Origin: a virus
Reading direction: 5' to 3' (one strand)
Length of the DNA stretch: 64,000 nucleotides
IMG/VR virus record: IMGVR_UViG_3300048918_000107
Shown here: positions 1 through 64,000 of the stretch, piece after piece
Layout: each line of letters begins with the position of its first letter
How positions within the stretch are numbered: position 1 is the first letter of the stretch
Notes under the pieces: model-generated
Told to the model about the DNA's origin: nothing
What the model saw: the letters and a program-made list of their open reading frames with translations, nothing else
Database searches by the model: none
Program-made: the position numbers and the translations under genes

Positions 1-147
1 CAGGTCCACGCCACCCTGGCCACCATCCCGGACAAGGTCATAAGCGGTTCCAACCTTGTTGGATGCACATGTAGCGTCAATCACGCGGGCGGCGTGCATC
101 AGTATGACCCTGCCTGCCCAGCTCATTTCCCACCACGGAGAGGTTAG
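1..147 (+). CDS. hypothetical protein, 3' end only (truncated by window edge)
   Basis: Frame 1 is open from base 1 to TAG 145-147. The next gene starts 3 nt later. Confidence 0.4.
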   Translation, partial: QVHATLATIPDKVISGSNLVGCTCSVNHAGGVHQYDPACPAHFPPRRG

Positions 148-150
148 AAC

Positions 151-390
151 ATGACCAAGAAGGTTGATCGTGACAAGGCTAAGCGCAAGTACCAGGCGCG
201 CTACGGCTACGCACCATCCGATGACACCGCGCTGACCAACTTCATCGCCGGGCTGACGCACTCGGACTACAACTCCGTGTGCGCCGATACCAGCTCTAGT
301 AGCGGCTGGGATGCAGGCGGCTCCTCCTCGTGCGACAGCGGCTCGTCGGGCAGCAGCTGTGGTGGTGGGGGAGGCTGTGGTGGAAGCTAA
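151..390 (+). CDS. hypothetical protein with basic N-terminus and Gly/Ser/Cys-rich C-terminal tail
   Basis: Track ORF. GGAGAGG RBS lies 6 nt upstream. The tail reads SSSSGWDAGGSSSCDSGSSGSSCGGGGGCGGS. Confidence 0.6.
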   Translation: MTKKVDRDKAKRKYQARYGYAPSDDTALTNFIAGLTHSDYNSVCADTSSSSGWDAGGSSSCDSGSSGSSCGGGGGCGGS

Positions 391-399
391 CCCGCTGCC

Positions 400-648
400 A
401 TGACTGAGCAGGACTTCCAGAGCGAGTATGAGCGCGGCTACGCCGTAGGCAAGTACCACGGCTACACCCAAGGACGCGCAGAAGTCCTGGACCAGCTGCG
501 CAAGATCATCTTTCCCGACGAGGAGAACACTGATGGCCAAAACCAAGGACCAGCTGATCGAAGCCCTGGCCGTCTCCGAGGGCGAGGCATCCCTTTTGAG
601 GGACGAGCTGAACCACACTTACCGGGAGCTGGATTCCGTTACTCGTGA
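400..648 (+). CDS. hypothetical protein (3' third overlaps next gene in another frame)
   Basis: The first ~45 codons look protein-like. The tail is R/G/P-rich and overlaps the well-supported 533 start by 116 nt. Confidence 0.4.
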   Translation: MTEQDFQSEYERGYAVGKYHGYTQGRAEVLDQLRKIIFPDEENTDGQNQGPADRSPGRLRGRGIPFEGRAEPHLPGAGFRYS

Positions 649-1039
649 CCGTGACGAGTTCCGGCAGTTCACTCAGCACGGTCAGCGCGACCGTCGGGAG
701 TTCGAGGACATCCTGGTCGGCATTCTGGACGTCCATCAGCCTTTTGTGGACCTCTCCAACCTCACCCGTGGTGAGAACAGAGAAGGGCGAGACCTGGGCA
801 TCGTGCTGCGCTGCCGCGTCTGCCGCACCCCTGAACACCACACGCGCGGTGAGGAGAACTCCGAGCTGTGGCCCTGCGCCACGCTGAGGCCTTTCGTGCG
901 TACGAGCACTAGCGCTCCAGCAAATACGTCTGAAAATGACGTCCTCAGGTCAGAGGGTGTTTCTCACCAGGGCGAAACGGCCACTCAGCAAACGTGTGAC
1001 GGCAAGATGTGCACCGACGGATGCCCGGAGCATGGCTGA
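533..1039 (+). CDS. hypothetical Cys-rich protein
   Basis: Track ORF. GAGGAG RBS lies 7 nt upstream of the ATG. Confidence 0.6.
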   Translation: MAKTKDQLIEALAVSEGEASLLRDELNHTYRELDSVTRDRDEFRQFTQHGQRDRREFEDILVGILDVHQPFVDLSNLTRGENREGRDLGIVLRCRVCRTPEHHTRGEENSELWPCATLRPFVRTSTSAPANTSENDVLRSEGVSHQGETATQQTCDGKMCTDGCPEHG

Positions 1040-1233
1040 TGGACACCACCACCGGAGAACTGAAGCGCATTCGTGCCACTCTGGCCCGCCAGCGCCTAAC
1101 TCATGAGCACACCCTGGATCGGATGAACGCTTTGGCGGTCAAGGCCATAGACGAGGGCATGACGCAGAAGCGGGTGGCCACGCTGCTCGGTCTGTCATCG
1201 CAACGCGTCTGCCAGATTTACAAAGAAAGGTGA
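1039..1233 (+). CDS. small helix-turn-helix DNA-binding protein
   Basis: ATG overlaps the upstream TGA. The segment MTQKRVATLLGLSSQRVCQIY is HTH-like. Confidence 0.6.
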   Translation: MDTTTGELKRIRATLARQRLTHEHTLDRMNALAVKAIDEGMTQKRVATLLGLSSQRVCQIYKER

Positions 1234-1240
1234 TCACATC

Positions 1241-1609
1241 ATGGGCTACGCAACTTGGCACGCCGCAGGCGTCTACGGTCACGCCTCACGCCGAGGACCA
1301 GGTCCAGCCTGGGATGACAAGACCAGGGGCGACAAGTGGAGCATCGCGCTCATCTTCTTCGTGTTCTTGATCCTGCCCATTGTCGTCGCCTTGATCCTCA
1401 TCTGGCTTATGGTCATCGCGCCACCGACACCAACACCGAACTGTACGACATTGCCGCGCTGTGCTGAGACCACGTCAGTCAAGGCCGATGAGCGCAGCAC
1501 CCTATTGCCCACGGTGCCGCCCGCACTACCTACCTACATCACCAAGGACGACGGCACACGCATCAGCTGTGGGCCCAATCAGCGTTGGTGCTGGGAGCCA
1601 CAACCATGA
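1241..1609 (+). CDS. membrane protein
   Basis: Track ORF with a hydrophobic helix WSIALIFFVFLILPIVVALILIWLMVIA. Confidence 0.6.
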   Translation: MGYATWHAAGVYGHASRRGPGPAWDDKTRGDKWSIALIFFVFLILPIVVALILIWLMVIAPPTPTPNCTTLPRCAETTSVKADERSTLLPTVPPALPTYITKDDGTRISCGPNQRWCWEPQP

Positions 1610-2010
1610 CTGTTGAAGCGGTATTCACCTGCAAAGACCCACTGATCCAGCGCTACGTCGAGGAGGAGTTCGGTCCTCGGTTCACCCGCGTCCTGCGGGA
1701 AGCTAAAAATCCCAATGAGCAGCGAGATGTCTTGGAGAAGTGCCGCAACATTCTGGCTAAAGAGGCTGATCGTCAGGACTGGTTCGAATACGACATGTGC
1801 AATCTGGGTCACCGACATGAGAGGGTCGACCTCTATGGTCGCAAGGAGTTCCTGATCCCTGAAGTGGATGTGCGTCTGTCTGAGTCGCCACCGTGGGCCG
1901 TTCCTGCCGAGACAGTGGCCAGCAAGCCGCACATCTGCAACACGCCGTACGGTCCGCGCTGCTGGTGTGAGGACGAGCTGTCCCACGACCGGAGGACGAT
2001 GAACAAATGA
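1606..2010 (+). CDS. hypothetical protein
   Basis: ATGA overlap with the upstream stop. The start was moved from the track start at 1585. Confidence 0.6.
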   Translation: MTVEAVFTCKDPLIQRYVEEEFGPRFTRVLREAKNPNEQRDVLEKCRNILAKEADRQDWFEYDMCNLGHRHERVDLYGRKEFLIPEVDVRLSESPPWAVPAETVASKPHICNTPYGPRCWCEDELSHDRRTMNK

Positions 2011-2390
2011 CTGGTCCTGACGAGTACCCTCACGTGAATGGGCACTGCCCGGCTTGCGGTAAGGAGCAGTTGGTCCTGGTAGGCAGCGACCTGATGTGTC
2101 TGCAGAAGGGGTGCTCAGCTCCGGACACGGCCACCAAGCTGCTGGCCGACTCTGAGACCGAGCATGTGGTCCGATTTGATGAGAGCGGATTCTTCACGGT
2201 GCGTCACCCTTTGCGGGAACGCGTCGGCGGCTCTCTCTTCGACTGCGGCGTCCACAGCCTCGTCTCCGATATGTGCGAAGGATTCGGCGGGCCTGGTGAG
2301 GGCCTGCACCGCCTGGTCTTCACACCAGAGGTCTACGTCCCCGGAGGACCGGATCAAGAGCCCGACTATCACCTGGAGCCGATCGAATGA
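2007..2390 (+). CDS. hypothetical protein with N-terminal zinc-ribbon-like CxxC pair
   Basis: ATGA overlap. Cys pattern CPACGKEQLVLVGSDLMCLQKGC. Confidence 0.6.
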   Translation: MTGPDEYPHVNGHCPACGKEQLVLVGSDLMCLQKGCSAPDTATKLLADSETEHVVRFDESGFFTVRHPLRERVGGSLFDCGVHSLVSDMCEGFGGPGEGLHRLVFTPEVYVPGGPDQEPDYHLEPIE

Positions 2391-2746
2391 TCACCCGACG
2401 CATAGAACACCTGTTCAAATGCGACCGTGACTGTGGGCGCACAGACCCCATTGTGGCCTCAGGGACTGATGATGCCGTGGCCCATGCCCGCACTCACGGC
2501 TGGCTGGTGCTCATGGGCAAACAGGAGCTGCAGGGCTGCTTCCTTGTCGGTCCGGGTGTTGTGGACCAGCACGTCACTTCCTACACCACGATCTGCCCCG
2601 ATTGCATGAAGCGGGATGAGCGTCCGCAGAACCATGACGAGATCGAAGCGTTCCTGGACATCTTCTACGAGGCGCACAACAACAACACGGTGGGTTTGGT
2701 GCGCGACACGTGGGACCGACGTCGCTACGAGATGCGTGAAGCGTGA
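2387..2746 (+). CDS. hypothetical protein
   Basis: Track ORF with ATGA overlap to the upstream gene. Confidence 0.6.
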   Translation: MITRRIEHLFKCDRDCGRTDPIVASGTDDAVAHARTHGWLVLMGKQELQGCFLVGPGVVDQHVTSYTTICPDCMKRDERPQNHDEIEAFLDIFYEAHNNNTVGLVRDTWDRRRYEMREA

Positions 2747-2831
2747 CCGTGGACCTGTCCAAGGTTTGGTCTTGCTGTAGTTTCTAGGACCTGATCGGTG
2801 TGGCCACGCGGGACAAGACGCGCAAATTCGG

Positions 2832-2861
2832 TAGTATTCAGCTCTAGGAACTGGTACACTT
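2832..2861 (+). promoter_or_regulatory. early-type promoter, weak -35
   Basis: Box CTCTAGGAACTGG 2842-2854. -10 TACACT. Leaderless ATG 2868. A degenerate box copy TTCTAGGACCTG lies at 2782-2793. Confidence 0.45.
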
Positions 2862-2867
2862 ACTGTC

Positions 2868-3383
2868 ATGACTGAAACCCCACCCACAGGTGATTTCACC
2901 CAGATGCCGGGCAACTGGCGGTTGTACGGCACTCCCCCTCGTCGCAAGCTGGTGCGCCTCAATGAGGCCGGAATGCCACTTGAGTGGATATACGAGGATG
3001 GCGGTGGACGTTTTTCCACGCCGGAATTCACTACCAAGCTCGCCGAGCTGCAGCGGTTCGCTCGCGAGCAGGCCGTCCTGAAGATTCAGGAGCGTGAGCT
3101 GGTCGCTGCGCGTGAGAGTGATGATCGTGAGGACGGTCGACGTCGCGCGGAAGCTCGGCGGGCAGCTGAAGAGATTGCGTCAGCGTCATCCACCGAGCAC
3201 ACCACGGAGTTCTGGGTGCGTCGCCCTGGCCAGCCCAAGAGTCATCACCACGGTCCGGTCGACACTGCCGCCGATGCGCGTCTGATCGCGAGCCTGCTCA
3301 ATCTCTACAGTCCGCCTGATGAAGGCGACGGAGAGTGGGAGGCCTATGTTGTCGAGACCACCGAGGAAGAGCGGCTGATCTGA
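2868..3383 (+). CDS. hypothetical protein (leaderless start)
   Basis: Track ORF. The ATG lies 7 nt after the -10-like TACACT that follows a TCTAGGAACTG box. Confidence 0.65.
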   Translation: MTETPPTGDFTQMPGNWRLYGTPPRRKLVRLNEAGMPLEWIYEDGGGRFSTPEFTTKLAELQRFAREQAVLKIQERELVAARESDDREDGRRRAEARRAAEEIASASSTEHTTEFWVRRPGQPKSHHHGPVDTAADARLIASLLNLYSPPDEGDGEWEAYVVETTEEERLI

Positions 3384-3712
3384 TGGCCGAGATCAACTTG
3401 CCTAACCTGGAGTCGCTCAAGTACGAGACCAACCGCCTGCGTCAGCACATGAACTCCCGTATCGGTGCGACGCCGGGCACCACGCGCAACCCTGATGCAC
3501 CAGCCACGGTTGCTGAGGTGACCGAGCTGTCCATCTTGCTCGATCAGGTGCTGAACATGCTGGCTCCGACCTCTGACAACGCGCGTCTTACCGCGATCGA
3601 GAACAACATCGCCGAGCTGAACCGGCATCAGCATCAGTACTACGTGTCCACCCTCAAGGGCAAGCAACTCGTCAAGACCACACGCCCTGTCGGATTCGGG
3701 AGCAAGCGATGA
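3383..3712 (+). CDS. hypothetical protein
   Basis: TGATG overlap with the upstream stop. In frame with track ORF 3335. Confidence 0.6.
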   Translation: MAEINLPNLESLKYETNRLRQHMNSRIGATPGTTRNPDAPATVAEVTELSILLDQVLNMLAPTSDNARLTAIENNIAELNRHQHQYYVSTLKGKQLVKTTRPVGFGSKR

Positions 3713-3786
3713 CCTGGGTCTGGTGGTGGCGGTGGATGGTTCTCATCACTCTCGTGTCCATCAACGCAGGCGTGTGGTTGCGGTGA
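3709..3786 (+). CDS. possible 25-aa hydrophobic Trp-rich micropeptide
   Basis: ATGA overlap. Peptide MTWVWWWRWMVLITLVSINAGVWLR. Below the track size cutoff. Confidence 0.3.
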   Translation: MTWVWWWRWMVLITLVSINAGVWLR

Positions 3787-3818
3787 AGGACCCCCGCTAA
3801 GCTCAGGAAGGATAAGTC

Positions 3819-4145
3819 ATGAGCATCGAAGATCAGTTCCACATGTCGGACAAGAACGAGCACGGCATGATCGTCACCTTCGACATCATCGAAGACGAGT
3901 CCGGTGACACCTACTGGGCCTATGGCCACGACATCACCCCTGAGCGCTTCACCGAGGAGCTGAGCCGATGGCTGGCGCATACCACCAACGAGACCTTGAG
4001 TGTCCACAAGGACACGCCACTGCATCTGGACCGGCTGTGGGCCCAGTACAACCCCAATCAGGCCGAGTACTTCAGCTTGACCGAGCCGCCCGCCTGCCAT
4101 CCGAGCGACTCCGAGAAGTTCCCCGTGACGCGGGTGATGCTCTGA
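3819..4145 (+). CDS. hypothetical acidic protein
   Basis: Track ORF with an AGGAAGGA RBS. Confidence 0.65.
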   Translation: MSIEDQFHMSDKNEHGMIVTFDIIEDESGDTYWAYGHDITPERFTEELSRWLAHTTNETLSVHKDTPLHLDRLWAQYNPNQAEYFSLTEPPACHPSDSEKFPVTRVML

Positions 4146-4321
4146 TGCCCCGCAAGATCGCAGGCCAAGGCTGGCAGAACCGCAACTCGCGCACCGGCAA
4201 GCTCATCTGCGGTGCGGACTTCAACGAGACCCAGTTCGGCTGGGACACCTGCACGCGTGACAGTGGCCACCGTGGTGATCACTACGACGGCATCAGCAAG
4301 CACTACGGGTCGAACACATGA
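4145..4321 (+). CDS. hypothetical protein
   Basis: TGATG overlap. In frame with the tail of track ORF 3968. Confidence 0.5.
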   Translation: MPRKIAGQGWQNRNSRTGKLICGADFNETQFGWDTCTRDSGHRGDHYDGISKHYGSNT

Positions 4322-4494
4322 GTCAGGAAGTCAAGTCCCTACAGGACCTCGCTCAAGAAGTAGAGGACCTCGTCAAGAGCGTGGCGACGCTGGAGAAGCG
4401 CTTCGAAGACCACACCCATCACTACTTCGAAGACAATCCGCATGACGCGTACGACAAGTGGGAGAACGACACCTCAGGCCCGGTGACGTCATGA
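4318..4494 (+). CDS. hypothetical coiled-coil-like protein (58 aa)
   Basis: ATGA overlap at both ends. Not in the track because it is under 60 aa. Confidence 0.5.
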   Translation: MSQEVKSLQDLAQEVEDLVKSVATLEKRFEDHTHHYFEDNPHDAYDKWENDTSGPVTS

Positions 4495-4646
4495 CGTTCG
4501 ATCAGATCGATCCGCTCGCCGATGTCGACTGCGTCTACGGTGAGGCAGGCATGCGCATCTGCGGATATACCCGAGGCTTCGTGCAGTCGTTCTGCTGCCA
4601 CCACGGTGAGGGCATCCCGGTAGAAGAGACAGGGATGAGCACGTGA
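4491..4646 (+). CDS. hypothetical protein
   Basis: ATGA overlap. In frame with track ORF 4458. Confidence 0.5.
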   Translation: MTFDQIDPLADVDCVYGEAGMRICGYTRGFVQSFCCHHGEGIPVEETGMST

Positions 4647-4858
4647 CCATGTGGGACGGCACGGTGCCGATCTTCGATCAGCTGGTGAGCGAGATAGGTT
4701 ATCCGTTCGACTATGACTGCTCCATCTCCTTCCCACGGTGGGAGGACTGGAAGCCGATCTTCTCGCACTACAGAGTCGGCCATCGCGTCGGCCTGAAGGA
4801 CCGTCAGGACTACTGCGCCACGTGCGAGAAGGTGCTGCCGAAGGTGGGTGGATTTTGA
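4643..4858 (+). CDS. hypothetical protein
   Basis: Track ORF. GTGA overlap, with an alternative ATG at 4649. Confidence 0.55.
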   Translation: MTMWDGTVPIFDQLVSEIGYPFDYDCSISFPRWEDWKPIFSHYRVGHRVGLKDRQDYCATCEKVLPKVGGF

Positions 4859-5151
4859 GGAAGGGCATCGCCGAGATCAACAAGCAGATCAAGCGCACCT
4901 CGTGGGAATCCGACCCGACCCCACAGCGCCGCTGCGGCACGTCCATTCAGCAGGAGAAGCTGGACCGGCGCATCCACGACGAGCGCCAGGCCTACTACGA
5001 CTCACTCAATGGCCCGGTGTCGCTGGGCCGTGATGAGAACTGCACGTGCCGTCCGTTCGCTATCAACGACGACGGCACAGACCCCAGAGACCACAACTGC
5101 CCGCTGCACGGCTGTCGGGGATTCGACGAGCCGTTCGGGTGGTGTGGATGA
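4855..5151 (+). CDS. hypothetical Cys-containing protein
   Basis: TTGA overlap start is inferred. In frame with track ORF 4738. The start is uncertain. Confidence 0.5.
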   Translation: MRKGIAEINKQIKRTSWESDPTPQRRCGTSIQQEKLDRRIHDERQAYYDSLNGPVSLGRDENCTCRPFAINDDGTDPRDHNCPLHGCRGFDEPFGWCG

Positions 5152-5204
5152 TGGTTTGGATGGCACTGATCACCATGATCACCGTCTGGATTCTGTTGTC
5201 CTGA
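5148..5204 (+). CDS. possible 18-aa hydrophobic micropeptide
   Basis: ATGA overlap. Peptide MMVWMALITMITVWILLS. Confidence 0.25.
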   Translation: MMVWMALITMITVWILLS

Positions 5205-5218
5205 GAGAAAGAGAGTTG

Positions 5219-5332
5219 ATGGACGTTTTCGATGTGATCGGTGAGTTCCTGGAGGACATGCCCTGGGAGTTCGTCGTGACGTTCTTGTTCGGTGCGCTCG
5301 TGGGCGCGGGATTGATGTGGTGGTACTTGTGA
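5219..5332 (+). CDS. possible 37-aa single-pass membrane peptide
   Basis: A purine-rich RBS (GAGAGAAAGAGAG) precedes the ATG. Hydrophobic tail FVVTFLFGALVGAGLMWWYL. Confidence 0.4.
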   Translation: MDVFDVIGEFLEDMPWEFVVTFLFGALVGAGLMWWYL

Positions 5333-5535
5333 GTGACGAACCTCAGCTGCTGGCCGACTGGCTTGGTCAGGGCATTGCGTCCCAGTTCGACGTCCAGGAC
5401 ACCAGCATGACCGGGCCTTACACCTTGGACGTCGCCGGTCCGATCGATCTGGAAGAGTTGGCCGTGTTCCTTGCGCAGAAGCAGGCGCTGCGCCAGATCA
5501 AGTGGCCACCGGCCAAGATCAGTGGGTCGCTATGA
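5329..5535 (+). CDS. hypothetical protein
   Basis: GTGA overlap. In frame with track ORF 5317. Confidence 0.55.
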   Translation: MSDEPQLLADWLGQGIASQFDVQDTSMTGPYTLDVAGPIDLEELAVFLAQKQALRQIKWPPAKISGSL

Positions 5536-5684
5536 CCGGCCCAGAAGAGCGCCGCGCGCACGCCTTGCGTGCCGCCGTGCTCTACCACAAGGAACAGAGC
5601 GCTAGTGAGCGCCGAGTGCTGCAGACCGCGCAGGCATTCGAGAAGTTCATCAATCATGGCAGCATTGAGACGTCGGAGCACTGA
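5532..5684 (+). CDS. hypothetical protein
   Basis: ATGA overlap. In frame with track ORF 5502. Confidence 0.5.
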   Translation: MTGPEERRAHALRAAVLYHKEQSASERRVLQTAQAFEKFINHGSIETSEH

Positions 5685-6181
5685 TGGTGGAATCCAGAAT
5701 CGGTCCGTGCGGTGGGCAAGGTGGGTTCATCACGCTACTGCGTCCCAATGAGCAGGGCGTGCTCAATCGCATGGCCTACTTGCAGATCATCGAGCATGAC
5801 ACGCCACGCCCATTTGACGAACCTCCCATGGACAAGCACCGTCTGGTGCTAAAATTCTATGAGCTGTGGAGCAGGACTTTCTGGGATGACATCGTAGCCA
5901 GCGATGACCAGTGGTCGGCCTTGTGTGATCGGATGAAGTCCGGGGAGATCGTCATGCAGCAGATCATCAGATCGCCTGTGAATAGGATGCGTCGCCGTCA
6001 GTTCGATCTCGATCGCGCCACCTTCCATCCGGACCTGAAGAACGTCATACTCACGAGGAAGGACGACAGCCCGATGTTCACTCAGGCAGGCATCATCCTG
6101 CCGTGGCAGTTCATCATCAATGGCGCTGGCCCTGCCCGCATGGTCCCCGAACCCGAAGACGAGAAAGAGAAGCCCGTATGA
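5684..6181 (+). CDS. hypothetical protein
   Basis: Track ORF with TGATG overlap. Confidence 0.65.
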   Translation: MVESRIGPCGGQGGFITLLRPNEQGVLNRMAYLQIIEHDTPRPFDEPPMDKHRLVLKFYELWSRTFWDDIVASDDQWSALCDRMKSGEIVMQQIIRSPVNRMRRRQFDLDRATFHPDLKNVILTRKDDSPMFTQAGIILPWQFIINGAGPARMVPEPEDEKEKPV

Positions 6182-6828
6182 CCCGACCACTTCAGACGCC
6201 CAGTGGTATGCCCGCGAGCACGCCCATCCCCCGCATGCCAGACGGCTCGCCGATGACCAAGAGCCAGGCCCGCATGAAGCGCGCTCTTACCAACGTCGAA
6301 GCCCGACTGAGTACTGCCCCTGAAGAGCCCGCGTTCGATGAGCAGACCGCCGCCGAGTACTTGGAGAAGTACCCACCGGTCATGTGGAAGGACGATGAGA
6401 GCGCCCATATCCATCCCGCCACAGAATCAAAGAACGTCGACTTCGAGCAGAAGTTCGAGCCGGGCATCTACACAGATAGCACCGAGCCCTGGGTCGATGA
6501 CAGCGAGCGAATGGCCCGTAACCCTGAGACTGCCGAGCGGCTGAGCAAGCTCACCGACGAGCAGGTGATCTCCATGCAGGTGGACAATCCTGAGCCAGTC
6601 CTCAAGACTCTGGGTGTGGAGGTCGATCCGCAGGTGGTCACCGAGGCCTTCAGGGACGCTGAAGCGCTGAACGAAGAGCATCAGGCCGAGGTCGACGCCT
6701 ACGACGCCGAAGCGGTTCGATTGAAGATGAACGAGGAGACACTGCGCTCCCGTGAGAAGACCCCGGCGCAGAAGCGCGCGGAGACCATGGCCCGCAAGAA
6801 GGCCGAGAGAGAGGCCGACAATGGCTGA
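6178..6828 (+). CDS. hypothetical acidic protein
   Basis: ATGA overlap. In frame with track ORF 6103. Confidence 0.65.
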   Translation: MTRPLQTPSGMPASTPIPRMPDGSPMTKSQARMKRALTNVEARLSTAPEEPAFDEQTAAEYLEKYPPVMWKDDESAHIHPATESKNVDFEQKFEPGIYTDSTEPWVDDSERMARNPETAERLSKLTDEQVISMQVDNPEPVLKTLGVEVDPQVVTEAFRDAEALNEEHQAEVDAYDAEAVRLKMNEETLRSREKTPAQKRAETMARKKAEREADNG

Positions 6829-7009
6829 CGTGACCGCTGCCGACATCAAGGAACTCGCCGACAAGGTCGCCGACATCGCCATGGCTGGTGAGTTTCAGGG
6901 TGAGAACATTCTCGATGACTCCTACGTCAACGAGCGCCTATCCTGGGCTCTGTCTGGGCTGACCCAGGTTTTCGATCATCTCGCGAGCAAGGAGTCCACT
7001 GATGGATAG
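6821..7009 (+). CDS. hypothetical protein
   Basis: ATG lies 8 nt inside the upstream gene end. In frame with track ORF 6752. Confidence 0.55.
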   Translation: MADVTAADIKELADKVADIAMAGEFQGENILDDSYVNERLSWALSGLTQVFDHLASKESTDG

Positions 7010-7271
7010 TCCTGATCAGGTTCTTAGCACTACGACCGCACGGGTGTTTCAGGACCCCGACGGCTACGAGATTGTGGAGCTGAGCTTCAGTAATGGGTCA
7101 GCCCTGCTGATGCATGCCTCTCAGTACTACGCCATCATCTACGACACCGCCAGCGATGAAGGGCGCATCGAAGCCACGTTGCAGATTCACAAGCACCGGG
7201 TCGCTCAGCAGGGCAAGCGTGAAGCCACCTTGGCTCAGGAAGCACTCGATGCTCGTCAGGCTGCAGGATGA
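7002..7271 (+). CDS. hypothetical protein
   Basis: Track ORF. Confidence 0.6.
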   Translation: MDSPDQVLSTTTARVFQDPDGYEIVELSFSNGSALLMHASQYYAIIYDTASDEGRIEATLQIHKHRVAQQGKREATLAQEALDARQAAG

Positions 7272-7771
7272 CCGACTGTGTGTTTTGCCCGGACAACTGG
7301 GACAACCTGGACATCGTGTCTAGGCACACGATGAGCACTGGCGAGTACGCCATCGTCAATCCGCTCGACCCGGTGACGATGGGCCACGTGCTGGTGATCA
7401 GCGCCGAGCACACCTCCAACGCCGCTCACAAGCCCTACCAAGTGTCGGGGCCGCTGTTCGCTATCGCCTGCGATTACGCCGATCGCTTCATCGACCAGGC
7501 CAACATCATCACCAGCATCGGCCCGGACGCCACGCAGACGGTGATGCACACGCACGTCCACGTCGTCCCCAGACGCCCGAACGACGGCCTGCCGCTGCCC
7601 TGGACGCCGCAGCACGAGCTGAAGCGCCTGCATGCTATTCAGGCCCTGCGGCAGGTTCAGAAGGAGTCGAGCTTCGACAATTACTCCATGGGCATCTTCC
7701 AGCAGCAGCCGACATCGTGGCCCGAGGTGGCCGATAAGCTCGCAGAAGGGCTGACTTACGGTGACGACTAG
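7268..7771 (+). CDS. HIT (histidine triad) family nucleotide hydrolase/transferase
   Basis: Histidine triad HTHVHVVPR and N-terminal CVFC. ATGA overlap with the upstream gene. Confidence 0.75.
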   Translation: MTDCVFCPDNWDNLDIVSRHTMSTGEYAIVNPLDPVTMGHVLVISAEHTSNAAHKPYQVSGPLFAIACDYADRFIDQANIITSIGPDATQTVMHTHVHVVPRRPNDGLPLPWTPQHELKRLHAIQALRQVQKESSFDNYSMGIFQQQPTSWPEVADKLAEGLTYGDD

Positions 7772-8192
7772 CGCGCGCCCGACCACCCTGCGGCATCCGC
7801 AGGCATCCCTGGAGGCGACGATTGCCTCAAAGCTCACCGTGCTGGGCAGTGGTATCGACCCCGGCGACCGCCGAAGGCTGTCTCTGGAGATCATCGCCGA
7901 CATCAAGGAGCTGATCTATCTGGAGGTCGCCGAGGCGCTCAAGCCGACGCCAGAGCCCGAGCCTGTGATCTATGAACAGGACCTGCGCAAGCACCTGTAC
8001 CGCACCGGCCTGCACGATTGGGCCATCTCGCTCACCCACATTCCCACCGGCTTCAAGGAGGGCCGCAACAGCGGCGAGCTGGGCGAGAATCTCGAACCCC
8101 TCTGGAAGTCGCAACTGCAGGCAACCGCCGACGCCCTTAACGCCTTGGAGGGAAGAGTCCGTGCTGAACTCGCGCGTACGGCTGGCAACTGA
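7761..8192 (+). CDS. hypothetical protein
   Basis: Track ORF with a GTG start. Confidence 0.6.
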   Translation: MTTSARPTTLRHPQASLEATIASKLTVLGSGIDPGDRRRLSLEIIADIKELIYLEVAEALKPTPEPEPVIYEQDLRKHLYRTGLHDWAISLTHIPTGFKEGRNSGELGENLEPLWKSQLQATADALNALEGRVRAELARTAGN

Positions 8193-8352
8193 TACCCATC
8201 AGTGCCCGGCCTGCCTGGCCTATCCCGGTGACGTCTGCGTGCCGCGACAGGATGACGATTCTCCCTGGATGCACAAGGACCGAGGCGACGTCTACGACCT
8301 GAACCTGCGTATCGATGCCGCTGCCGCACGCGGAGAGTTCGTGCTGCGATGA
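8161..8352 (+). CDS. small CxxC-P-C-H zinc-finger-like protein (paralog family)
   Basis: GTG start with a GGAGGGA RBS. Motif QCPACLAYPGDVCV...H. Confidence 0.5.
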   Translation: MLNSRVRLATDTHQCPACLAYPGDVCVPRQDDDSPWMHKDRGDVYDLNLRIDAAAARGEFVLR

Positions 8353-8570
8353 GCGACAACTGCGAGAACAGCATCTTCTCCAAGGAGCGCAACCGAGTGG
8401 GCTCATGCCCACACCCGGAGAAGCGCCGGTTCTACTCCAAGCATGAGGCCAACGGTGCAGCCGGGCTGAACAGGGATGAGAGGACCAGGGATGTCGACGG
8501 TAAGACGATGCGCGTCTATCAGTGCGGCATGCACTTCCATTTGACCAGCTCACCGGTTTGGATCGAGTAA
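8349..8570 (+). CDS. hypothetical protein
   Basis: Track ORF with ATGA overlap. Confidence 0.6.
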   Translation: MSDNCENSIFSKERNRVGSCPHPEKRRFYSKHEANGAAGLNRDERTRDVDGKTMRVYQCGMHFHLTSSPVWIE

Positions 8571-8584
8571 TTTGTTCCAGGGGC

Positions 8585-8614
8585 TTGCATTAGTTCCAGG
8601 ACCTGTGCCATACT
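8585..8614 (+). promoter_or_regulatory. early-type promoter
   Basis: TTGCAT-18 nt-CATACT with a TTCCAGGACCTG box. ATG 8621 lies 7 nt after the -10. Confidence 0.6.
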
Positions 8615-8620
8615 TGAGTC

Positions 8621-8872
8621 ATGAGCAACACAGCCTCCCCCGAAGTCAAGTCCACCATCTGCGTGGCCTACTTCAACAAGGTCACAGGCAACGTGTGGGT
8701 CGAGAACTCCTCGGGTACCGAGAGTATCCAGCTCGCCCAGAACATCAACGGCACCCAGAAGGCCTACGCGGTCCTGGGCGTCGCCGGAATGATCCGCCGG
8801 GGCAGCTGGGGCATCGTCCCCGGCATGCCGCAGGTTCGGCAGGTCACCGCAGTCTTCCCGCAGGAGGATTGA
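8621..8872 (+). CDS. hypothetical protein (leaderless start)
   Basis: Track ORF. The ATG lies 7 nt after -10 CATACT. Confidence 0.65.
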   Translation: MSNTASPEVKSTICVAYFNKVTGNVWVENSSGTESIQLAQNINGTQKAYAVLGVAGMIRRGSWGIVPGMPQVRQVTAVFPQED

Positions 8873-8874
8873 TC

Positions 8875-8988
8875 ATGGACGTTGAGTACTGTGCGGAGTG
8901 TGGATTCAACGTCACCAATGGCCCACACAGCCTGTACTGCCACCTGAATCTCAACTCTTTGGTTTTAGGAGTTGCAGAACAACGGTGA
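8875..8988 (+). CDS. possible 37-aa Cys-rich peptide
   Basis: Strong CAGGAGGA RBS. The 3' end runs into the tRNA-like minihelix. Confidence 0.4.
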   Translation: MDVEYCAECGFNVTNGPHSLYCHLNLNSLVLGVAEQR

Positions 8989-9017
8989 GGATCACGGGTT
9001 CGATTCCCGCCTCACCG
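8983..9017 (+). ncRNA. acceptor/T-arm-like minihelix (or terminator hairpin)
   Basis: 8-bp stem CGGTGAGG/CCTCACCG encloses CGGG-TTCGATT-CCCG. Confidence 0.35.
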
Positions 9018-9100
9018 GGTGCATTCGACCAGGCACGGATAGGTCACCGCAAGATCGGTAAACGTGAGCGGAGGATGGGGTTCGAATCCTTGATGCACCA
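9018..9100 (+). pseudogene. tRNA-like element with enlarged anticodon loop (degenerate tRNA)
   Basis: Perfect acceptor GGTGCAT/ATGCACC. D stem GACC/GGTC. T loop TTCGAAT. A 4-bp stem CCGC/GCGG closes a 17-nt loop. Confidence 0.4.
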
Positions 9101-9101
9101 C

Positions 9102-9130
9102 TTGCTTTCCTTTCTAGGAACTGTCATGCT
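9102..9130 (+). promoter_or_regulatory. early-type promoter
   Basis: TTGCTT-17 nt-CATGCT with a TTCTAGGAACTG box. Confidence 0.6.
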
Positions 9131-9165
9131 TGAATGACCGACCCACCCACAGAAAGGCACCCACC

Positions 9166-9465
9166 ATGAGCGCAATCACCCGACGCAATCTACGCACCGT
9201 TCATCTCTCGGTGGCAGCTCGTGAAGAATTCAGCTGCAACTACAGTCTGACCGGCACCTCGGATCGGCTTGCCTACGTCGGGTATCTCCCCAAGGAGTAC
9301 CACGAGGCTTACACCAAGGCGCGTTCGGCACCGGACTTCTACATGGTGCGCAGCTACTCGACGCCCATCGCCTGGTACGCCAACGGTGAGTGGACCAAGC
9401 CGCCGGTCAAGTACAGCTCGACCACCAGCCGTCACCAGTCCTCACTTCGCCTCTACGACATCTGA
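9166..9465 (+). CDS. hypothetical protein
   Basis: ATG follows the ACCCACAGAAAGG leader. In frame with track ORF 9130. Confidence 0.6.
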   Translation: MSAITRRNLRTVHLSVAAREEFSCNYSLTGTSDRLAYVGYLPKEYHEAYTKARSAPDFYMVRSYSTPIAWYANGEWTKPPVKYSSTTSRHQSSLRLYDI

Positions 9466-9474
9466 GAAGGCAAC

Positions 9475-9753
9475 ATGACCACCACTTATCTGGCCGACAT
9501 CAGTCCGTACGGTGACCTGTATGCCTGCGGCTTCTGGCCCAACTTCCAGATCGCTGCGGTCTTCGTGTCTGCTATTGCGATATGCACGGGGGTCATGTGG
9601 GGTTTTTGGTGGCTCATTGAGGACGTCCTCTACTCGTCTTCATCGTTGCGCGTGCTGCCTCTCCTCGTGCTGATGGTCGCCATCATCGTTGCCGTCTGTG
9701 TCGGCAGTTTTTACGTTGCCGTATGGCTCACCGAGGGGAGCTGCAGTGTCTGA
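9475..9753 (+). CDS. membrane protein
   Basis: Track ORF with two or more hydrophobic helices. Confidence 0.6.
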   Translation: MTTTYLADISPYGDLYACGFWPNFQIAAVFVSAIAICTGVMWGFWWLIEDVLYSSSSLRVLPLLVLMVAIIVAVCVGSFYVAVWLTEGSCSV

Positions 9754-9964
9754 GTTCAACACCGAGCGTGTTCCGGCCATCGACATCAAGGTGGGCGACA
9801 CCGTCGTCCTCGTCGGTTCGATCACTGCCGTCGTGGAGTGGACTCGGGTCTGGTCTGATGGCGGCGTCTCTCTGGCTGGAAAGCGCTCCACCGGAGAACC
9901 GTTCACCAACTGTCTGTCCACGGGGGCCATGATGACCCGCGTCATCGATCAGAAGGACTCCTGA
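9746..9964 (+). CDS. hypothetical protein
   Basis: GTG start with a GGGGAG RBS. In frame with track ORF 9689. Confidence 0.55.
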   Translation: MSEFNTERVPAIDIKVGDTVVLVGSITAVVEWTRVWSDGGVSLAGKRSTGEPFTNCLSTGAMMTRVIDQKDS

Positions 9965-10131
9965 TGGCCTCCATCCCCTTTGACTGGGCCAAGTTCCAAT
10001 GCCCGACGTGCAACGCCCTGCCGCAGCAGCGGTGTCGGACCCTCACGACAGGTCGCACCACCGACGCGCACAAGGCGCGCCTGGATATCCCCGTTACTCG
10101 GCAGCTGCGCGCACTGTGGGGTGAGGTCTGA
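9964..10131 (+). CDS. small CxxC-P-C-H zinc-finger-like protein (paralog family)
   Basis: TGATG overlaps at both ends. Motif QCPTCNALPQQRCRT...H. Length 55 aa. Confidence 0.5.
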   Translation: MASIPFDWAKFQCPTCNALPQQRCRTLTTGRTTDAHKARLDIPVTRQLRALWGEV

Positions 10132-10385
10132 TGGCAAAGAAGCCGTTCGGTCACGTCAGTCACGGGCCGACTCAGAGTGGCCCAAAGCGGACCTACTGGG
10201 AGGTCACCAGCCGCACACATCCTGATCGCTGGTACTCGGTGAGCAGACGCATCTTCACTGGCCCCATGACGGGCACTATCTGGACTGTCACCAATCGCCT
10301 GGGACGCATGCTCTATACCGACGGCCCGACCGCTCAGGCCATCCTGGACGTCATCCATGCCCACGAGGAGGCGAATCAACCATGA
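10131..10385 (+). CDS. hypothetical protein
   Basis: Track ORF. Confidence 0.6.
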   Translation: MAKKPFGHVSHGPTQSGPKRTYWEVTSRTHPDRWYSVSRRIFTGPMTGTIWTVTNRLGRMLYTDGPTAQAILDVIHAHEEANQP

Positions 10386-10732
10386 CCGTGCGTCTGAATG
10401 CCATGAGCGCCATCATCAAGGAGTTCAGAGACCGCGACTGGCGTGTGGTGGTGAACAATCACCCTCGCAGGCCGGGCCCGACCTTGACGCTGCAGCGGAC
10501 CTTCTGGGAGGTGCGCGTGCAGTTCCGACTGTTTGGTGCGGTGAACAACTACCTGTGCCGGTACTACGGCAAAGACCCGGAAAGCGGCATCAACTGGGGC
10601 GTCGAGAGTGCGTCACTGTGGACACTGGACCCTGAGGACACGGTGGGCTGGGTCAAGCATCACGACTTTGTCGGTAAGAACAAGAAAGGCCAGCTGATCA
10701 CGTTTGCCAGAGAGATGTCAGGTCATCGCTGA
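10382..10732 (+). CDS. hypothetical protein
   Basis: Track ORF with ATGA overlap. Confidence 0.6.
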   Translation: MTVRLNAMSAIIKEFRDRDWRVVVNNHPRRPGPTLTLQRTFWEVRVQFRLFGAVNNYLCRYYGKDPESGINWGVESASLWTLDPEDTVGWVKHHDFVGKNKKGQLITFAREMSGHR

Positions 10733-10795
10733 TGCCCGGTCTGACTACCGAGATTCGCGACGTGCGTGGGCGCATCGTGGTGCGGGCAACGCGGG

Positions 10796-10824
10796 TTGCT
10801 AAATCTTCCAGGAGCTGTCATACT
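10796..10824 (+). promoter_or_regulatory. early-type promoter
   Basis: TTGCTA-17 nt-CATACT with a TTCCAGGAGCTG box. Leaderless ATG 10831. Confidence 0.65.
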
Positions 10825-10830
10825 TGAGTC

Positions 10831-11088
10831 ATGACCAACGCACTCGCTCAGAACCAGATCACCGACCTGATCCGTGCTGGTGGTGTTCCCGCCGGTATCG
10901 GCCCCGTTGCCCGTGAGATCGCCGATCGCTTCTCCACCTCCGGTCGCGTTGCCATCAAGGCCGCTACCGCTCTTGACCGTAACGGTCTGATCATCACCGC
11001 CCATCAGGCGCGTCAGGCCCGCCATGGCGGCACCACCTACGACGCGGTACTCGTCGCCGTCAACGAGGCTGAAGACGGGGAGGAGTAA
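10831..11088 (+). CDS. hypothetical protein (leaderless start)
   Basis: Track ORF. The ATG lies 7 nt after -10 CATACT. Confidence 0.65.
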   Translation: MTNALAQNQITDLIRAGGVPAGIGPVAREIADRFSTSGRVAIKAATALDRNGLIITAHQARQARHGGTTYDAVLVAVNEAEDGEE

Positions 11089-11100
11089 GCCCGAAAGGGC

Positions 11101-11129
11101 TTGCTTTCTCTTCTAGGACCTGTCATACT
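11101..11129 (+). promoter_or_regulatory. early-type promoter
   Basis: TTGCTT-17 nt-CATACT with a TTCTAGGACCTG box. Confidence 0.65.
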
Positions 11130-11161
11130 TGATTCACACCCACGAGAGAAGAGAGCATCTC

Positions 11162-11359
11162 ATGTTCAAGTTCGGCGAGATCGTCACCCGCACCGTCCGC
11201 GACAACGAAGACCCCGAGACCGGCGACGCGCCGATCCTGGGCACCGAAGAGGTCCAGATTCTTGGCATCACCAAGGTGGCTGGTGAGGTCATCGTGCGCC
11301 CGCTGAACAGCGAGGATCGCATCGTCGTGCACATCAGCGATCTTGACAAGGTGGCTTGA
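11162..11359 (+). CDS. hypothetical protein
   Basis: ATG follows the CACACCCACGAGAGAAGAGAG leader. In frame with track ORF 11129. Confidence 0.6.
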   Translation: MFKFGEIVTRTVRDNEDPETGDAPILGTEEVQILGITKVAGEVIVRPLNSEDRIVVHISDLDKVA

Positions 11360-11361
11360 TC

Positions 11362-11619
11362 ATGACCGAATTCTCCGTGCTGAGCGGTCAGGTCTCGCGT
11401 CGCAACCTGCTGCTCAATGAGGGCATCGGTCTCGGCGAGATCGATGAATACAACACACTCACCACCAATCTCGCCGAGAGTGTCGGGTCGCTGCTGCGCG
11501 CACTGAACGACGTCATCAAGCTGCGCGACGAGCTGCTGACCACTCCGGAAGGCCCTGCCGCCCCGGTGGCGCGGGCGTTCGGACAGGAGATCGACCGAGC
11601 ACTGAAGGGAAAACGATGA
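11362..11619 (+). CDS. hypothetical protein
   Basis: ATG lies 3 nt after the upstream stop. In frame with track ORF 11356. Confidence 0.6.
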   Translation: MTEFSVLSGQVSRRNLLLNEGIGLGEIDEYNTLTTNLAESVGSLLRALNDVIKLRDELLTTPEGPAAPVARAFGQEIDRALKGKR

Positions 11620-11993
11620 CTGAAATTCGCAAGGGCCTCACCTGGTCACGCAAGTGGCACATCGTGGACGAGACGCGTTCGGCACGTCACGCCGGATACG
11701 ATGTCGCGCTCTGCAGCGCGCATCTGTACAGCGAGGACAAGGAGCGCCACCGAGGTCGCAGCACGATGCCTGTGCACCTCGTGCAGATCATCAACGGTGA
11801 GGTGCCGAGCGCAGGCGAGTGCAAGCTGTGCAACAAGAAGGCCGGGCGCAAGACGGTCGAGCAGTTGCTAGAAGACGACGAGATGGCCGTCCAGCTTGCC
11901 AAGTTGATATATAACCGATCCGGTTTGGTCGAAGGCGACGCTGACGACCTCGCGTGGGACATCATGAACGCGATCAGAGAGGCGGCAGGCTGA
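11616..11993 (+). CDS. hypothetical protein
   Basis: Track ORF with ATGA overlap. Confidence 0.6.
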   Translation: MTEIRKGLTWSRKWHIVDETRSARHAGYDVALCSAHLYSEDKERHRGRSTMPVHLVQIINGEVPSAGECKLCNKKAGRKTVEQLLEDDEMAVQLAKLIYNRSGLVEGDADDLAWDIMNAIREAAG

Positions 11994-12006
11994 TGGAGGA
12001 GGCGAA

Positions 12007-12264
12007 GTGATGACTACGCTGGCTGAGCGTGACGTCTCCCAGGACCTGCCGTGTGCCTATTGCGGCAAGCCCCTGTGGCGCATCCATCCGGACCTGAGGT
12101 TCGTCCTTCAGTGGGGCCACGTCTCACGTGAAGACACCAGGAACTGTACGCGTAGTAAGTCTTGGTGGCCCGTCCCGAGCGCTGAGTCTGTCATGGACCG
12201 ATATCGGCGCAAGCATTACGAGCAGCTGGAGCCCTGGGCCGGTAAGGCGGCGTCCAGTGAGTAG
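12007..12264 (+). CDS. hypothetical protein with CxxC motif
   Basis: Track ORF. Start is either GTG or the adjacent ATG. Confidence 0.6.
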   Translation: MMTTLAERDVSQDLPCAYCGKPLWRIHPDLRFVLQWGHVSREDTRNCTRSKSWWPVPSAESVMDRYRRKHYEQLEPWAGKAASSE

Positions 12265-12427
12265 CAATGTCACCCCGCTGCGTGACGCTGAGTGGACGCT
12301 CAAGTGCGCTGAGATCGAGAAGCAGCAGGCCAAGAACAAGGTGATCGTGGCCGAGGCCGAGTTCGTTCGCGCCGACCGGCGTTACCGTGCAGCACTCAAG
12401 CGCGTCAGTGAGCTGAAGAAGGGTTGA
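12257..12427 (+). CDS. hypothetical coiled-coil protein
   Basis: GTG start is inferred. In frame with the tail of track ORF 12128. The stop TGA sits in the next -35. Confidence 0.4.
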   Translation: MSSNVTPLRDAEWTLKCAEIEKQQAKNKVIVAEAEFVRADRRYRAALKRVSELKKG

Positions 12428-12452
12428 CTTTCCTTCTAGGAACTGTCATCAT
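12424..12452 (+). promoter_or_regulatory. early-type promoter
   Basis: TTGACT-17 nt-CATCAT with a TTCTAGGAACTG box. Leaderless ATG 12459. Confidence 0.65.
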
Positions 12453-12458
12453 TGACGC

Positions 12459-12704
12459 ATGGGAAACGCACAGAACCTGAAGTTCACCACCGTCATCAAC
12501 GGCATCAAGAAGACCGCCACCACCCACTTCGGCTTGATCTACACCGTCGAGAAGATCGAGGCCTTTGGTGGCTGGTCCACCACGGTCGAGACCCCTGGCT
12601 CTCGTGGTGGCTTGATCCCGGCCAAGTTCGATCATCTCGCCGACGGCGTCACGTACACCCAGGCCATCAAGGTGGCCAACGATCATCATGCGAAGGGTCT
12701 CTGA
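12459..12704 (+). CDS. hypothetical protein (leaderless start)
   Basis: Track ORF. The ATG lies 7 nt after -10 CATCAT. Confidence 0.65.
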   Translation: MGNAQNLKFTTVINGIKKTATTHFGLIYTVEKIEAFGGWSTTVETPGSRGGLIPAKFDHLADGVTYTQAIKVANDHHAKGL

Positions 12705-13048
12705 TGAACACCTCCACCAACCGCCGCAAGAAGTTGCGCGCCGTCGCCGAGGCGAATCTGTGGGAGTGCCGCTACATGGGCGTCTGTGATGAGTTCACTC
12801 GGTACCCGGAAGACAAGATGGATGGTCCGATCACCCGCCTCGCCAAGGCGAACCGCTGGCGTCTTATTGAGCGCATCATCATCAACTACGACGTCACTGA
12901 TCGGATCACCGAGGTTCGGATTTATGATCCGTCATGCCAGGATGTGGCTGATGGTCGGATGGTGGACTCATTCCCGATAATCGGCAGGGACAAGCGCGAG
13001 CGCGTCATTGCCCGGCTGGAGAACCCGCTGTGGAAGTGGGGTCACTGA
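12704..13048 (+). CDS. hypothetical protein
   Basis: TGATG overlap. In frame with track ORF 12452. Confidence 0.6.
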   Translation: MNTSTNRRKKLRAVAEANLWECRYMGVCDEFTRYPEDKMDGPITRLAKANRWRLIERIIINYDVTDRITEVRIYDPSCQDVADGRMVDSFPIIGRDKRERVIARLENPLWKWGH

Positions 13049-13049
13049 C

Positions 13050-13268
13050 ATGCAGGTCACGATCACTGCCGAGTGGCAGCCGGACTTCAGTGGGGCAGAC
13101 CTGGACATCGCCGGTCTCACCGCTTGGGTGCACGACAAGGGTGACTTTGTCACCTGGAACGTGAATCACACCGACACGAACATCTATATCGATTCCGGTG
13201 CTGCTGGCACGATCGATGACGCCAAGGACATGGCTGAGGCCGCGATCAAGAAGCACCTGGAGTCATGA
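13050..13268 (+). CDS. hypothetical protein
   Basis: ATG lies 2 nt after the upstream stop. In frame with track ORF 13008. Confidence 0.55.
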   Translation: MQVTITAEWQPDFSGADLDIAGLTAWVHDKGDFVTWNVNHTDTNIYIDSGAAGTIDDAKDMAEAAIKKHLES

Positions 13269-13516
13269 TGGCGATTGACGACGGACCGGACTTTGATCCG
13301 GATGACATTTCCTTCCGTGCGCTGGACGAGGAGCAAGCTTGGCGCGACCACTACGACGAGGTCGAGTCGATGCGGGAGATTCAGGACGAGATCGATGCTC
13401 TGGATGACGCGCATGCTGAGACGTTGGAACGCTACGACGAATATTACGACCAGCTGGACTGGGAGGCGGAGCGCGACCGCGAAGAGTCTGACTATCTTGC
13501 CGAGTTCTACGACTAG
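13265..13516 (+). CDS. extremely acidic 83-aa protein
   Basis: Track ORF. Roughly 40% of residues are Asp or Glu. Confidence 0.65.
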   Translation: MMAIDDGPDFDPDDISFRALDEEQAWRDHYDEVESMREIQDEIDALDDAHAETLERYDEYYDQLDWEAERDREESDYLAEFYD

Positions 13517-13542
13517 ACAAATCTTCTAGGACCTGCCATACT
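13514..13542 (+). promoter_or_regulatory. early-type promoter
   Basis: TAGACA-17 nt-CATACT with a TTCTAGGACCTG box. Confidence 0.55.
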
Positions 13543-13581
13543 TGATAGCAGCAAGCCACCCACGAAACGAAAGAGGTCACC

Positions 13582-13980
13582 ATGACCGCCATGCTTCCCA
13601 CTCGCCCGAAGTACGCCCGCGAGTTCCTCACCTTCGATCAGGACTTCCTGGACCGTGAGGTCGAGTCCGGTTGGGCCAAGGTCTTCCCGACGGCCAAGGG
13701 CAACATTTACGTTCTGAAACTCCCCGAGGGCGGTTCGATCAAGGTCACCCCGAACATGATCACCAAGGTCGAGAGCTACAGCCCTTGGGCCGATGATGAC
13801 AACGCCGCTGAGGCGTCGCTGACCGATCAGGACCGCTACGAGGCCGAAGCCGACGCGCTGGGCATCTCGGTCGAAGAGCACACCGACGGTGAGTACCGCG
13901 ACTCGCGTCCGTCGCGCGCACTTCAGCTGCAGGCACGTGCGGATCGCCTGGACGCCCTCGGCGCACGCTGGGGGCTGTGA
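13582..13980 (+). CDS. hypothetical protein
   Basis: Track ORF preceded by the CCACCCACGAAACGAAAGAGG leader. Confidence 0.65.
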   Translation: MTAMLPTRPKYAREFLTFDQDFLDREVESGWAKVFPTAKGNIYVLKLPEGGSIKVTPNMITKVESYSPWADDDNAAEASLTDQDRYEAEADALGISVEEHTDGEYRDSRPSRALQLQARADRLDALGARWGL

Positions 13981-14399
13981 TGACCTCCGACGACACTCTG
14001 AAGGACTATGACGCCGTCTACTGGCGCTTCAAGAGCGCCAAGGGTCCGGAAGCGTCCGCCGAGGTGCCCGAGCTGCTCTTTCTGGGCCACAAGGCTATCG
14101 AGCAGATGCGTGGCGACACGACGTTGCCCTCGCGCACCCTTACGCTGTTCCGTCAGCGCACGGTGACGATCGGGGTCGCCGTAGATCAGTCCGACGAACG
14201 GCGCGAGTCCTTCTTGCTCAACTCGGCACACGAGGACAACGACCACAATCCGTTCGAATCGTGGGTCATCGTGTCCTGCGACATCGTCTTCAAGGGTCAG
14301 CCGGTCACCAAGGGGTCGAGCACCTCACAGAAGGTCATCGGAGTGGTCACCGAGCGCCGCACGGTGACGCTGGAAGACGACAAGGAGCCTCCTCGGTGA
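13977..14399 (+). CDS. hypothetical protein
   Basis: Track ORF with GTGA-type overlap. Confidence 0.6.
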   Translation: MMTSDDTLKDYDAVYWRFKSAKGPEASAEVPELLFLGHKAIEQMRGDTTLPSRTLTLFRQRTVTIGVAVDQSDERRESFLLNSAHEDNDHNPFESWVIVSCDIVFKGQPVTKGSSTSQKVIGVVTERRTVTLEDDKEPPR

Positions 14400-14524
14400 A
14401 CTACAACTACGTCGCCATCTTCCTGATTATCCTGCTGATCCTCAGCATTCCGGCGTCTCTGGCGCTGAGCGTTCGGGTCATGGCCAATAAGACCATCAAG
14501 GACGTCACGGGAGGGCAAGAATGA
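14396..14524 (+). CDS. possible 42-aa membrane peptide
   Basis: GTGA overlap. Hydrophobic stretch VAIFLIILLILSIPASLALSV. Confidence 0.4.
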   Translation: MNYNYVAIFLIILLILSIPASLALSVRVMANKTIKDVTGGQE

Positions 14525-14739
14525 GCACGATCAAGCACGCACGAGGCGACGTCACCCTGGAACGCAGCGGTGAGGGACCCAGCACTCAGTGGCTATTGCA
14601 CGTCGTCGGACAGACTGCTGAGCCGGTGCAGGAGCTGGTCATCAACGACAAGCAGACCTTGCATGACCTGAAGAGTCTCATCGGTCAGGTGGAGGCAGCG
14701 GCCAAGGTCCTCGGATATGACAATGGGGAACTCAGGTGA
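14521..14739 (+). CDS. hypothetical protein
   Basis: Track ORF with ATGA overlap. Confidence 0.55.
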   Translation: MSTIKHARGDVTLERSGEGPSTQWLLHVVGQTAEPVQELVINDKQTLHDLKSLIGQVEAAAKVLGYDNGELR

Positions 14740-14930
14740 GCACCAGCAAGGGCGTCGACTTGAGTCACGACTTCACCAAGGAGGAGTTGGAAGCCATGCT
14801 GGCCGACAACTACGACAACGTGTCACCTCGCATGCTCTTCAAGGTGGTGGCCAGCCACCTGAGGGCCCTCATCCCACCCACAAAAGGAGAAACATCATGT
14901 TCTACCGCAACGCCATCGTCGCCGTCCTGA
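14736..14930 (+). CDS. hypothetical protein
   Basis: Track ORF with GTGA overlap. Confidence 0.5.
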   Translation: MSTSKGVDLSHDFTKEELEAMLADNYDNVSPRMLFKVVASHLRALIPPTKGETSCSTATPSSPS

Positions 14931-15133
14931 TCGGCGTCTCCCTGTCGGCCTGCAGCGCCGACCCACAGCCCGCACCGGTTGCCACGCCCGCCGCTACCAC
15001 GACGAGCGCTCCTGATGGCAGTCAGGACTTCATGCGGCAGTACCTGGAGAACCTGGCCAAGCTGGCCGCTCCGACGCAGCAGCTGCGCCCGCAACCCACC
15101 ACGCTGGAGGAGTACCTGAAGCCTCCCGCGTAG
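14897..15133 (+). CDS. putative lipoprotein
   Basis: AAGGAGA RBS. Signal peptide with lipobox-like LSAC. Confidence 0.55.
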   Translation: MFYRNAIVAVLIGVSLSACSADPQPAPVATPAATTTSAPDGSQDFMRQYLENLAKLAAPTQQLRPQPTTLEEYLKPPA

Positions 15134-15161
15134 TCAGCTCCCAACGAGAAGAAAGGACATC

Positions 15162-15590
15162 ATGGCCGAGATTGAATCAACCCTCACGCACAATGGCGTG
15201 ACCTACGCCGCCGCCATCGTCACCATCGAACGAACCGAACTGGGACGCGAGGATCATGGCATCTTTCACACCATGCTCTACGTCGATGGCGGAGGATGGG
15301 GTACCGGGATCGGTGGCTACGTTTTGGACGACAAGCCCGAGAGCTTAGATGGCAAATCTCCGCGTCGAGGCACTGCGTTCGGCATGCAGTGGATCATCGA
15401 GACCGTGGAGACGGTGGTGGGTGAGTACGGCAGGTGGGAGAACCTCGTCGGCAAGCGCATCTTCATATTGCACGAGGTGGGGACGAGCAAGTTCAGTGCT
15501 GCTGGAGTTAACTGCAAAGGCATCGCCAGTCTGGATGGCAAGCGTGTGATGATCTTTTCAGAGGTCGCAAGTCACGTTGAAACCATGTAG
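15162..15590 (+). CDS. hypothetical protein
   Basis: Track ORF with a GAAAGGA RBS. Confidence 0.65.
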   Translation: MAEIESTLTHNGVTYAAAIVTIERTELGREDHGIFHTMLYVDGGGWGTGIGGYVLDDKPESLDGKSPRRGTAFGMQWIIETVETVVGEYGRWENLVGKRIFILHEVGTSKFSAAGVNCKGIASLDGKRVMIFSEVASHVETM

Positions 15591-15641
15591 AAGTGCTATA
15601 GTGAAAAATTCCACCCACCTTGACAAGGGAGAACCATCATC

Positions 15642-16649
15642 ATGACCGCAGTGTCGATAGCAGATATGATCTTTACCGACCCCAACGACAACGAGATCAT
15701 CGTTGAATACATTTTCGTTACTCCCAAGACCGCTGCGGAGTGGCTTGAGCGCAACGTCGAGAACAACCGCGCCCTCAAGGAGCGGAGCATCCGTGATCGG
15801 GTCGCGGACCTCACCGACGGGGCTTTCGTTTTCAACGGGGCCACGGTCAAGTTCGATGATGGTGACAACTTGATCGACGGACAGCACCGGCTGGCTTCGA
15901 TCGTCAAGTCTGGTGTTTCTGCTCATCTGCTCGTCGTGCGTGGTTTGGGCCAAGAGGCGCTGCCCACGATTGACACGGGAGAGGTGACGCGCACCGTCTC
16001 TGACATTCTTCATGTTCAGGGACGAGATGTGCACAACGAGACGACTGTGCGCAGCATGAAAATGGTGCTCATGCAGGGGGATCGCGAGGAGTACAAGCTG
16101 ATCACCAATCGTGCCAAGGTCGCCGAGCTTATTTGGAACGATCGTGAAATCTTGGAGTCGTACGCCGAATGGGCTAAGAGGCTGACGTCGCTGACGGACC
16201 TGTACCTTTCTGATCAGGGAGGACGAACCAAGAGCAAGAAGGCTGTTTCTCCGGGTCCGTTGGCAGCTTTGGGATACATCATGGTGAGCAACGGCGCCGA
16301 CAACGATCTTGTAGACCAGTTCTTTGAGGCCGTCATGACCGGCTCTTACTCGGAAGAATCCGGACTTGAGAACGTCGTCAGGAAGCTCCGCACCTACCTG
16401 CGTGATTCGGGACCACTGGTTCGTGATGGTGGCACCCAGCTACCCATGCTGTTCCGCAACTTCGACACCGTCATCCGGACCTACAACCGGTGGCTTTCTG
16501 GTGAGCAAATTTCCACGATTCGACGGGGCGGCAATGGTGGCGGCGGCGGTGGCATCAAGTGGATCGATGAGATCGAATTGCCTCTGGCTCTAGCTGAAGA
16601 GCGACCCGAGGAGACTCCAACTTCGACTGAACTCGTCAGCACCCTGTAG
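15642..16649 (+). CDS. ParB/Srx-like N-terminal domain protein
   Basis: LIDGQHRL (DGQHR) motif typical of ParB-like nuclease/CTPase domains. Ends with a double TAG TAG. Confidence 0.75.
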   Translation: MTAVSIADMIFTDPNDNEIIVEYIFVTPKTAAEWLERNVENNRALKERSIRDRVADLTDGAFVFNGATVKFDDGDNLIDGQHRLASIVKSGVSAHLLVVRGLGQEALPTIDTGEVTRTVSDILHVQGRDVHNETTVRSMKMVLMQGDREEYKLITNRAKVAELIWNDREILESYAEWAKRLTSLTDLYLSDQGGRTKSKKAVSPGPLAALGYIMVSNGADNDLVDQFFEAVMTGSYSEESGLENVVRKLRTYLRDSGPLVRDGGTQLPMLFRNFDTVIRTYNRWLSGEQISTIRRGGNGGGGGGIKWIDEIELPLALAEERPEETPTSTELVSTL

Positions 16650-16713
16650 TAGAATCTGAGCCGAATCACTACACCATCGCTTTGCATCGTCTACAGATTG
16701 TGAAATCACCGCC

Positions 16714-17754
16714 ATGAGCGCACCAGCTAACATCATCAACCACATCGTGCTTGTTCTGGACGCCAGCACCTCCATGCAGGGCCGCAACGCTCAAGCCCTG
16801 GTCAAGGTGGCCGACAACCAGATCGCACACCTGGCCGAGCGGTCCAAGGACCTAGACCAGGAGACCCGCATCACGGTCTATACGTTCGGCAGCCACGACC
16901 GCGCCGGATATCCAGCAAAGATCGACTGCCTGATCTACGACAAGGACGTGCTGCGAATGCCGTCCATCGCTGGGCTGTACAAGCCGTTCGGCAACACCCC
17001 GCTGATCGACGCCAGCTACCAGGCCATCACTGAGTTGGGTGAGACCCCTGAACGCTACGGTGAGCACAGCTTCCTGGTCTACGTACTCACCGACGGCATG
17101 GAGAACATTTCCAAGCACGGTCAGGACGACCTGCGCTTTAAGATCGCCCGTCTGCCCGAGCACTGGACGGTGGCCACATTCGTTCCTGACGAGCGCGGCA
17201 AGGCTTACGCCCGCGACGCCGGATTCCCGTTCGACAACATCGCGGTCTGGGACGTCAACGGCATGCAGGGCCTGGAGAAGGCGGGCGAGGTCATGCGCAA
17301 CGCCACCGAGAACTTCATGCAGGCCCGCGCCTACGCGCATCGCACCGGCACGACCTTCCGTGGCACTCGTTCGCTGTTCGACCTCAAGGACCCGAGCATC
17401 CGCGACGTCAAGAAGGTGCTGACCCCAGTGCCGCCACGCAATTACGACGTCTTCAACGTCACCGAGAAGTGCCGGATCGATGAGTTCGTGGAGGCTGAGA
17501 CCCGCGCGGCGTACAAGACCGGCAGCGCCTTCTACCAGCTCTCCAAGCGTGAGACGGTGCAGCCGCAGAAGCAGATCGCCATCATGGGTGCCAAGGGCGT
17601 CTACGTCGGCGCGGAGGCCCGCGAGCTGTTGGGTCTGCCCGATCATCACGTCAAGGTCGACCCGAACCACAACGTCGACTACGACGTGTTCATCCAGTCG
17701 ACCTCGGTCAACCGCAACCTGATGCCCAACACCAAGCTGCTGGTGTTCAAGTGA
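16714..17754 (+). CDS. von Willebrand factor A (vWA) domain protein
   Basis: MIDAS-like LVLDASTSM (DxSxS), followed by GNTPL and LTDGMEN motifs. Confidence 0.7.
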   Translation: MSAPANIINHIVLVLDASTSMQGRNAQALVKVADNQIAHLAERSKDLDQETRITVYTFGSHDRAGYPAKIDCLIYDKDVLRMPSIAGLYKPFGNTPLIDASYQAITELGETPERYGEHSFLVYVLTDGMENISKHGQDDLRFKIARLPEHWTVATFVPDERGKAYARDAGFPFDNIAVWDVNGMQGLEKAGEVMRNATENFMQARAYAHRTGTTFRGTRSLFDLKDPSIRDVKKVLTPVPPRNYDVFNVTEKCRIDEFVEAETRAAYKTGSAFYQLSKRETVQPQKQIAIMGAKGVYVGAEARELLGLPDHHVKVDPNHNVDYDVFIQSTSVNRNLMPNTKLLVFK

Positions 17755-17942
17755 CCCACGAGGAGGCCGTTGCGGGCATCGGGCGCATCGTGATCTACAA
17801 CGACGGCTACGGTCGCCGCGAGGAGGGCACTCTGGTGGACATGCCGCCCATCGGTGATAACGCCCGCGTGCGGTACAGCCACAACGACTGCAGCATCAAG
17901 AGCACCCCGCTGGACAAGCTGTCCTTCCTGGGCGGACCGTGA
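17751..17942 (+). CDS. hypothetical protein
   Basis: Track ORF with GTGA overlap. Confidence 0.55.
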   Translation: MTHEEAVAGIGRIVIYNDGYGRREEGTLVDMPPIGDNARVRYSHNDCSIKSTPLDKLSFLGGP

Positions 17943-18244
17943 AGTACCCCAAGTCCTGCAAGAAGTGTGGGCACTACCTGAAGGGTGCTTACGTCGACTG
18001 GAAGCTCGATGGGTCGCACCCCGTACACCTGAAGTGCCCACTCAGAAGGGGCATCGATTCATTGCCGATGCCCGGCGGAGCAGGGAAGTTCGGATACTAC
18101 TTTCCGGGAGAGCCCGGCAGACTAAGCTGGATGAACGACTGGCGCGTCAGCTGGGCCATCCTGGACAGTGAGCTGTATGAGCGTTCCGAAGTACTGCGCC
18201 GGGAGCTGAACGGCTTGCTTCACACGTGGAGGTCATCAATATGA
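17939..18244 (+). CDS. hypothetical protein with CxxC motif
   Basis: Track ORF with GTGA overlap. Confidence 0.55.
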   Translation: MKYPKSCKKCGHYLKGAYVDWKLDGSHPVHLKCPLRRGIDSLPMPGGAGKFGYYFPGEPGRLSWMNDWRVSWAILDSELYERSEVLRRELNGLLHTWRSSI

Positions 18245-18483
18245 AGCTGACATTCAAGGAGTTCGTCCCAGGTGGACGGCAGGATCGCCGGGGCAGATAC
18301 CGCCTGTTTTCCCGGTCGAGCACGCAAGGTCCTCGGCTGGAGATCGAAGACATCGATCAGGGACTGTTCACGCTTAAGGCCGAGGTGCCCGGCGGCGTTC
18401 TGGTTATCGAGATGAGCGCCATGGAGATGAGCGCGATGGTGGGCGATGCCTTTCGTATTCATGGAGTACTGCGAGACCGGTGA
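18241..18483 (+). CDS. hypothetical protein
   Basis: ATGA overlap. In frame with track ORF 18226. Confidence 0.55.
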   Translation: MKLTFKEFVPGGRQDRRGRYRLFSRSSTQGPRLEIEDIDQGLFTLKAEVPGGVLVIEMSAMEMSAMVGDAFRIHGVLRDR

Positions 18484-18641
18484 ACAAGCCTGATGCTCGG
18501 TACTCGCAGATCGACTGCGATCGATGTGGAGCCAAGCCGGGCGAGTCCTGCGTCAAGGTGCGCGGACCTCGTGCTGGAGAGAAGTCTGACTGGCCGCACA
18601 TGGTCCGGCTGAAGACGACGCGTAGCTTCCACTCGGGTTGA
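18480..18641 (+). CDS. small CxxC-P-C-H zinc-finger-like protein (paralog family)
   Basis: GTGA overlap. Motif DCDRCGAKPGESCV...H. The stop TGA lies inside the next -35 TTGACT. Confidence 0.5.
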   Translation: MNKPDARYSQIDCDRCGAKPGESCVKVRGPRAGEKSDWPHMVRLKTTRSFHSG

Positions 18642-18666
18642 CTTTCCTTCTAGGAACTGTCAGCAT
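18638..18666 (+). promoter_or_regulatory. early-type promoter
   Basis: TTGACT-17 nt-CAGCAT. The upstream 28 nt are identical to the 12421 copy. Leaderless ATG 18673. Confidence 0.6.
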
Positions 18667-18672
18667 TCAGTC

Positions 18673-19029
18673 ATGAGAATCTTCTTCACCACGAACCGCA
18701 GGGATGCCGGGCATCATGAGCGTTGCCGAGAGATCACTGAGGAGCAGGCTCAAGCCTTGGAGAACACCGGGGCTGGGCATGTCGTTCGGGGCAACAATGA
18801 GGGCTTCTTCATGATGCCAGGCCCTGGCAACTGCTGGATCGAGACGGTGGAGGGGAACTGCCCGCACTGCGGCTGCATGGCCAAGCTGCACACTAAGCGC
18901 AACCGTGACTTCACCGCGCCGATCGAGAGCGGCTGGGATTGGGGTACCGAGTGCACCGGCTGCGGCTGTCGTGAGGACATCCCGCACGGCAAGGTCGAAT
19001 CTGTTTTGGGGGCTTGCGAAACTTTCTAG
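18673..19029 (+). CDS. hypothetical Cys-rich protein (leaderless start)
   Basis: Track ORF. The ATG lies 7 nt after -10 CAGCAT. The stop TAG lies inside the next TTCTAGGA box. Confidence 0.6.
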   Translation: MRIFFTTNRRDAGHHERCREITEEQAQALENTGAGHVVRGNNEGFFMMPGPGNCWIETVEGNCPHCGCMAKLHTKRNRDFTAPIESGWDWGTECTGCGCREDIPHGKVESVLGACETF

Positions 19030-19042
19030 GACCTGCCATACT
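19014..19042 (+). promoter_or_regulatory. early-type promoter
   Basis: TTGCGA-17 nt-CATACT with a TTCTAGGACCTG box. Confidence 0.6.
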
Positions 19043-19072
19043 TGATTCACACCCACGGAGAAGGAGAACCCC

Positions 19073-19330
19073 ATGAAGATCGTCAACAAGCTCCCCATCG
19101 TCCAGTTCCTCCGCACCCAGGGCATCCCGGTCTCCGAGGCTCTGTTCGCGGGCGTCATTCTCGGCGATCAGGGCATCGACGTTCACGCCGTGCGTGACGC
19201 CTTCGACATCAACGTCAAGAACCCGGTCCACCTTGCCGCCGTCGAGGCTGCTCTGGAAGAAGCCAAGGACCGCGTGCTCGCCCGTGAGGCTCTGCGCGCC
19301 GCTTACGCTGTCGCGGGGGTGGCAGCCTGA
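19073..19330 (+). CDS. hypothetical protein
   Basis: Track ORF preceded by the CACACCCACGGAGAAGGAGAA leader. Confidence 0.6.
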   Translation: MKIVNKLPIVQFLRTQGIPVSEALFAGVILGDQGIDVHAVRDAFDINVKNPVHLAAVEAALEEAKDRVLAREALRAAYAVAGVAA

Positions 19331-19584
19331 TGGCGGAGGCATCACGCATCAGGCTGGGCAAGCTCACGGAGTGGGCCACGCAGCCCGGTCACTGCACGGA
19401 TGATCGATTCATCCGCGTCTGCTGCAGCCACATCAACGCCGAGCGCAAGATCGATGACCTGACCATGCAGCTGGACAGGTCGCGCCGTGAGGCCATGATC
19501 TTGCGCCAGGCTCTGCAGTCCATCGAGACGCAGGCTGACGACGCTTTGGCAGGTCGTCCCACCATGACAGCGAGGATCGGATGA
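19330..19584 (+). CDS. hypothetical protein
   Basis: Track ORF with TGATG overlap. Confidence 0.55.
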   Translation: MAEASRIRLGKLTEWATQPGHCTDDRFIRVCCSHINAERKIDDLTMQLDRSRREAMILRQALQSIETQADDALAGRPTMTARIG

Positions 19585-19775
19585 CCGAGCTGGAGCGCCT
19601 ACAGGTGCGCATGGAGACCCTGGTGGAGGTACACGAGCGGGCTCAGCACGAGTACGACATCAATGACCTCAAGGGTCACTTGACGCACCTCAAGAGACAG
19701 ACCAGAAACAAGATCAGCCGAATCAAGAAGGGACAGCAGATTCGTGGCTATGGTTCAGCAATACTCCACCCCTGA
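19581..19775 (+). CDS. hypothetical protein
   Basis: Track ORF with ATGA overlap. Confidence 0.55.
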   Translation: MTELERLQVRMETLVEVHERAQHEYDINDLKGHLTHLKRQTRNKISRIKKGQQIRGYGSAILHP

Positions 19776-20058
19776 CGGCAGCATCTGGGAGCAGTCCAGC
19801 GAGCCGTTCACGTGGACGTTTATCCGGGTTGACAGTCCTGACAACTCTCACGAGGACGACTTCCGTCCACAGAAGTTCAACGAGGTGCTGAAGCACTGGG
19901 GTCCAATGTCTCTGCATGACCCGTATGCCGAAGAGCTGAATTGGCTCAAGTCGGTGCTCTTCGGCATTCACTGGACTTCTGATAGCGCATTGTTCGCCAA
20001 GCGCCTGCAGGGTGAGTTCCGCAAGAAGGACATACGCCTGGTTAAGGAGGAGGAATGA
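19744..20058 (+). CDS. hypothetical protein
   Basis: Track ORF. The start is uncertain (GTG 19744 or ATG 19750). Confidence 0.55.
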   Translation: MAMVQQYSTPDGSIWEQSSEPFTWTFIRVDSPDNSHEDDFRPQKFNEVLKHWGPMSLHDPYAEELNWLKSVLFGIHWTSDSALFAKRLQGEFRKKDIRLVKEEE

Positions 20059-20300
20059 TCTGGCTGCTGTGGCTGTACGGCGTCGGCGTCGTTGTTGCGC
20101 TGGTGATCGTGGTCTGTGACATCAGTCCGTTGGAGGTGGCACGCCAGGAGACCAGCACGATGGCGGCGGGGTGGACGTTCATCCTCTTCTGCTTCGTTTG
20201 CGTCATTTTGGCTGCAGCATGGCCGGTAGTGCTTGCCCTCCTGGGATTGGGCTGGATTGTCGGTACCGGTGTCGGCCTGCTGGTGAAAGGAAAGAGATGA
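20055..20300 (+). CDS. membrane protein
   Basis: Track ORF with ATGA overlap and three hydrophobic helices. Confidence 0.6.
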   Translation: MIWLLWLYGVGVVVALVIVVCDISPLEVARQETSTMAAGWTFILFCFVCVILAAAWPVVLALLGLGWIVGTGVGLLVKGKR

Positions 20301-21484
20301 CCACCCACGACGACAAGCTCTTCGCCGAGCTGGGCGCATTGTTCGCCAAGGCCAACCGGCAGCTTTTCCTGGTCGGCGGTTCGGTACGCGACATCACCTT
20401 GAGCCGTGAGGTCAAGGATTGGGACTTCACCACCAACGCCACGCCCGAGGAGATCGAAGAGATCGTCATCGACTGGTGTGACGCGCTGTGGGACGTGGGC
20501 CGGGACTTCGGCACCATCGCGCTGCGCAAGCGTGATGTAGACATCGAGATCACTACGTTCCGCATCGACGGCCCCGGACGCAAGCCCACGGTGGAGTTCT
20601 CCGACTCGCTGCTCGATGACCTGCGTCGCCGGGACTTTACCGTCAATGCGATGGCCTGCCCTGTGACTGCCGAGGGTATCGACTTCGGTGCGGAGTCCCT
20701 GATCGATCCGTTCGGCGGCATGGGACACCTGCTGCAGCGCGTCCTGGACACGCCGCGCTCTGCCGAGGAGTGCTTCAACGATGACCCGCTGCGCATGATG
20801 CGCGCAGCGCGTTTCTCCGCACAGTTGGGGTTCAATCCCTCCAAGCGGGTCATGGATGCATGCCGGGGACTGGGTCCGCGTATCAAGACCATCAGCGCCG
20901 AGCGCGTGCAGGCCGAGCTGACCAGGCTGCTCTCGGCACCCTTCCCGGAGAAGGGTGTGCGCTTCATGCACGACTCCAAACTGCTGCGGATCATCCTGCC
21001 GGGGGTGTCCGCGATCGACACCTACCAGATGCTGCTGGGCGACGACTGGCAGACCCGGCTGGCTGACCTGATGCGGCAGGTCGGGCCCTTCGCGGTGCGC
21101 GAGATCATGATGCGTCTGAAGATGAGCAACGCTGACATCCAGTTGGTCACGAACCTCGTGACGTGGGTCCATCGTTTCGAGAAGTCCACGTGGACCGATG
21201 GCGCTGTCCGCCGCCTCATCGCTGCCGCTGGAGAGGACCTGGAGCGAATTTTGACGCTCATGGGTGACATCACCCTGGATGCACGTGCTAGGGAGGTTTT
21301 GGAGCGCGAGGGACACCCGGAGCCGCCGCTGACCGGCAAGGAGATCATGGACGTCCTGGGCGTCGAGCCCGGACCTCGTGTTGGCGAGGCTCAGCGTTTC
21401 TTGTGGCAGTCTCGGCTGGACGGTGGTCCACAGACCAAGGACAACGCAGAAAGGACACTGAAGGCATGGGCGGCACTGTCGTGA
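20297..21484 (+). CDS. cca: tRNA nucleotidyltransferase (CCA-adding enzyme), class II
   Basis: Motifs GGSVRD, DWDFTT and RRDFTVNAMA. ATGA-coupled start inside track ORF 20171. Confidence 0.8.
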   Translation: MTTHDDKLFAELGALFAKANRQLFLVGGSVRDITLSREVKDWDFTTNATPEEIEEIVIDWCDALWDVGRDFGTIALRKRDVDIEITTFRIDGPGRKPTVEFSDSLLDDLRRRDFTVNAMACPVTAEGIDFGAESLIDPFGGMGHLLQRVLDTPRSAEECFNDDPLRMMRAARFSAQLGFNPSKRVMDACRGLGPRIKTISAERVQAELTRLLSAPFPEKGVRFMHDSKLLRIILPGVSAIDTYQMLLGDDWQTRLADLMRQVGPFAVREIMMRLKMSNADIQLVTNLVTWVHRFEKSTWTDGAVRRLIAAAGEDLERILTLMGDITLDARAREVLEREGHPEPPLTGKEIMDVLGVEPGPRVGEAQRFLWQSRLDGGPQTKDNAERTLKAWAALS

Positions 21485-21711
21485 AGTGGAGCGGCGGTGG
21501 CAACATATGGTGGTCGTCGGGTACCAATCGACGCTGGTATCTGACGCGACGCCGCTCCAAAGTGAACAGAGGTAGGCGCGTCGTGGGGTGGAACGTCTCG
21601 GTCAGACGTCCTGACGGCATCAGGGTGCTGCACAAGTGGTGCTGGACTCTCAGCGGTGCCAAGCGCTGGGCCGAGAATGAGGATCAGTTCTACAAGGAGA
21701 AGGCATCATGA
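21481..21711 (+). CDS. hypothetical basic Trp-rich protein
   Basis: GTGA overlap. An alternative ATG is at 21466. Confidence 0.5.
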   Translation: MKWSGGGNIWWSSGTNRRWYLTRRRSKVNRGRRVVGWNVSVRRPDGIRVLHKWCWTLSGAKRWAENEDQFYKEKAS

Positions 21712-22034
21712 GCACCTACCGCAATCGGTTTGGCCAGGAGGTCAAGATCGGTGACGTCGTCGGCTGGGGTCATCGCAGCGGAAACATGAGTCATCAGCAC
21801 GTTGGCCTCGTGCTGGGGGTCAAGGAACAGGACGGCAAGATCAAGACCACGTGCGCGTGGGTCGATGGTCCGAACACCCCGCGCCGTTCGGCGACCACCG
21901 ATCAGCTGTTTGTTCTGGACGTCAACACCTTGTCGCACGAGCTGTATTCCAAGATCGTGCAGACTGCCGCTCAGATTGTGGAGGAGCAGGCGAAGGCCGA
22001 GGAAGCGGACAGCAGTGTTCCGGTGGAGGCGTAA
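21708..22034 (+). CDS. hypothetical protein
   Basis: Track ORF with ATGA overlap. Confidence 0.6.
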   Translation: MSTYRNRFGQEVKIGDVVGWGHRSGNMSHQHVGLVLGVKEQDGKIKTTCAWVDGPNTPRRSATTDQLFVLDVNTLSHELYSKIVQTAAQIVEEQAKAEEADSSVPVEA

Positions 22035-22176
22035 GGCTGCGCACTGTCCGCACGGTCATCTCATTGGCATCTATGGTGACGCTGTCAACGCCTGCGGGGG
22101 TTGGCGGCTGCGTTGTGCGGACTGTGGCACCTACCTGGAGGGCCCGGTGAGTTTGGCACGCGACAGGACTTGCTAA
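22015..22176 (+). CDS. possible small zinc-ribbon protein
   Basis: GTG start with a GAGGAAG RBS. Cys pattern CPHGH...C...CADC. The stop TAA overlaps the next -35. Confidence 0.4.
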   Translation: MFRWRRKAAHCPHGHLIGIYGDAVNACGGWRLRCADCGTYLEGPVSLARDRTC

Positions 22177-22198
22177 TTCTTCTAGGACCTGCCATACT
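22170..22198 (+). promoter_or_regulatory. early-type promoter
   Basis: TTGCTA-17 nt-CATACT with a TTCTAGGACCTG box. Leaderless ATG 22205. Confidence 0.65.
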
Positions 22199-22204
22199 TA
22201 ACAC

Positions 22205-22474
22205 ATGGCAAACACCGAATTTGATCGCTGGCTCGACACCTTCGTTGACGAGAAGGGTCTCGACGTCGACCACGTCTTCACCGTTGAGACCAATGACTTC
22301 TGGGGCACGCACATGATTCCCCTGTCGGTCGTCATCGAGGCCGCACACAACACCACGCTTGACCAGCAGCACTCGATCAAGCAGACGCTGGTTCTGATCG
22401 ACTTCAAGAACGGAGACCCCATGCACTTCTTCGCCCATCTCGCTAAAGGTCTGGCGCTGGCAGGTGCGGCATGA
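22205..22474 (+). CDS. hypothetical protein (leaderless start)
   Basis: Track ORF. The ATG lies 7 nt after -10 CATACT. Confidence 0.65.
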   Translation: MANTEFDRWLDTFVDEKGLDVDHVFTVETNDFWGTHMIPLSVVIEAAHNTTLDQQHSIKQTLVLIDFKNGDPMHFFAHLAKGLALAGAA

Positions 22475-22641
22475 TCTGGTCTCTGTTCTTCGCCCTCTTC
22501 CTAATCGTCGGGGGAGCCATCCTCGTCTTCGGGGGTATCGCCCTGATCATCACTGTCATCACCGGGCCGAGCGAGGTCGCCGAGTACAAGACCACCGACG
22601 AGAAAGGTCGCCGTGACGGTCTGGGGGTGACCTACCCGTGA
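22471..22641 (+). CDS. 56-aa membrane protein
   Basis: ATGA overlap. Hydrophobic stretch IWSLFFALFLIVGGAILVFGGIALIITVI. Confidence 0.5.
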   Translation: MIWSLFFALFLIVGGAILVFGGIALIITVITGPSEVAEYKTTDEKGRRDGLGVTYP

Positions 22642-22808
22642 AGAAGATGAGTCAGGCGGAACGTCGCCGACGACAAGCCCAGTGCCAGGTGGTCTGGGAA
22701 GCTGCACAGGTCCTCAAGGCTCACCACGCCTCACACGAACTGATCGTCGCGCTCACCGAGTGGGCTGACAAGATCGCCCCACCACCTGAAGAGGTGACTA
22801 GGCCGTGA
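22638..22808 (+). CDS. hypothetical 56-aa protein
   Basis: GTGA overlap at both ends. Confidence 0.45.
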   Translation: MKKMSQAERRRRQAQCQVVWEAAQVLKAHHASHELIVALTEWADKIAPPPEEVTRP

Positions 22809-22954
22809 AGGAGGTTCGGGAGTGCTACCTGTGTCACCGCCGGGGAGAGCGCGGCTTTCATCGGATGTTGAGAGGAGACATCTCTCGATGGCGTTGTGAC
22901 AGCAGCCGAGCCTGTGACGATCGCCAGTATCGGAATTTCATGGGCCTGAAGTGA
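22805..22954 (+). CDS. possible 49-aa Cys-rich protein
   Basis: GTGA overlap followed by AAGGAGG-like sequence. Cys pattern CYLCH...C...C. Confidence 0.4.
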   Translation: MKEVRECYLCHRRGERGFHRMLRGDISRWRCDSSRACDDRQYRNFMGLK

Positions 22955-22963
22955 AGATGATCG

Positions 22964-22992
22964 TTTACAACTCCTAGAACACCATGTAGTAT
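22964..22992 (+). promoter_or_regulatory. promoter with inverted box, upstream of esterase gene
   Basis: TTTACA-17 nt-TAGTAT. The spacer contains TCCTAGAA, the reverse complement of TTCTAGGA. Confidence 0.55.
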
Positions 22993-23034
22993 TGATGTAG
23001 TAAGTTTCATCCCACCCACAGAAGGAAACACAAC

Positions 23035-24333
23035 ATGAAGATCGCACCTACGGCGTTGGTCGCGGCGGCACTGACCGCTGGCATCGCCTTCGCCCCTCTC
23101 GCCCAAGCAGCGGGCACCGACACCCTGTTCGTTCCCGGCACCGGCAGCACCAAGAAGGGTGCCTCTGACAAGGTCGATGCCGCATGGCTCGACGGCGGAC
23201 GTTGGGGCAAGGACCCGGTGTACTGCATCTGCGACAGCGACCAGTACCCTGCTGCGCTCGGCCCTGGCGTCGGTCAGGCGTCTGCCGATCAGGGCAAGGA
23301 GTCCACAGTCCAGTTCCTGCTGGCGCACCCCGAGGTCAAGAACGTCATCGCTGGCAGTCAGGGCGGCGGTGTCGCCTACGAAGCGGTGAATGACCCACGT
23401 CTGGCCGGTCGCGAACTGAACGTAGTGCTGTACTCCGACATGGACGCCCCGAACGGGATGCGCGCCCGTGCTGTCGGCGTCAACGACATTCCGTTCGTCG
23501 GCTTGCGGGGCGGCGTGCCGGTCACGCAGAACGATCCGAGCAAGGCCGTGACCGACATCGGCCACGAGTGGGACCCGGTGTTCCGGTCGCCCAAGTACCA
23601 GGCCAGCTGGGTCGTCACCATCCCCACCGGCATGGTTGGGTTCATCGTCTACCACAGCGCGCTGGGTGGCCCCTACGGTGCTATGCAGATCGACTACGCC
23701 GGGGCTAAGGTCGAGAAGGCCGCTGACGGTCGCACGATCATCACGATCAAGGACCCGCTCACTCCGTGGGGCCAGCTGGCGACGATCCTGGTGACCAACG
23801 TCGCCGGTCCCAAGGTCGGTTTCGCGTTCCAGACGCTCATCAAGCCGGTGGACGACATCGCTGCCGGGGTCCTGAACGCGGTCGGTGGCTACGACGAGAA
23901 GGGCGGCGCGACGGTCGGACCGACCTCGGCTGGTGAGGTTCAGCGGATGGCTCAGCGGTTTGCCGATGGCTTCACCAACGCGGCCAAGGACTTCGCTGCC
24001 ATTCCGCAGAAGCTGTCCCAGGGTCCCAAGCCCAAGGTGACCACGCCGCCGTCGCTACCTGCTGCGGAGACCCCTGTTGCCGTCGAGACCCCGGTTGTCG
24101 AGAAAGCCCAGGTCGCCAAGGTAACGCCGCAGGTCAAGACCACGCCCCGGACCAAGGCACCGAAGCCGTTCGGTGGCCCCGGCAACCCGGTGCACGACAC
24201 CATCAAGACGGTGCAGGGCGCGATCAACAACACCGTCAAGACCTGGTCTCCTAAGCCGAAGAAAGCGTCGGAGACCAAGGCCGATCAGGGTGGCGCTGAC
24301 AACGGCGGCAAGCACGCCAAGAAGGCGGGCTAG
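23035..24333 (+). CDS. secreted serine esterase, cutinase/PE-PPE-like (LysB-like candidate)
   Basis: Sec-type signal MKIAPTALVAAALTAGIAFAPLAQAAG. GxSxG nucleophile elbow AGSQGG. Pro/Lys/Thr-rich C-terminal tail. Confidence 0.65.
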   Translation: MKIAPTALVAAALTAGIAFAPLAQAAGTDTLFVPGTGSTKKGASDKVDAAWLDGGRWGKDPVYCICDSDQYPAALGPGVGQASADQGKESTVQFLLAHPEVKNVIAGSQGGGVAYEAVNDPRLAGRELNVVLYSDMDAPNGMRARAVGVNDIPFVGLRGGVPVTQNDPSKAVTDIGHEWDPVFRSPKYQASWVVTIPTGMVGFIVYHSALGGPYGAMQIDYAGAKVEKAADGRTIITIKDPLTPWGQLATILVTNVAGPKVGFAFQTLIKPVDDIAAGVLNAVGGYDEKGGATVGPTSAGEVQRMAQRFADGFTNAAKDFAAIPQKLSQGPKPKVTTPPSLPAAETPVAVETPVVEKAQVAKVTPQVKTTPRTKAPKPFGGPGNPVHDTIKTVQGAINNTVKTWSPKPKKASETKADQGGADNGGKHAKKAG

Positions 24334-24563
24334 TGCCTGATCTGGAAACCGAGGTGGTCGTCCTGCCAGCGCAGCCGCAGAACCTGGGCATCTGCTCCAA
24401 GTGTCTGCTGAACTGCTACTGGCAGGACGCTCCCGGTGGAGGTTGGTGGATTCATGAATGGCCCAATCGTCTGCTGGAAGCTCAAGTGAAAGCCGACCCC
24501 CGAAAGGTGCATGATGCAGACCCAGGTTGGGAGCCGACACAGCATGACGAGGACGTCATCTGA
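24333..24563 (+). CDS. hypothetical Cys/Trp-rich protein
   Basis: Track ORF. The GTG start overlaps the upstream TAG. Confidence 0.5.
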   Translation: MPDLETEVVVLPAQPQNLGICSKCLLNCYWQDAPGGGWWIHEWPNRLLEAQVKADPRKVHDADPGWEPTQHDEDVI

Positions 24564-24819
24564 CGTCATCCCGGTGTTCGCTCTGGATGGCTTTTGGGAC
24601 CTTCCCAGGCCCTCCGGGGTACCCCGGCACAACCTGCGCTACGACAGCCTCCTGACGGTCACCGACGGGAAGCTGGACTACCACTGCACTGGCTGTGGAG
24701 GTTGGGACAGCGACAACAACTGGAGTCACCCGATACCGCCGATGTGCGTGTTCAGTGCCAGCGACTTCATCGATCCGGCTACTGATCATTGGATGGTGGA
24801 CATTGAGCGAGCGACCTGA
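24511..24819 (+). CDS. hypothetical protein
   Basis: Track ORF. The start is uncertain, with an alternative ATG at 24544. Confidence 0.5.
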   Translation: MMQTQVGSRHSMTRTSSDVIPVFALDGFWDLPRPSGVPRHNLRYDSLLTVTDGKLDYHCTGCGGWDSDNNWSHPIPPMCVFSASDFIDPATDHWMVDIERAT

Positions 24820-25105
24820 CTACATCGAGTGCTGCAACCGTTGCCCTGGCAAGCGGTGTCCGGACTTCATCTGGGATCAGCTTCCAGTGCGACCCTTCGA
24901 GCTGCGTGGCCAGCTCATGGAGTTCAACTCCAAGATCAGGGCGCAGGTGTTGTTCGTGGAGCATCGCGACGGCGGCACTGATTCTTACGGCCCCTACAAC
25001 AGTCCGCTGATGATGTCTTATATCGCCGGGCTGGTCGTGGGAGACCTGGACGCGCGGGGCGTCCATCCTCGTGACATCGAGCTGTGGATGATGCCGTGCC
25101 TCTGA
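24803..25105 (+). CDS. hypothetical protein
   Basis: TTG start is inferred inside track ORF 24695. The start is uncertain. Confidence 0.45.
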   Translation: MSERPDYIECCNRCPGKRCPDFIWDQLPVRPFELRGQLMEFNSKIRAQVLFVEHRDGGTDSYGPYNSPLMMSYIAGLVVGDLDARGVHPRDIELWMMPCL

Positions 25106-25305
25106 CGTGGCGACTGCTCACCCCAGAGGAGGTAGCAGAGTGGAACCGGCAAGCAGAGGAAGAGCAACAGGAGATGCTGAAGCGCTGGCCGGTGAGCCAG
25201 CGACGTCCTCGCTGTCCGATGTGCGGGTGCTGGCTGAAGGAGAACGGCAACTGGTGGGACTGGCAGTGCAAACGGTGCGGGGCCAACGAGAGAAACACTC
25301 AGTAG
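25084..25305 (+). CDS. hypothetical protein with two CxxC pairs
   Basis: Track ORF. Cys pattern CPMCGC...CKRC. Confidence 0.5.
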   Translation: MDDAVPLTWRLLTPEEVAEWNRQAEEEQQEMLKRWPVSQRRPRCPMCGCWLKENGNWWDWQCKRCGANERNTQ

Positions 25306-25308
25306 GGG

Positions 25309-25337
25309 TTGCAATTCTTTCTAGGAACTGTCATACT
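25309..25337 (+). promoter_or_regulatory. early-type promoter
   Basis: TTGCAA-17 nt-CATACT with a TTCTAGGAACTG box. Leaderless ATG 25344. Confidence 0.65.
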
Positions 25338-25343
25338 TGAGTC

Positions 25344-25784
25344 ATGACCAACACCGCCGCCACTGAGATCACCGCCCGCGCCGCTGCCATCTCCTCGCAC
25401 GAAGAGTGGATCGCTTTCATGACCGACGAGAACAACATCACCGAGTTCGCACACGAGGCGATCGGCATGGACCGCATGGACCTGGATATGTCCTTCTATG
25501 GTGATCAGCTGCTGGTGGCTGGTGAGGTGCAGTACTACCTGCGTCTGGAGATCAAGACCGACGCTGAGCTACTGACCGAGTACGTCGACAACGAGCGGGC
25601 CCATCGCGAGATTCGCTTGATGGACGGTTGGGATTACGACATGGAGGACTATGAGACGCACCGTCGTCGCCAGGGCGATATCTGCGCCTTGATGGAGTTC
25701 CGTCGGATTCGCAAGGTCTACATGCAGAACCTGGCTCTGACTCACAACCCGTTCCTGGCCCTGCAGACCACCTACGCCGCCTGA
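25344..25784 (+). CDS. hypothetical acidic protein (leaderless start)
   Basis: Track ORF. The ATG lies 7 nt after -10 CATACT. Confidence 0.65.
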   Translation: MTNTAATEITARAAAISSHEEWIAFMTDENNITEFAHEAIGMDRMDLDMSFYGDQLLVAGEVQYYLRLEIKTDAELLTEYVDNERAHREIRLMDGWDYDMEDYETHRRRQGDICALMEFRRIRKVYMQNLALTHNPFLALQTTYAA

Positions 25785-25812
25785 CCATCACCCACCCCAG
25801 AAGGAGACCACC

Positions 25813-26631
25813 ATGGCCACCAAGACCAACGCCCGCGAGAAGTTCATCCAGTACGTCAAGGACAACGGCTGGATTCCTGATCCGACCATGACAATCCGAA
25901 AGCTCACCGGTTACGACAAGAGCACGGAGACTCACGTCTACGGGAACGTGCAGAGCCCGTTTGCTTTCATGACAACCAACGCCCCTGACGGCGGCACCTG
26001 GCACATCTACCTGGACTACTCCATCAAGTCGTTTTCTTGGGATCGACACGATCGGATCAGCAACACCCTCAAGGGCATCGTGGTTGATTATGTCGACGCT
26101 GATGGGCAGGACCGGCGCAGGATCGGCATTCTGGCCAACATCGACAACCAGTCGTACGACACCTACCGCAAGAAAGCTCTTTGGCATGCGTTGCGGCAGG
26201 AGAAGCCCAGCGGCTCCGCGTCGTTGATCGATGCCGCCAAGCTCCTGATCAAGGACCCGACGACGGCTGTGTGGCTGTCTTTTCAGAAAGACCATGAAGA
26301 GCAGCTGAGGCTGGATGCTGCTAATGCCGCAGCCCGGAAAGAGCACATGTTGCGAGCGCGTCCGCTGCCTGTCACGGTTAGCTCGGATGGCTGGTCGTCG
26401 GAGTGGAAGAAGTTGACTCATCGGCTCAAGAGTGTCGCTGGAAACATTCATGACGCCGACGGCAAGGCTGATCTGGTGCAGCTGGTGACGGACCTGGTCA
26501 TCGCCACCGAGGAGATTCGTTCGGTGCTAACTGATGAGGCCGAGCAGGCTGTCGAGGCCAACCTGCACGAGGTGCACGCCAAGCTGACCGTGCAAGACCT
26601 AGAAGCACTCAAGAAGTTCCTGCAGTCATGA
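25813..26631 (+). CDS. hypothetical protein
   Basis: Track ORF preceded by the CACCCACCCCAGAAGGAGA leader. Confidence 0.65.
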   Translation: MATKTNAREKFIQYVKDNGWIPDPTMTIRKLTGYDKSTETHVYGNVQSPFAFMTTNAPDGGTWHIYLDYSIKSFSWDRHDRISNTLKGIVVDYVDADGQDRRRIGILANIDNQSYDTYRKKALWHALRQEKPSGSASLIDAAKLLIKDPTTAVWLSFQKDHEEQLRLDAANAAARKEHMLRARPLPVTVSSDGWSSEWKKLTHRLKSVAGNIHDADGKADLVQLVTDLVIATEEIRSVLTDEAEQAVEANLHEVHAKLTVQDLEALKKFLQS

Positions 26632-26951
26632 GCGAGCCCGTAAGCATGCTGATTGCCTTTGTCGTCGCCCTGGTGTTCATGCTGGGGCTGCAGTGGAGTG
26701 TTCGCAAGGTGGTGAGCTGGTATCGCGTGCGCCGGTTCCGCAAGATCGTGCTGGAGCAGTTCGGAGGCGACATGGAGGCTGCTCAGGTCGTCATTCAGGA
26801 CGCCCTCTATCTGGGGCTGGCCGAGCTGTTCAACGCTCAGGAGATGAACGCGATGGTGTTCGACCTCCGTCAGCGCATGGGTGCGATACACTCAAACCCT
26901 GTAGTAGAAAACAACAAAAAGGAGAACCATGGGCGTCAAGCTGCTGGCTGA
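26628..26951 (+). CDS. hypothetical protein with N-terminal membrane helix
   Basis: Track ORF with ATGA overlap. Confidence 0.55.
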   Translation: MSEPVSMLIAFVVALVFMLGLQWSVRKVVSWYRVRRFRKIVLEQFGGDMEAAQVVIQDALYLGLAELFNAQEMNAMVFDLRQRMGAIHSNPVVENNKKENHGRQAAG

Positions 26952-27120
26952 GAAGCGTGGGTCGCTTCAGGGTCTGGACGTGTCCACCATCGTGCGTCAA
27001 GCCTATGGCGAGGACTACAAGTACGACCCGTCCATCGCCAGTGATGAGCACGTCGGCGCAGTGGTCCACAAGAGCACCGGAGCCGTCATCGACCACGTGG
27101 TGGAGTTCCATGACGTCTAG
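26929..27120 (+). CDS. hypothetical protein
   Basis: Track ORF with an AAAGGAGAA RBS. Confidence 0.5.
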   Translation: MGVKLLAEKRGSLQGLDVSTIVRQAYGEDYKYDPSIASDEHVGAVVHKSTGAVIDHVVEFHDV

Positions 27121-27964
27121 GCCGGTGACGACTGTCAACACCATGCTGAGTGACCCAGGGGCCAAGCCTGAGCGCGCGGTCGTCAAGCCCAAGCCACTGA
27201 CACCTGAGCAGGCTTTTCTGAGCGAGGTCACCGAGCACCGGATGACCATCATGAAAGATGAGGGCCTGTACCGGCACGTGAAGTTCGCCCGGCCCGATTC
27301 GAGCATGTACAGGTTCGACCTGGTGACCTGGCCCGGCCATCTGGTGATCTGTGGGGACCTGGAGGACTATCACTTCGCCCGGACGCCGGACATGTTCACG
27401 TTCTTCCGCAATAACCCGGACCGGCCACACTCGATCAACCCGGACTACTGGGCCCAGAAGTTGACCGGACACCGGCAGCAGGCTGAGACCTACTCGTTCG
27501 ATGCTTTCAAGACATCGGTGACGTGGGACTTCCTGTGGAACCGGGACTCCATTCCCGATGGTCAGCGCCGCCGGGTCTGGAGGGCGATTCGTGAGGAGAT
27601 TTTCGATGATCCTGACGTTCAGCACTCCCGTGAGGCGGCGTATCAGGCGGTCACCGAGTTCAATGTGTGGTTGCCGGGTGAGTCTCGCGGTGAATCGATC
27701 TTCCGATTCCACGACACCTACGAGCTGAACTTCACCGACTGGGACTGGCACTTCCTGATCAGCCTGCACGCGATCGTCTGGGGCATCAAGCAGTACGACA
27801 CACGCACGCACCACACCGAGGCCGAATGGCTGCGTGAGGACCTCTCATCGGCCCGCATGGAGTCCAGGATGCTCAAGGCATCGGTGAGTCACCTGGAGGG
27901 AAAGGTGCGATCCCTGGAGGGTGAGTACCAGGACCTGCGTAACGATGTGCTGAGAGGGGTCTGA
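27110..27964 (+). CDS. hypothetical protein
   Basis: ATG with a GGTGGAG RBS, inside the long track ORF 26693. The N-terminal extension of that ORF is out-of-frame junk. Confidence 0.65.
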   Translation: MTSRPVTTVNTMLSDPGAKPERAVVKPKPLTPEQAFLSEVTEHRMTIMKDEGLYRHVKFARPDSSMYRFDLVTWPGHLVICGDLEDYHFARTPDMFTFFRNNPDRPHSINPDYWAQKLTGHRQQAETYSFDAFKTSVTWDFLWNRDSIPDGQRRRVWRAIREEIFDDPDVQHSREAAYQAVTEFNVWLPGESRGESIFRFHDTYELNFTDWDWHFLISLHAIVWGIKQYDTRTHHTEAEWLREDLSSARMESRMLKASVSHLEGKVRSLEGEYQDLRNDVLRGV

Positions 27965-28273
27965 ATGGCAGAAGTCTTCGAGATCGCTGGACAGATCAAG
28001 CTGTTCAAGGCTGGACTGATGGGCACGGCGGTCACCGTGCACAGCAGCTACGAGGGTGGCTACGGCCCGCACGTGCTGGAGGTCGAGCCGGGCAAAATGG
28101 TCATCGTCCGTTTGGATGATGAAGAGATCGAGACGCAGCTGGAGTTCGCGGGCGCGTACATCTGCGGCTTCATCGAGGCCGTGGGTGGTGACCTGCGGAA
28201 AACCAAAATCTGGCTGGAACCGTTCCATGATGTTCTAGGAACTGTTGACACTGACCATGTAGAACCCGTATAG
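27965..28273 (+). CDS. hypothetical protein
   Basis: Track ORF. Its 3' end reads through a TTCTAGGAACTG box, and its TAG lies inside TATAGT. Confidence 0.6.
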   Translation: MAEVFEIAGQIKLFKAGLMGTAVTVHSSYEGGYGPHVLEVEPGKMVIVRLDDEEIETQLEFAGAYICGFIEAVGGDLRKTKIWLEPFHDVLGTVDTDHVEPV

Positions 28274-28274
28274 T
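28233..28274 (+). promoter_or_regulatory. box copy fused to near-consensus promoter upstream of DUF932 gene
   Basis: TTCTAGGAACTGT at 28233-28245, then TTGACA-18 nt-TATAGT with TGTAGAA in the spacer. Confidence 0.5.
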
Positions 28275-28323
28275 CGTTTTTGTCAGTTCAACTACTTCTC
28301 GCCCACAACGAAGGAGACACCCA

Positions 28324-29547
28324 GTGTCCACCACCATCCTCCCCGACCTGCCGACCACCAACCTGATCGGTGCCGACATCCCCACCCTGATCTCGGTGCT
28401 CAAAGACCAGGACGCCCAGCGTCTGGACGCGGTCGTGCCGCGTAGCTCCATTCGGGTCAACTCGATGGGCAACCTGGAGTTCGCCACGATTGATGAGGTC
28501 GAGACCACCAAGCCGATCATCACCCTTGAGGGCTCGCCCACTTCGTTCAACCCCTCCGGTGCCTACGGATTGACCGCCAACGCCGAGGCTCAGGTCGCCG
28601 CGATGTTCAAGATTCCGCTGGAGTACCTGCGTCGGTCGAAGGTTCTGGACCCGGCTTTCTACGCCCAGCAGATCAACGAATGGGCCAAGGTCGCCGAGGG
28701 TGCCAACATGCTGCGCCTGATGTGGGGCAAGGTCGAAGGTCGTCCGGAGCTGACCGGCATGGCCCGCGCCATCATGAGTGACAAGTACAAGCGGATGGAC
28801 AACTTCGACACCCTGGTGTCCCTGCTGGAGGGTCTGGGTGAGGCAGGCAACGCCGCTGGTATCGACATCGGTCCGCAGCACATCCAACAGATCAGCCTGA
28901 CCGACTCGCGGATGTACATCGACATCAACGTCCCGGAGATCGCCATCAACGGTCGCGAACTGGTCAAGGGCTACCACAGCCCCTACACCGGTCTGAGCGG
29001 TGCCGAGCTGCCCTTGATGAACGCGGGTGTGCGGATCACCAACTCCGAGACCGGCAAGGGCCGTTTGGCCTTCATCCCCCGCGCGATGTTCCAGGTTTGC
29101 ACCAACGGCATGCAGATGAACGCCTTCGGCATGTTCAAGACCCACCTGGGCACCAAGATCGAAGAGGGTGTCATCGACTGGTCCGACGCCACCATCGAAG
29201 CCCACGACCAGCTCATCAAGAGCCAGGTCAAGGACGCCGTCAGCACCTTCCTGTCGACGGACTTCCTGGACAAGATGCTGACCGAGGCCGAGAAGGACGC
29301 CGGGGTTCCCGTCGCTCGCCCGGAGACCACGGTCCAGCTGGTGGCCAAGGAGATGCGCTACACCGACGAACGCGCCGACGCGATCCTGAAGAACTTCATG
29401 GAGGGTGGCAAGTTCACCTCCGGTGGTCTCTTCCAGGCCGTCACCGCCACGGCTCGGGACTTGGCCCAGGTCGACCCGGACGCCGAGTACGAACTGGCTT
29501 CCAGCGCTCCGCAGGCCATGAAGGTCGCGGCCAAGGTCGCCAGCTAG
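28324..29547 (+). CDS. DUF932/DUF945-like phage-plasmid protein
   Basis: The segment GVRITNSETGKGRLAFIPRAMFQVCTNGM resembles the NS.DGS...F.VC.NG signature. GTG start with a GAAGGAGA RBS. Confidence 0.65.
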   Translation: MSTTILPDLPTTNLIGADIPTLISVLKDQDAQRLDAVVPRSSIRVNSMGNLEFATIDEVETTKPIITLEGSPTSFNPSGAYGLTANAEAQVAAMFKIPLEYLRRSKVLDPAFYAQQINEWAKVAEGANMLRLMWGKVEGRPELTGMARAIMSDKYKRMDNFDTLVSLLEGLGEAGNAAGIDIGPQHIQQISLTDSRMYIDINVPEIAINGRELVKGYHSPYTGLSGAELPLMNAGVRITNSETGKGRLAFIPRAMFQVCTNGMQMNAFGMFKTHLGTKIEEGVIDWSDATIEAHDQLIKSQVKDAVSTFLSTDFLDKMLTEAEKDAGVPVARPETTVQLVAKEMRYTDERADAILKNFMEGGKFTSGGLFQAVTATARDLAQVDPDAEYELASSAPQAMKVAAKVAS

Positions 29548-29557
29548 CCACCTGAAC

Positions 29558-29601
29558 GAGGCCCGGTCTCCCTTACCCCCCCCCCCAGGAGACCGGGCCT
29601 C
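29558..29601 (+). terminator. hairpin terminator candidate with poly-C loop
   Basis: 14-bp stem GAGGCCCGGTCTCC/GGAGACCGGGCCTC with a 16-nt loop containing C11. No U tract follows. Confidence 0.55.
29576..29586. repeat. C11 homopolymer
   Basis: Counted directly in the sequence. Lies in the loop of the 29558-29601 hairpin. Confidence 0.9.
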
Positions 29602-29630
29602 CCCACTTTCCACCCACCAGAAAGAAGACC

Positions 29631-29849
29631 ATGAGCGCCAAGATCAAGCGAAGCGTCAGCATCGACGTCTGCTGGAGAGACCTCAAGGGGCAGGACATCA
29701 TCGACTTTGCCGAGGAGATCAAAGCGGCCAACGGCGCAAATGATCCGGTCAAGTGTGAGGTCACGGCGCACGAGCCGGACCACAGCAAGGGTCAGTACTT
29801 CACCAAGTACGACGTCATCCTGACGCATTCGGGACCTGCTCATGACTGA
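29631..29849 (+). CDS. hypothetical protein
   Basis: Track ORF preceded by the CCACCCACCAGAAAGAAGA leader. Confidence 0.55.
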   Translation: MSAKIKRSVSIDVCWRDLKGQDIIDFAEEIKAANGANDPVKCEVTAHEPDHSKGQYFTKYDVILTHSGPAHD

Positions 29850-30600
29850 TCTGAAGACCCGGCACTACGCCGAAGCGGTCATCCTTGCTTCGGTGCTGAC
29901 CGTCACGAGCTACGTCCTGGCCGAGGTCGCAGGATGGCAGGTCACCACCGGATGGGTGCACTGGGTCGAGGTGTTGGCCGTGTGGACCAGCTACGTGTCC
30001 ACGTGGCTCTGCGTGCGCCAGCGACGCTGGAATTACGTCTGGGGATCGATCAGCTCGGTGTTGTACGCCGTGTTGTTCCTGCAGTCCAACCTGCTCGCCT
30101 CAGCCATCCTGAACGCCTATCTCGCGCCCGCGCTGGCCTACGGCTGGGTCCGCTGGCGTCAGGACACCAACACCCGGCCTGTGGCCAACCTGAAGTGGCG
30201 CTGGGTGCCCGTCTACGCCATCAGCACGGCGGTCGCCTACTGGGGAGCCGTTCAGGTCGCTCACTTCTTCGGTGGCTCCATGGCTGCGTGGGACTCGGTC
30301 ATCCTGATCGGCACGATCCTGGCCCAGTTCCTGCTGGACAACAAGAAGCTCCAGACCTGGTACGTCTGGGCGGTTGTCAACGTCATCGCCATCATCACCT
30401 ACTCCACCTCAGGGCTATGGCTGGTCGCTTTCCAGTACGTCCTGTTCCTGATCAACACCTACATCGGATACCGAGTCTGGAAGAAGAGCCTGATCAAGCA
30501 GTCACGGGAGCTTTACAAATTCGACATCAATACCAGTCGCTGGCCGTTCGAGGAGTCGACCGGAGAGACAACGATCAAACTCAAATCGGAGGAATCGTGA
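29842..30600 (+). CDS. pnuC: nicotinamide riboside transporter PnuC-like
   Basis: About 7 TM helices. Two internal repeats carry W..G...Y/N..YGW..W-type motifs (NAYLAPALAYGWVRW; NTYIGYRVW). Confidence 0.75.
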   Translation: MTDLKTRHYAEAVILASVLTVTSYVLAEVAGWQVTTGWVHWVEVLAVWTSYVSTWLCVRQRRWNYVWGSISSVLYAVLFLQSNLLASAILNAYLAPALAYGWVRWRQDTNTRPVANLKWRWVPVYAISTAVAYWGAVQVAHFFGGSMAAWDSVILIGTILAQFLLDNKKLQTWYVWAVVNVIAIITYSTSGLWLVAFQYVLFLINTYIGYRVWKKSLIKQSRELYKFDINTSRWPFEESTGETTIKLKSEES

Positions 30601-31661
30601 CGCGTAAAGCGTTCGTCCTAATGACAGCCATGCCGCCGACCACGGGTCACCTGCAGCTGATCCAGTTCGCTAAGGGCTTGTCCGATCACGTCGTGGTGAT
30701 GTTCACCAGCCAGCCCGATGAACCGTTCGCTGAGGAGCGCGCGCTGGCGCTGCAGATCGCTATCGATCGAGTTGCTCCACTCACTCACGCGGAGTTCATC
30801 CACTACACCCGGCCTATGGACCCCAATCCAGAGTCCGAAGGCTTCCGGGACCGCTGGGCGGGCATCATGATCGGTGCCGGTGCCAACCCCGGTGACCTGC
30901 TGGTGATCAGTGAGTCCTGGGGTCGGTGGTTGGCCGAGATGACCGAGATGGACTGGCGTCCCTACGACATCGCTCGGGAGATCAACGCGACCAAGGGCAC
31001 GCGGGTGCGCGAGGACCCGTACCGGAACTGGGACGCCATCCTTCCGGAGTTCCGCAAACACCTTCAGGTACGTGTGACCATCTTCGGGGCGGAGTCGGTC
31101 GGCAAGACCACGCTGGCTCAGCGTCTGCGCGAAGTGCACCACGGCAACAGCCGGTTCCCGGCATGCACCGTGCTGCCCGAGTACGCGCGCCCGTATCTGG
31201 AGAACACCGTCAACGAGATCACCGTGCGCTCCATGAAGGCGATCTGGGAGGGCCAGCGGGCGCTGCAGCGCCAGGAGTACTTGGATCACCCGCTGATCGT
31301 TCAGGACACTGACCTGTTATCCACCTGGGGGTACTGGAAGTACTGGACAGAGCGAATCGATCAGAAACGTGATCTTGGCTGGCCACCCGAGCAGCTGTAT
31401 TCGGACGCTCGCGAGCTGAAGAGTGACCTCTACATCATGCCGCCGTCGGTGGTGCCTTTCGAGCCCGATCCGCTGCGTTACGGCGGCGATCGACGGGAGA
31501 TCGAAGACCACTACTGGGTGAACCTCTGCGCGTGGCAGAACCTGAACTTTCGGGTGCTCGGTCAAGACCCTGACCTCTGGGTGCACGAGTCGGTGAAACT
31601 GATTCAGGATGAGATGACCAAGAAGGCCGAGCTGATGGCCTATGACCGTAATGGGTACTGA
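30597..31661 (+). CDS. nadR: NadR-like bifunctional NMN adenylyltransferase / ribosylnicotinamide kinase (no HTH domain)
   Basis: Nucleotidyltransferase motif PPTTGHLQLI. P-loop GAESVGKTTL. GTGA-coupled start with a GGAGGAA RBS. Confidence 0.75.
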   Translation: MTRKAFVLMTAMPPTTGHLQLIQFAKGLSDHVVVMFTSQPDEPFAEERALALQIAIDRVAPLTHAEFIHYTRPMDPNPESEGFRDRWAGIMIGAGANPGDLLVISESWGRWLAEMTEMDWRPYDIAREINATKGTRVREDPYRNWDAILPEFRKHLQVRVTIFGAESVGKTTLAQRLREVHHGNSRFPACTVLPEYARPYLENTVNEITVRSMKAIWEGQRALQRQEYLDHPLIVQDTDLLSTWGYWKYWTERIDQKRDLGWPPEQLYSDARELKSDLYIMPPSVVPFEPDPLRYGGDRREIEDHYWVNLCAWQNLNFRVLGQDPDLWVHESVKLIQDEMTKKAELMAYDRNGY

Positions 31662-31668
31662 GAAGGGT

Positions 31669-32226
31669 ATGACCGTCCTGGTCAGTGATGATCGCGGGCG
31701 CGTCGCCTGCGGGGAGTATCTGGCTCTGGAGATCGTCGCCTATGAGATTCTGGCTGAGGACCGGCGCAATGGCTCCAAGCGCATAGTCGACCAGCAGTTT
31801 TGGCTGTCTGAAGAGCAGTTCAGTCTGCGATACAAGCACGAGGTCTACAACAAGAACGGCGTCGCTGAGGCATCCCTGTATCAGGGCATGTACCGGCGGG
31901 CGTACAACCCGTTGATGGCGCATGACAGTCGACCGAGAAGGAAGTTCCGGGTCAACAGTGATGAGCTTGAGGACCCTTACTTCGATGTCAAAAGGCAGGG
32001 GGCGACACCCCATGCGAACATCAGTGCAGACCCCTGGGGCCCAACCCGGTCACCCTGGTGGAACGACTATGGCTACCACGGTCTGGACCGTTATCAGCGC
32101 TGCCGCATCCGCCGGGCGTACTGGTCGGCAGGGTCGCAGAAGCTGATCGTCAAGGCACAACTGGCCGAGAAGTACGGAGTACCACCCTGGGTCATCTCAC
32201 GAGTTGCGATATCTTCCAGGAGCTGA
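31669..32226 (+). CDS. hypothetical protein
   Basis: ATG with a GAGAAGGG RBS. In frame with track ORF 31642. The next promoter lies in its 3' end. Confidence 0.6.
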   Translation: MTVLVSDDRGRVACGEYLALEIVAYEILAEDRRNGSKRIVDQQFWLSEEQFSLRYKHEVYNKNGVAEASLYQGMYRRAYNPLMAHDSRPRRKFRVNSDELEDPYFDVKRQGATPHANISADPWGPTRSPWWNDYGYHGLDRYQRCRIRRAYWSAGSQKLIVKAQLAEKYGVPPWVISRVAISSRS

Positions 32227-32232
32227 AATACT
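32204..32232 (+). promoter_or_regulatory. early-type promoter (inside 3' end of upstream gene)
   Basis: TTGCGA-17 nt-AATACT with a TTCCAGGAGCTG box. Confidence 0.55.
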
Positions 32233-32260
32233 TGAACACCACCCACGAGAGGAAAAGTGC

Positions 32261-32587
32261 ATGATCGGAAAACTCCTCGGAGCGACCCTAATCGCCGGGG
32301 CGGTCTTGACCGCCGTCCCAGCCCAGGCTGATGAACCCTTCATGGTGTGCCCATCGGGCAACACCGGGGTGGCCAATACGGTTACCTCTTGTCCGTTCGC
32401 CGACAGCGTCCGTCTGGCCTACATCGCCCAGGGTGCCGGTGAGGTCATCGCTCACTCATCGGTGACCGGCGAGGTCTACGGCATGTGGTGCATGCCGGGC
32501 CTGCAGGTACGCACCCTGTCGTGGCCGTACAGTGCGCGAGCGGTGCGCTGCTCGGGAGGAAACAACGCTGTCGTGTGGCTGTTTTGA
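32261..32587 (+). CDS. secreted Cys-containing protein
   Basis: Signal peptide MIGKLLGATLIAGAVLTAVPAQA. Leader CACCACCCACGAGAGGAAAAG. Confidence 0.6.
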   Translation: MIGKLLGATLIAGAVLTAVPAQADEPFMVCPSGNTGVANTVTSCPFADSVRLAYIAQGAGEVIAHSSVTGEVYGMWCMPGLQVRTLSWPYSARAVRCSGGNNAVVWLF

Positions 32588-32643
32588 CCCTGGGTGCAAG
32601 CCTTCCGGAACCGTCAATAGGTGATCGACCGGAAGGAGCTTTC

Positions 32644-32985
32644 GTGAACAGCGAGAAGTCCATCTACGTGAAGCTGTACCTCGGTGAGCAGGACGGATAC
32701 GAGGACACCATCATGACCGTGAACGGTCGGTGGCCCGATCACTTTTTCGTCCATCCGCTCAGTGATGCGCCTCAGGTGCAGAATGCCGAGCGCGAACACG
32801 CCGATGACAAGGACATTGTCCGGGCTATCAAGGATGCGCTGGCAGTGCTGTGCTACGAGTTCACCAAGGCCGACCCCAAGGCGGGCGTGACGGGTGGGAA
32901 ACAGTACCTGTACACGCGCTGCCCAGCGTACGACAGGGCTGTTGTAGACCCTGCCGCCGAGGGCGTGACACCTCCAAAGGTGTAG
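32644..32985 (+). CDS. hypothetical protein
   Basis: GTG start with a GGAAGGAG RBS. In frame with track ORF 32485. Confidence 0.55.
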   Translation: MNSEKSIYVKLYLGEQDGYEDTIMTVNGRWPDHFFVHPLSDAPQVQNAEREHADDKDIVRAIKDALAVLCYEFTKADPKAGVTGGKQYLYTRCPAYDRAVVDPAAEGVTPPKV

Positions 32986-32998
32986 GAGGTATCACCCC

Positions 32999-33460
32999 AT
33001 GTTCAAGAACGCAGAACGCGACCCGCTGGCCATTCCGTCACGGGGTGCTCGTCGTCCGTCGATGGGTCCGATGCGGCGTGTCGCTGCGGCTGCTGAGGAC
33101 GCTTACGACCGGGAGGCCGAGGATGAGATGCATCGTCGCCACCAAGAGCGTGGCGGGGAGGGCACCCCTGATCCTCGCGACTTCCATGCCAATCTGCCTC
33201 GGCCAGTTGCCAAGGTGTTGGATCGGGAAGCGCGCGCCTTCATGGAGCGTGAAGGCAATACCGATGACCGTTCAGAGCTTCTCTACCGCGCTCGCCGTCA
33301 CGCGAGCACTCTGACTTCCACCTGGAGCCGAGACGCCTCGGAGAAGGTCACCACGGCCTTCTGTGGACGTGTGGCAGCGTTGATCCCCAGCAGGCCTCGC
33401 ATGGCTGCTGCTCAGCCGGTGACCAAGTTCGCCGACTTTGACGATTCGCTGCTCTACTGA
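32999..33460 (+). CDS. hypothetical charged protein
   Basis: Track ORF with a GTAGGAGG RBS. Confidence 0.55.
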   Translation: MFKNAERDPLAIPSRGARRPSMGPMRRVAAAAEDAYDREAEDEMHRRHQERGGEGTPDPRDFHANLPRPVAKVLDREARAFMEREGNTDDRSELLYRARRHASTLTSTWSRDASEKVTTAFCGRVAALIPSRPRMAAAQPVTKFADFDDSLLY

Positions 33461-33509
33461 CCGCCGTGTTTCTTCGAGGAGGGCGGCGTGAGCGAGATGA
33501 GGTTTAGCA

Positions 33510-33749
33510 GTGGCGAAGTGGCGCAATCCGCTCGCGGACAAGAAGCCCACCACGGTGGGCCTCTTTCTGATGACCGCACTCTGGGCTGGCTTCCAGTGGA
33601 AGGACCCGACACCTCCGCCGGTCCTTGACCAGATTCTGGTCGCAAGTTTCGGTGCCTGGTTTGCGGCGGAAGCAGTAGACAACAACAAAAAGAAGAAGAA
33701 CGATTCTGACCAGAAGGACGATGACGAGGACACCAAGGGTGGAACCTGA
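33510..33749 (+). CDS. membrane protein with Lys/Asp-rich tail
   Basis: Track ORF with two hydrophobic helices. Confidence 0.5.
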   Translation: MAKWRNPLADKKPTTVGLFLMTALWAGFQWKDPTPPPVLDQILVASFGAWFAAEAVDNNKKKKNDSDQKDDDEDTKGGT

Positions 33750-33869
33750 TGCATGTGCTCTCCGATATCCTGAGCGGTTTTGCGACCTGGCATACGCCAG
33801 TGTCGTTCCTCGCGGGTATCGGTACACACCGTCTCTGGATTAGGTTTTTGGTTGATAGGGAGGCACCAC

Positions 33870-39652: not shown

Positions 39653-42600
39653 ATGAGTGACTTCGGTCTGTTCGAAGCGGAACTTGACGCATCGACCGCA
39701 CCAGAGCGAGTTCGGCGGCAGGCCAGCACTAAGCTCGCCAACGCCATTGACGAGGTGCGAGACCGCTACGGCGACTTCCTCCTCACCGCTTCCGGCAAGG
39801 ATGAGTTCGAGGACCGCTGGTTCTACGCAAAGAACGACATCCGCAAGACTGCCGAAACCCACGTCTTTCCCAACACCGGCACCATGCGCCGCATCCACGA
39901 CGCGCTCAAGCGCGAGTTCGTGGCCTGCGATTGCGACCATGATGACGAGAAGAAGGACAAGGACCACAACGACAGCTCCGACCAGGGTGGCGGCTACACT
40001 GCGCGCCGTCGGACCGCTGAGGACTTCCACGGCGATCTGATCCCCGAGGACAACTTCGACGGCTACCTGGACTCGGTCGACCAGGGTGCACCCGAGCGCG
40101 TCGAGAATGCTGACTTCGGTCAGGGTGGCGACACCGGCAGCGACCGTGGGCGTGAGGCCCGCCGCGTCGCGCTGGAGATGTACACCGATTGGGCTGAGGG
40201 TAACGGTATGAAGGTGGCCAAGCTGGCCACGCTGGAGCACTACGCCGACACCGGCATCTCGGACAACACCTACCACCTGCTGGCCAACTACATTCTAGCC
40301 AGCGACGAAGAAGGTGGCTGCGACACCGACACCGATGGCCCCGCAGGCCCGGACAAGGACTCCGACGGTCCGGCCAAGTCGGACAAGAAGGATGACAGCA
40401 AGTCCGATTCGGGAGATGATGACTCCGATGAAGGTGATAGCGACGAGTCCGACGACAGTGACGTTCCAGCCAGCGACTCCGGAGGAGATGAGTCGTCTGA
40501 CGATTCGGGAGACGAACCAGCTGACGGGGGAGACAGTGCTCCGCCTGACTTCGGAGGGGCAGACGCTGATGCTGGAGGCCCTGAGGAAGGACCGCCAGCA
40601 GACGATCAAGGATTCGCAGGACCGCCTGAAGGGCCGCAGGGTCTCGATGACGCTTCCCCCGACATTGCACCCGACGCGGGGATGGGGGATGAATCTGGCG
40701 ACCCAGCAGCAGCTGGCGGCGACATGTACCCCGACGCCGCTGGCCCTGGTGACCAGTTCGCCATCCCGGACGCCCCACCTGACCTGAGCCCAGACGAGCA
40801 GGGCATGATCCCTGCCGACGACCAGCAGGGTGATCAGTCCATCCCACCGGAGCTGATCGATGACATCCTCGGCTTGCCGCCGGGCACCATCGAGCAGCTG
40901 GTGGTCCAGGAGATCAGCGGCGGCGGCGCAGCACCGGACGACGGTAGCGGCGCTCCCCCACCTCCCCCACCGGCTGACGATGACCCATCGGCCCGTCTCG
41001 CGCGCCAGCTGTTCGCCGAGTTCACCGGGAAGGACTGGCACAGCAAGTCCCCAAAAGATGAATCCGCCGATAAGCCCAAGACCAATTGGGATGACACCAA
41101 CGGCGGGGTGACCAAGGGCAAGAATCCGATCACCCCAAAGGCGAGCCGTCGCCGGGTCGCAGGTGAGGATGACGGCAGTGGTGACTCCGGCGCTGACAGC
41201 ACCCAGGACCCTGCTGCCGGTGGCCAGATCACCGCTCCGCCACAGGGTGCGACTCCTGCTGCATCTCCGACTCAGCCGGGCCCCGATGACGGTGCCGCGC
41301 TGGACCAGGCTGCGCAGGCCGTCACTCAGCTGATCGATCAGAAGACTCAGCAGTACCAGCAGCTGATCGATCCGCTGCAGCAGGCCGCGCAGGCCATTGA
41401 AATGGCGCTGGCGGTCGAGCAGGGAGCCAACCCGCTGGACGTCACCCCGCCTGCGGGCACGGTGGACGTCGGTCCGGGTGCCGAGCAGCCCGCTGCCGCT
41501 CCGAACACCGGCATGCCGACTGCTGCCCTGCAGCGTCACGCCTTCAAGATCGCGGTGCGCCACGACTTGAGCCAGGACGGCTACCACATGCTGCTGTCCG
41601 CCATGAGCAATCAGCACTACCGGCACGTCGCCGAGGCTATCGCGCCGCTGCGGGACCCGCAGGAGAAGATGGCCCTGGCCTCCTCCCTGGTCGACATGTT
41701 CAAGGCTGACAACGTCCGCTTCAACCCCGGAGCCTTCCTGGCATCGGCGGGCATCGAGCCGCAGCAGCACATGGCCTCCAGCCCGCGTGACCGCGCGGGA
41801 GACGGCTGGAAAGACAGCCGTGATCGAGGCGACGCCGAGCACGAGTCGCAAGACACCGACCCGGACAACTGGGAGGAGCGCGAAGCCGCTCGTCTCGGCC
41901 TTGTAGCGAGCCGCCACCCTTTCGCTGAAGGGTCTCGCCGCACTGCAGGTGAGACCCCTACTCCTGCGACCGGCGGCAACACCATGGACGTATTCGAGTT
42001 CCCCGGACAGGGAAAGACGCCCAAGTTCACGGACAACAACAAGCTGACCGATCTCCCGGCCATGAAGGGCCCCAAGATCGGCACCAGTGTGGTGGACAAG
42101 TACCAGCACTACAAGGAGCAGCAGGGCAAGTCTGGCCTGCCTACTGGCGGCGAGACAGGAGTTGACGGCTTCTTCAACTCTCCTTCTGGTAAGGGCTATG
42201 GCAGCCCATCTCAGACCAAGGTGCACGAGGTGGAGGGTCTGCAGCCGCACAAGGTTGCCAACTTCTTCCAGCCCAAGGTTGCCGGATGGCGCTGGGACGA
42301 CCACCAGAACGCCTACCTGACTGACGGCCAGAAGCCGTTCCGGTGCACCACGGCGGGCTGCGACACCGACATCCCGACGCCGAGCCAGACTATGTGCCGC
42401 TGTGGCCGTCTCTGGTACACGTACGGCATCGGTGACAGCAACCACGTCGCGTCCAACACCGGACAGCTGTTCCTGGCCCGCGAGATTCCGGTCCGCCCGG
42501 ACGTGATCATGGCCAACCGTCAGTTCACTGCCGACGAGGAGTTCAACAACGAGTCCGGTGACGGTCCGTACCAGGACTACGCCGAGGACGTCGAGTTCTT

Positions 42601-42964
42601 CAATGATGACGAGCTGGACACCGCCCCCAAGGCGCACGCCCCAGGTGAGACCGACATGGACACCACCCGATCGGCAGGGCGTCGCACCGCCACTGATTAC
42701 CCGGACGATCACAACGTCGTGACTCGCAACGGGGAGAAGTTCTGCAGCGCGTGCGACGCCATGCTCTGGGACCCGAACGTCCACCACTGCCCGGAGAAGC
42801 AGGCTTCTCGGCGCACGGCGGACTGGACGGTCTATGACGACGACGACAACGCCGGATACACGGAGGGGCCGAGTGGGCCTCCGAGTACCAAGGTCAGCCC
42901 TGTTCGCAAGGACTGGGCCAAGGTCGACGGCAAGGGTCGCTACGCCCCCAACACCTTCAAGTAA
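39653..42964 (+). CDS. 1103-aa protein with long acidic/Pro-rich disordered regions and C-terminal Cys clusters (virion or ejection protein candidate)
   Basis: Track ORF, first gene after the RNA island. Contains an Asp/Ser/Gly run DDSKSDSGDDDSDEGDSDESDDSD. Confidence 0.65.
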   Translation: MSDFGLFEAELDASTAPERVRRQASTKLANAIDEVRDRYGDFLLTASGKDEFEDRWFYAKNDIRKTAETHVFPNTGTMRRIHDALKREFVACDCDHDDEKKDKDHNDSSDQGGGYTARRRTAEDFHGDLIPEDNFDGYLDSVDQGAPERVENADFGQGGDTGSDRGREARRVALEMYTDWAEGNGMKVAKLATLEHYADTGISDNTYHLLANYILASDEEGGCDTDTDGPAGPDKDSDGPAKSDKKDDSKSDSGDDDSDEGDSDESDDSDVPASDSGGDESSDDSGDEPADGGDSAPPDFGGADADAGGPEEGPPADDQGFAGPPEGPQGLDDASPDIAPDAGMGDESGDPAAAGGDMYPDAAGPGDQFAIPDAPPDLSPDEQGMIPADDQQGDQSIPPELIDDILGLPPGTIEQLVVQEISGGGAAPDDGSGAPPPPPPADDDPSARLARQLFAEFTGKDWHSKSPKDESADKPKTNWDDTNGGVTKGKNPITPKASRRRVAGEDDGSGDSGADSTQDPAAGGQITAPPQGATPAASPTQPGPDDGAALDQAAQAVTQLIDQKTQQYQQLIDPLQQAAQAIEMALAVEQGANPLDVTPPAGTVDVGPGAEQPAAAPNTGMPTAALQRHAFKIAVRHDLSQDGYHMLLSAMSNQHYRHVAEAIAPLRDPQEKMALASSLVDMFKADNVRFNPGAFLASAGIEPQQHMASSPRDRAGDGWKDSRDRGDAEHESQDTDPDNWEEREAARLGLVASRHPFAEGSRRTAGETPTPATGGNTMDVFEFPGQGKTPKFTDNNKLTDLPAMKGPKIGTSVVDKYQHYKEQQGKSGLPTGGETGVDGFFNSPSGKGYGSPSQTKVHEVEGLQPHKVANFFQPKVAGWRWDDHQNAYLTDGQKPFRCTTAGCDTDIPTPSQTMCRCGRLWYTYGIGDSNHVASNTGQLFLAREIPVRPDVIMANRQFTADEEFNNESGDGPYQDYAEDVEFFNDDELDTAPKAHAPGETDMDTTRSAGRRTATDYPDDHNVVTRNGEKFCSACDAMLWDPNVHHCPEKQASRRTADWTVYDDDDNAGYTEGPSGPPSTKVSPVRKDWAKVDGKGRYAPNTFK

Positions 42965-42979
42965 CCAAGGAGTAGTCCT

Positions 42980-43345
42980 GTGGCAAGTGCCAAGGATGTC
43001 TGCTGGAACTGCCGACAGTATCTGGAGATCGAGTACACCGAGGCCGGGACCAAACGCCCGTTCTGCAGGCCGTGCGCCCTCCAGCTACCACCGACGTCTG
43101 AAGAGCTAGCCCTGCTCTTCATCGAGGTCACCTGCCCATTCAAGGTGGGTGACAAGGTGGAGGCATGGACCGCCGGGGAGGTGTTCGACGGCACCGGCGA
43201 GGTGCTGGAGATCAGTACCGAGCTACGCAACGGTGGCACGCGGGTCTACCCGTCGTTCCTCGTAAAGCTGGACACCAAAGAGCATGATCTGGCACCTGAC
43301 CAGGCCTTTTACACTGAAATTTGCCTGAAGAAGGTGGCAGCGTGA
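42980..43345 (+). CDS. hypothetical protein with CxxC pairs
   Basis: Track ORF with a GTG start and an AAGGAG RBS. Confidence 0.55.
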   Translation: MASAKDVCWNCRQYLEIEYTEAGTKRPFCRPCALQLPPTSEELALLFIEVTCPFKVGDKVEAWTAGEVFDGTGEVLEISTELRNGGTRVYPSFLVKLDTKEHDLAPDQAFYTEICLKKVAA

Positions 43346-45945
43346 GTAACCTCTGGACCCCCGGTGAAGGCAGCTGGCAAAGCCAGGTGCACAAGATGGC
43401 TGCGCAGAGCATGGACCCCAGGGTCGCTGCGACCGAGGCCGTGCAGGGCAGCTTCCTCAATGGCACCGACGCCGCCAACCGCAAGCTGATGCGGGCCATG
43501 GACAACCGCCGCAAGCTCGGTGGCTATCGAGGCCGTCAAATCATCGGTTCGGCGGGCTCCAACATGCAGATCGCCATGCCCAAGATTCGCCAGCCTATGG
43601 GCACCCTGGGCGATCAGGGCGTGCCGTTCAACGTGGACGACGAAGAGGAGCTGAAGGAGATTCGGCGTTGGTGCCGTCTCTTCTATCAGACTCACGACCT
43701 GGTCCCGCTGCTGATCGACATCTACAGCAAGTTCCCCTGCGTCGGACTGGAGTTCGACAGCAAGGACCCCCTCATCAAGAAGTTCTACGAGGAGATGTTC
43801 ATGGGGTCCGATCTGGACTACATGACGTTCCTGCCCGATTTCGGGCGTGAGTTCTTCACCGTTGGTGAGGTCACCTCACTGGGTCACTTCAACGAGTCGC
43901 TGGGCGTGTGGTCGTCTGAGGAGATTCTGAACCCGGACATGCTGCGCGTCAGCCGGTCCATGTTCGTCCAGCGTGACCGTGTCCAGCTCATGGTCAAGGA
44001 GATGGTCGAGAGCCTGCGCCAGGGGCCGCTGGGCAGTGGCAACTCCATGGGCGATGAGGAGACCCCGTCCGAGCGACTGCAGCGCAACCGTGAGTACCAG
44101 GAGCTGGTCCAGAACTACCCGGAGATTCTGCAGGCAGCCGCCCAGAACGACGGCCTGGACATCTCCGAGGCTCTGATCAGCCGCGTGGTCAACCGGCCTA
44201 CCCCGTGGGCCCGTCGAGGCTGCCCACACCTGCTGCGGTCCTTCCGGACCCTGATGCAGGAAGAGTCGCTCAATGCCGCGCAGCAGGCTGTGGCCGATCG
44301 CCTGTACAGCCCGCTGATCCTGGCCACCCTGGGCTCTGCAGACCTGGGCGACGGCGAGCCATGGCTGCCCTCGCAGGATGAGCTGGACGACGCCCGTGAC
44401 GACTTCCAGACCGCGCTATCGGCAGACTTCCGTCTGATCGTGCACAACTTCGGCCTCAAGGTCGAAAACGTGTTCGGACGCGAGTCGGTGCCGAACCTGG
44501 ATGCCGACTTCGAACGGGCTCAGTCCAAGCTCATGCAGGCCTGGGGTATTGGTGCCGCCTTGATCACGGGTGGCGACGGTGGCGCATACGCCAGCTCTGC
44601 CCTGAACCGCGAGTTCGTCACGCAGATGATGGTGGGCTTCCAGAATCACCTGCGTCGGCACATCCAGCGTCGCGCTGAGGTGGTGGCTGAGGCGCAGGGC
44701 CACTACGATTACGATCTCAAGGGCGGTGTCCGCGTTCCGATCTACCGCGAGATTGTGGAGCGCGACCCGGAGACCGGTGAGGAGTACATCCGCAAGGTGC
44801 CCAAGCTGCTCATCCCGGACATCAAGTTCTCCACGCTGAACCTGCGTGACGAGAGCCAGGAGCGCGCCTTCATCGCCCAGCTCAAGGGTATGGGTGTGCC
44901 TGTGTCCGACAAGACCATGTCGGTCAACATCGATATGGAGTTCGAGCAGGAGCTGGAGCGTCAGGCCGAGGAGTCGGTCAACAAGCTCATGGCCACCGCG
45001 CAGGCCATGCGCAAGGTGCAGATTCTCTGCGACGCGCAGAACCTGCCCTACCCGCCCGAGCTGGCTCAGCACCTCATGGCCACCCTGCAGCTGCGCCAAG
45101 GCAAGAATCAGACCGACCTGTCAGACGCTCAAACCGAAGCTGGTGTCGAGCAGGCCGAGCTGCAGACCGATCAGATCGAGCAGCAGAAGGTCATGCTGGA
45201 ACAGCAGATGGGTGGAGGCGCTCCGATGCCCGGCGCGGGCATGATGCCTCCGCCAGGGATGATGCCACCAGGGGGCATGATGCCTCCCGGTGCCGGTGGT
45301 CCGCCGCCACCTGCCGGACCGGGTGGAGAACCCGGCCAGGATGGCACCGTGGGTGGCCCCGAGGGTGGCGCACCGGCTGCCCCAGGACCGGGAGCACCGG
45401 GCCCCGGAGCCCCGTCTGCAGGCTTCTTCGCCTCTCACAAGAAGCAATACCGTTTCGGTGGTCCGATCGACGGCCCAACTGCCACACCGATCAGCGCTCA
45501 GGGTCCGCACGGACCGGCAGGACCCGAGCTGCCTCCGGGTGTACCCGAGCCCAGCGAGCCTGCGCGCATGCGTCAGATTCCCGAGGAATCCGGCGACCTC
45601 AAGAAGAACATGCCGACGGCGTCCAAGGATGGTCGCAAGCTCAGCAAGTTCGAGATCGGGCCGTCCAGCTATGGCCAGCACCGACGTGCCTCCGAACAAG
45701 AGGTCGAGCGCCAGGTGGGACGCCGCCAGATGCATGCTTCCTTCAGCCCCGGTCGACACCCTAAGATCAGTGATCTGATCAACGACCCGAATTTCTATCG
45801 GGCGCTGAACAAGGATGCCTATCGCGGGCAGCTGCAGGCTGACTGGCCTGAGATTCTCGCTGGTGGAGCCCCAGAGTCGAAGAAGATTCTGACCGACATG
45901 GTGGAGCAGTTTGTCGAACTATTCGGAGTTGAGCCCACCTGGTGA
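43342..45945 (+). CDS. portal protein (putative), Pro/Gly/Met-rich C-terminal extension
   Basis: GTGA-coupled start. The N-terminal half resembles podovirus-type portal families (YQTHDLVPLLIDIYSKFP, GREFFTVGEV, EEILNPD). Position is upstream of the head genes. Confidence 0.55.
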   Translation: MSNLWTPGEGSWQSQVHKMAAQSMDPRVAATEAVQGSFLNGTDAANRKLMRAMDNRRKLGGYRGRQIIGSAGSNMQIAMPKIRQPMGTLGDQGVPFNVDDEEELKEIRRWCRLFYQTHDLVPLLIDIYSKFPCVGLEFDSKDPLIKKFYEEMFMGSDLDYMTFLPDFGREFFTVGEVTSLGHFNESLGVWSSEEILNPDMLRVSRSMFVQRDRVQLMVKEMVESLRQGPLGSGNSMGDEETPSERLQRNREYQELVQNYPEILQAAAQNDGLDISEALISRVVNRPTPWARRGCPHLLRSFRTLMQEESLNAAQQAVADRLYSPLILATLGSADLGDGEPWLPSQDELDDARDDFQTALSADFRLIVHNFGLKVENVFGRESVPNLDADFERAQSKLMQAWGIGAALITGGDGGAYASSALNREFVTQMMVGFQNHLRRHIQRRAEVVAEAQGHYDYDLKGGVRVPIYREIVERDPETGEEYIRKVPKLLIPDIKFSTLNLRDESQERAFIAQLKGMGVPVSDKTMSVNIDMEFEQELERQAEESVNKLMATAQAMRKVQILCDAQNLPYPPELAQHLMATLQLRQGKNQTDLSDAQTEAGVEQAELQTDQIEQQKVMLEQQMGGGAPMPGAGMMPPPGMMPPGGMMPPGAGGPPPPAGPGGEPGQDGTVGGPEGGAPAAPGPGAPGPGAPSAGFFASHKKQYRFGGPIDGPTATPISAQGPHGPAGPELPPGVPEPSEPARMRQIPEESGDLKKNMPTASKDGRKLSKFEIGPSSYGQHRRASEQEVERQVGRRQMHASFSPGRHPKISDLINDPNFYRALNKDAYRGQLQADWPEILAGGAPESKKILTDMVEQFVELFGVEPTW

Positions 45946-45993
45946 TAAACTCCAGCCCTGTAGAACCAACAAAGTAATTTTTTAGGAGTCCTA

Positions 45994-46365
45994 GTGGGCG
46001 TTCCTGCCTCTGTTCAGTTCGACAGCAGCTACGAGTACGGCTTGCGCCTACCCGATGGCAACGCTGTGTGGCCTCCCAAGTTGTGGTTCGGGCACAGCTT
46101 CCAGACGCCTGAAGAGCGCAAGCGGTTGTTGCAATCTCTCCTAACATCGATCAACAACATGAGTCTGCCGCTTGAGCCCACGTTGGCTCAGTACCGCTGG
46201 CTCAAGCGGGAGACCCAGGTCATCACCGTCGAACGGGAGGTCATCGTGACCGACCACGATATCGAGGGTGAGCTGTCTTGGGCTCCCGACACTGAGACCG
46301 AGAACGCCTGCTGTTCTCCCGAGTCCCCTGATGACACCGTCGGCGGCGGTTTCGTCCAGTCGTGA
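45994..46365 (+). CDS. hypothetical protein
   Basis: Track ORF with a GTG start and a TAGGAG RBS. Confidence 0.55.
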   Translation: MGVPASVQFDSSYEYGLRLPDGNAVWPPKLWFGHSFQTPEERKRLLQSLLTSINNMSLPLEPTLAQYRWLKRETQVITVEREVIVTDHDIEGELSWAPDTETENACCSPESPDDTVGGGFVQS

Positions 46366-46426
46366 CCAAGGGCGAGTACCCGGTACCCGTAATGTCACAT
46401 CTCACCCACGAGGAAAGGTTCCGCTC

Positions 46427-47164
46427 TTGACTGCGGTCACGATCAGTTACATCAAGGCCACCGACGTCCAGTTGACCGATCAGATCACTGTTGAAGTCAT
46501 CGACAGCAACTTTTCCGACGCGCGCGTCTGTCAGGCGGCACGCACGTCGACCGCTGGCGCGCACGCCTCGGAAGAAGAGGGCTACGGCCTGATCAACGCC
46601 CTGATGCGCGGGCGGCATGGCACGCCGTTCGAGCACATGAACGTCACTTTCCGGGTCACGGGCCCGCTGTTCATGTGGCGCGAGCATCACCGGCATCGTG
46701 CGGGGTGGAGCTACAACGAGGAGTCGGGCAGGTACAAGGTCCTGGAGCCGGTGTTCTACACCGCAGGCCAGGGGCGTCCTCTGGCAAAGGTCGAAGGGTC
46801 CAAGAATATGGACTACGATCTGGCTCCCGGCTCCTTCGAGCAGCACCGACTGATGACCGAGTTGGATATCGAAGAGTGCACGTATCTCTACAACAACTAC
46901 CTGCGCAAGCTGGATGCGGGTATTGTCCGCGAGATGGCTCGGAAGAACCTTCCACTGAGCATCATGAGCACCTGCGTGGTCACCTGCAACGCCCGCTCGC
47001 TCATGCACTTCTTGTCGCTGAGACAGCGACACGACGACGCTGCGTTCCCAAGTAAGCCGCAGCTGGAGATCAACCTCGTGGCCGACGGATATGAGCGGCT
47101 GTTGCAGGAGCTGGCCCCGCTGACCCACAGGGCGTACATCAACAATCGCCGAGTGGCCCCCTAG
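46427..47164 (+). CDS. thyX: flavin-dependent thymidylate synthase ThyX
   Basis: ThyX signature RHRAGWSYNEESGRY (RHRxxS...S.R). TTG start after the CACCCACGAGGAAAGG leader; the start is uncertain. Confidence 0.8.
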   Translation: MTAVTISYIKATDVQLTDQITVEVIDSNFSDARVCQAARTSTAGAHASEEEGYGLINALMRGRHGTPFEHMNVTFRVTGPLFMWREHHRHRAGWSYNEESGRYKVLEPVFYTAGQGRPLAKVEGSKNMDYDLAPGSFEQHRLMTELDIEECTYLYNNYLRKLDAGIVREMARKNLPLSIMSTCVVTCNARSLMHFLSLRQRHDDAAFPSKPQLEINLVADGYERLLQELAPLTHRAYINNRRVAP

Positions 47165-47184
47165 CGCAGGAAGCTCAGGTCAAA

Positions 47185-47433
47185 ATGCCTCAGGTAGACA
47201 TCACTCATCAGGTCATCGTTACCGACCACCCTGACGAGGCGCAGAGCCTTGCCGGTTACTTCAATGAGCACGGGGTGTTCGCGGTCGTCTGTGACGATCA
47301 CGAGGTACGAGCAGCTTCCCCCAATAGCGAGACCGACTCGCTGATCCGCACCTTGAAGAGCACCTGGCAACACTTCTGGGACAATTCCGATTCAGGCCTC
47401 ATGGGTCTACCGATGTTCGTCAAGGAGACGTAG
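47185..47433 (+). CDS. hypothetical protein
   Basis: Track ORF. Confidence 0.55.
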   Translation: MPQVDITHQVIVTDHPDEAQSLAGYFNEHGVFAVVCDDHEVRAASPNSETDSLIRTLKSTWQHFWDNSDSGLMGLPMFVKET

Positions 47434-48051
47434 TTGGAGATCAGGGAGTTCGATACCGGTTACAACGCGCCGCGCTGGGCCGCCACTCTTGACGACCGAG
47501 GAGTAACGAAAGTGACGACCAACCTGGTGCACCCAGAATCTATGCGCATCAAGGACGCCAGCGCTGAGCAGTCCAAGAAGACCGGCGGCATGATCGCGCT
47601 CTATCCGCGCCGGTCCGACCTGGAGAACCTGCTGGTCGATGACCCCAAGGCTGAGCCGATCGAAGACCTGCACATGACGGTGATCTTCCTGGGCGAGGAC
47701 GTCACCGGCCAGGACCCCACCGAGCTGATCAGTCAGCTGGACTACGTCTCGCAGAACTATTCGCCGATCGAAGCCCAGGCTTTCGCGCACGCTCTGTTCA
47801 ACCCCAAGGGTGACGAGCCGTGCGCGGTTTACCTGATCGGTGACAACATCGATCTGGTCGACCTGTACGACGATCTCAAGCGGTACGTCACTGAGCACTA
47901 CCCCGGCTCCAAGGAGCAGCATCCGGTGTACACCCCGCATATAACCGCTGGGTATGGCATCGGGATCGACAAGCTGGAGTACACCGGACCAGTGCTCTTC
48001 GAGAAGATCGGCCTGCGCTGGCCTGACCACGATCAGGACTGGACCCTGTAG
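47434..48051 (+). CDS. 2H phosphoesterase superfamily protein (LigT / cyclic phosphodiesterase-like)
   Basis: Two HxT motifs, LHMTVIFLG and PHITAGYG, at the expected spacing. The start is uncertain. Confidence 0.6.
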   Translation: MEIREFDTGYNAPRWAATLDDRGVTKVTTNLVHPESMRIKDASAEQSKKTGGMIALYPRRSDLENLLVDDPKAEPIEDLHMTVIFLGEDVTGQDPTELISQLDYVSQNYSPIEAQAFAHALFNPKGDEPCAVYLIGDNIDLVDLYDDLKRYVTEHYPGSKEQHPVYTPHITAGYGIGIDKLEYTGPVLFEKIGLRWPDHDQDWTL

Positions 48052-48099
48052 CAACCCCATGCACTCCCCTCAATAGGCAGAAGCCTATGAGGAGGAAGC

Positions 48100-51000
48100 A
48101 TGGCATCGGTTTACACCGACCTCGGACCCGGTGAAGTCACCGAGACGAAGACGATCCGTGGTCGTACTGAGTACCGCGTGGCCGCTCATGACGGCAGCTT
48201 TGACATGTGGCTTCCGGCCACCAAGATCGGCTTCGCCGACGTCGACACTGACAACTCGGTCAATCTCCCGTACAACCCCACCCCGCAGTACGGCGTCGGT
48301 GCACTGACGGACGCCACGATCCAGCCGATCCACGAGATCGACCCGGACAAGCGTCTGCACCCTGCCGACAGCCTCAGCTTCGACTCGCGTGGCGAGAGCG
48401 AGGGTGGCAACGAGCCGGGCCCCGCAGCCCACCTGTTCGCCGCTGGCATCAACGTCGACATGAGCGGTTCGACCGGTCTGCCGTCGTCCAGCTTGCCGTA
48501 CGGTGCTGGTGGCATCCAGCAGGGCCACGACGACGCTCACGCCGACTGGATGGCCAACCACGGCGGTCCCGGTGGTGACGCGTGGGAGCACGAGTCCCCG
48601 TACTACAACGGCCAGCACCCTTCCCAGGATTACCTGGACGCTCAGGGCGGCGGAGGGGAACCGCACGACACTCCTCCGGATGACTGGCACCCCAGCGACG
48701 AGTACGGCGACCTGAATCAGCCGTACCCGGCAGACACCTGGCGCGGCCAGGACGCCGAGATGAACCGCTTCGGCGGCTACCGGCAGGCCGACGTGCTGGA
48801 GGGCGCTCCAACGCGCTTCGAGCCGGACATGATCGTCAACGACACCGATGATGAGTTCCTGCACAACCAGGATGTCGAGAAGGACGAGCGCGAGACCACC
48901 GGTCCCGACGGCATCGTCCACTTCGCTCGCCAGCACACCGCGTGGGCTGCGGCCATTCCGGCTGTCGCCGAGGCTATCGGTCCGGCGGTGGCCCGAGGTG
49001 TGGGCATGGGAGCTGCTGAGAGCGCGCTCGGTGGTGGTGACGAGGACCCCGGACAGAATGGCGGGACCCCGCAGTCCGGCGCGGAGTCCGTCAATGGAGC
49101 CATGGACCAGATGGCACCCGATGGCCACCCGTTGCCCATTCCGGGCCTGGAGGGCACCGGCTGGGGTGATCTGACTCAGAAGCGCGGCAGCACCGGACAC
49201 AACCTGGATTCCCGGTACGCCGAGATCATCGCGGCTCACGATCCGAGCGACAAGGTGGCTCAGTTCCGGCATGATCCGGACGCTTTCATCAACCGTGTCG
49301 GTCATGTGGAGTTCGAGGGACTGAACCCTCGTATGGCCAGCTACATCGACATGGTGGACGCTGACGAGAGCCTCCGCACCGCCGCATGGAAGGACGTTCG
49401 CGAGAAGGCCACCCGCTTGCGCCGTGAGGGTCGCGTGCACGTCAAGGACGTCGGCCCGGACCGCATCTACGCTTCGGTGCAGGGAGATCACGGCACCTAC
49501 GACGTCATGATCAAGAAGGGCGGTGCGTTCGGCGGCTTCGGCGGCGGACACGCCGTCAGCAACTGGCACTGCAGCTGCGAGTGGGGCAAGTGGGCTTTCC
49601 AGCGTCGCTTCACCTTCATCGGTCGTTTGTGCAGCCACGGCTATGCCAGCTACCAGGAGATGCAATCTCAGCACCTCAAGGGCGTGAGTCAGAAGCGCAA
49701 GCGCGTGAACCCACGCAACCGCACCGCCTCGGATCAGACCGAGAAGGACTGGACAGTCGACGGCGACGTCCCGACCAGCGAACTGGGTCAGCTGCGCAGC
49801 TGGGCCGAGCAGGAGCATGACACCTGGAACGGCTCGCAGGCCGATCACGTGGACGACGTCCAGGACACTGTCCAGCGCGCTCGCGATGAGGGTGTGGACG
49901 CTGACCAGTTGGTGGCCAGCCTGCATCGTCAGGCTGACAGCGCGTGGGACGCCCTGCAGCGTGCCCAGTCGGATTATCCGACCCAGGGTCAGGTGGACCC
50001 CAAGTCGGTGCAGACGTCGGCTCCGTCGACCGCTCCCAGCACCAATTTCGGTCCGGCTATCGGTGGCCCAGGGCAGCCTGCCTATCCCGGATACGCGGGC
50101 GGACAGCAGCACATCAACCCGACGCACGGCAAAGACGCCCCGAGCACGGGCCCGAACTCTCCATCAGGCATCGGTACCGGCATCAACGGGCCACAGCCTG
50201 GCGGTGGCGCACCACCTGCCGCCCCGGCGGCTCCGGGTGCACCGGCAGCTCCCGCTCCGAGCCCTAGCGGCGGTACTTCTACCCCGATGAGCGACCCTGG
50301 TGGTGGTTCGGCCTCCCCAGGTACCGGCGGCATCGGTATGGGTGACTACAAGATTCAGTCCGGCGACACTCTGAGCGACATCGCGCAGCGGTCCGGCTAC
50401 GGCGGCGACTACAACTCGCTGGCACAGCAGAATCACATCGCCGACCCGAACAAGATCAACGCGGGCGACACCATCAAGATCGGTGATCCCAAGGCTAGTG
50501 CGGGCGAACAGCAGGCAGGTTCCGCCCCGAGCCCGGCTGCCCCGGCGTCGTCGGAAAGCGGGGCAAGCGTTGCTGCCCCGGTCAAGGTCAACACCGAGGC
50601 TGTGGGTGGCACCTCCTCGCCTGTGCAGACCGACACGTCGAACATGACCAGCGACACCGGATCGGACACCTCCAGCGGAGCTGCTGGTGGTGGAGCGGGA
50701 GGTCAGAGCACGAGCCCTGGCTCCCCAGCTTCCGCCGCTGACGCCGCCACGGACGCCACCAAGACCAGCGCCCTGCAGGTGGAGGCTGACCGCGACTGGT
50801 TCGAGGCTGCCTACCCAGACCGGCAGTGGCACGATCACCTGCCGTTCAACGGCAGCGGTGGCCTCAATGTCACCGAGTGGGGTTCATCCAAGGAGAACGT
50901 CAAGGACAACTACTCCGACAACCTGCAGGACGTCACTGAGGAGCCGTCGGGAAGCTATCTGACAGACACCGCCCCTCTGAAGGACATGCAGAAGGGCAAG

Positions 51001-51510
51001 GACCCGGTGACGGCCTCTGTCGGAATCCAGCGCGCCGGACATGGACCGCAGCGTCAGGCTGTGGAGCCTGTCGTGGTGCGCGAGCGCAAGCCGCGTCGTC
51101 CTGGCACCGCAGCGGTCGCTGTGGAAGCCGAGCACATTCCGGATGAGTTCGACCCGCTGGCTCCTCGTACGGCTGCCAGCTTCGATGACCCGTACGCGCA
51201 GAGCGACGCCGACGCGCACGCGGTGCTGGCTGCGGCCAACCGATCCAGCAACGACATCGTGGCGCAATTCCAGGCCAACGGTGGCGGTGCGGTGTTCGTG
51301 GAGGCTCAGTCCGGCGGTGACCAGTATGACGACTTCGCCAGCTCCCCAGCGATCCGTCAGGCCATGCAGCGCACGGCAGGACGGAACTACTCGCTGGCTG
51401 AGCAGGACGCACTCATCCGTGAGGGCGACAAGGGCGGCGCGGGCAACCTGGGAGACCTTCAGCTGGCTGGCACCCACTACGAGGCCATGAACTCCGTCGG
51501 CCTGTGGTGA
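48100..51510 (+). CDS. 1136-aa virion-associated candidate with SWIM zinc finger and LysM domain
   Basis: SWIM-like CSCEWGKW...GRLCSH. LysM-like YKIQSGDTLSDIAQRSGY...INAGDTIKIG. Long Pro/Ala/Gly/Ser linkers. Confidence 0.65.
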   Translation: MASVYTDLGPGEVTETKTIRGRTEYRVAAHDGSFDMWLPATKIGFADVDTDNSVNLPYNPTPQYGVGALTDATIQPIHEIDPDKRLHPADSLSFDSRGESEGGNEPGPAAHLFAAGINVDMSGSTGLPSSSLPYGAGGIQQGHDDAHADWMANHGGPGGDAWEHESPYYNGQHPSQDYLDAQGGGGEPHDTPPDDWHPSDEYGDLNQPYPADTWRGQDAEMNRFGGYRQADVLEGAPTRFEPDMIVNDTDDEFLHNQDVEKDERETTGPDGIVHFARQHTAWAAAIPAVAEAIGPAVARGVGMGAAESALGGGDEDPGQNGGTPQSGAESVNGAMDQMAPDGHPLPIPGLEGTGWGDLTQKRGSTGHNLDSRYAEIIAAHDPSDKVAQFRHDPDAFINRVGHVEFEGLNPRMASYIDMVDADESLRTAAWKDVREKATRLRREGRVHVKDVGPDRIYASVQGDHGTYDVMIKKGGAFGGFGGGHAVSNWHCSCEWGKWAFQRRFTFIGRLCSHGYASYQEMQSQHLKGVSQKRKRVNPRNRTASDQTEKDWTVDGDVPTSELGQLRSWAEQEHDTWNGSQADHVDDVQDTVQRARDEGVDADQLVASLHRQADSAWDALQRAQSDYPTQGQVDPKSVQTSAPSTAPSTNFGPAIGGPGQPAYPGYAGGQQHINPTHGKDAPSTGPNSPSGIGTGINGPQPGGGAPPAAPAAPGAPAAPAPSPSGGTSTPMSDPGGGSASPGTGGIGMGDYKIQSGDTLSDIAQRSGYGGDYNSLAQQNHIADPNKINAGDTIKIGDPKASAGEQQAGSAPSPAAPASSESGASVAAPVKVNTEAVGGTSSPVQTDTSNMTSDTGSDTSSGAAGGGAGGQSTSPGSPASAADAATDATKTSALQVEADRDWFEAAYPDRQWHDHLPFNGSGGLNVTEWGSSKENVKDNYSDNLQDVTEEPSGSYLTDTAPLKDMQKGKDPVTASVGIQRAGHGPQRQAVEPVVVRERKPRRPGTAAVAVEAEHIPDEFDPLAPRTAASFDDPYAQSDADAHAVLAAANRSSNDIVAQFQANGGGAVFVEAQSGGDQYDDFASSPAIRQAMQRTAGRNYSLAEQDALIREGDKGGAGNLGDLQLAGTHYEAMNSVGLW

Positions 51511-51545
51511 CCGTTCCGAGTGGCTAGAAGTAGGGAGGAGGTGCT

Positions 51546-54500
51546 GTGAGCACTCGGCACGTATTGGTCGGTGAACGGGTCCGTAACCCTAGCGGACAAC
51601 AGATTCGCAAGATCATCGGCAAGAGCCATGTGGCGGCAAACTGGCGGATGAAGCCGGGGTACCTGTACACCGTGGTGCGCGCCATTAGCGCTCGCGTCAA
51701 CCAGAACTTCGACGGCTGGCCTTCACACGAACTGAAGGAAGCCGCCCACACCTTCGTGGGCAAGCCGGTGTTTGTCAACCACGAGAACTTCAACCCCGAG
51801 AAGGCTCGTGGTGTGGTCGTGGCTGCCCGCTATATCGAGAACGGTCGCGACAAGTACATCGAGACCGTCATGGAGATCGACGCAAAGCGGTTCCCCATCT
51901 TGGCCAAGGAGATCAAGGAGGGTGGACTTGACAGCGTCTCCATGGGCGCAGAGGCCGGGTTTACCATCTGCAGCGCCTGTGGCAACAAGGCCTATGACGA
52001 ACCCGACATGTGCGACCACGTCAAGTTCCACAAGGGTCAGACCATCCGGGTCCGCAACCGCAAGACCGGCAAGATCGAGGACAAACTGGTCTTCGAGTCC
52101 TGCCACAAGCTCAGCTTCTTCGAACTGAGCTACGTCTTCGATCCTGCAGATGAGACTGCTGTGGCGTCCAAGGTTGTCGTGGGTGCCAAGCACGTGCACT
52201 CGGATACCTGCCAGCCAGGCCAGCCGTGCTGGGGTACCCGCATGCACAATGACAAGGCCGAGATCGGCGGCGGTGGTTCCGCCATCGCTGGGGGAAGCCC
52301 AGCGGTGCTCGGTCAGCCTGCAGGCAATCAGACTCAGAAGCCGGGCGCACCCGCTGCGACAGCCGGTGGCGGCGCACCGAGCAAGGACCTCACCGAGGCG
52401 CTGACCCGCGCGGGCATCGACCCGGCCATGCATCCGCTGATCTCGGGCTTCGCAGTGGCCGAGGGCAACAATCCGTCCGGCGCGCCAACACTGGGCTTCA
52501 CCGATTCGCAGGCCGGTACCTCACTGGACAGCCACGCCCAGGCCCTGTCCAAGCAGATCAAGGATCGCGCTTCGGTGTCTGGCGAGTTCCCCAAGGCCGG
52601 AACTCCCGAACAGCAAGCCTCGTGGATGGCCACGACTGTGGGGCAAAACGGAGTCCAGAGCGACTGGCAGGGCAATGCCCAGCCTGCCCGCTCGGATTAC
52701 GTCAACAGCATCGTCAAGAACATGCCTGCCGCCGCCCCGGCGACGGCCACCACCACGACCATGGCTCCGACAGCTACACCTCCGTCGGCCCCGGCTCCCA
52801 GCACCACGACGACCAGCTCCCCGGCGGCAGACGCTAACAAGGCCACGACGGCCATGGTGCGCCAGGCCGTGCTCAAGCGGCTGGCTGGCCATTCCGAACC
52901 AACTCGTATTCCAGTCAGCTTGAAGGAGCGCATCGCGATGGCCGTCTACCAGAAGGTCGCTTTCGGTGAGGTCGAAGCTCCACCGGAGGTGGACACCTTG
53001 CGTGAGGAAGGCACCGCGCCCGAGGACGACAACGACGACTTCCACCACTACGTGGACGCTCCGCAAGAGCTGTCGATGCCGGACCTCTCCGACGCTGCCC
53101 GACTGGACCGCGCTCAGGACGAGAACGACCAGCAGGCCATGGACACCGGCACGCCGGGACCGAACAGCCCTGAAGGGGGACCGCCACCCGCTGGTGATCC
53201 CGGCGTGCAGGGTGACGAAGGGCAGTACATGACCCTCAAAATTCCAGTCCCGCAGCCTCAGCCTGCTGCCCCGGCTGGCCCCCCAGCACCTGCATCTCCA
53301 CAGATGCCGATGCAGACATTCGGTTCCAAGCAGCTGCTGTCTTGGTTTGACCGTTACTACGGCTACAGGGTTGCCCGTGACGTGACCCTGGAAAACGTCG
53401 CAGCAGATTCACCAACTAGTAGGAACTCCGTGAAAGGAACCGCCAACATGGCACGCAGCACTCTCGCCACCCGTCGCGCTACGGCGGGTACCCGGCATTT
53501 TGCCGAGGGTCCGTTGACCGATGGCGGCGACAAGTCGCGCAATGACGAGGGTGAGCAGGAGGAGGCCTTCATCACGCAGGTCCCCGCCGAGGACTCCACC
53601 CCGCTGCCCGACGAGGACACCTCCAACATCAGCAACACCGAAGGCAACCTGGTTGCCGATGAGGCTTACGCCCACAGCCTGACCGCCCGCATGCGTTCGC
53701 AGCAGGCCTCTCTAGAAGCCACGGCTCGGGAGTACAAGCTGGCTCTGGCTCAGGGTCTGATCAAGCGCGCCAACGGTGACGCAGGTGGCCCAACAGCCAC
53801 CGAGGTCAACCCCGAGGTCCCGACGCCGTCCGCCGAGCAGCTGACTGGTGACGACTTCGACTCGGCTGACCCGAACCCGAGCATCGACACCTCGGTGGCC
53901 GGTCCGGGTACGACCACCCTGCCGATCGAGTCGAGCCTGCAGGCCTTCCGGGCCTTCGACAAGTGGCTGACCGCTGGCACCCGGAAGAGCGCCCGCCACC
54001 ACAGCGAGTCCAACATCCGCAAGGCTGCCAAGCAGTTCGCCGACTACAACGGCATTTCTGTTCAGGCCATGTTCCCCGCACTGGGAATCGCGCTGCGAGA
54101 AGCACGAAAGGTCGAAGCAGCTAAGAAGTCCCAGTCGAAGAAGGTGAGCAACGTGCGCAAGCAGGCCGTGGACCTGGAGACCGCCGCTCCTGATGAGCGC
54201 ATCAGCGTTCCGACTCCCGTCTCGAACACCACCGACGCTGAGGCTCAGGCCTCGCAGTTCGATGAGTCCGGTTGGGACAACAACGCCGGTAAGGACATCA
54301 CTGATCCTGATCTGTCCACCGGTCAGAACTTCGCTCCGGGCCAGGCCCCGAAGACGAGCAAGAAGGCCGACGGCATTCTGGCTATCCGCTGCGCGGAGGC
54401 CATGATCGCTGCCGGTCTCGAACCGAACACCCGCGAGCGGAAGTACCAGCTTGCCGGTGAATACAGCCAGATGAGCCGTGGGTTGATTTTGGACCGTACG

Positions 54501-54698
54501 GCTATGGCTGAGAAGTTCGCCATGGTCCGCCAGGCGGATCGCCAGCAGATGAAGGTCGCCAGCGGAAGTACTCGCGGGGCCGTTTCGTCGCCAATCCCAG
54601 CAGGACTCGGTCAGGGCGGAAGTATGCGCCAGGCCAGTGTTCAGCGGAGCGCGGCAAACCAGAACAACCCCGAAAACGACGCTCTCCTGTTCGGCTAA
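51546..54698 (+). CDS. 1050-aa head-assembly protein candidate (prohead protease/scaffold-like)
   Basis: The call rests mostly on position, directly upstream of the capsid gene. Globular N-terminus, then long low-complexity and coiled regions. Confidence 0.45.
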   Translation: MSTRHVLVGERVRNPSGQQIRKIIGKSHVAANWRMKPGYLYTVVRAISARVNQNFDGWPSHELKEAAHTFVGKPVFVNHENFNPEKARGVVVAARYIENGRDKYIETVMEIDAKRFPILAKEIKEGGLDSVSMGAEAGFTICSACGNKAYDEPDMCDHVKFHKGQTIRVRNRKTGKIEDKLVFESCHKLSFFELSYVFDPADETAVASKVVVGAKHVHSDTCQPGQPCWGTRMHNDKAEIGGGGSAIAGGSPAVLGQPAGNQTQKPGAPAATAGGGAPSKDLTEALTRAGIDPAMHPLISGFAVAEGNNPSGAPTLGFTDSQAGTSLDSHAQALSKQIKDRASVSGEFPKAGTPEQQASWMATTVGQNGVQSDWQGNAQPARSDYVNSIVKNMPAAAPATATTTTMAPTATPPSAPAPSTTTTSSPAADANKATTAMVRQAVLKRLAGHSEPTRIPVSLKERIAMAVYQKVAFGEVEAPPEVDTLREEGTAPEDDNDDFHHYVDAPQELSMPDLSDAARLDRAQDENDQQAMDTGTPGPNSPEGGPPPAGDPGVQGDEGQYMTLKIPVPQPQPAAPAGPPAPASPQMPMQTFGSKQLLSWFDRYYGYRVARDVTLENVAADSPTSRNSVKGTANMARSTLATRRATAGTRHFAEGPLTDGGDKSRNDEGEQEEAFITQVPAEDSTPLPDEDTSNISNTEGNLVADEAYAHSLTARMRSQQASLEATAREYKLALAQGLIKRANGDAGGPTATEVNPEVPTPSAEQLTGDDFDSADPNPSIDTSVAGPGTTTLPIESSLQAFRAFDKWLTAGTRKSARHHSESNIRKAAKQFADYNGISVQAMFPALGIALREARKVEAAKKSQSKKVSNVRKQAVDLETAAPDERISVPTPVSNTTDAEAQASQFDESGWDNNAGKDITDPDLSTGQNFAPGQAPKTSKKADGILAIRCAEAMIAAGLEPNTRERKYQLAGEYSQMSRGLILDRTAMAEKFAMVRQADRQQMKVASGSTRGAVSSPIPAGLGQGGSMRQASVQRSAANQNNPENDALLFG

Positions 54699-54746
54699 TC
54701 GCCGACTGCGTCACCACCAACGAGTACTGAAAGGAGTTGAAGCACA

Positions 54747-55292
54747 GTGTTCAAGACACCATTGAGCAACCCGGCACAGAAGCGCACCCTGCGTCCCCTG
54801 TACGCACAGCACCAGGCTACCCCCTGGGGCGGGTTCCTTGACCCCGATCTGGACATCGACTTCGACATCTACCCCGGCACCGTCATGCAGCGCGTCTACG
54901 GCGAGGTTTTCGCTCCGTACACGGGCGCAGCTGGCACCGTGCCGTTCGGCCTGAGCGCCCTGTTCGTCAACACGGGCGGGTACAACGGCCACGAGGTCAA
55001 TGAGGTCACCGGTAGCGGTACCGGTCTGTACACGGTATGGGTCGGAGGCCCGGACGCCGTGTTCGAAATCCTCGCTCCCGCATTCGACACAGAGGCCGAT
55101 TGGCCCGAGGTCACCGGCCCAGGCAACTACATGCTGACCGCCAACAGCAAGGGTCAGTTGACCCCGGCTGGCGTGAACGCAAAGAACGCGATCGCCACTC
55201 TGATCGACATTCCGTCGACGGACAAGATCGTGGTCAGCCTGAACCGCTACGACTTCGCGGCGACCGGCGGAACCCTGGAAGGTGGTAGCTAA
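54747..55292 (+). CDS. hypothetical head-associated protein
   Basis: Track ORF with a GAAAGGAG RBS, directly upstream of the capsid gene. Confidence 0.5.
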   Translation: MFKTPLSNPAQKRTLRPLYAQHQATPWGGFLDPDLDIDFDIYPGTVMQRVYGEVFAPYTGAAGTVPFGLSALFVNTGGYNGHEVNEVTGSGTGLYTVWVGGPDAVFEILAPAFDTEADWPEVTGPGNYMLTANSKGQLTPAGVNAKNAIATLIDIPSTDKIVVSLNRYDFAATGGTLEGGS

Positions 55293-55297
55293 CCATC

Positions 55298-56308
55298 ATG
55301 AGTGGACTTCCAGTCGCAGCAGGCAGCGGCCTCGGTCGCTTTGCCAAGGCATCCGACGACTACGTGGCGGACATTGTTGCCGCCAAGCGCCGCCTCGGCG
55401 GACGCAAGCTCTCCGCCCAGGAGAAGCAGTCCAAGCTGGCTCACATCCTCAGCGACAAGACCGGTGGCATTCAGCGCCTCGGCCAGTCGATGATCGGCCC
55501 GATCCAGCTGCAGCTCCGCTACCAGGGCATCCTGCGTAACGTCCTCCTGGAGGACACGCTGACGCCGGGCATCCCGATCCAGTACGACGTGCTGGACGAC
55601 CTCGGCCAGGCGTACATGCTCCACGGCAGCGAGGGTGAAGTCAAGATCACCCCGTTCGAGGGCAAGCGCGTCGAAGTGCAGCTCTTCCGCATCGCCTCCT
55701 TCCCGGAGATCAAGAAGGAAGACCTGTACTACCTGCGCTCCAACATCGTGGAGTACACGCAGGACATGACCAAGCAGGCCATCATGCGCCAGGAGGACTC
55801 GCGCCTCGTGACGCTGCTGGAAGCTGCTGCGATCTCGTATCGCGTGGTCGACGCCAGCGCCGTCCCAGGACCGGGTGGAGGTGCTCTCCCGAACGAGATC
55901 ACCATCGCCGGTACTCACCTGATGCCGGACGATCTGTACACCGCCGTCACCTACACCGACCAGCGTCAGCTGGACAGCTCGCGCCTGCTGGCTAACCCCC
56001 AGGAGTACCGCGACCTGTACCGGTGGGACATCAACACCACCGGTTGGGCCTTCAAGGACTCCGTGGTTGCTGGCGAGCGCATCGTCCAGTTCGGTGAGTT
56101 CCAGATCGGCAAGTCGATCATCATCCCTCGCGGCACGGTCTACCTGACCCCCGAGCCCCAGTTCCTGGGTGTCTTCCCGGTCATGTACTCGCTGGACGTC
56201 GAGGAGAACAACACCGTGGCCAAGTTCCACAAGGGCTGGGTCATGGACGAGCTGGTCGGCATGGCCGTCCTCAACCCGCGCGGTATCGTCATCCTGCGCA
56301 AGGCCTAA
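55298..56308 (+). CDS. major capsid protein (putative)
   Basis: 336 aa. Position after the scaffold-like gene. Followed by the strongest hairpin terminator of the head region. Confidence 0.55.
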   Translation: MSGLPVAAGSGLGRFAKASDDYVADIVAAKRRLGGRKLSAQEKQSKLAHILSDKTGGIQRLGQSMIGPIQLQLRYQGILRNVLLEDTLTPGIPIQYDVLDDLGQAYMLHGSEGEVKITPFEGKRVEVQLFRIASFPEIKKEDLYYLRSNIVEYTQDMTKQAIMRQEDSRLVTLLEAAAISYRVVDASAVPGPGGGALPNEITIAGTHLMPDDLYTAVTYTDQRQLDSSRLLANPQEYRDLYRWDINTTGWAFKDSVVAGERIVQFGEFQIGKSIIIPRGTVYLTPEPQFLGVFPVMYSLDVEENNTVAKFHKGWVMDELVGMAVLNPRGIVILRKA

Positions 56309-56353
56309 CCAGCCTCCTTTGCTGGAAAGCAGAGGAAACGGACAAAACGGCAG

Positions 56354-56383
56354 AGGCCCCGTCCCCACTTCGGGGCGGGGTCT
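56354..56383 (+). terminator. intrinsic terminator after capsid gene
   Basis: GC-rich stem AGGCCCCGTCCCC / GGGGCGGGGTCT with one bulge and loop ACTTC, followed by TTTGTCATT. Confidence 0.7.
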
Positions 56384-56413
56384 TTGTCATTCCAGCAAAC
56401 GAGAGAGCATCTG

Positions 56414-59059
56414 ATGGCCTTGTGGACCGATGCCAGTGGCGCGTCCTGGCGCTTCAGTAGCATCAATCAGAACTGGGAGCGCGAGGCGTCTCCGGGTATC
56501 TGGGTGATTACCCCACTGCCTGCAGAAGGCCTGCGACTGGTACCGACTGCCACCTCTGGTGAGAATGTGCGGATCATTGAGACCATGGGGCCTCAAGGCC
56601 CTGCCGGACCTCAAGGCCCTCCCGGCACTCCTGGTGGACCTCCCGGACCCCAAGGTGCACCTGGCACACCTGGAACTCCTGGTGCTGTGGGCATTCGGGG
56701 ACCCAAGGGCGACAAAGGCGACAAGGGTGACCGTGGAGCCGCCGGTTCGAACGGCGCACCCGGAGTTCAAGGCCCTCGCGGCCTGCCGGGATACCCCGGC
56801 GACAAAGGCGCTCGCGGCGACGTCGGCCCCGTGGGACCGCCGGGACCCACCGGACCTCGCGGAGCCCAGGGCCTTGCAGGGCCCACGGGCGTCGGCATCC
56901 CTGGCCCTGCAGGACCAGCAGGTCCCACCGGACTTCAGGGCATCGCAGGCGCGCGTGGCCTGATCGGACTCACCGGACCGGCAGGACCCACGGGTGCCAC
57001 GGGACCAACCGGACCTACGGGTGCAACCGGGGCCAAGGGTGCCAAGGGCGATACCGGAGCTGCAGGTGCTACCGGGGCTACTGGACCGACCGGCCCCACA
57101 GGACCTCAAGGTCCCGGTGCCGATGAAGCTCTGGCTGCCGCTGAAGCCGCACAAGCCACAGCTGATACCGCCATCACCTCCGCCACAGCGGCCAACACCT
57201 TTGCTGCCACCGCTCTAACAGCGGCCAATGCTGCACAGGCGACAGCGGATGGAAAGTACGCCAAGCCGACCGGCGGAATCACATCTGGTGATCTGGCACC
57301 CGCCGTCGTTACCTCCCTCACCAAGGCGGACACCGCCTACCAGAAGCCTAGTGGAGGAGTTCCGGCTTCTGACTTCACAGCGGCGGTACAGTCCTCCCTG
57401 GCCAATGGTGATGCGGCTGTTGCGGCTGCGGCGACCGCCCAGACAGCTGCCAACACCGCGCAGACGACGGCGAACGCCAAGTACACCAAACCCGGTACGG
57501 GCGTCCCCTTGTCGGATATGAAGAAATCCGATCTTGACGCCAAGTACATTTCAACGGGGTTCGGCGTGCCGGTTCCCAGCAATCCGTCTGTTGACGGCTT
57601 CGTGCTGACGCCAGCGGTGATCCCCTACGCTTCTGGTAGCGACGTCAATGGTCACGGTCGACAAACAGTATTCATGGGCGACTGGACCGTGTCGGTGTCG
57701 GTGACCATCGACGGTTCTGGCGGCACTGCGCGATGGGATATCGGTGGGAAGCACGCGGACATCGCGCCCACCGCGACAGCCAGTGCTGTGCAGACCGCGC
57801 TTCAAGCTCTGTCCACGGTGGGTGCGGGCGCAGTCACTGTTACTGGTGGCCCCGGCGCTGCCGGTGGCGGAACGCCATACGTTGTCTCCTACACCGCCAA
57901 GTACCTCTCGGTGGGAGGCCTGCTCCCTCTGACTGTGGACGCCACCAGCCTGACCGGCGGAGCGCACTCGGCCACCCTGGTGTGGACCAACAACTGGGGG
58001 AACGACACCGCCCAGGTGTTCGGTGAGGACTCCTACACCGTTACTGGTGGTGGTTCCACGGACGGTAACGGCATCGGAATCATGTACGGCGCGCTGATGG
58101 AAGCAAACCAGTGCGGTGGTGGCACCATCGGCACAATCGTTGCCCTCATGGGTGAGGCCGGATTTTACGGGTCGAATGCTGCCGGTCCGGTAGACACGAT
58201 GATCTCTCTGAACGCAGCGGGACCCCACTACAAGGGGACAGCGGTGCCAGGGAACTGCACGGCCACCAACGTGTACGGCCTCAAGGTGGCTGGCTGCCAG
58301 GGCCCGTACGTGTTCACGGACGCCGTTATCACCGACGGTTCTCCTACCATCACCTCGGCGTCGTCGGCATTCGACCCCAACATCCTGATCGGCAAAGTGG
58401 TCTCGGGACCAGGCATCCCGGCTGGTGCCTACATCGTCACATTGACGACGAACAGCATCACTCTCTCGGCCAATTGCAGCCCCGGCTCCACAGGGTCAAC
58501 GGTCACCATCAACGGCACACTGAATTCGACCAACGCCTACACGGCTTACTTCGGCCCCGGTGCCGTGGCCATCAACGGCAAAACCAGCATCACACCATGG
58601 AAAGATGACGTCCCGCTCAAGCTGGTTGGCTTGTTCGGAGGCGCTTCTGACCTGCTGGAATTGTGGTCAGGCCCGAACAAGATGATCCACTTTGGCAAGT
58701 TCGGTACCGTGAGCATGGCGAACGCGCTCACGACGTTCGAAGGTCAGTCACCGTGGCAGATGACCATGGGTGCCAGCACGATTGCTTCCGTAGCGCATCC
58801 CGGTATCAGTTTCGGTGCACCGTACAACGCGGCTATCATCAGCCCTTCGTCTGGTGTTATCGCTGTCGCTGCTGGTCTGCAGCTTGGCGTCGGGTACGCG
58901 AGTCAACCGGCGGGGTCTCGCTTGTGGAGCGGGTCGGGAGCGCCGAACATCGCAGCATCTGCAGCGGGTGACGTCTACTTCAGGACGGACACACCGTCTA
59001 CGGCGAATCAGCGAGTTTACGTTGCAACGGCGACCAACACGTGGACGGGGATTTTGTGA
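56414..59059 (+). CDS. collagen-like repeat fibre protein
   Basis: About 57 Gly-X-Y triplets, followed by an Ala/Thr-rich region and a globular region. The ATG follows the capsid terminator. Confidence 0.7.
56588..57118 (+). repeat. collagen-like Gly-X-Y coding repeat
   Basis: GGN-NNN-NNN periodicity is read directly. There are two register interruptions. Confidence 0.8.
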
Positions 59060-59190
59060 TGGATGGGCTGGTCTACATGCTGAACCAAGCGGGTTTGGCT
59101 CTAGCGGAGGCGAATCAGCGCATCGGGCAGCTGATGCAAGAGAATGAAGCGCTGCGTGCTCAGCTTGAAACTTCTGGCGAGTCTAGTTGA
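59059..59190 (+). CDS. possible 43-aa coiled-coil peptide
   Basis: TGATG overlap. The stop TGA lies inside the following -35 TTGACA. Confidence 0.35.
   Translation: MDGLVYMLNQAGLALAEANQRIGQLMQENEALRAQLETSGESS

Positions 59191-64000: not shown

Follow-up and report, generated by a model that had tools for sequence, protein, structure and literature searches.

Two phage routes of NAD+ reconstitution, NARP1 and NARP2, were defined in a 2024 preprint by Osterman et al., who also flagged phage operons encoding NadR and PnuC as a likely third (10.1101/2024.02.11.579819). That third route was shown experimentally in phage Bas30 in August 2026 and named NARP3 (PMC13464706). With a PnuC transporter and a NadR that lacks the HTH domain, nicotinamide riboside (NR, vitamin B3) is imported, NAD+ is made and plating is restored against Sir2-HerA and DSR1 (PMC13464706). 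The reference for NARP3 is the pair Bas30_86/Bas30_87 of Escherichia phage TrudiRoth (PDB 9X6H/9X6F), and BLAST homology to that operon was the criterion behind the 124 modules described (PMC13464706). The transporters of the Pnu family carry various B-type vitamins, including thiamine (PnuT) and NR, by facilitated diffusion with metabolic trapping. Seven TM helices form their core, which has 3+1+3 pseudo-symmetry, and TM3 and TM7 each carry a gate tryptophan at the cytoplasmic end. The ligand motif in TM6, WxxW(x)3(N/D), ends with N in PnuC proteins and with D in PnuT (PMC5749112).

The window, by which we mean the whole 64-kb stretch of viral DNA analysed here, carries a pnuC gene and a nadR-like gene side by side (Table 1). 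We think this is probably a NARP3-type NR salvage cassette in a Bixzunavirus-like phage of an actinobacterial host. Like the Bas30 pair, it is a two-gene phage module: one gene is predicted to encode an NR transporter of the PnuC type, the other a bifunctional NadR without HTH domain but with ribosylnicotinamide kinase (RNK) and NMN adenylyltransferase (NMNAT) domains. In both phages the genes are adjacent and on the same strand. The shared motifs are TxGH, the arginine of the second NMNAT motif, Walker A and B, the lid arginines, and WxxW(x)3N in PnuC.

The pair also differs from that of Bas30. The window NadR is 23% identical to Bas30_86 and its PnuC 26% identical to Bas30_87 (pairwise E of 1e-7 and 3e-10), pnuC precedes nadR, the reverse of the order in Bas30, and K10 and F11 of Bas30_86 are T10 and A11 in the window enzyme. 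Bas30 is a T5-like enterobacterial phage, whereas the window comes from an actinobacterial, Bixzunavirus-like myovirus; the nearest cellular relatives of its pair are in Saccharibacteria and Actinobacteria, and no T5-like phage is among the tblastn matches listed for its two proteins (E<=1e-5). Judged by close BLAST homology the window pair falls outside NARP3; judged as a two-gene phage module it falls within. By analogy, it would work like NARP3 while forming a separate lineage.

With the system already known, the window pair is a new but distant member of it and not a discovery. The earlier note had offered an uptake-based PnuC and NadR route as a distinct solution still to be found, but the combination had already been predicted and has been demonstrated. 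The same note thought it unusual for a phage to encode a membrane importer; however, PnuC homologues are present in 459 phage records, and PHROGs holds families for both proteins. As both concept and mechanism are already published, the pair opens no new question. What it adds is modest: the 23–26% identity to Bas30_86/87, the reversed order, the likeness to an entire pnuC-nadR operon as found in Saccharibacteria and Actinobacteria, the absence from sequenced cluster C phages and an atypical NMNAT motif.

Table 1. Features at and around the pnuC and nadR-like genes, in window coordinates.
Feature	Position	Strand	Description
Terminator-like hairpin	29558..29601	+	Perfect 14-bp inverted repeat GAGGCCCGGTCTCC / GGAGACCGGGCCTC, 16-nt loop
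Small ORF, 72 aa, PHROG 37993	29631..29849	+	Stop overlaps pnuC start (ATGACTGA)
pnuC	29842..30600	+	Predicted Pnu-family nicotinamide riboside transporter, 252 aa
Shine-Dalgarno-like GGAGGA	30588..30593	+	Within pnuC 3' end, 3 nt ahead of the nadR-like GTG; read from sequence
nadR-like gene	30597..31661	+	354 aa, no HTH; predicted NMN adenylyltransferase and ribosylnicotinamide kinase
NMNAT-domain (H/T)xGH nucleotidyltransferase signature, T15-T16-G17-H18	30639..30650	+	G17 and H18 invariant
Walker A P-loop GAESVGKT, residues 164–171	31086..31109	+	Ribosylnicotinamide kinase domain

The HMM and structure searches proposed at the outset confirmed both families. The pnuC reading frame was confirmed, and its product matches Pfam PF04973 (E 2.4e-36; 125.7 bits, cut-off 27.3), the TIGR01528 equivalog 'nicotinamide riboside transporter PnuC' (66.6 bits, over the cut-off of 42.45), PHROG 1880 (E 5e-30) and the PnuC crystal structure 4QTN (E 4.7e-6), E-values far beyond chance. 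It scores 74 bits against NF011926, the enterobacterial PnuC subfamily, which is below the cut-off of 335. The initial description of a 7-TM protein with duplicated W..YGW motifs needs small corrections. Hydropathy suggests eight membrane segments, the 7-TM core and one extra N-terminal helix, with a hydrophilic C-terminal tail of ~35 aa, and the duplicated motif is better written G(W/Y)xxW (GWVRW at 101–105 and GYRVW at 209–213).

We aligned this protein with the PnuC proteins of E. coli and N. mucosa and with Bas30_87. Eight residues do not vary (Y65, G101, W105, D151, W173, W176, N180 and G209), and two more, N64 and W213, hardly do; W105, where TM3 ends, and W213, where TM7 ends, are the gate tryptophans. 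Residues 173–180 make up the ligand-binding motif WxxW(x)3N (W173-Y-V-W176-A-V-V-N180), whose columns are invariant against all three proteins. Only one of the three NR-binding residues reported for Bas30_87, N180, is kept; the window protein has S50 at the position of N45 and L98 at that of Q94. This loss is not decisive, as the Q94 position has no glutamine in E. coli PnuC either, a protein known to transport NR. The TIGR01528 match and the near-obligate linkage to an NR-kinase gene suggest that the window PnuC transports NR.

The nadR-like gene is coupled to pnuC as the earlier note had read it: the GTG start overlaps the TGA stop of pnuC (GTGA), and the Shine-Dalgarno-like motif lies just upstream. 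Relatives keep residues 4–11 (KAFVLMTA), which make up beta-strand 1 in the structural model; this supports the GTG start, and on these grounds we rejected the ATG starts at M9 and M12. The protein begins three residues before that strand, leaving no N-terminal HTH repressor domain, a further point on which the first reading was correct; in the alignment E. coli NadR has ~62 extra N-terminal residues. That repressor domain is found only in the trifunctional enterobacterial NadR. Its absence is normal, with L. lactis NadR (PMC7221760) and Bas30_86 (PMC13464706) lacking it as the window enzyme does.

The assignment to NadR, also part of that first reading, rests on HMMs, catalytic motifs and a confident model. 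The protein matches PHROG 3462 (E 2.8e-39) and AAA_28 (E 2.7e-13), and Pfam CTP_transf_like below threshold. Its match to TIGR01526 (E 9.1e-20, 71.1 bits) is far below the equivalog cut-off of 341.15, and that to NF005988 (54.5 bits) is below the equivalog cut-off of 201. Matches to NadR in the PDB include 8x7f (E 5.9e-9), 6gye (9e-8) and Bas30_86 itself (9x6f, 1.3e-3). The AlphaFold2 model (pLDDT 93.3, pTM 0.90) has two domains, an N-terminal Rossmann nucleotidyltransferase domain (NMNAT, residues ~1–150) and a C-terminal P-loop kinase domain (RNK, ~155–354). The top eight Foldseek matches were all NadR (8x7f, 6gyf, 1lw7, 6gye, 6gzo; TM 0.62–0.71, E ~1e-14, ~370–390 aligned columns), and the full-length structural matches were to NadR only. 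The window protein belongs to the NadR superfamily and has its fold, but lies outside the enterobacterial/Haemophilus equivalog.

Both motifs originally picked out, PPTTGH (residues 13–18) and the P-loop, are present. In the kinase domain, Walker A G164, E166, S167, G169 and K170, Walker B D237 and T238, and lid D291, R294 and R300 show no variation, even when E. coli NadR and Bas30_86 are compared. Those two proteins also share R138 of the second NMNAT motif, (S/T)xxxxR, and G17 and H18, which are invariant across the subfamily. The first NMNAT motif is atypical, reading MTAMPPTTGH, with M9-T10-A11 where the canonical GxFxPxH begins and where Bas30_86 has G9-K10-F11. A K10A/F11A mutant of Bas30_86 was impaired (PMC13464706). 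The M-T-A variant is common to the whole subfamily, where 55 sequences agree fully at P13, P14, T15, G17 and H18. By homology we infer both enzyme activities. If the M-T-A enzyme were not a plain maker of NAD+ from NMN, the cassette would be mechanistically distinct from NARP3, but we think it unlikely that it prefers another mononucleotide, makes a different dinucleotide or is an NR kinase only, feeding host enzymes. The evidence favours a milder alternative, the independent capture of an operon.

The nearest cellular counterparts, pnuC-nadR operons of Candidatus Saccharibacteria and Actinobacteria (for example GCA_028289245.1; Kineosporiaceae, Aeromicrobium, Cellulomonas), have the same gene order as the window, a stop and start that overlap or nearly abut, and an HTH-less NadR with the MPPTTGH variant. 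Identity to the window pair is 45–50% for NadR and 50–60% for PnuC. These operons serve cellular housekeeping salvage, whereas the window operon sits among phage early genes. The NR salvage systems of H. influenzae and L. lactis (1LW7, 6GYE, 4QTN) use the same two-step chemistry and fold, but are cellular, with ~16–21% sequence identity in structural alignments. Several large phages, Microbacterium phages Cece, Big4, Zooman and A3Wally, Ochrobactrum vB_OspM_OC, Sinorhizobium phiM12, phiM7 and phiN3, Agrobacterium Atu_ph07 and the Caulobacter CcrBL9 group, have the same NadR subfamily and PnuC family in the order pnuC to nadR. Their genes are already annotated as PnuC/NadR in GenBank, and their NadR proteins are 29–46% identical to that of the window. 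In the Microbacterium phages three genes lie between pnuC and nadR, unlike the overlap seen here.

Linkage of the two genes is strong throughout the subfamily. Among 34 bacterial nadR loci, pnuC lies upstream on the same strand within ~100 bp in 28 and further upstream in four; the remaining two are cut off at a contig end. In IMG/VR viral contigs pnuC is upstream of nadR on the same strand in 20 of 20, at spacings from overlapping to 1.4 kb, and the pair is adjacent in six different phage-like contexts from metagenomes, of which some have flanks unrelated to each other. At one bacterial locus its neighbours are ADP-ribosylglycohydrolase, NUDIX, pncA-like and pncB-like genes.

It appears that an entire pnuC-nadR operon, of the type seen in Saccharibacteria and Actinobacteria, was captured by this phage from bacteria, in an event separate from the origin of NARP3 in enterobacterial phages. 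If this is true, NARP3-like salvage would extend to phages of actinobacterial, possibly mycobacterial-type, hosts. If the pair is active, NR-uptake NAD+ reconstitution would reach beyond enterobacterial phages to relatives of cluster C mycobacteriophages, and the NARP3-type route would have arisen more than once, through capture of whole bacterial operons. It would then bear on phage-host conflict in Actinobacteria, and engineered actinophages might in principle be given a compact cassette like this one to help them withstand NAD+-depleting defences.

That the pair is phage-borne, as first proposed, is upheld by its surroundings. The portal proteins of the window and of Mycobacterium phage Mangeria share 74% identity, and the window's tRNA cluster and gene order match those of cluster C phages. 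Similarity over the wider region is limited, at ~80% identity over only ~5% of the length, and a megablast search of 50,697 phage records found no near-identical record for the pair. The window is phage DNA distantly related to that of the cluster C (Bixzunavirus) mycobacteriophages. The two genes lie among phage early genes, flanked by homologues of two cluster C backbone genes, in a variable slot of the cluster C-like backbone. None of the sequenced cluster C mycobacteriophages has the pair, and as all of them do without it, it is accessory rather than required.

Judged by homology, a complete route from external NR through NMN to NAD+ is encoded, as the earlier note had proposed. During infection PnuC would enter the host cytoplasmic membrane and, as a facilitator, let external NR diffuse in. 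The kinase domain of the NadR-like enzyme, co-translated with PnuC, would convert NR to NMN and so trap it inside the cell, and the N-terminal adenylyltransferase domain would make NAD+ from NMN and ATP. The net effect would be a host-independent NAD+ supply for phage replication, which by analogy with Bas30_86/87 could make up for the loss caused by SIR2-HerA, DSR and other defences that deplete NAD+; a counter-defence role is suggested by this analogy. The route would depend on external NR being available to a soil actinobacterium, which we counted against this reading, together with the equivalog scores of the NadR-like protein, its M-T-A motif and the 23%/26% identity to the Bas30 pair.

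The same biochemistry could instead serve mainly as metabolic support of a large lytic phage, supplying extra NAD(P)+ for replication and nucleotide metabolism. We regard this as possible, though clearly less probable than a NARP3-type cassette. NAD-synthesis genes, nadR and pnuC among them, turn up often in jumbo phages and in phages of medium size, where they have been interpreted as auxiliary metabolism (PMC9503650, PMC11662467), and in cells the pnuC-nadR operon serves simply for salvage. Further functions of host independence are encoded in the window (a CCA-adding enzyme, tRNAs, a HIT-domain protein and a glutaredoxin). In related Microbacterium and Ochrobactrum phages the two genes occur together with NadV-like and PRPP-related genes: of the two examined, Cece and vB_OspM_OC, both have NadV/NAPRT-like genes close by, and Cece also has a PRPP-related gene. 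In contrast, tblastn found no homologues of the NAPRT-like and PRPP-related genes of Cece or of the Ochrobactrum phage NadV in the 64-kb window, and no NAD-related Pfam domains were found in the 20 neighbouring or large ORFs scanned; other NAD genes may lie outside the window in a genome of perhaps 150–160 kb. Against metabolic support as the main role, the sole experimental test of such a pair gave a counter-defence phenotype (PMC13464706), and its absence from all sequenced cluster C mycobacteriophages fits a conditional benefit such as defence evasion. The two roles are compatible with each other.

A different substrate or product seems improbable. The Pnu protein might import another vitamin or nucleoside, as the family also moves thiamine (PMC5749112), or the N-terminal domain might adenylylate something other than NMN or be inactive, leaving a kinase only. 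M-T-A in place of G-K-F, scores far under the equivalog thresholds and the replacement of N45 and Q94 in PnuC would fit such a change. However, PnuC passes the TIGR01528 cut-off and has the PnuC-like asparagine in its ligand motif, E. coli PnuC moves NR without the Q94 glutamine, G17, H18, R138 and all the kinase motifs are invariant, and the same subfamily is found in bacterial NAD-salvage clusters with pncA and pncB. It is less probable still, and in our view very doubtful, that the genes are decaying, non-functional passengers of illegitimate recombination. They do lie in a mosaic, variable slot, next to a 206-bp indel that separates the window from a 98%-identical relative (L003), but both frames are intact with all catalytic motifs present, both genes are under purifying selection relative to L003 (dN/dS 0.11 for pnuC, 0.21 for nadR), and the pair is kept in lineages only 54–70% identical at the protein level. 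A NARP3-type NR salvage cassette remains our preferred reading.

The downstream DUF7236 gene (31642–32226) was a candidate for a third component. Its sequence overlaps that of the nadR-like gene at the latter's end, and it accompanies the pair in three related contigs, but it is not beside the pair in other phage contexts and has homologues at the same backbone position in >200 cluster C phages without the pair, and it was rejected. No sigma-70-type promoter was found immediately upstream of pnuC, the nearest promoter-like site being at 28245–28274. A search upstream of pnuC for an NAD+ riboswitch or other known RNA gave nothing meaningful locally, with tRNAs the only Rfam matches at the gathering threshold.

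The hairpin lies between the upstream backbone gene and the pnuC cassette, and a C11 run occupies part of its loop. Its fold is stable (-33 kcal/mol, z = -6.1), with none of 200 shuffled sequences as stable, and it is kept in L003 with C7 in place of C11. It is a possible part of the pair's system. The 72-aa ORF matches its PHROG with an E of 3.4e-12 and has a GC3 of 0.79. It is an optional passenger outside the core of the system: the 206 bp that hold it (29635–29840) are missing from L003, where pnuC directly follows the hairpin.

The pnuC-nadR pair is a new, distant member of a system type that has already been described. The earlier note had put forward an uptake-based PnuC-NadR route as a distinct solution beside the phage NAD+ reconstitution pathways NARP1 and NARP2, but the preprint defining those two pathways (10.1101/2024.02.11.579819) had predicted it, reporting that a phage NadR gene usually has a PnuC gene as its operon partner and that the two may provide an additional NAD+ pathway. 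Phage NadR had been surveyed in 2022 (PMC9503650). The route was shown as NARP3 in August 2026 (PMC13464706): the pair of the T5-like Escherichia phage TrudiRoth (Bas30) imports nicotinamide riboside (NR), makes NAD+ in two steps and rescues phages that face Sir2-HerA and DSR1 (structures 9X6H and 9X6F). Nor is a phage-encoded membrane importer unusual, as the note had held: homologues of PnuC are encoded in 459 phage records. The pair is already annotated in GenBank in Microbacterium, Ochrobactrum, Sinorhizobium, Agrobacterium and Caulobacter phages.

The window NadR and PnuC are 23% and 26% identical to Bas30_86 (NadR) and Bas30_87 (PnuC), pnuC precedes nadR whereas Bas30 has the reverse order, and the host clade of the window phage is new for the module. 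The BLAST-based NARP3 census (124 modules, most of them in phages that infect Enterobacteriaceae; PMC13464706) would have missed this pair.

The window is phage DNA. Its predicted genes lie nearly all on the + strand, it has a tRNA cluster, its portal homologue shares 74% identity with the one in Mycobacterium phage Mangeria, and its gene order matches the cluster C (Bixzunavirus) mycobacteriophages. A search of phage records found the pair in none of the sequenced cluster C phages. The DUF7236 gene downstream accompanies the pair in related contigs and belongs to the backbone of more than 200 cluster C phages lacking the pair; in NoodleTree the slot between the same flanks holds two unrelated small genes.

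Features of the window around the pair and elsewhere
Feature	Position	Strand or frame	Details
HIT-domain protein	7268-7771		PF01230, 6e-10; early-gene region
CCA-adding tRNA nucleotidyltransferase	20171-21484		PolyA_pol head domain, 3.7e-30; early-gene region
Promoter-like site	28245-28274		TTGACA, 18-nt spacer, TATAGT
Upstream flank	28324-29547		homologue of Mangeria gp73 / NoodleTree gp72, PHROG 1362
Hairpin	29558-29601		14-bp inverted repeat, 16-nt loop
72-aa ORF	29631-29849		PHROG 37993; carried by the 206-bp segment, directly before pnuC
206-bp segment	29635-29840
pnuC	29842-30600	+	252 aa
nadR-like gene	30597-31661	+1 frame	354 aa, GTG start
Downstream flank	31642-32226		DUF7236 gene; overlaps nadR end by 20 nt
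Glutaredoxin	35054-35353		2e-13; early-gene region
tRNA cluster	37.5-39.6 kb
Ser/Leu tRNA cluster	37534-38109
CTA-anticodon tRNA call	39514-39585

The first protein of the pair is, judged by its sequence, a Pnu-family transporter. It matched Pfam PF04973 (E 2.4e-36), the TIGR01528 equivalog 'nicotinamide riboside transporter PnuC' (66.6 bits, cut-off 42.45), PHROG 1880 and the Neisseria mucosa PnuC crystal structure 4QTN (E 4.7e-6). The Pnu-family motifs defined in PMC5749112 are present, the ligand-binding WxxW(x)3N at 173-180 and the gate tryptophans at W105 and W213; conservation at these positions extends across an alignment including E. coli PnuC, N. mucosa PnuC and Bas30_87. Hydropathy suggested a seven-helix core with one extra N-terminal helix.

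The second protein is an HTH-less NadR, lacking the domain formed by ~62 extra N-terminal residues of E. coli NadR. It matched AAA_28 (2.7e-13), PHROG 3462 'nicotinamide-nucleotide adenylyltransferase' (2.8e-39) and TIGR01526 (E-value 9e-20, with a score below the equivalog cut-off); its NCBIfam equivalog scores are far below the cut-offs (71 bits vs 341; 54.5 vs 201). Sequence matches in the PDB were NadR 8x7f, L. lactis NadR 6gye, 9x6f and 1lw7. The AlphaFold2 model, built with 55 homologues, is confident (pLDDT 93.3, pTM 0.90), and each of its best eight Foldseek matches is a full-length NadR structure (TM 0.62-0.71). The alignment with E. coli NadR and Bas30_86 shows as invariant G17 and H18 of TxGH, R138, G164, E166, S167, G169 and K170 of Walker A, D237 and T238 of Walker B, D277, and D291, R294 and R300 of the lid. 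The GTG start overlaps the pnuC TGA stop (GTGA at 30597) behind a GGAGGA at 30588-30593. Residues 4-11, conserved among relatives and making up the model's strand 1, support this start. The pair reported in the earlier note is thus real, with both family calls and the missing repressor domain borne out and only cosmetic corrections needed.

We propose as most likely that PnuC would let NR diffuse in, that the ribosylnicotinamide kinase domain would trap it as NMN and that the NMN adenylyltransferase (NMNAT) domain would make NAD+. This probably maintains NAD+ in the infected cell and could, if the analogy with NARP3 holds, blunt NAD+-depleting defences. There is some chance that the pair gives general metabolic support rather than counter-defence, which would be compatible with this route. 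A different substrate or product is improbable. It would fit the divergent NMNAT motif, in which the first half of GxFxPxH is M9-T10-A11, against G9-K10-F11 in Bas30_86, whose K10A/F11A mutant is impaired (PMC13464706). P13, P14, T15, G17 and H18 do not vary across 55 sequences. As the MTA variant is common to the whole subfamily, which sits in bacterial NAD-salvage neighbourhoods, we read it as a functional variant and infer NMNAT activity.

That the genes are non-functional passengers is very improbable, as their catalytic motifs are intact. The dN/dS values against L003, a 98% identical metagenomic relative (JGI Ga0496107_0000044), are 0.11 for PnuC and 0.21 for NadR; they contradict that reading and indicate purifying selection on both genes.

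The subfamily of the window NadR occurs mostly in Candidatus Saccharibacteria and Actinobacteria (39-50% identity; Kineosporiaceae, Aeromicrobium, Cellulomonas, Microthrixaceae and others among the latter). These being its nearest cellular relatives points to capture independent of the Bas30 pair. In bacteria, pnuC lies at most ~100 bp upstream of nadR on the same strand in 28 of 34 loci and farther upstream in four more; the remaining two, where it is missing, are truncated by the end of the contig. The earlier note had called for a survey of co-occurrence in phages, and each of the 20 IMG/VR viral contigs carrying a NadR of this type has pnuC upstream on the same strand, either overlapping it or up to 1.4 kb away. 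The arrangement recurs in the metagenomic phage-like contigs that were inspected, among them two ~162-kb contigs with flanks unrelated to the window. The genes thus move and persist as a unit. In one bacterial locus (JGI Ga0069787_10095163, 2255-9343) they cluster with genes for ADP-ribosylglycohydrolase, His_Phos_1, isochorismatase (PncA-like), NAPRTase (PncB-like) and NUDIX. No NadV/Nampt, NAPRT or PRPP-related homologues were found within the 64-kb window.

Flanking genes have zero nucleotide differences from L003 (e.g. 2088 bp at 35356-37446), whereas dS is 0.09-0.17 across the block at ~28.3-31.7 kb (28324-31661: gp73-like gene, pnuC and nadR), which suggests recombinational allele exchange and a mosaic. 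The amino-acid differences in NadR are concentrated in its C-terminal helix (residues 305-348). The 206-bp segment is absent from L003, and both its junctions fall on ATGA start/stop overlaps, making it a precise gene-sized indel.

Just past the stop of the gp73-like gene, upstream of the cassette, the perfect inverted repeat folds as RNA at -33 kcal/mol (z = -6.1) and resembles a terminator that lacks a U-tract; its stem is identical in L003, with C7 in the loop rather than C11. Among the tRNAs, Rfam at its gathering threshold reported only two of the Leu tRNAs and not the CTA-anticodon tRNA, putatively amber-suppressor-like, that ARAGORN called downstream of the Ser/Leu cluster and labelled tRNA-Pyl. 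Just upstream of the gp73-like gene is a near-consensus sigma-70-like promoter (11/12 matches), the sole such site in 6 kb around the cassette.
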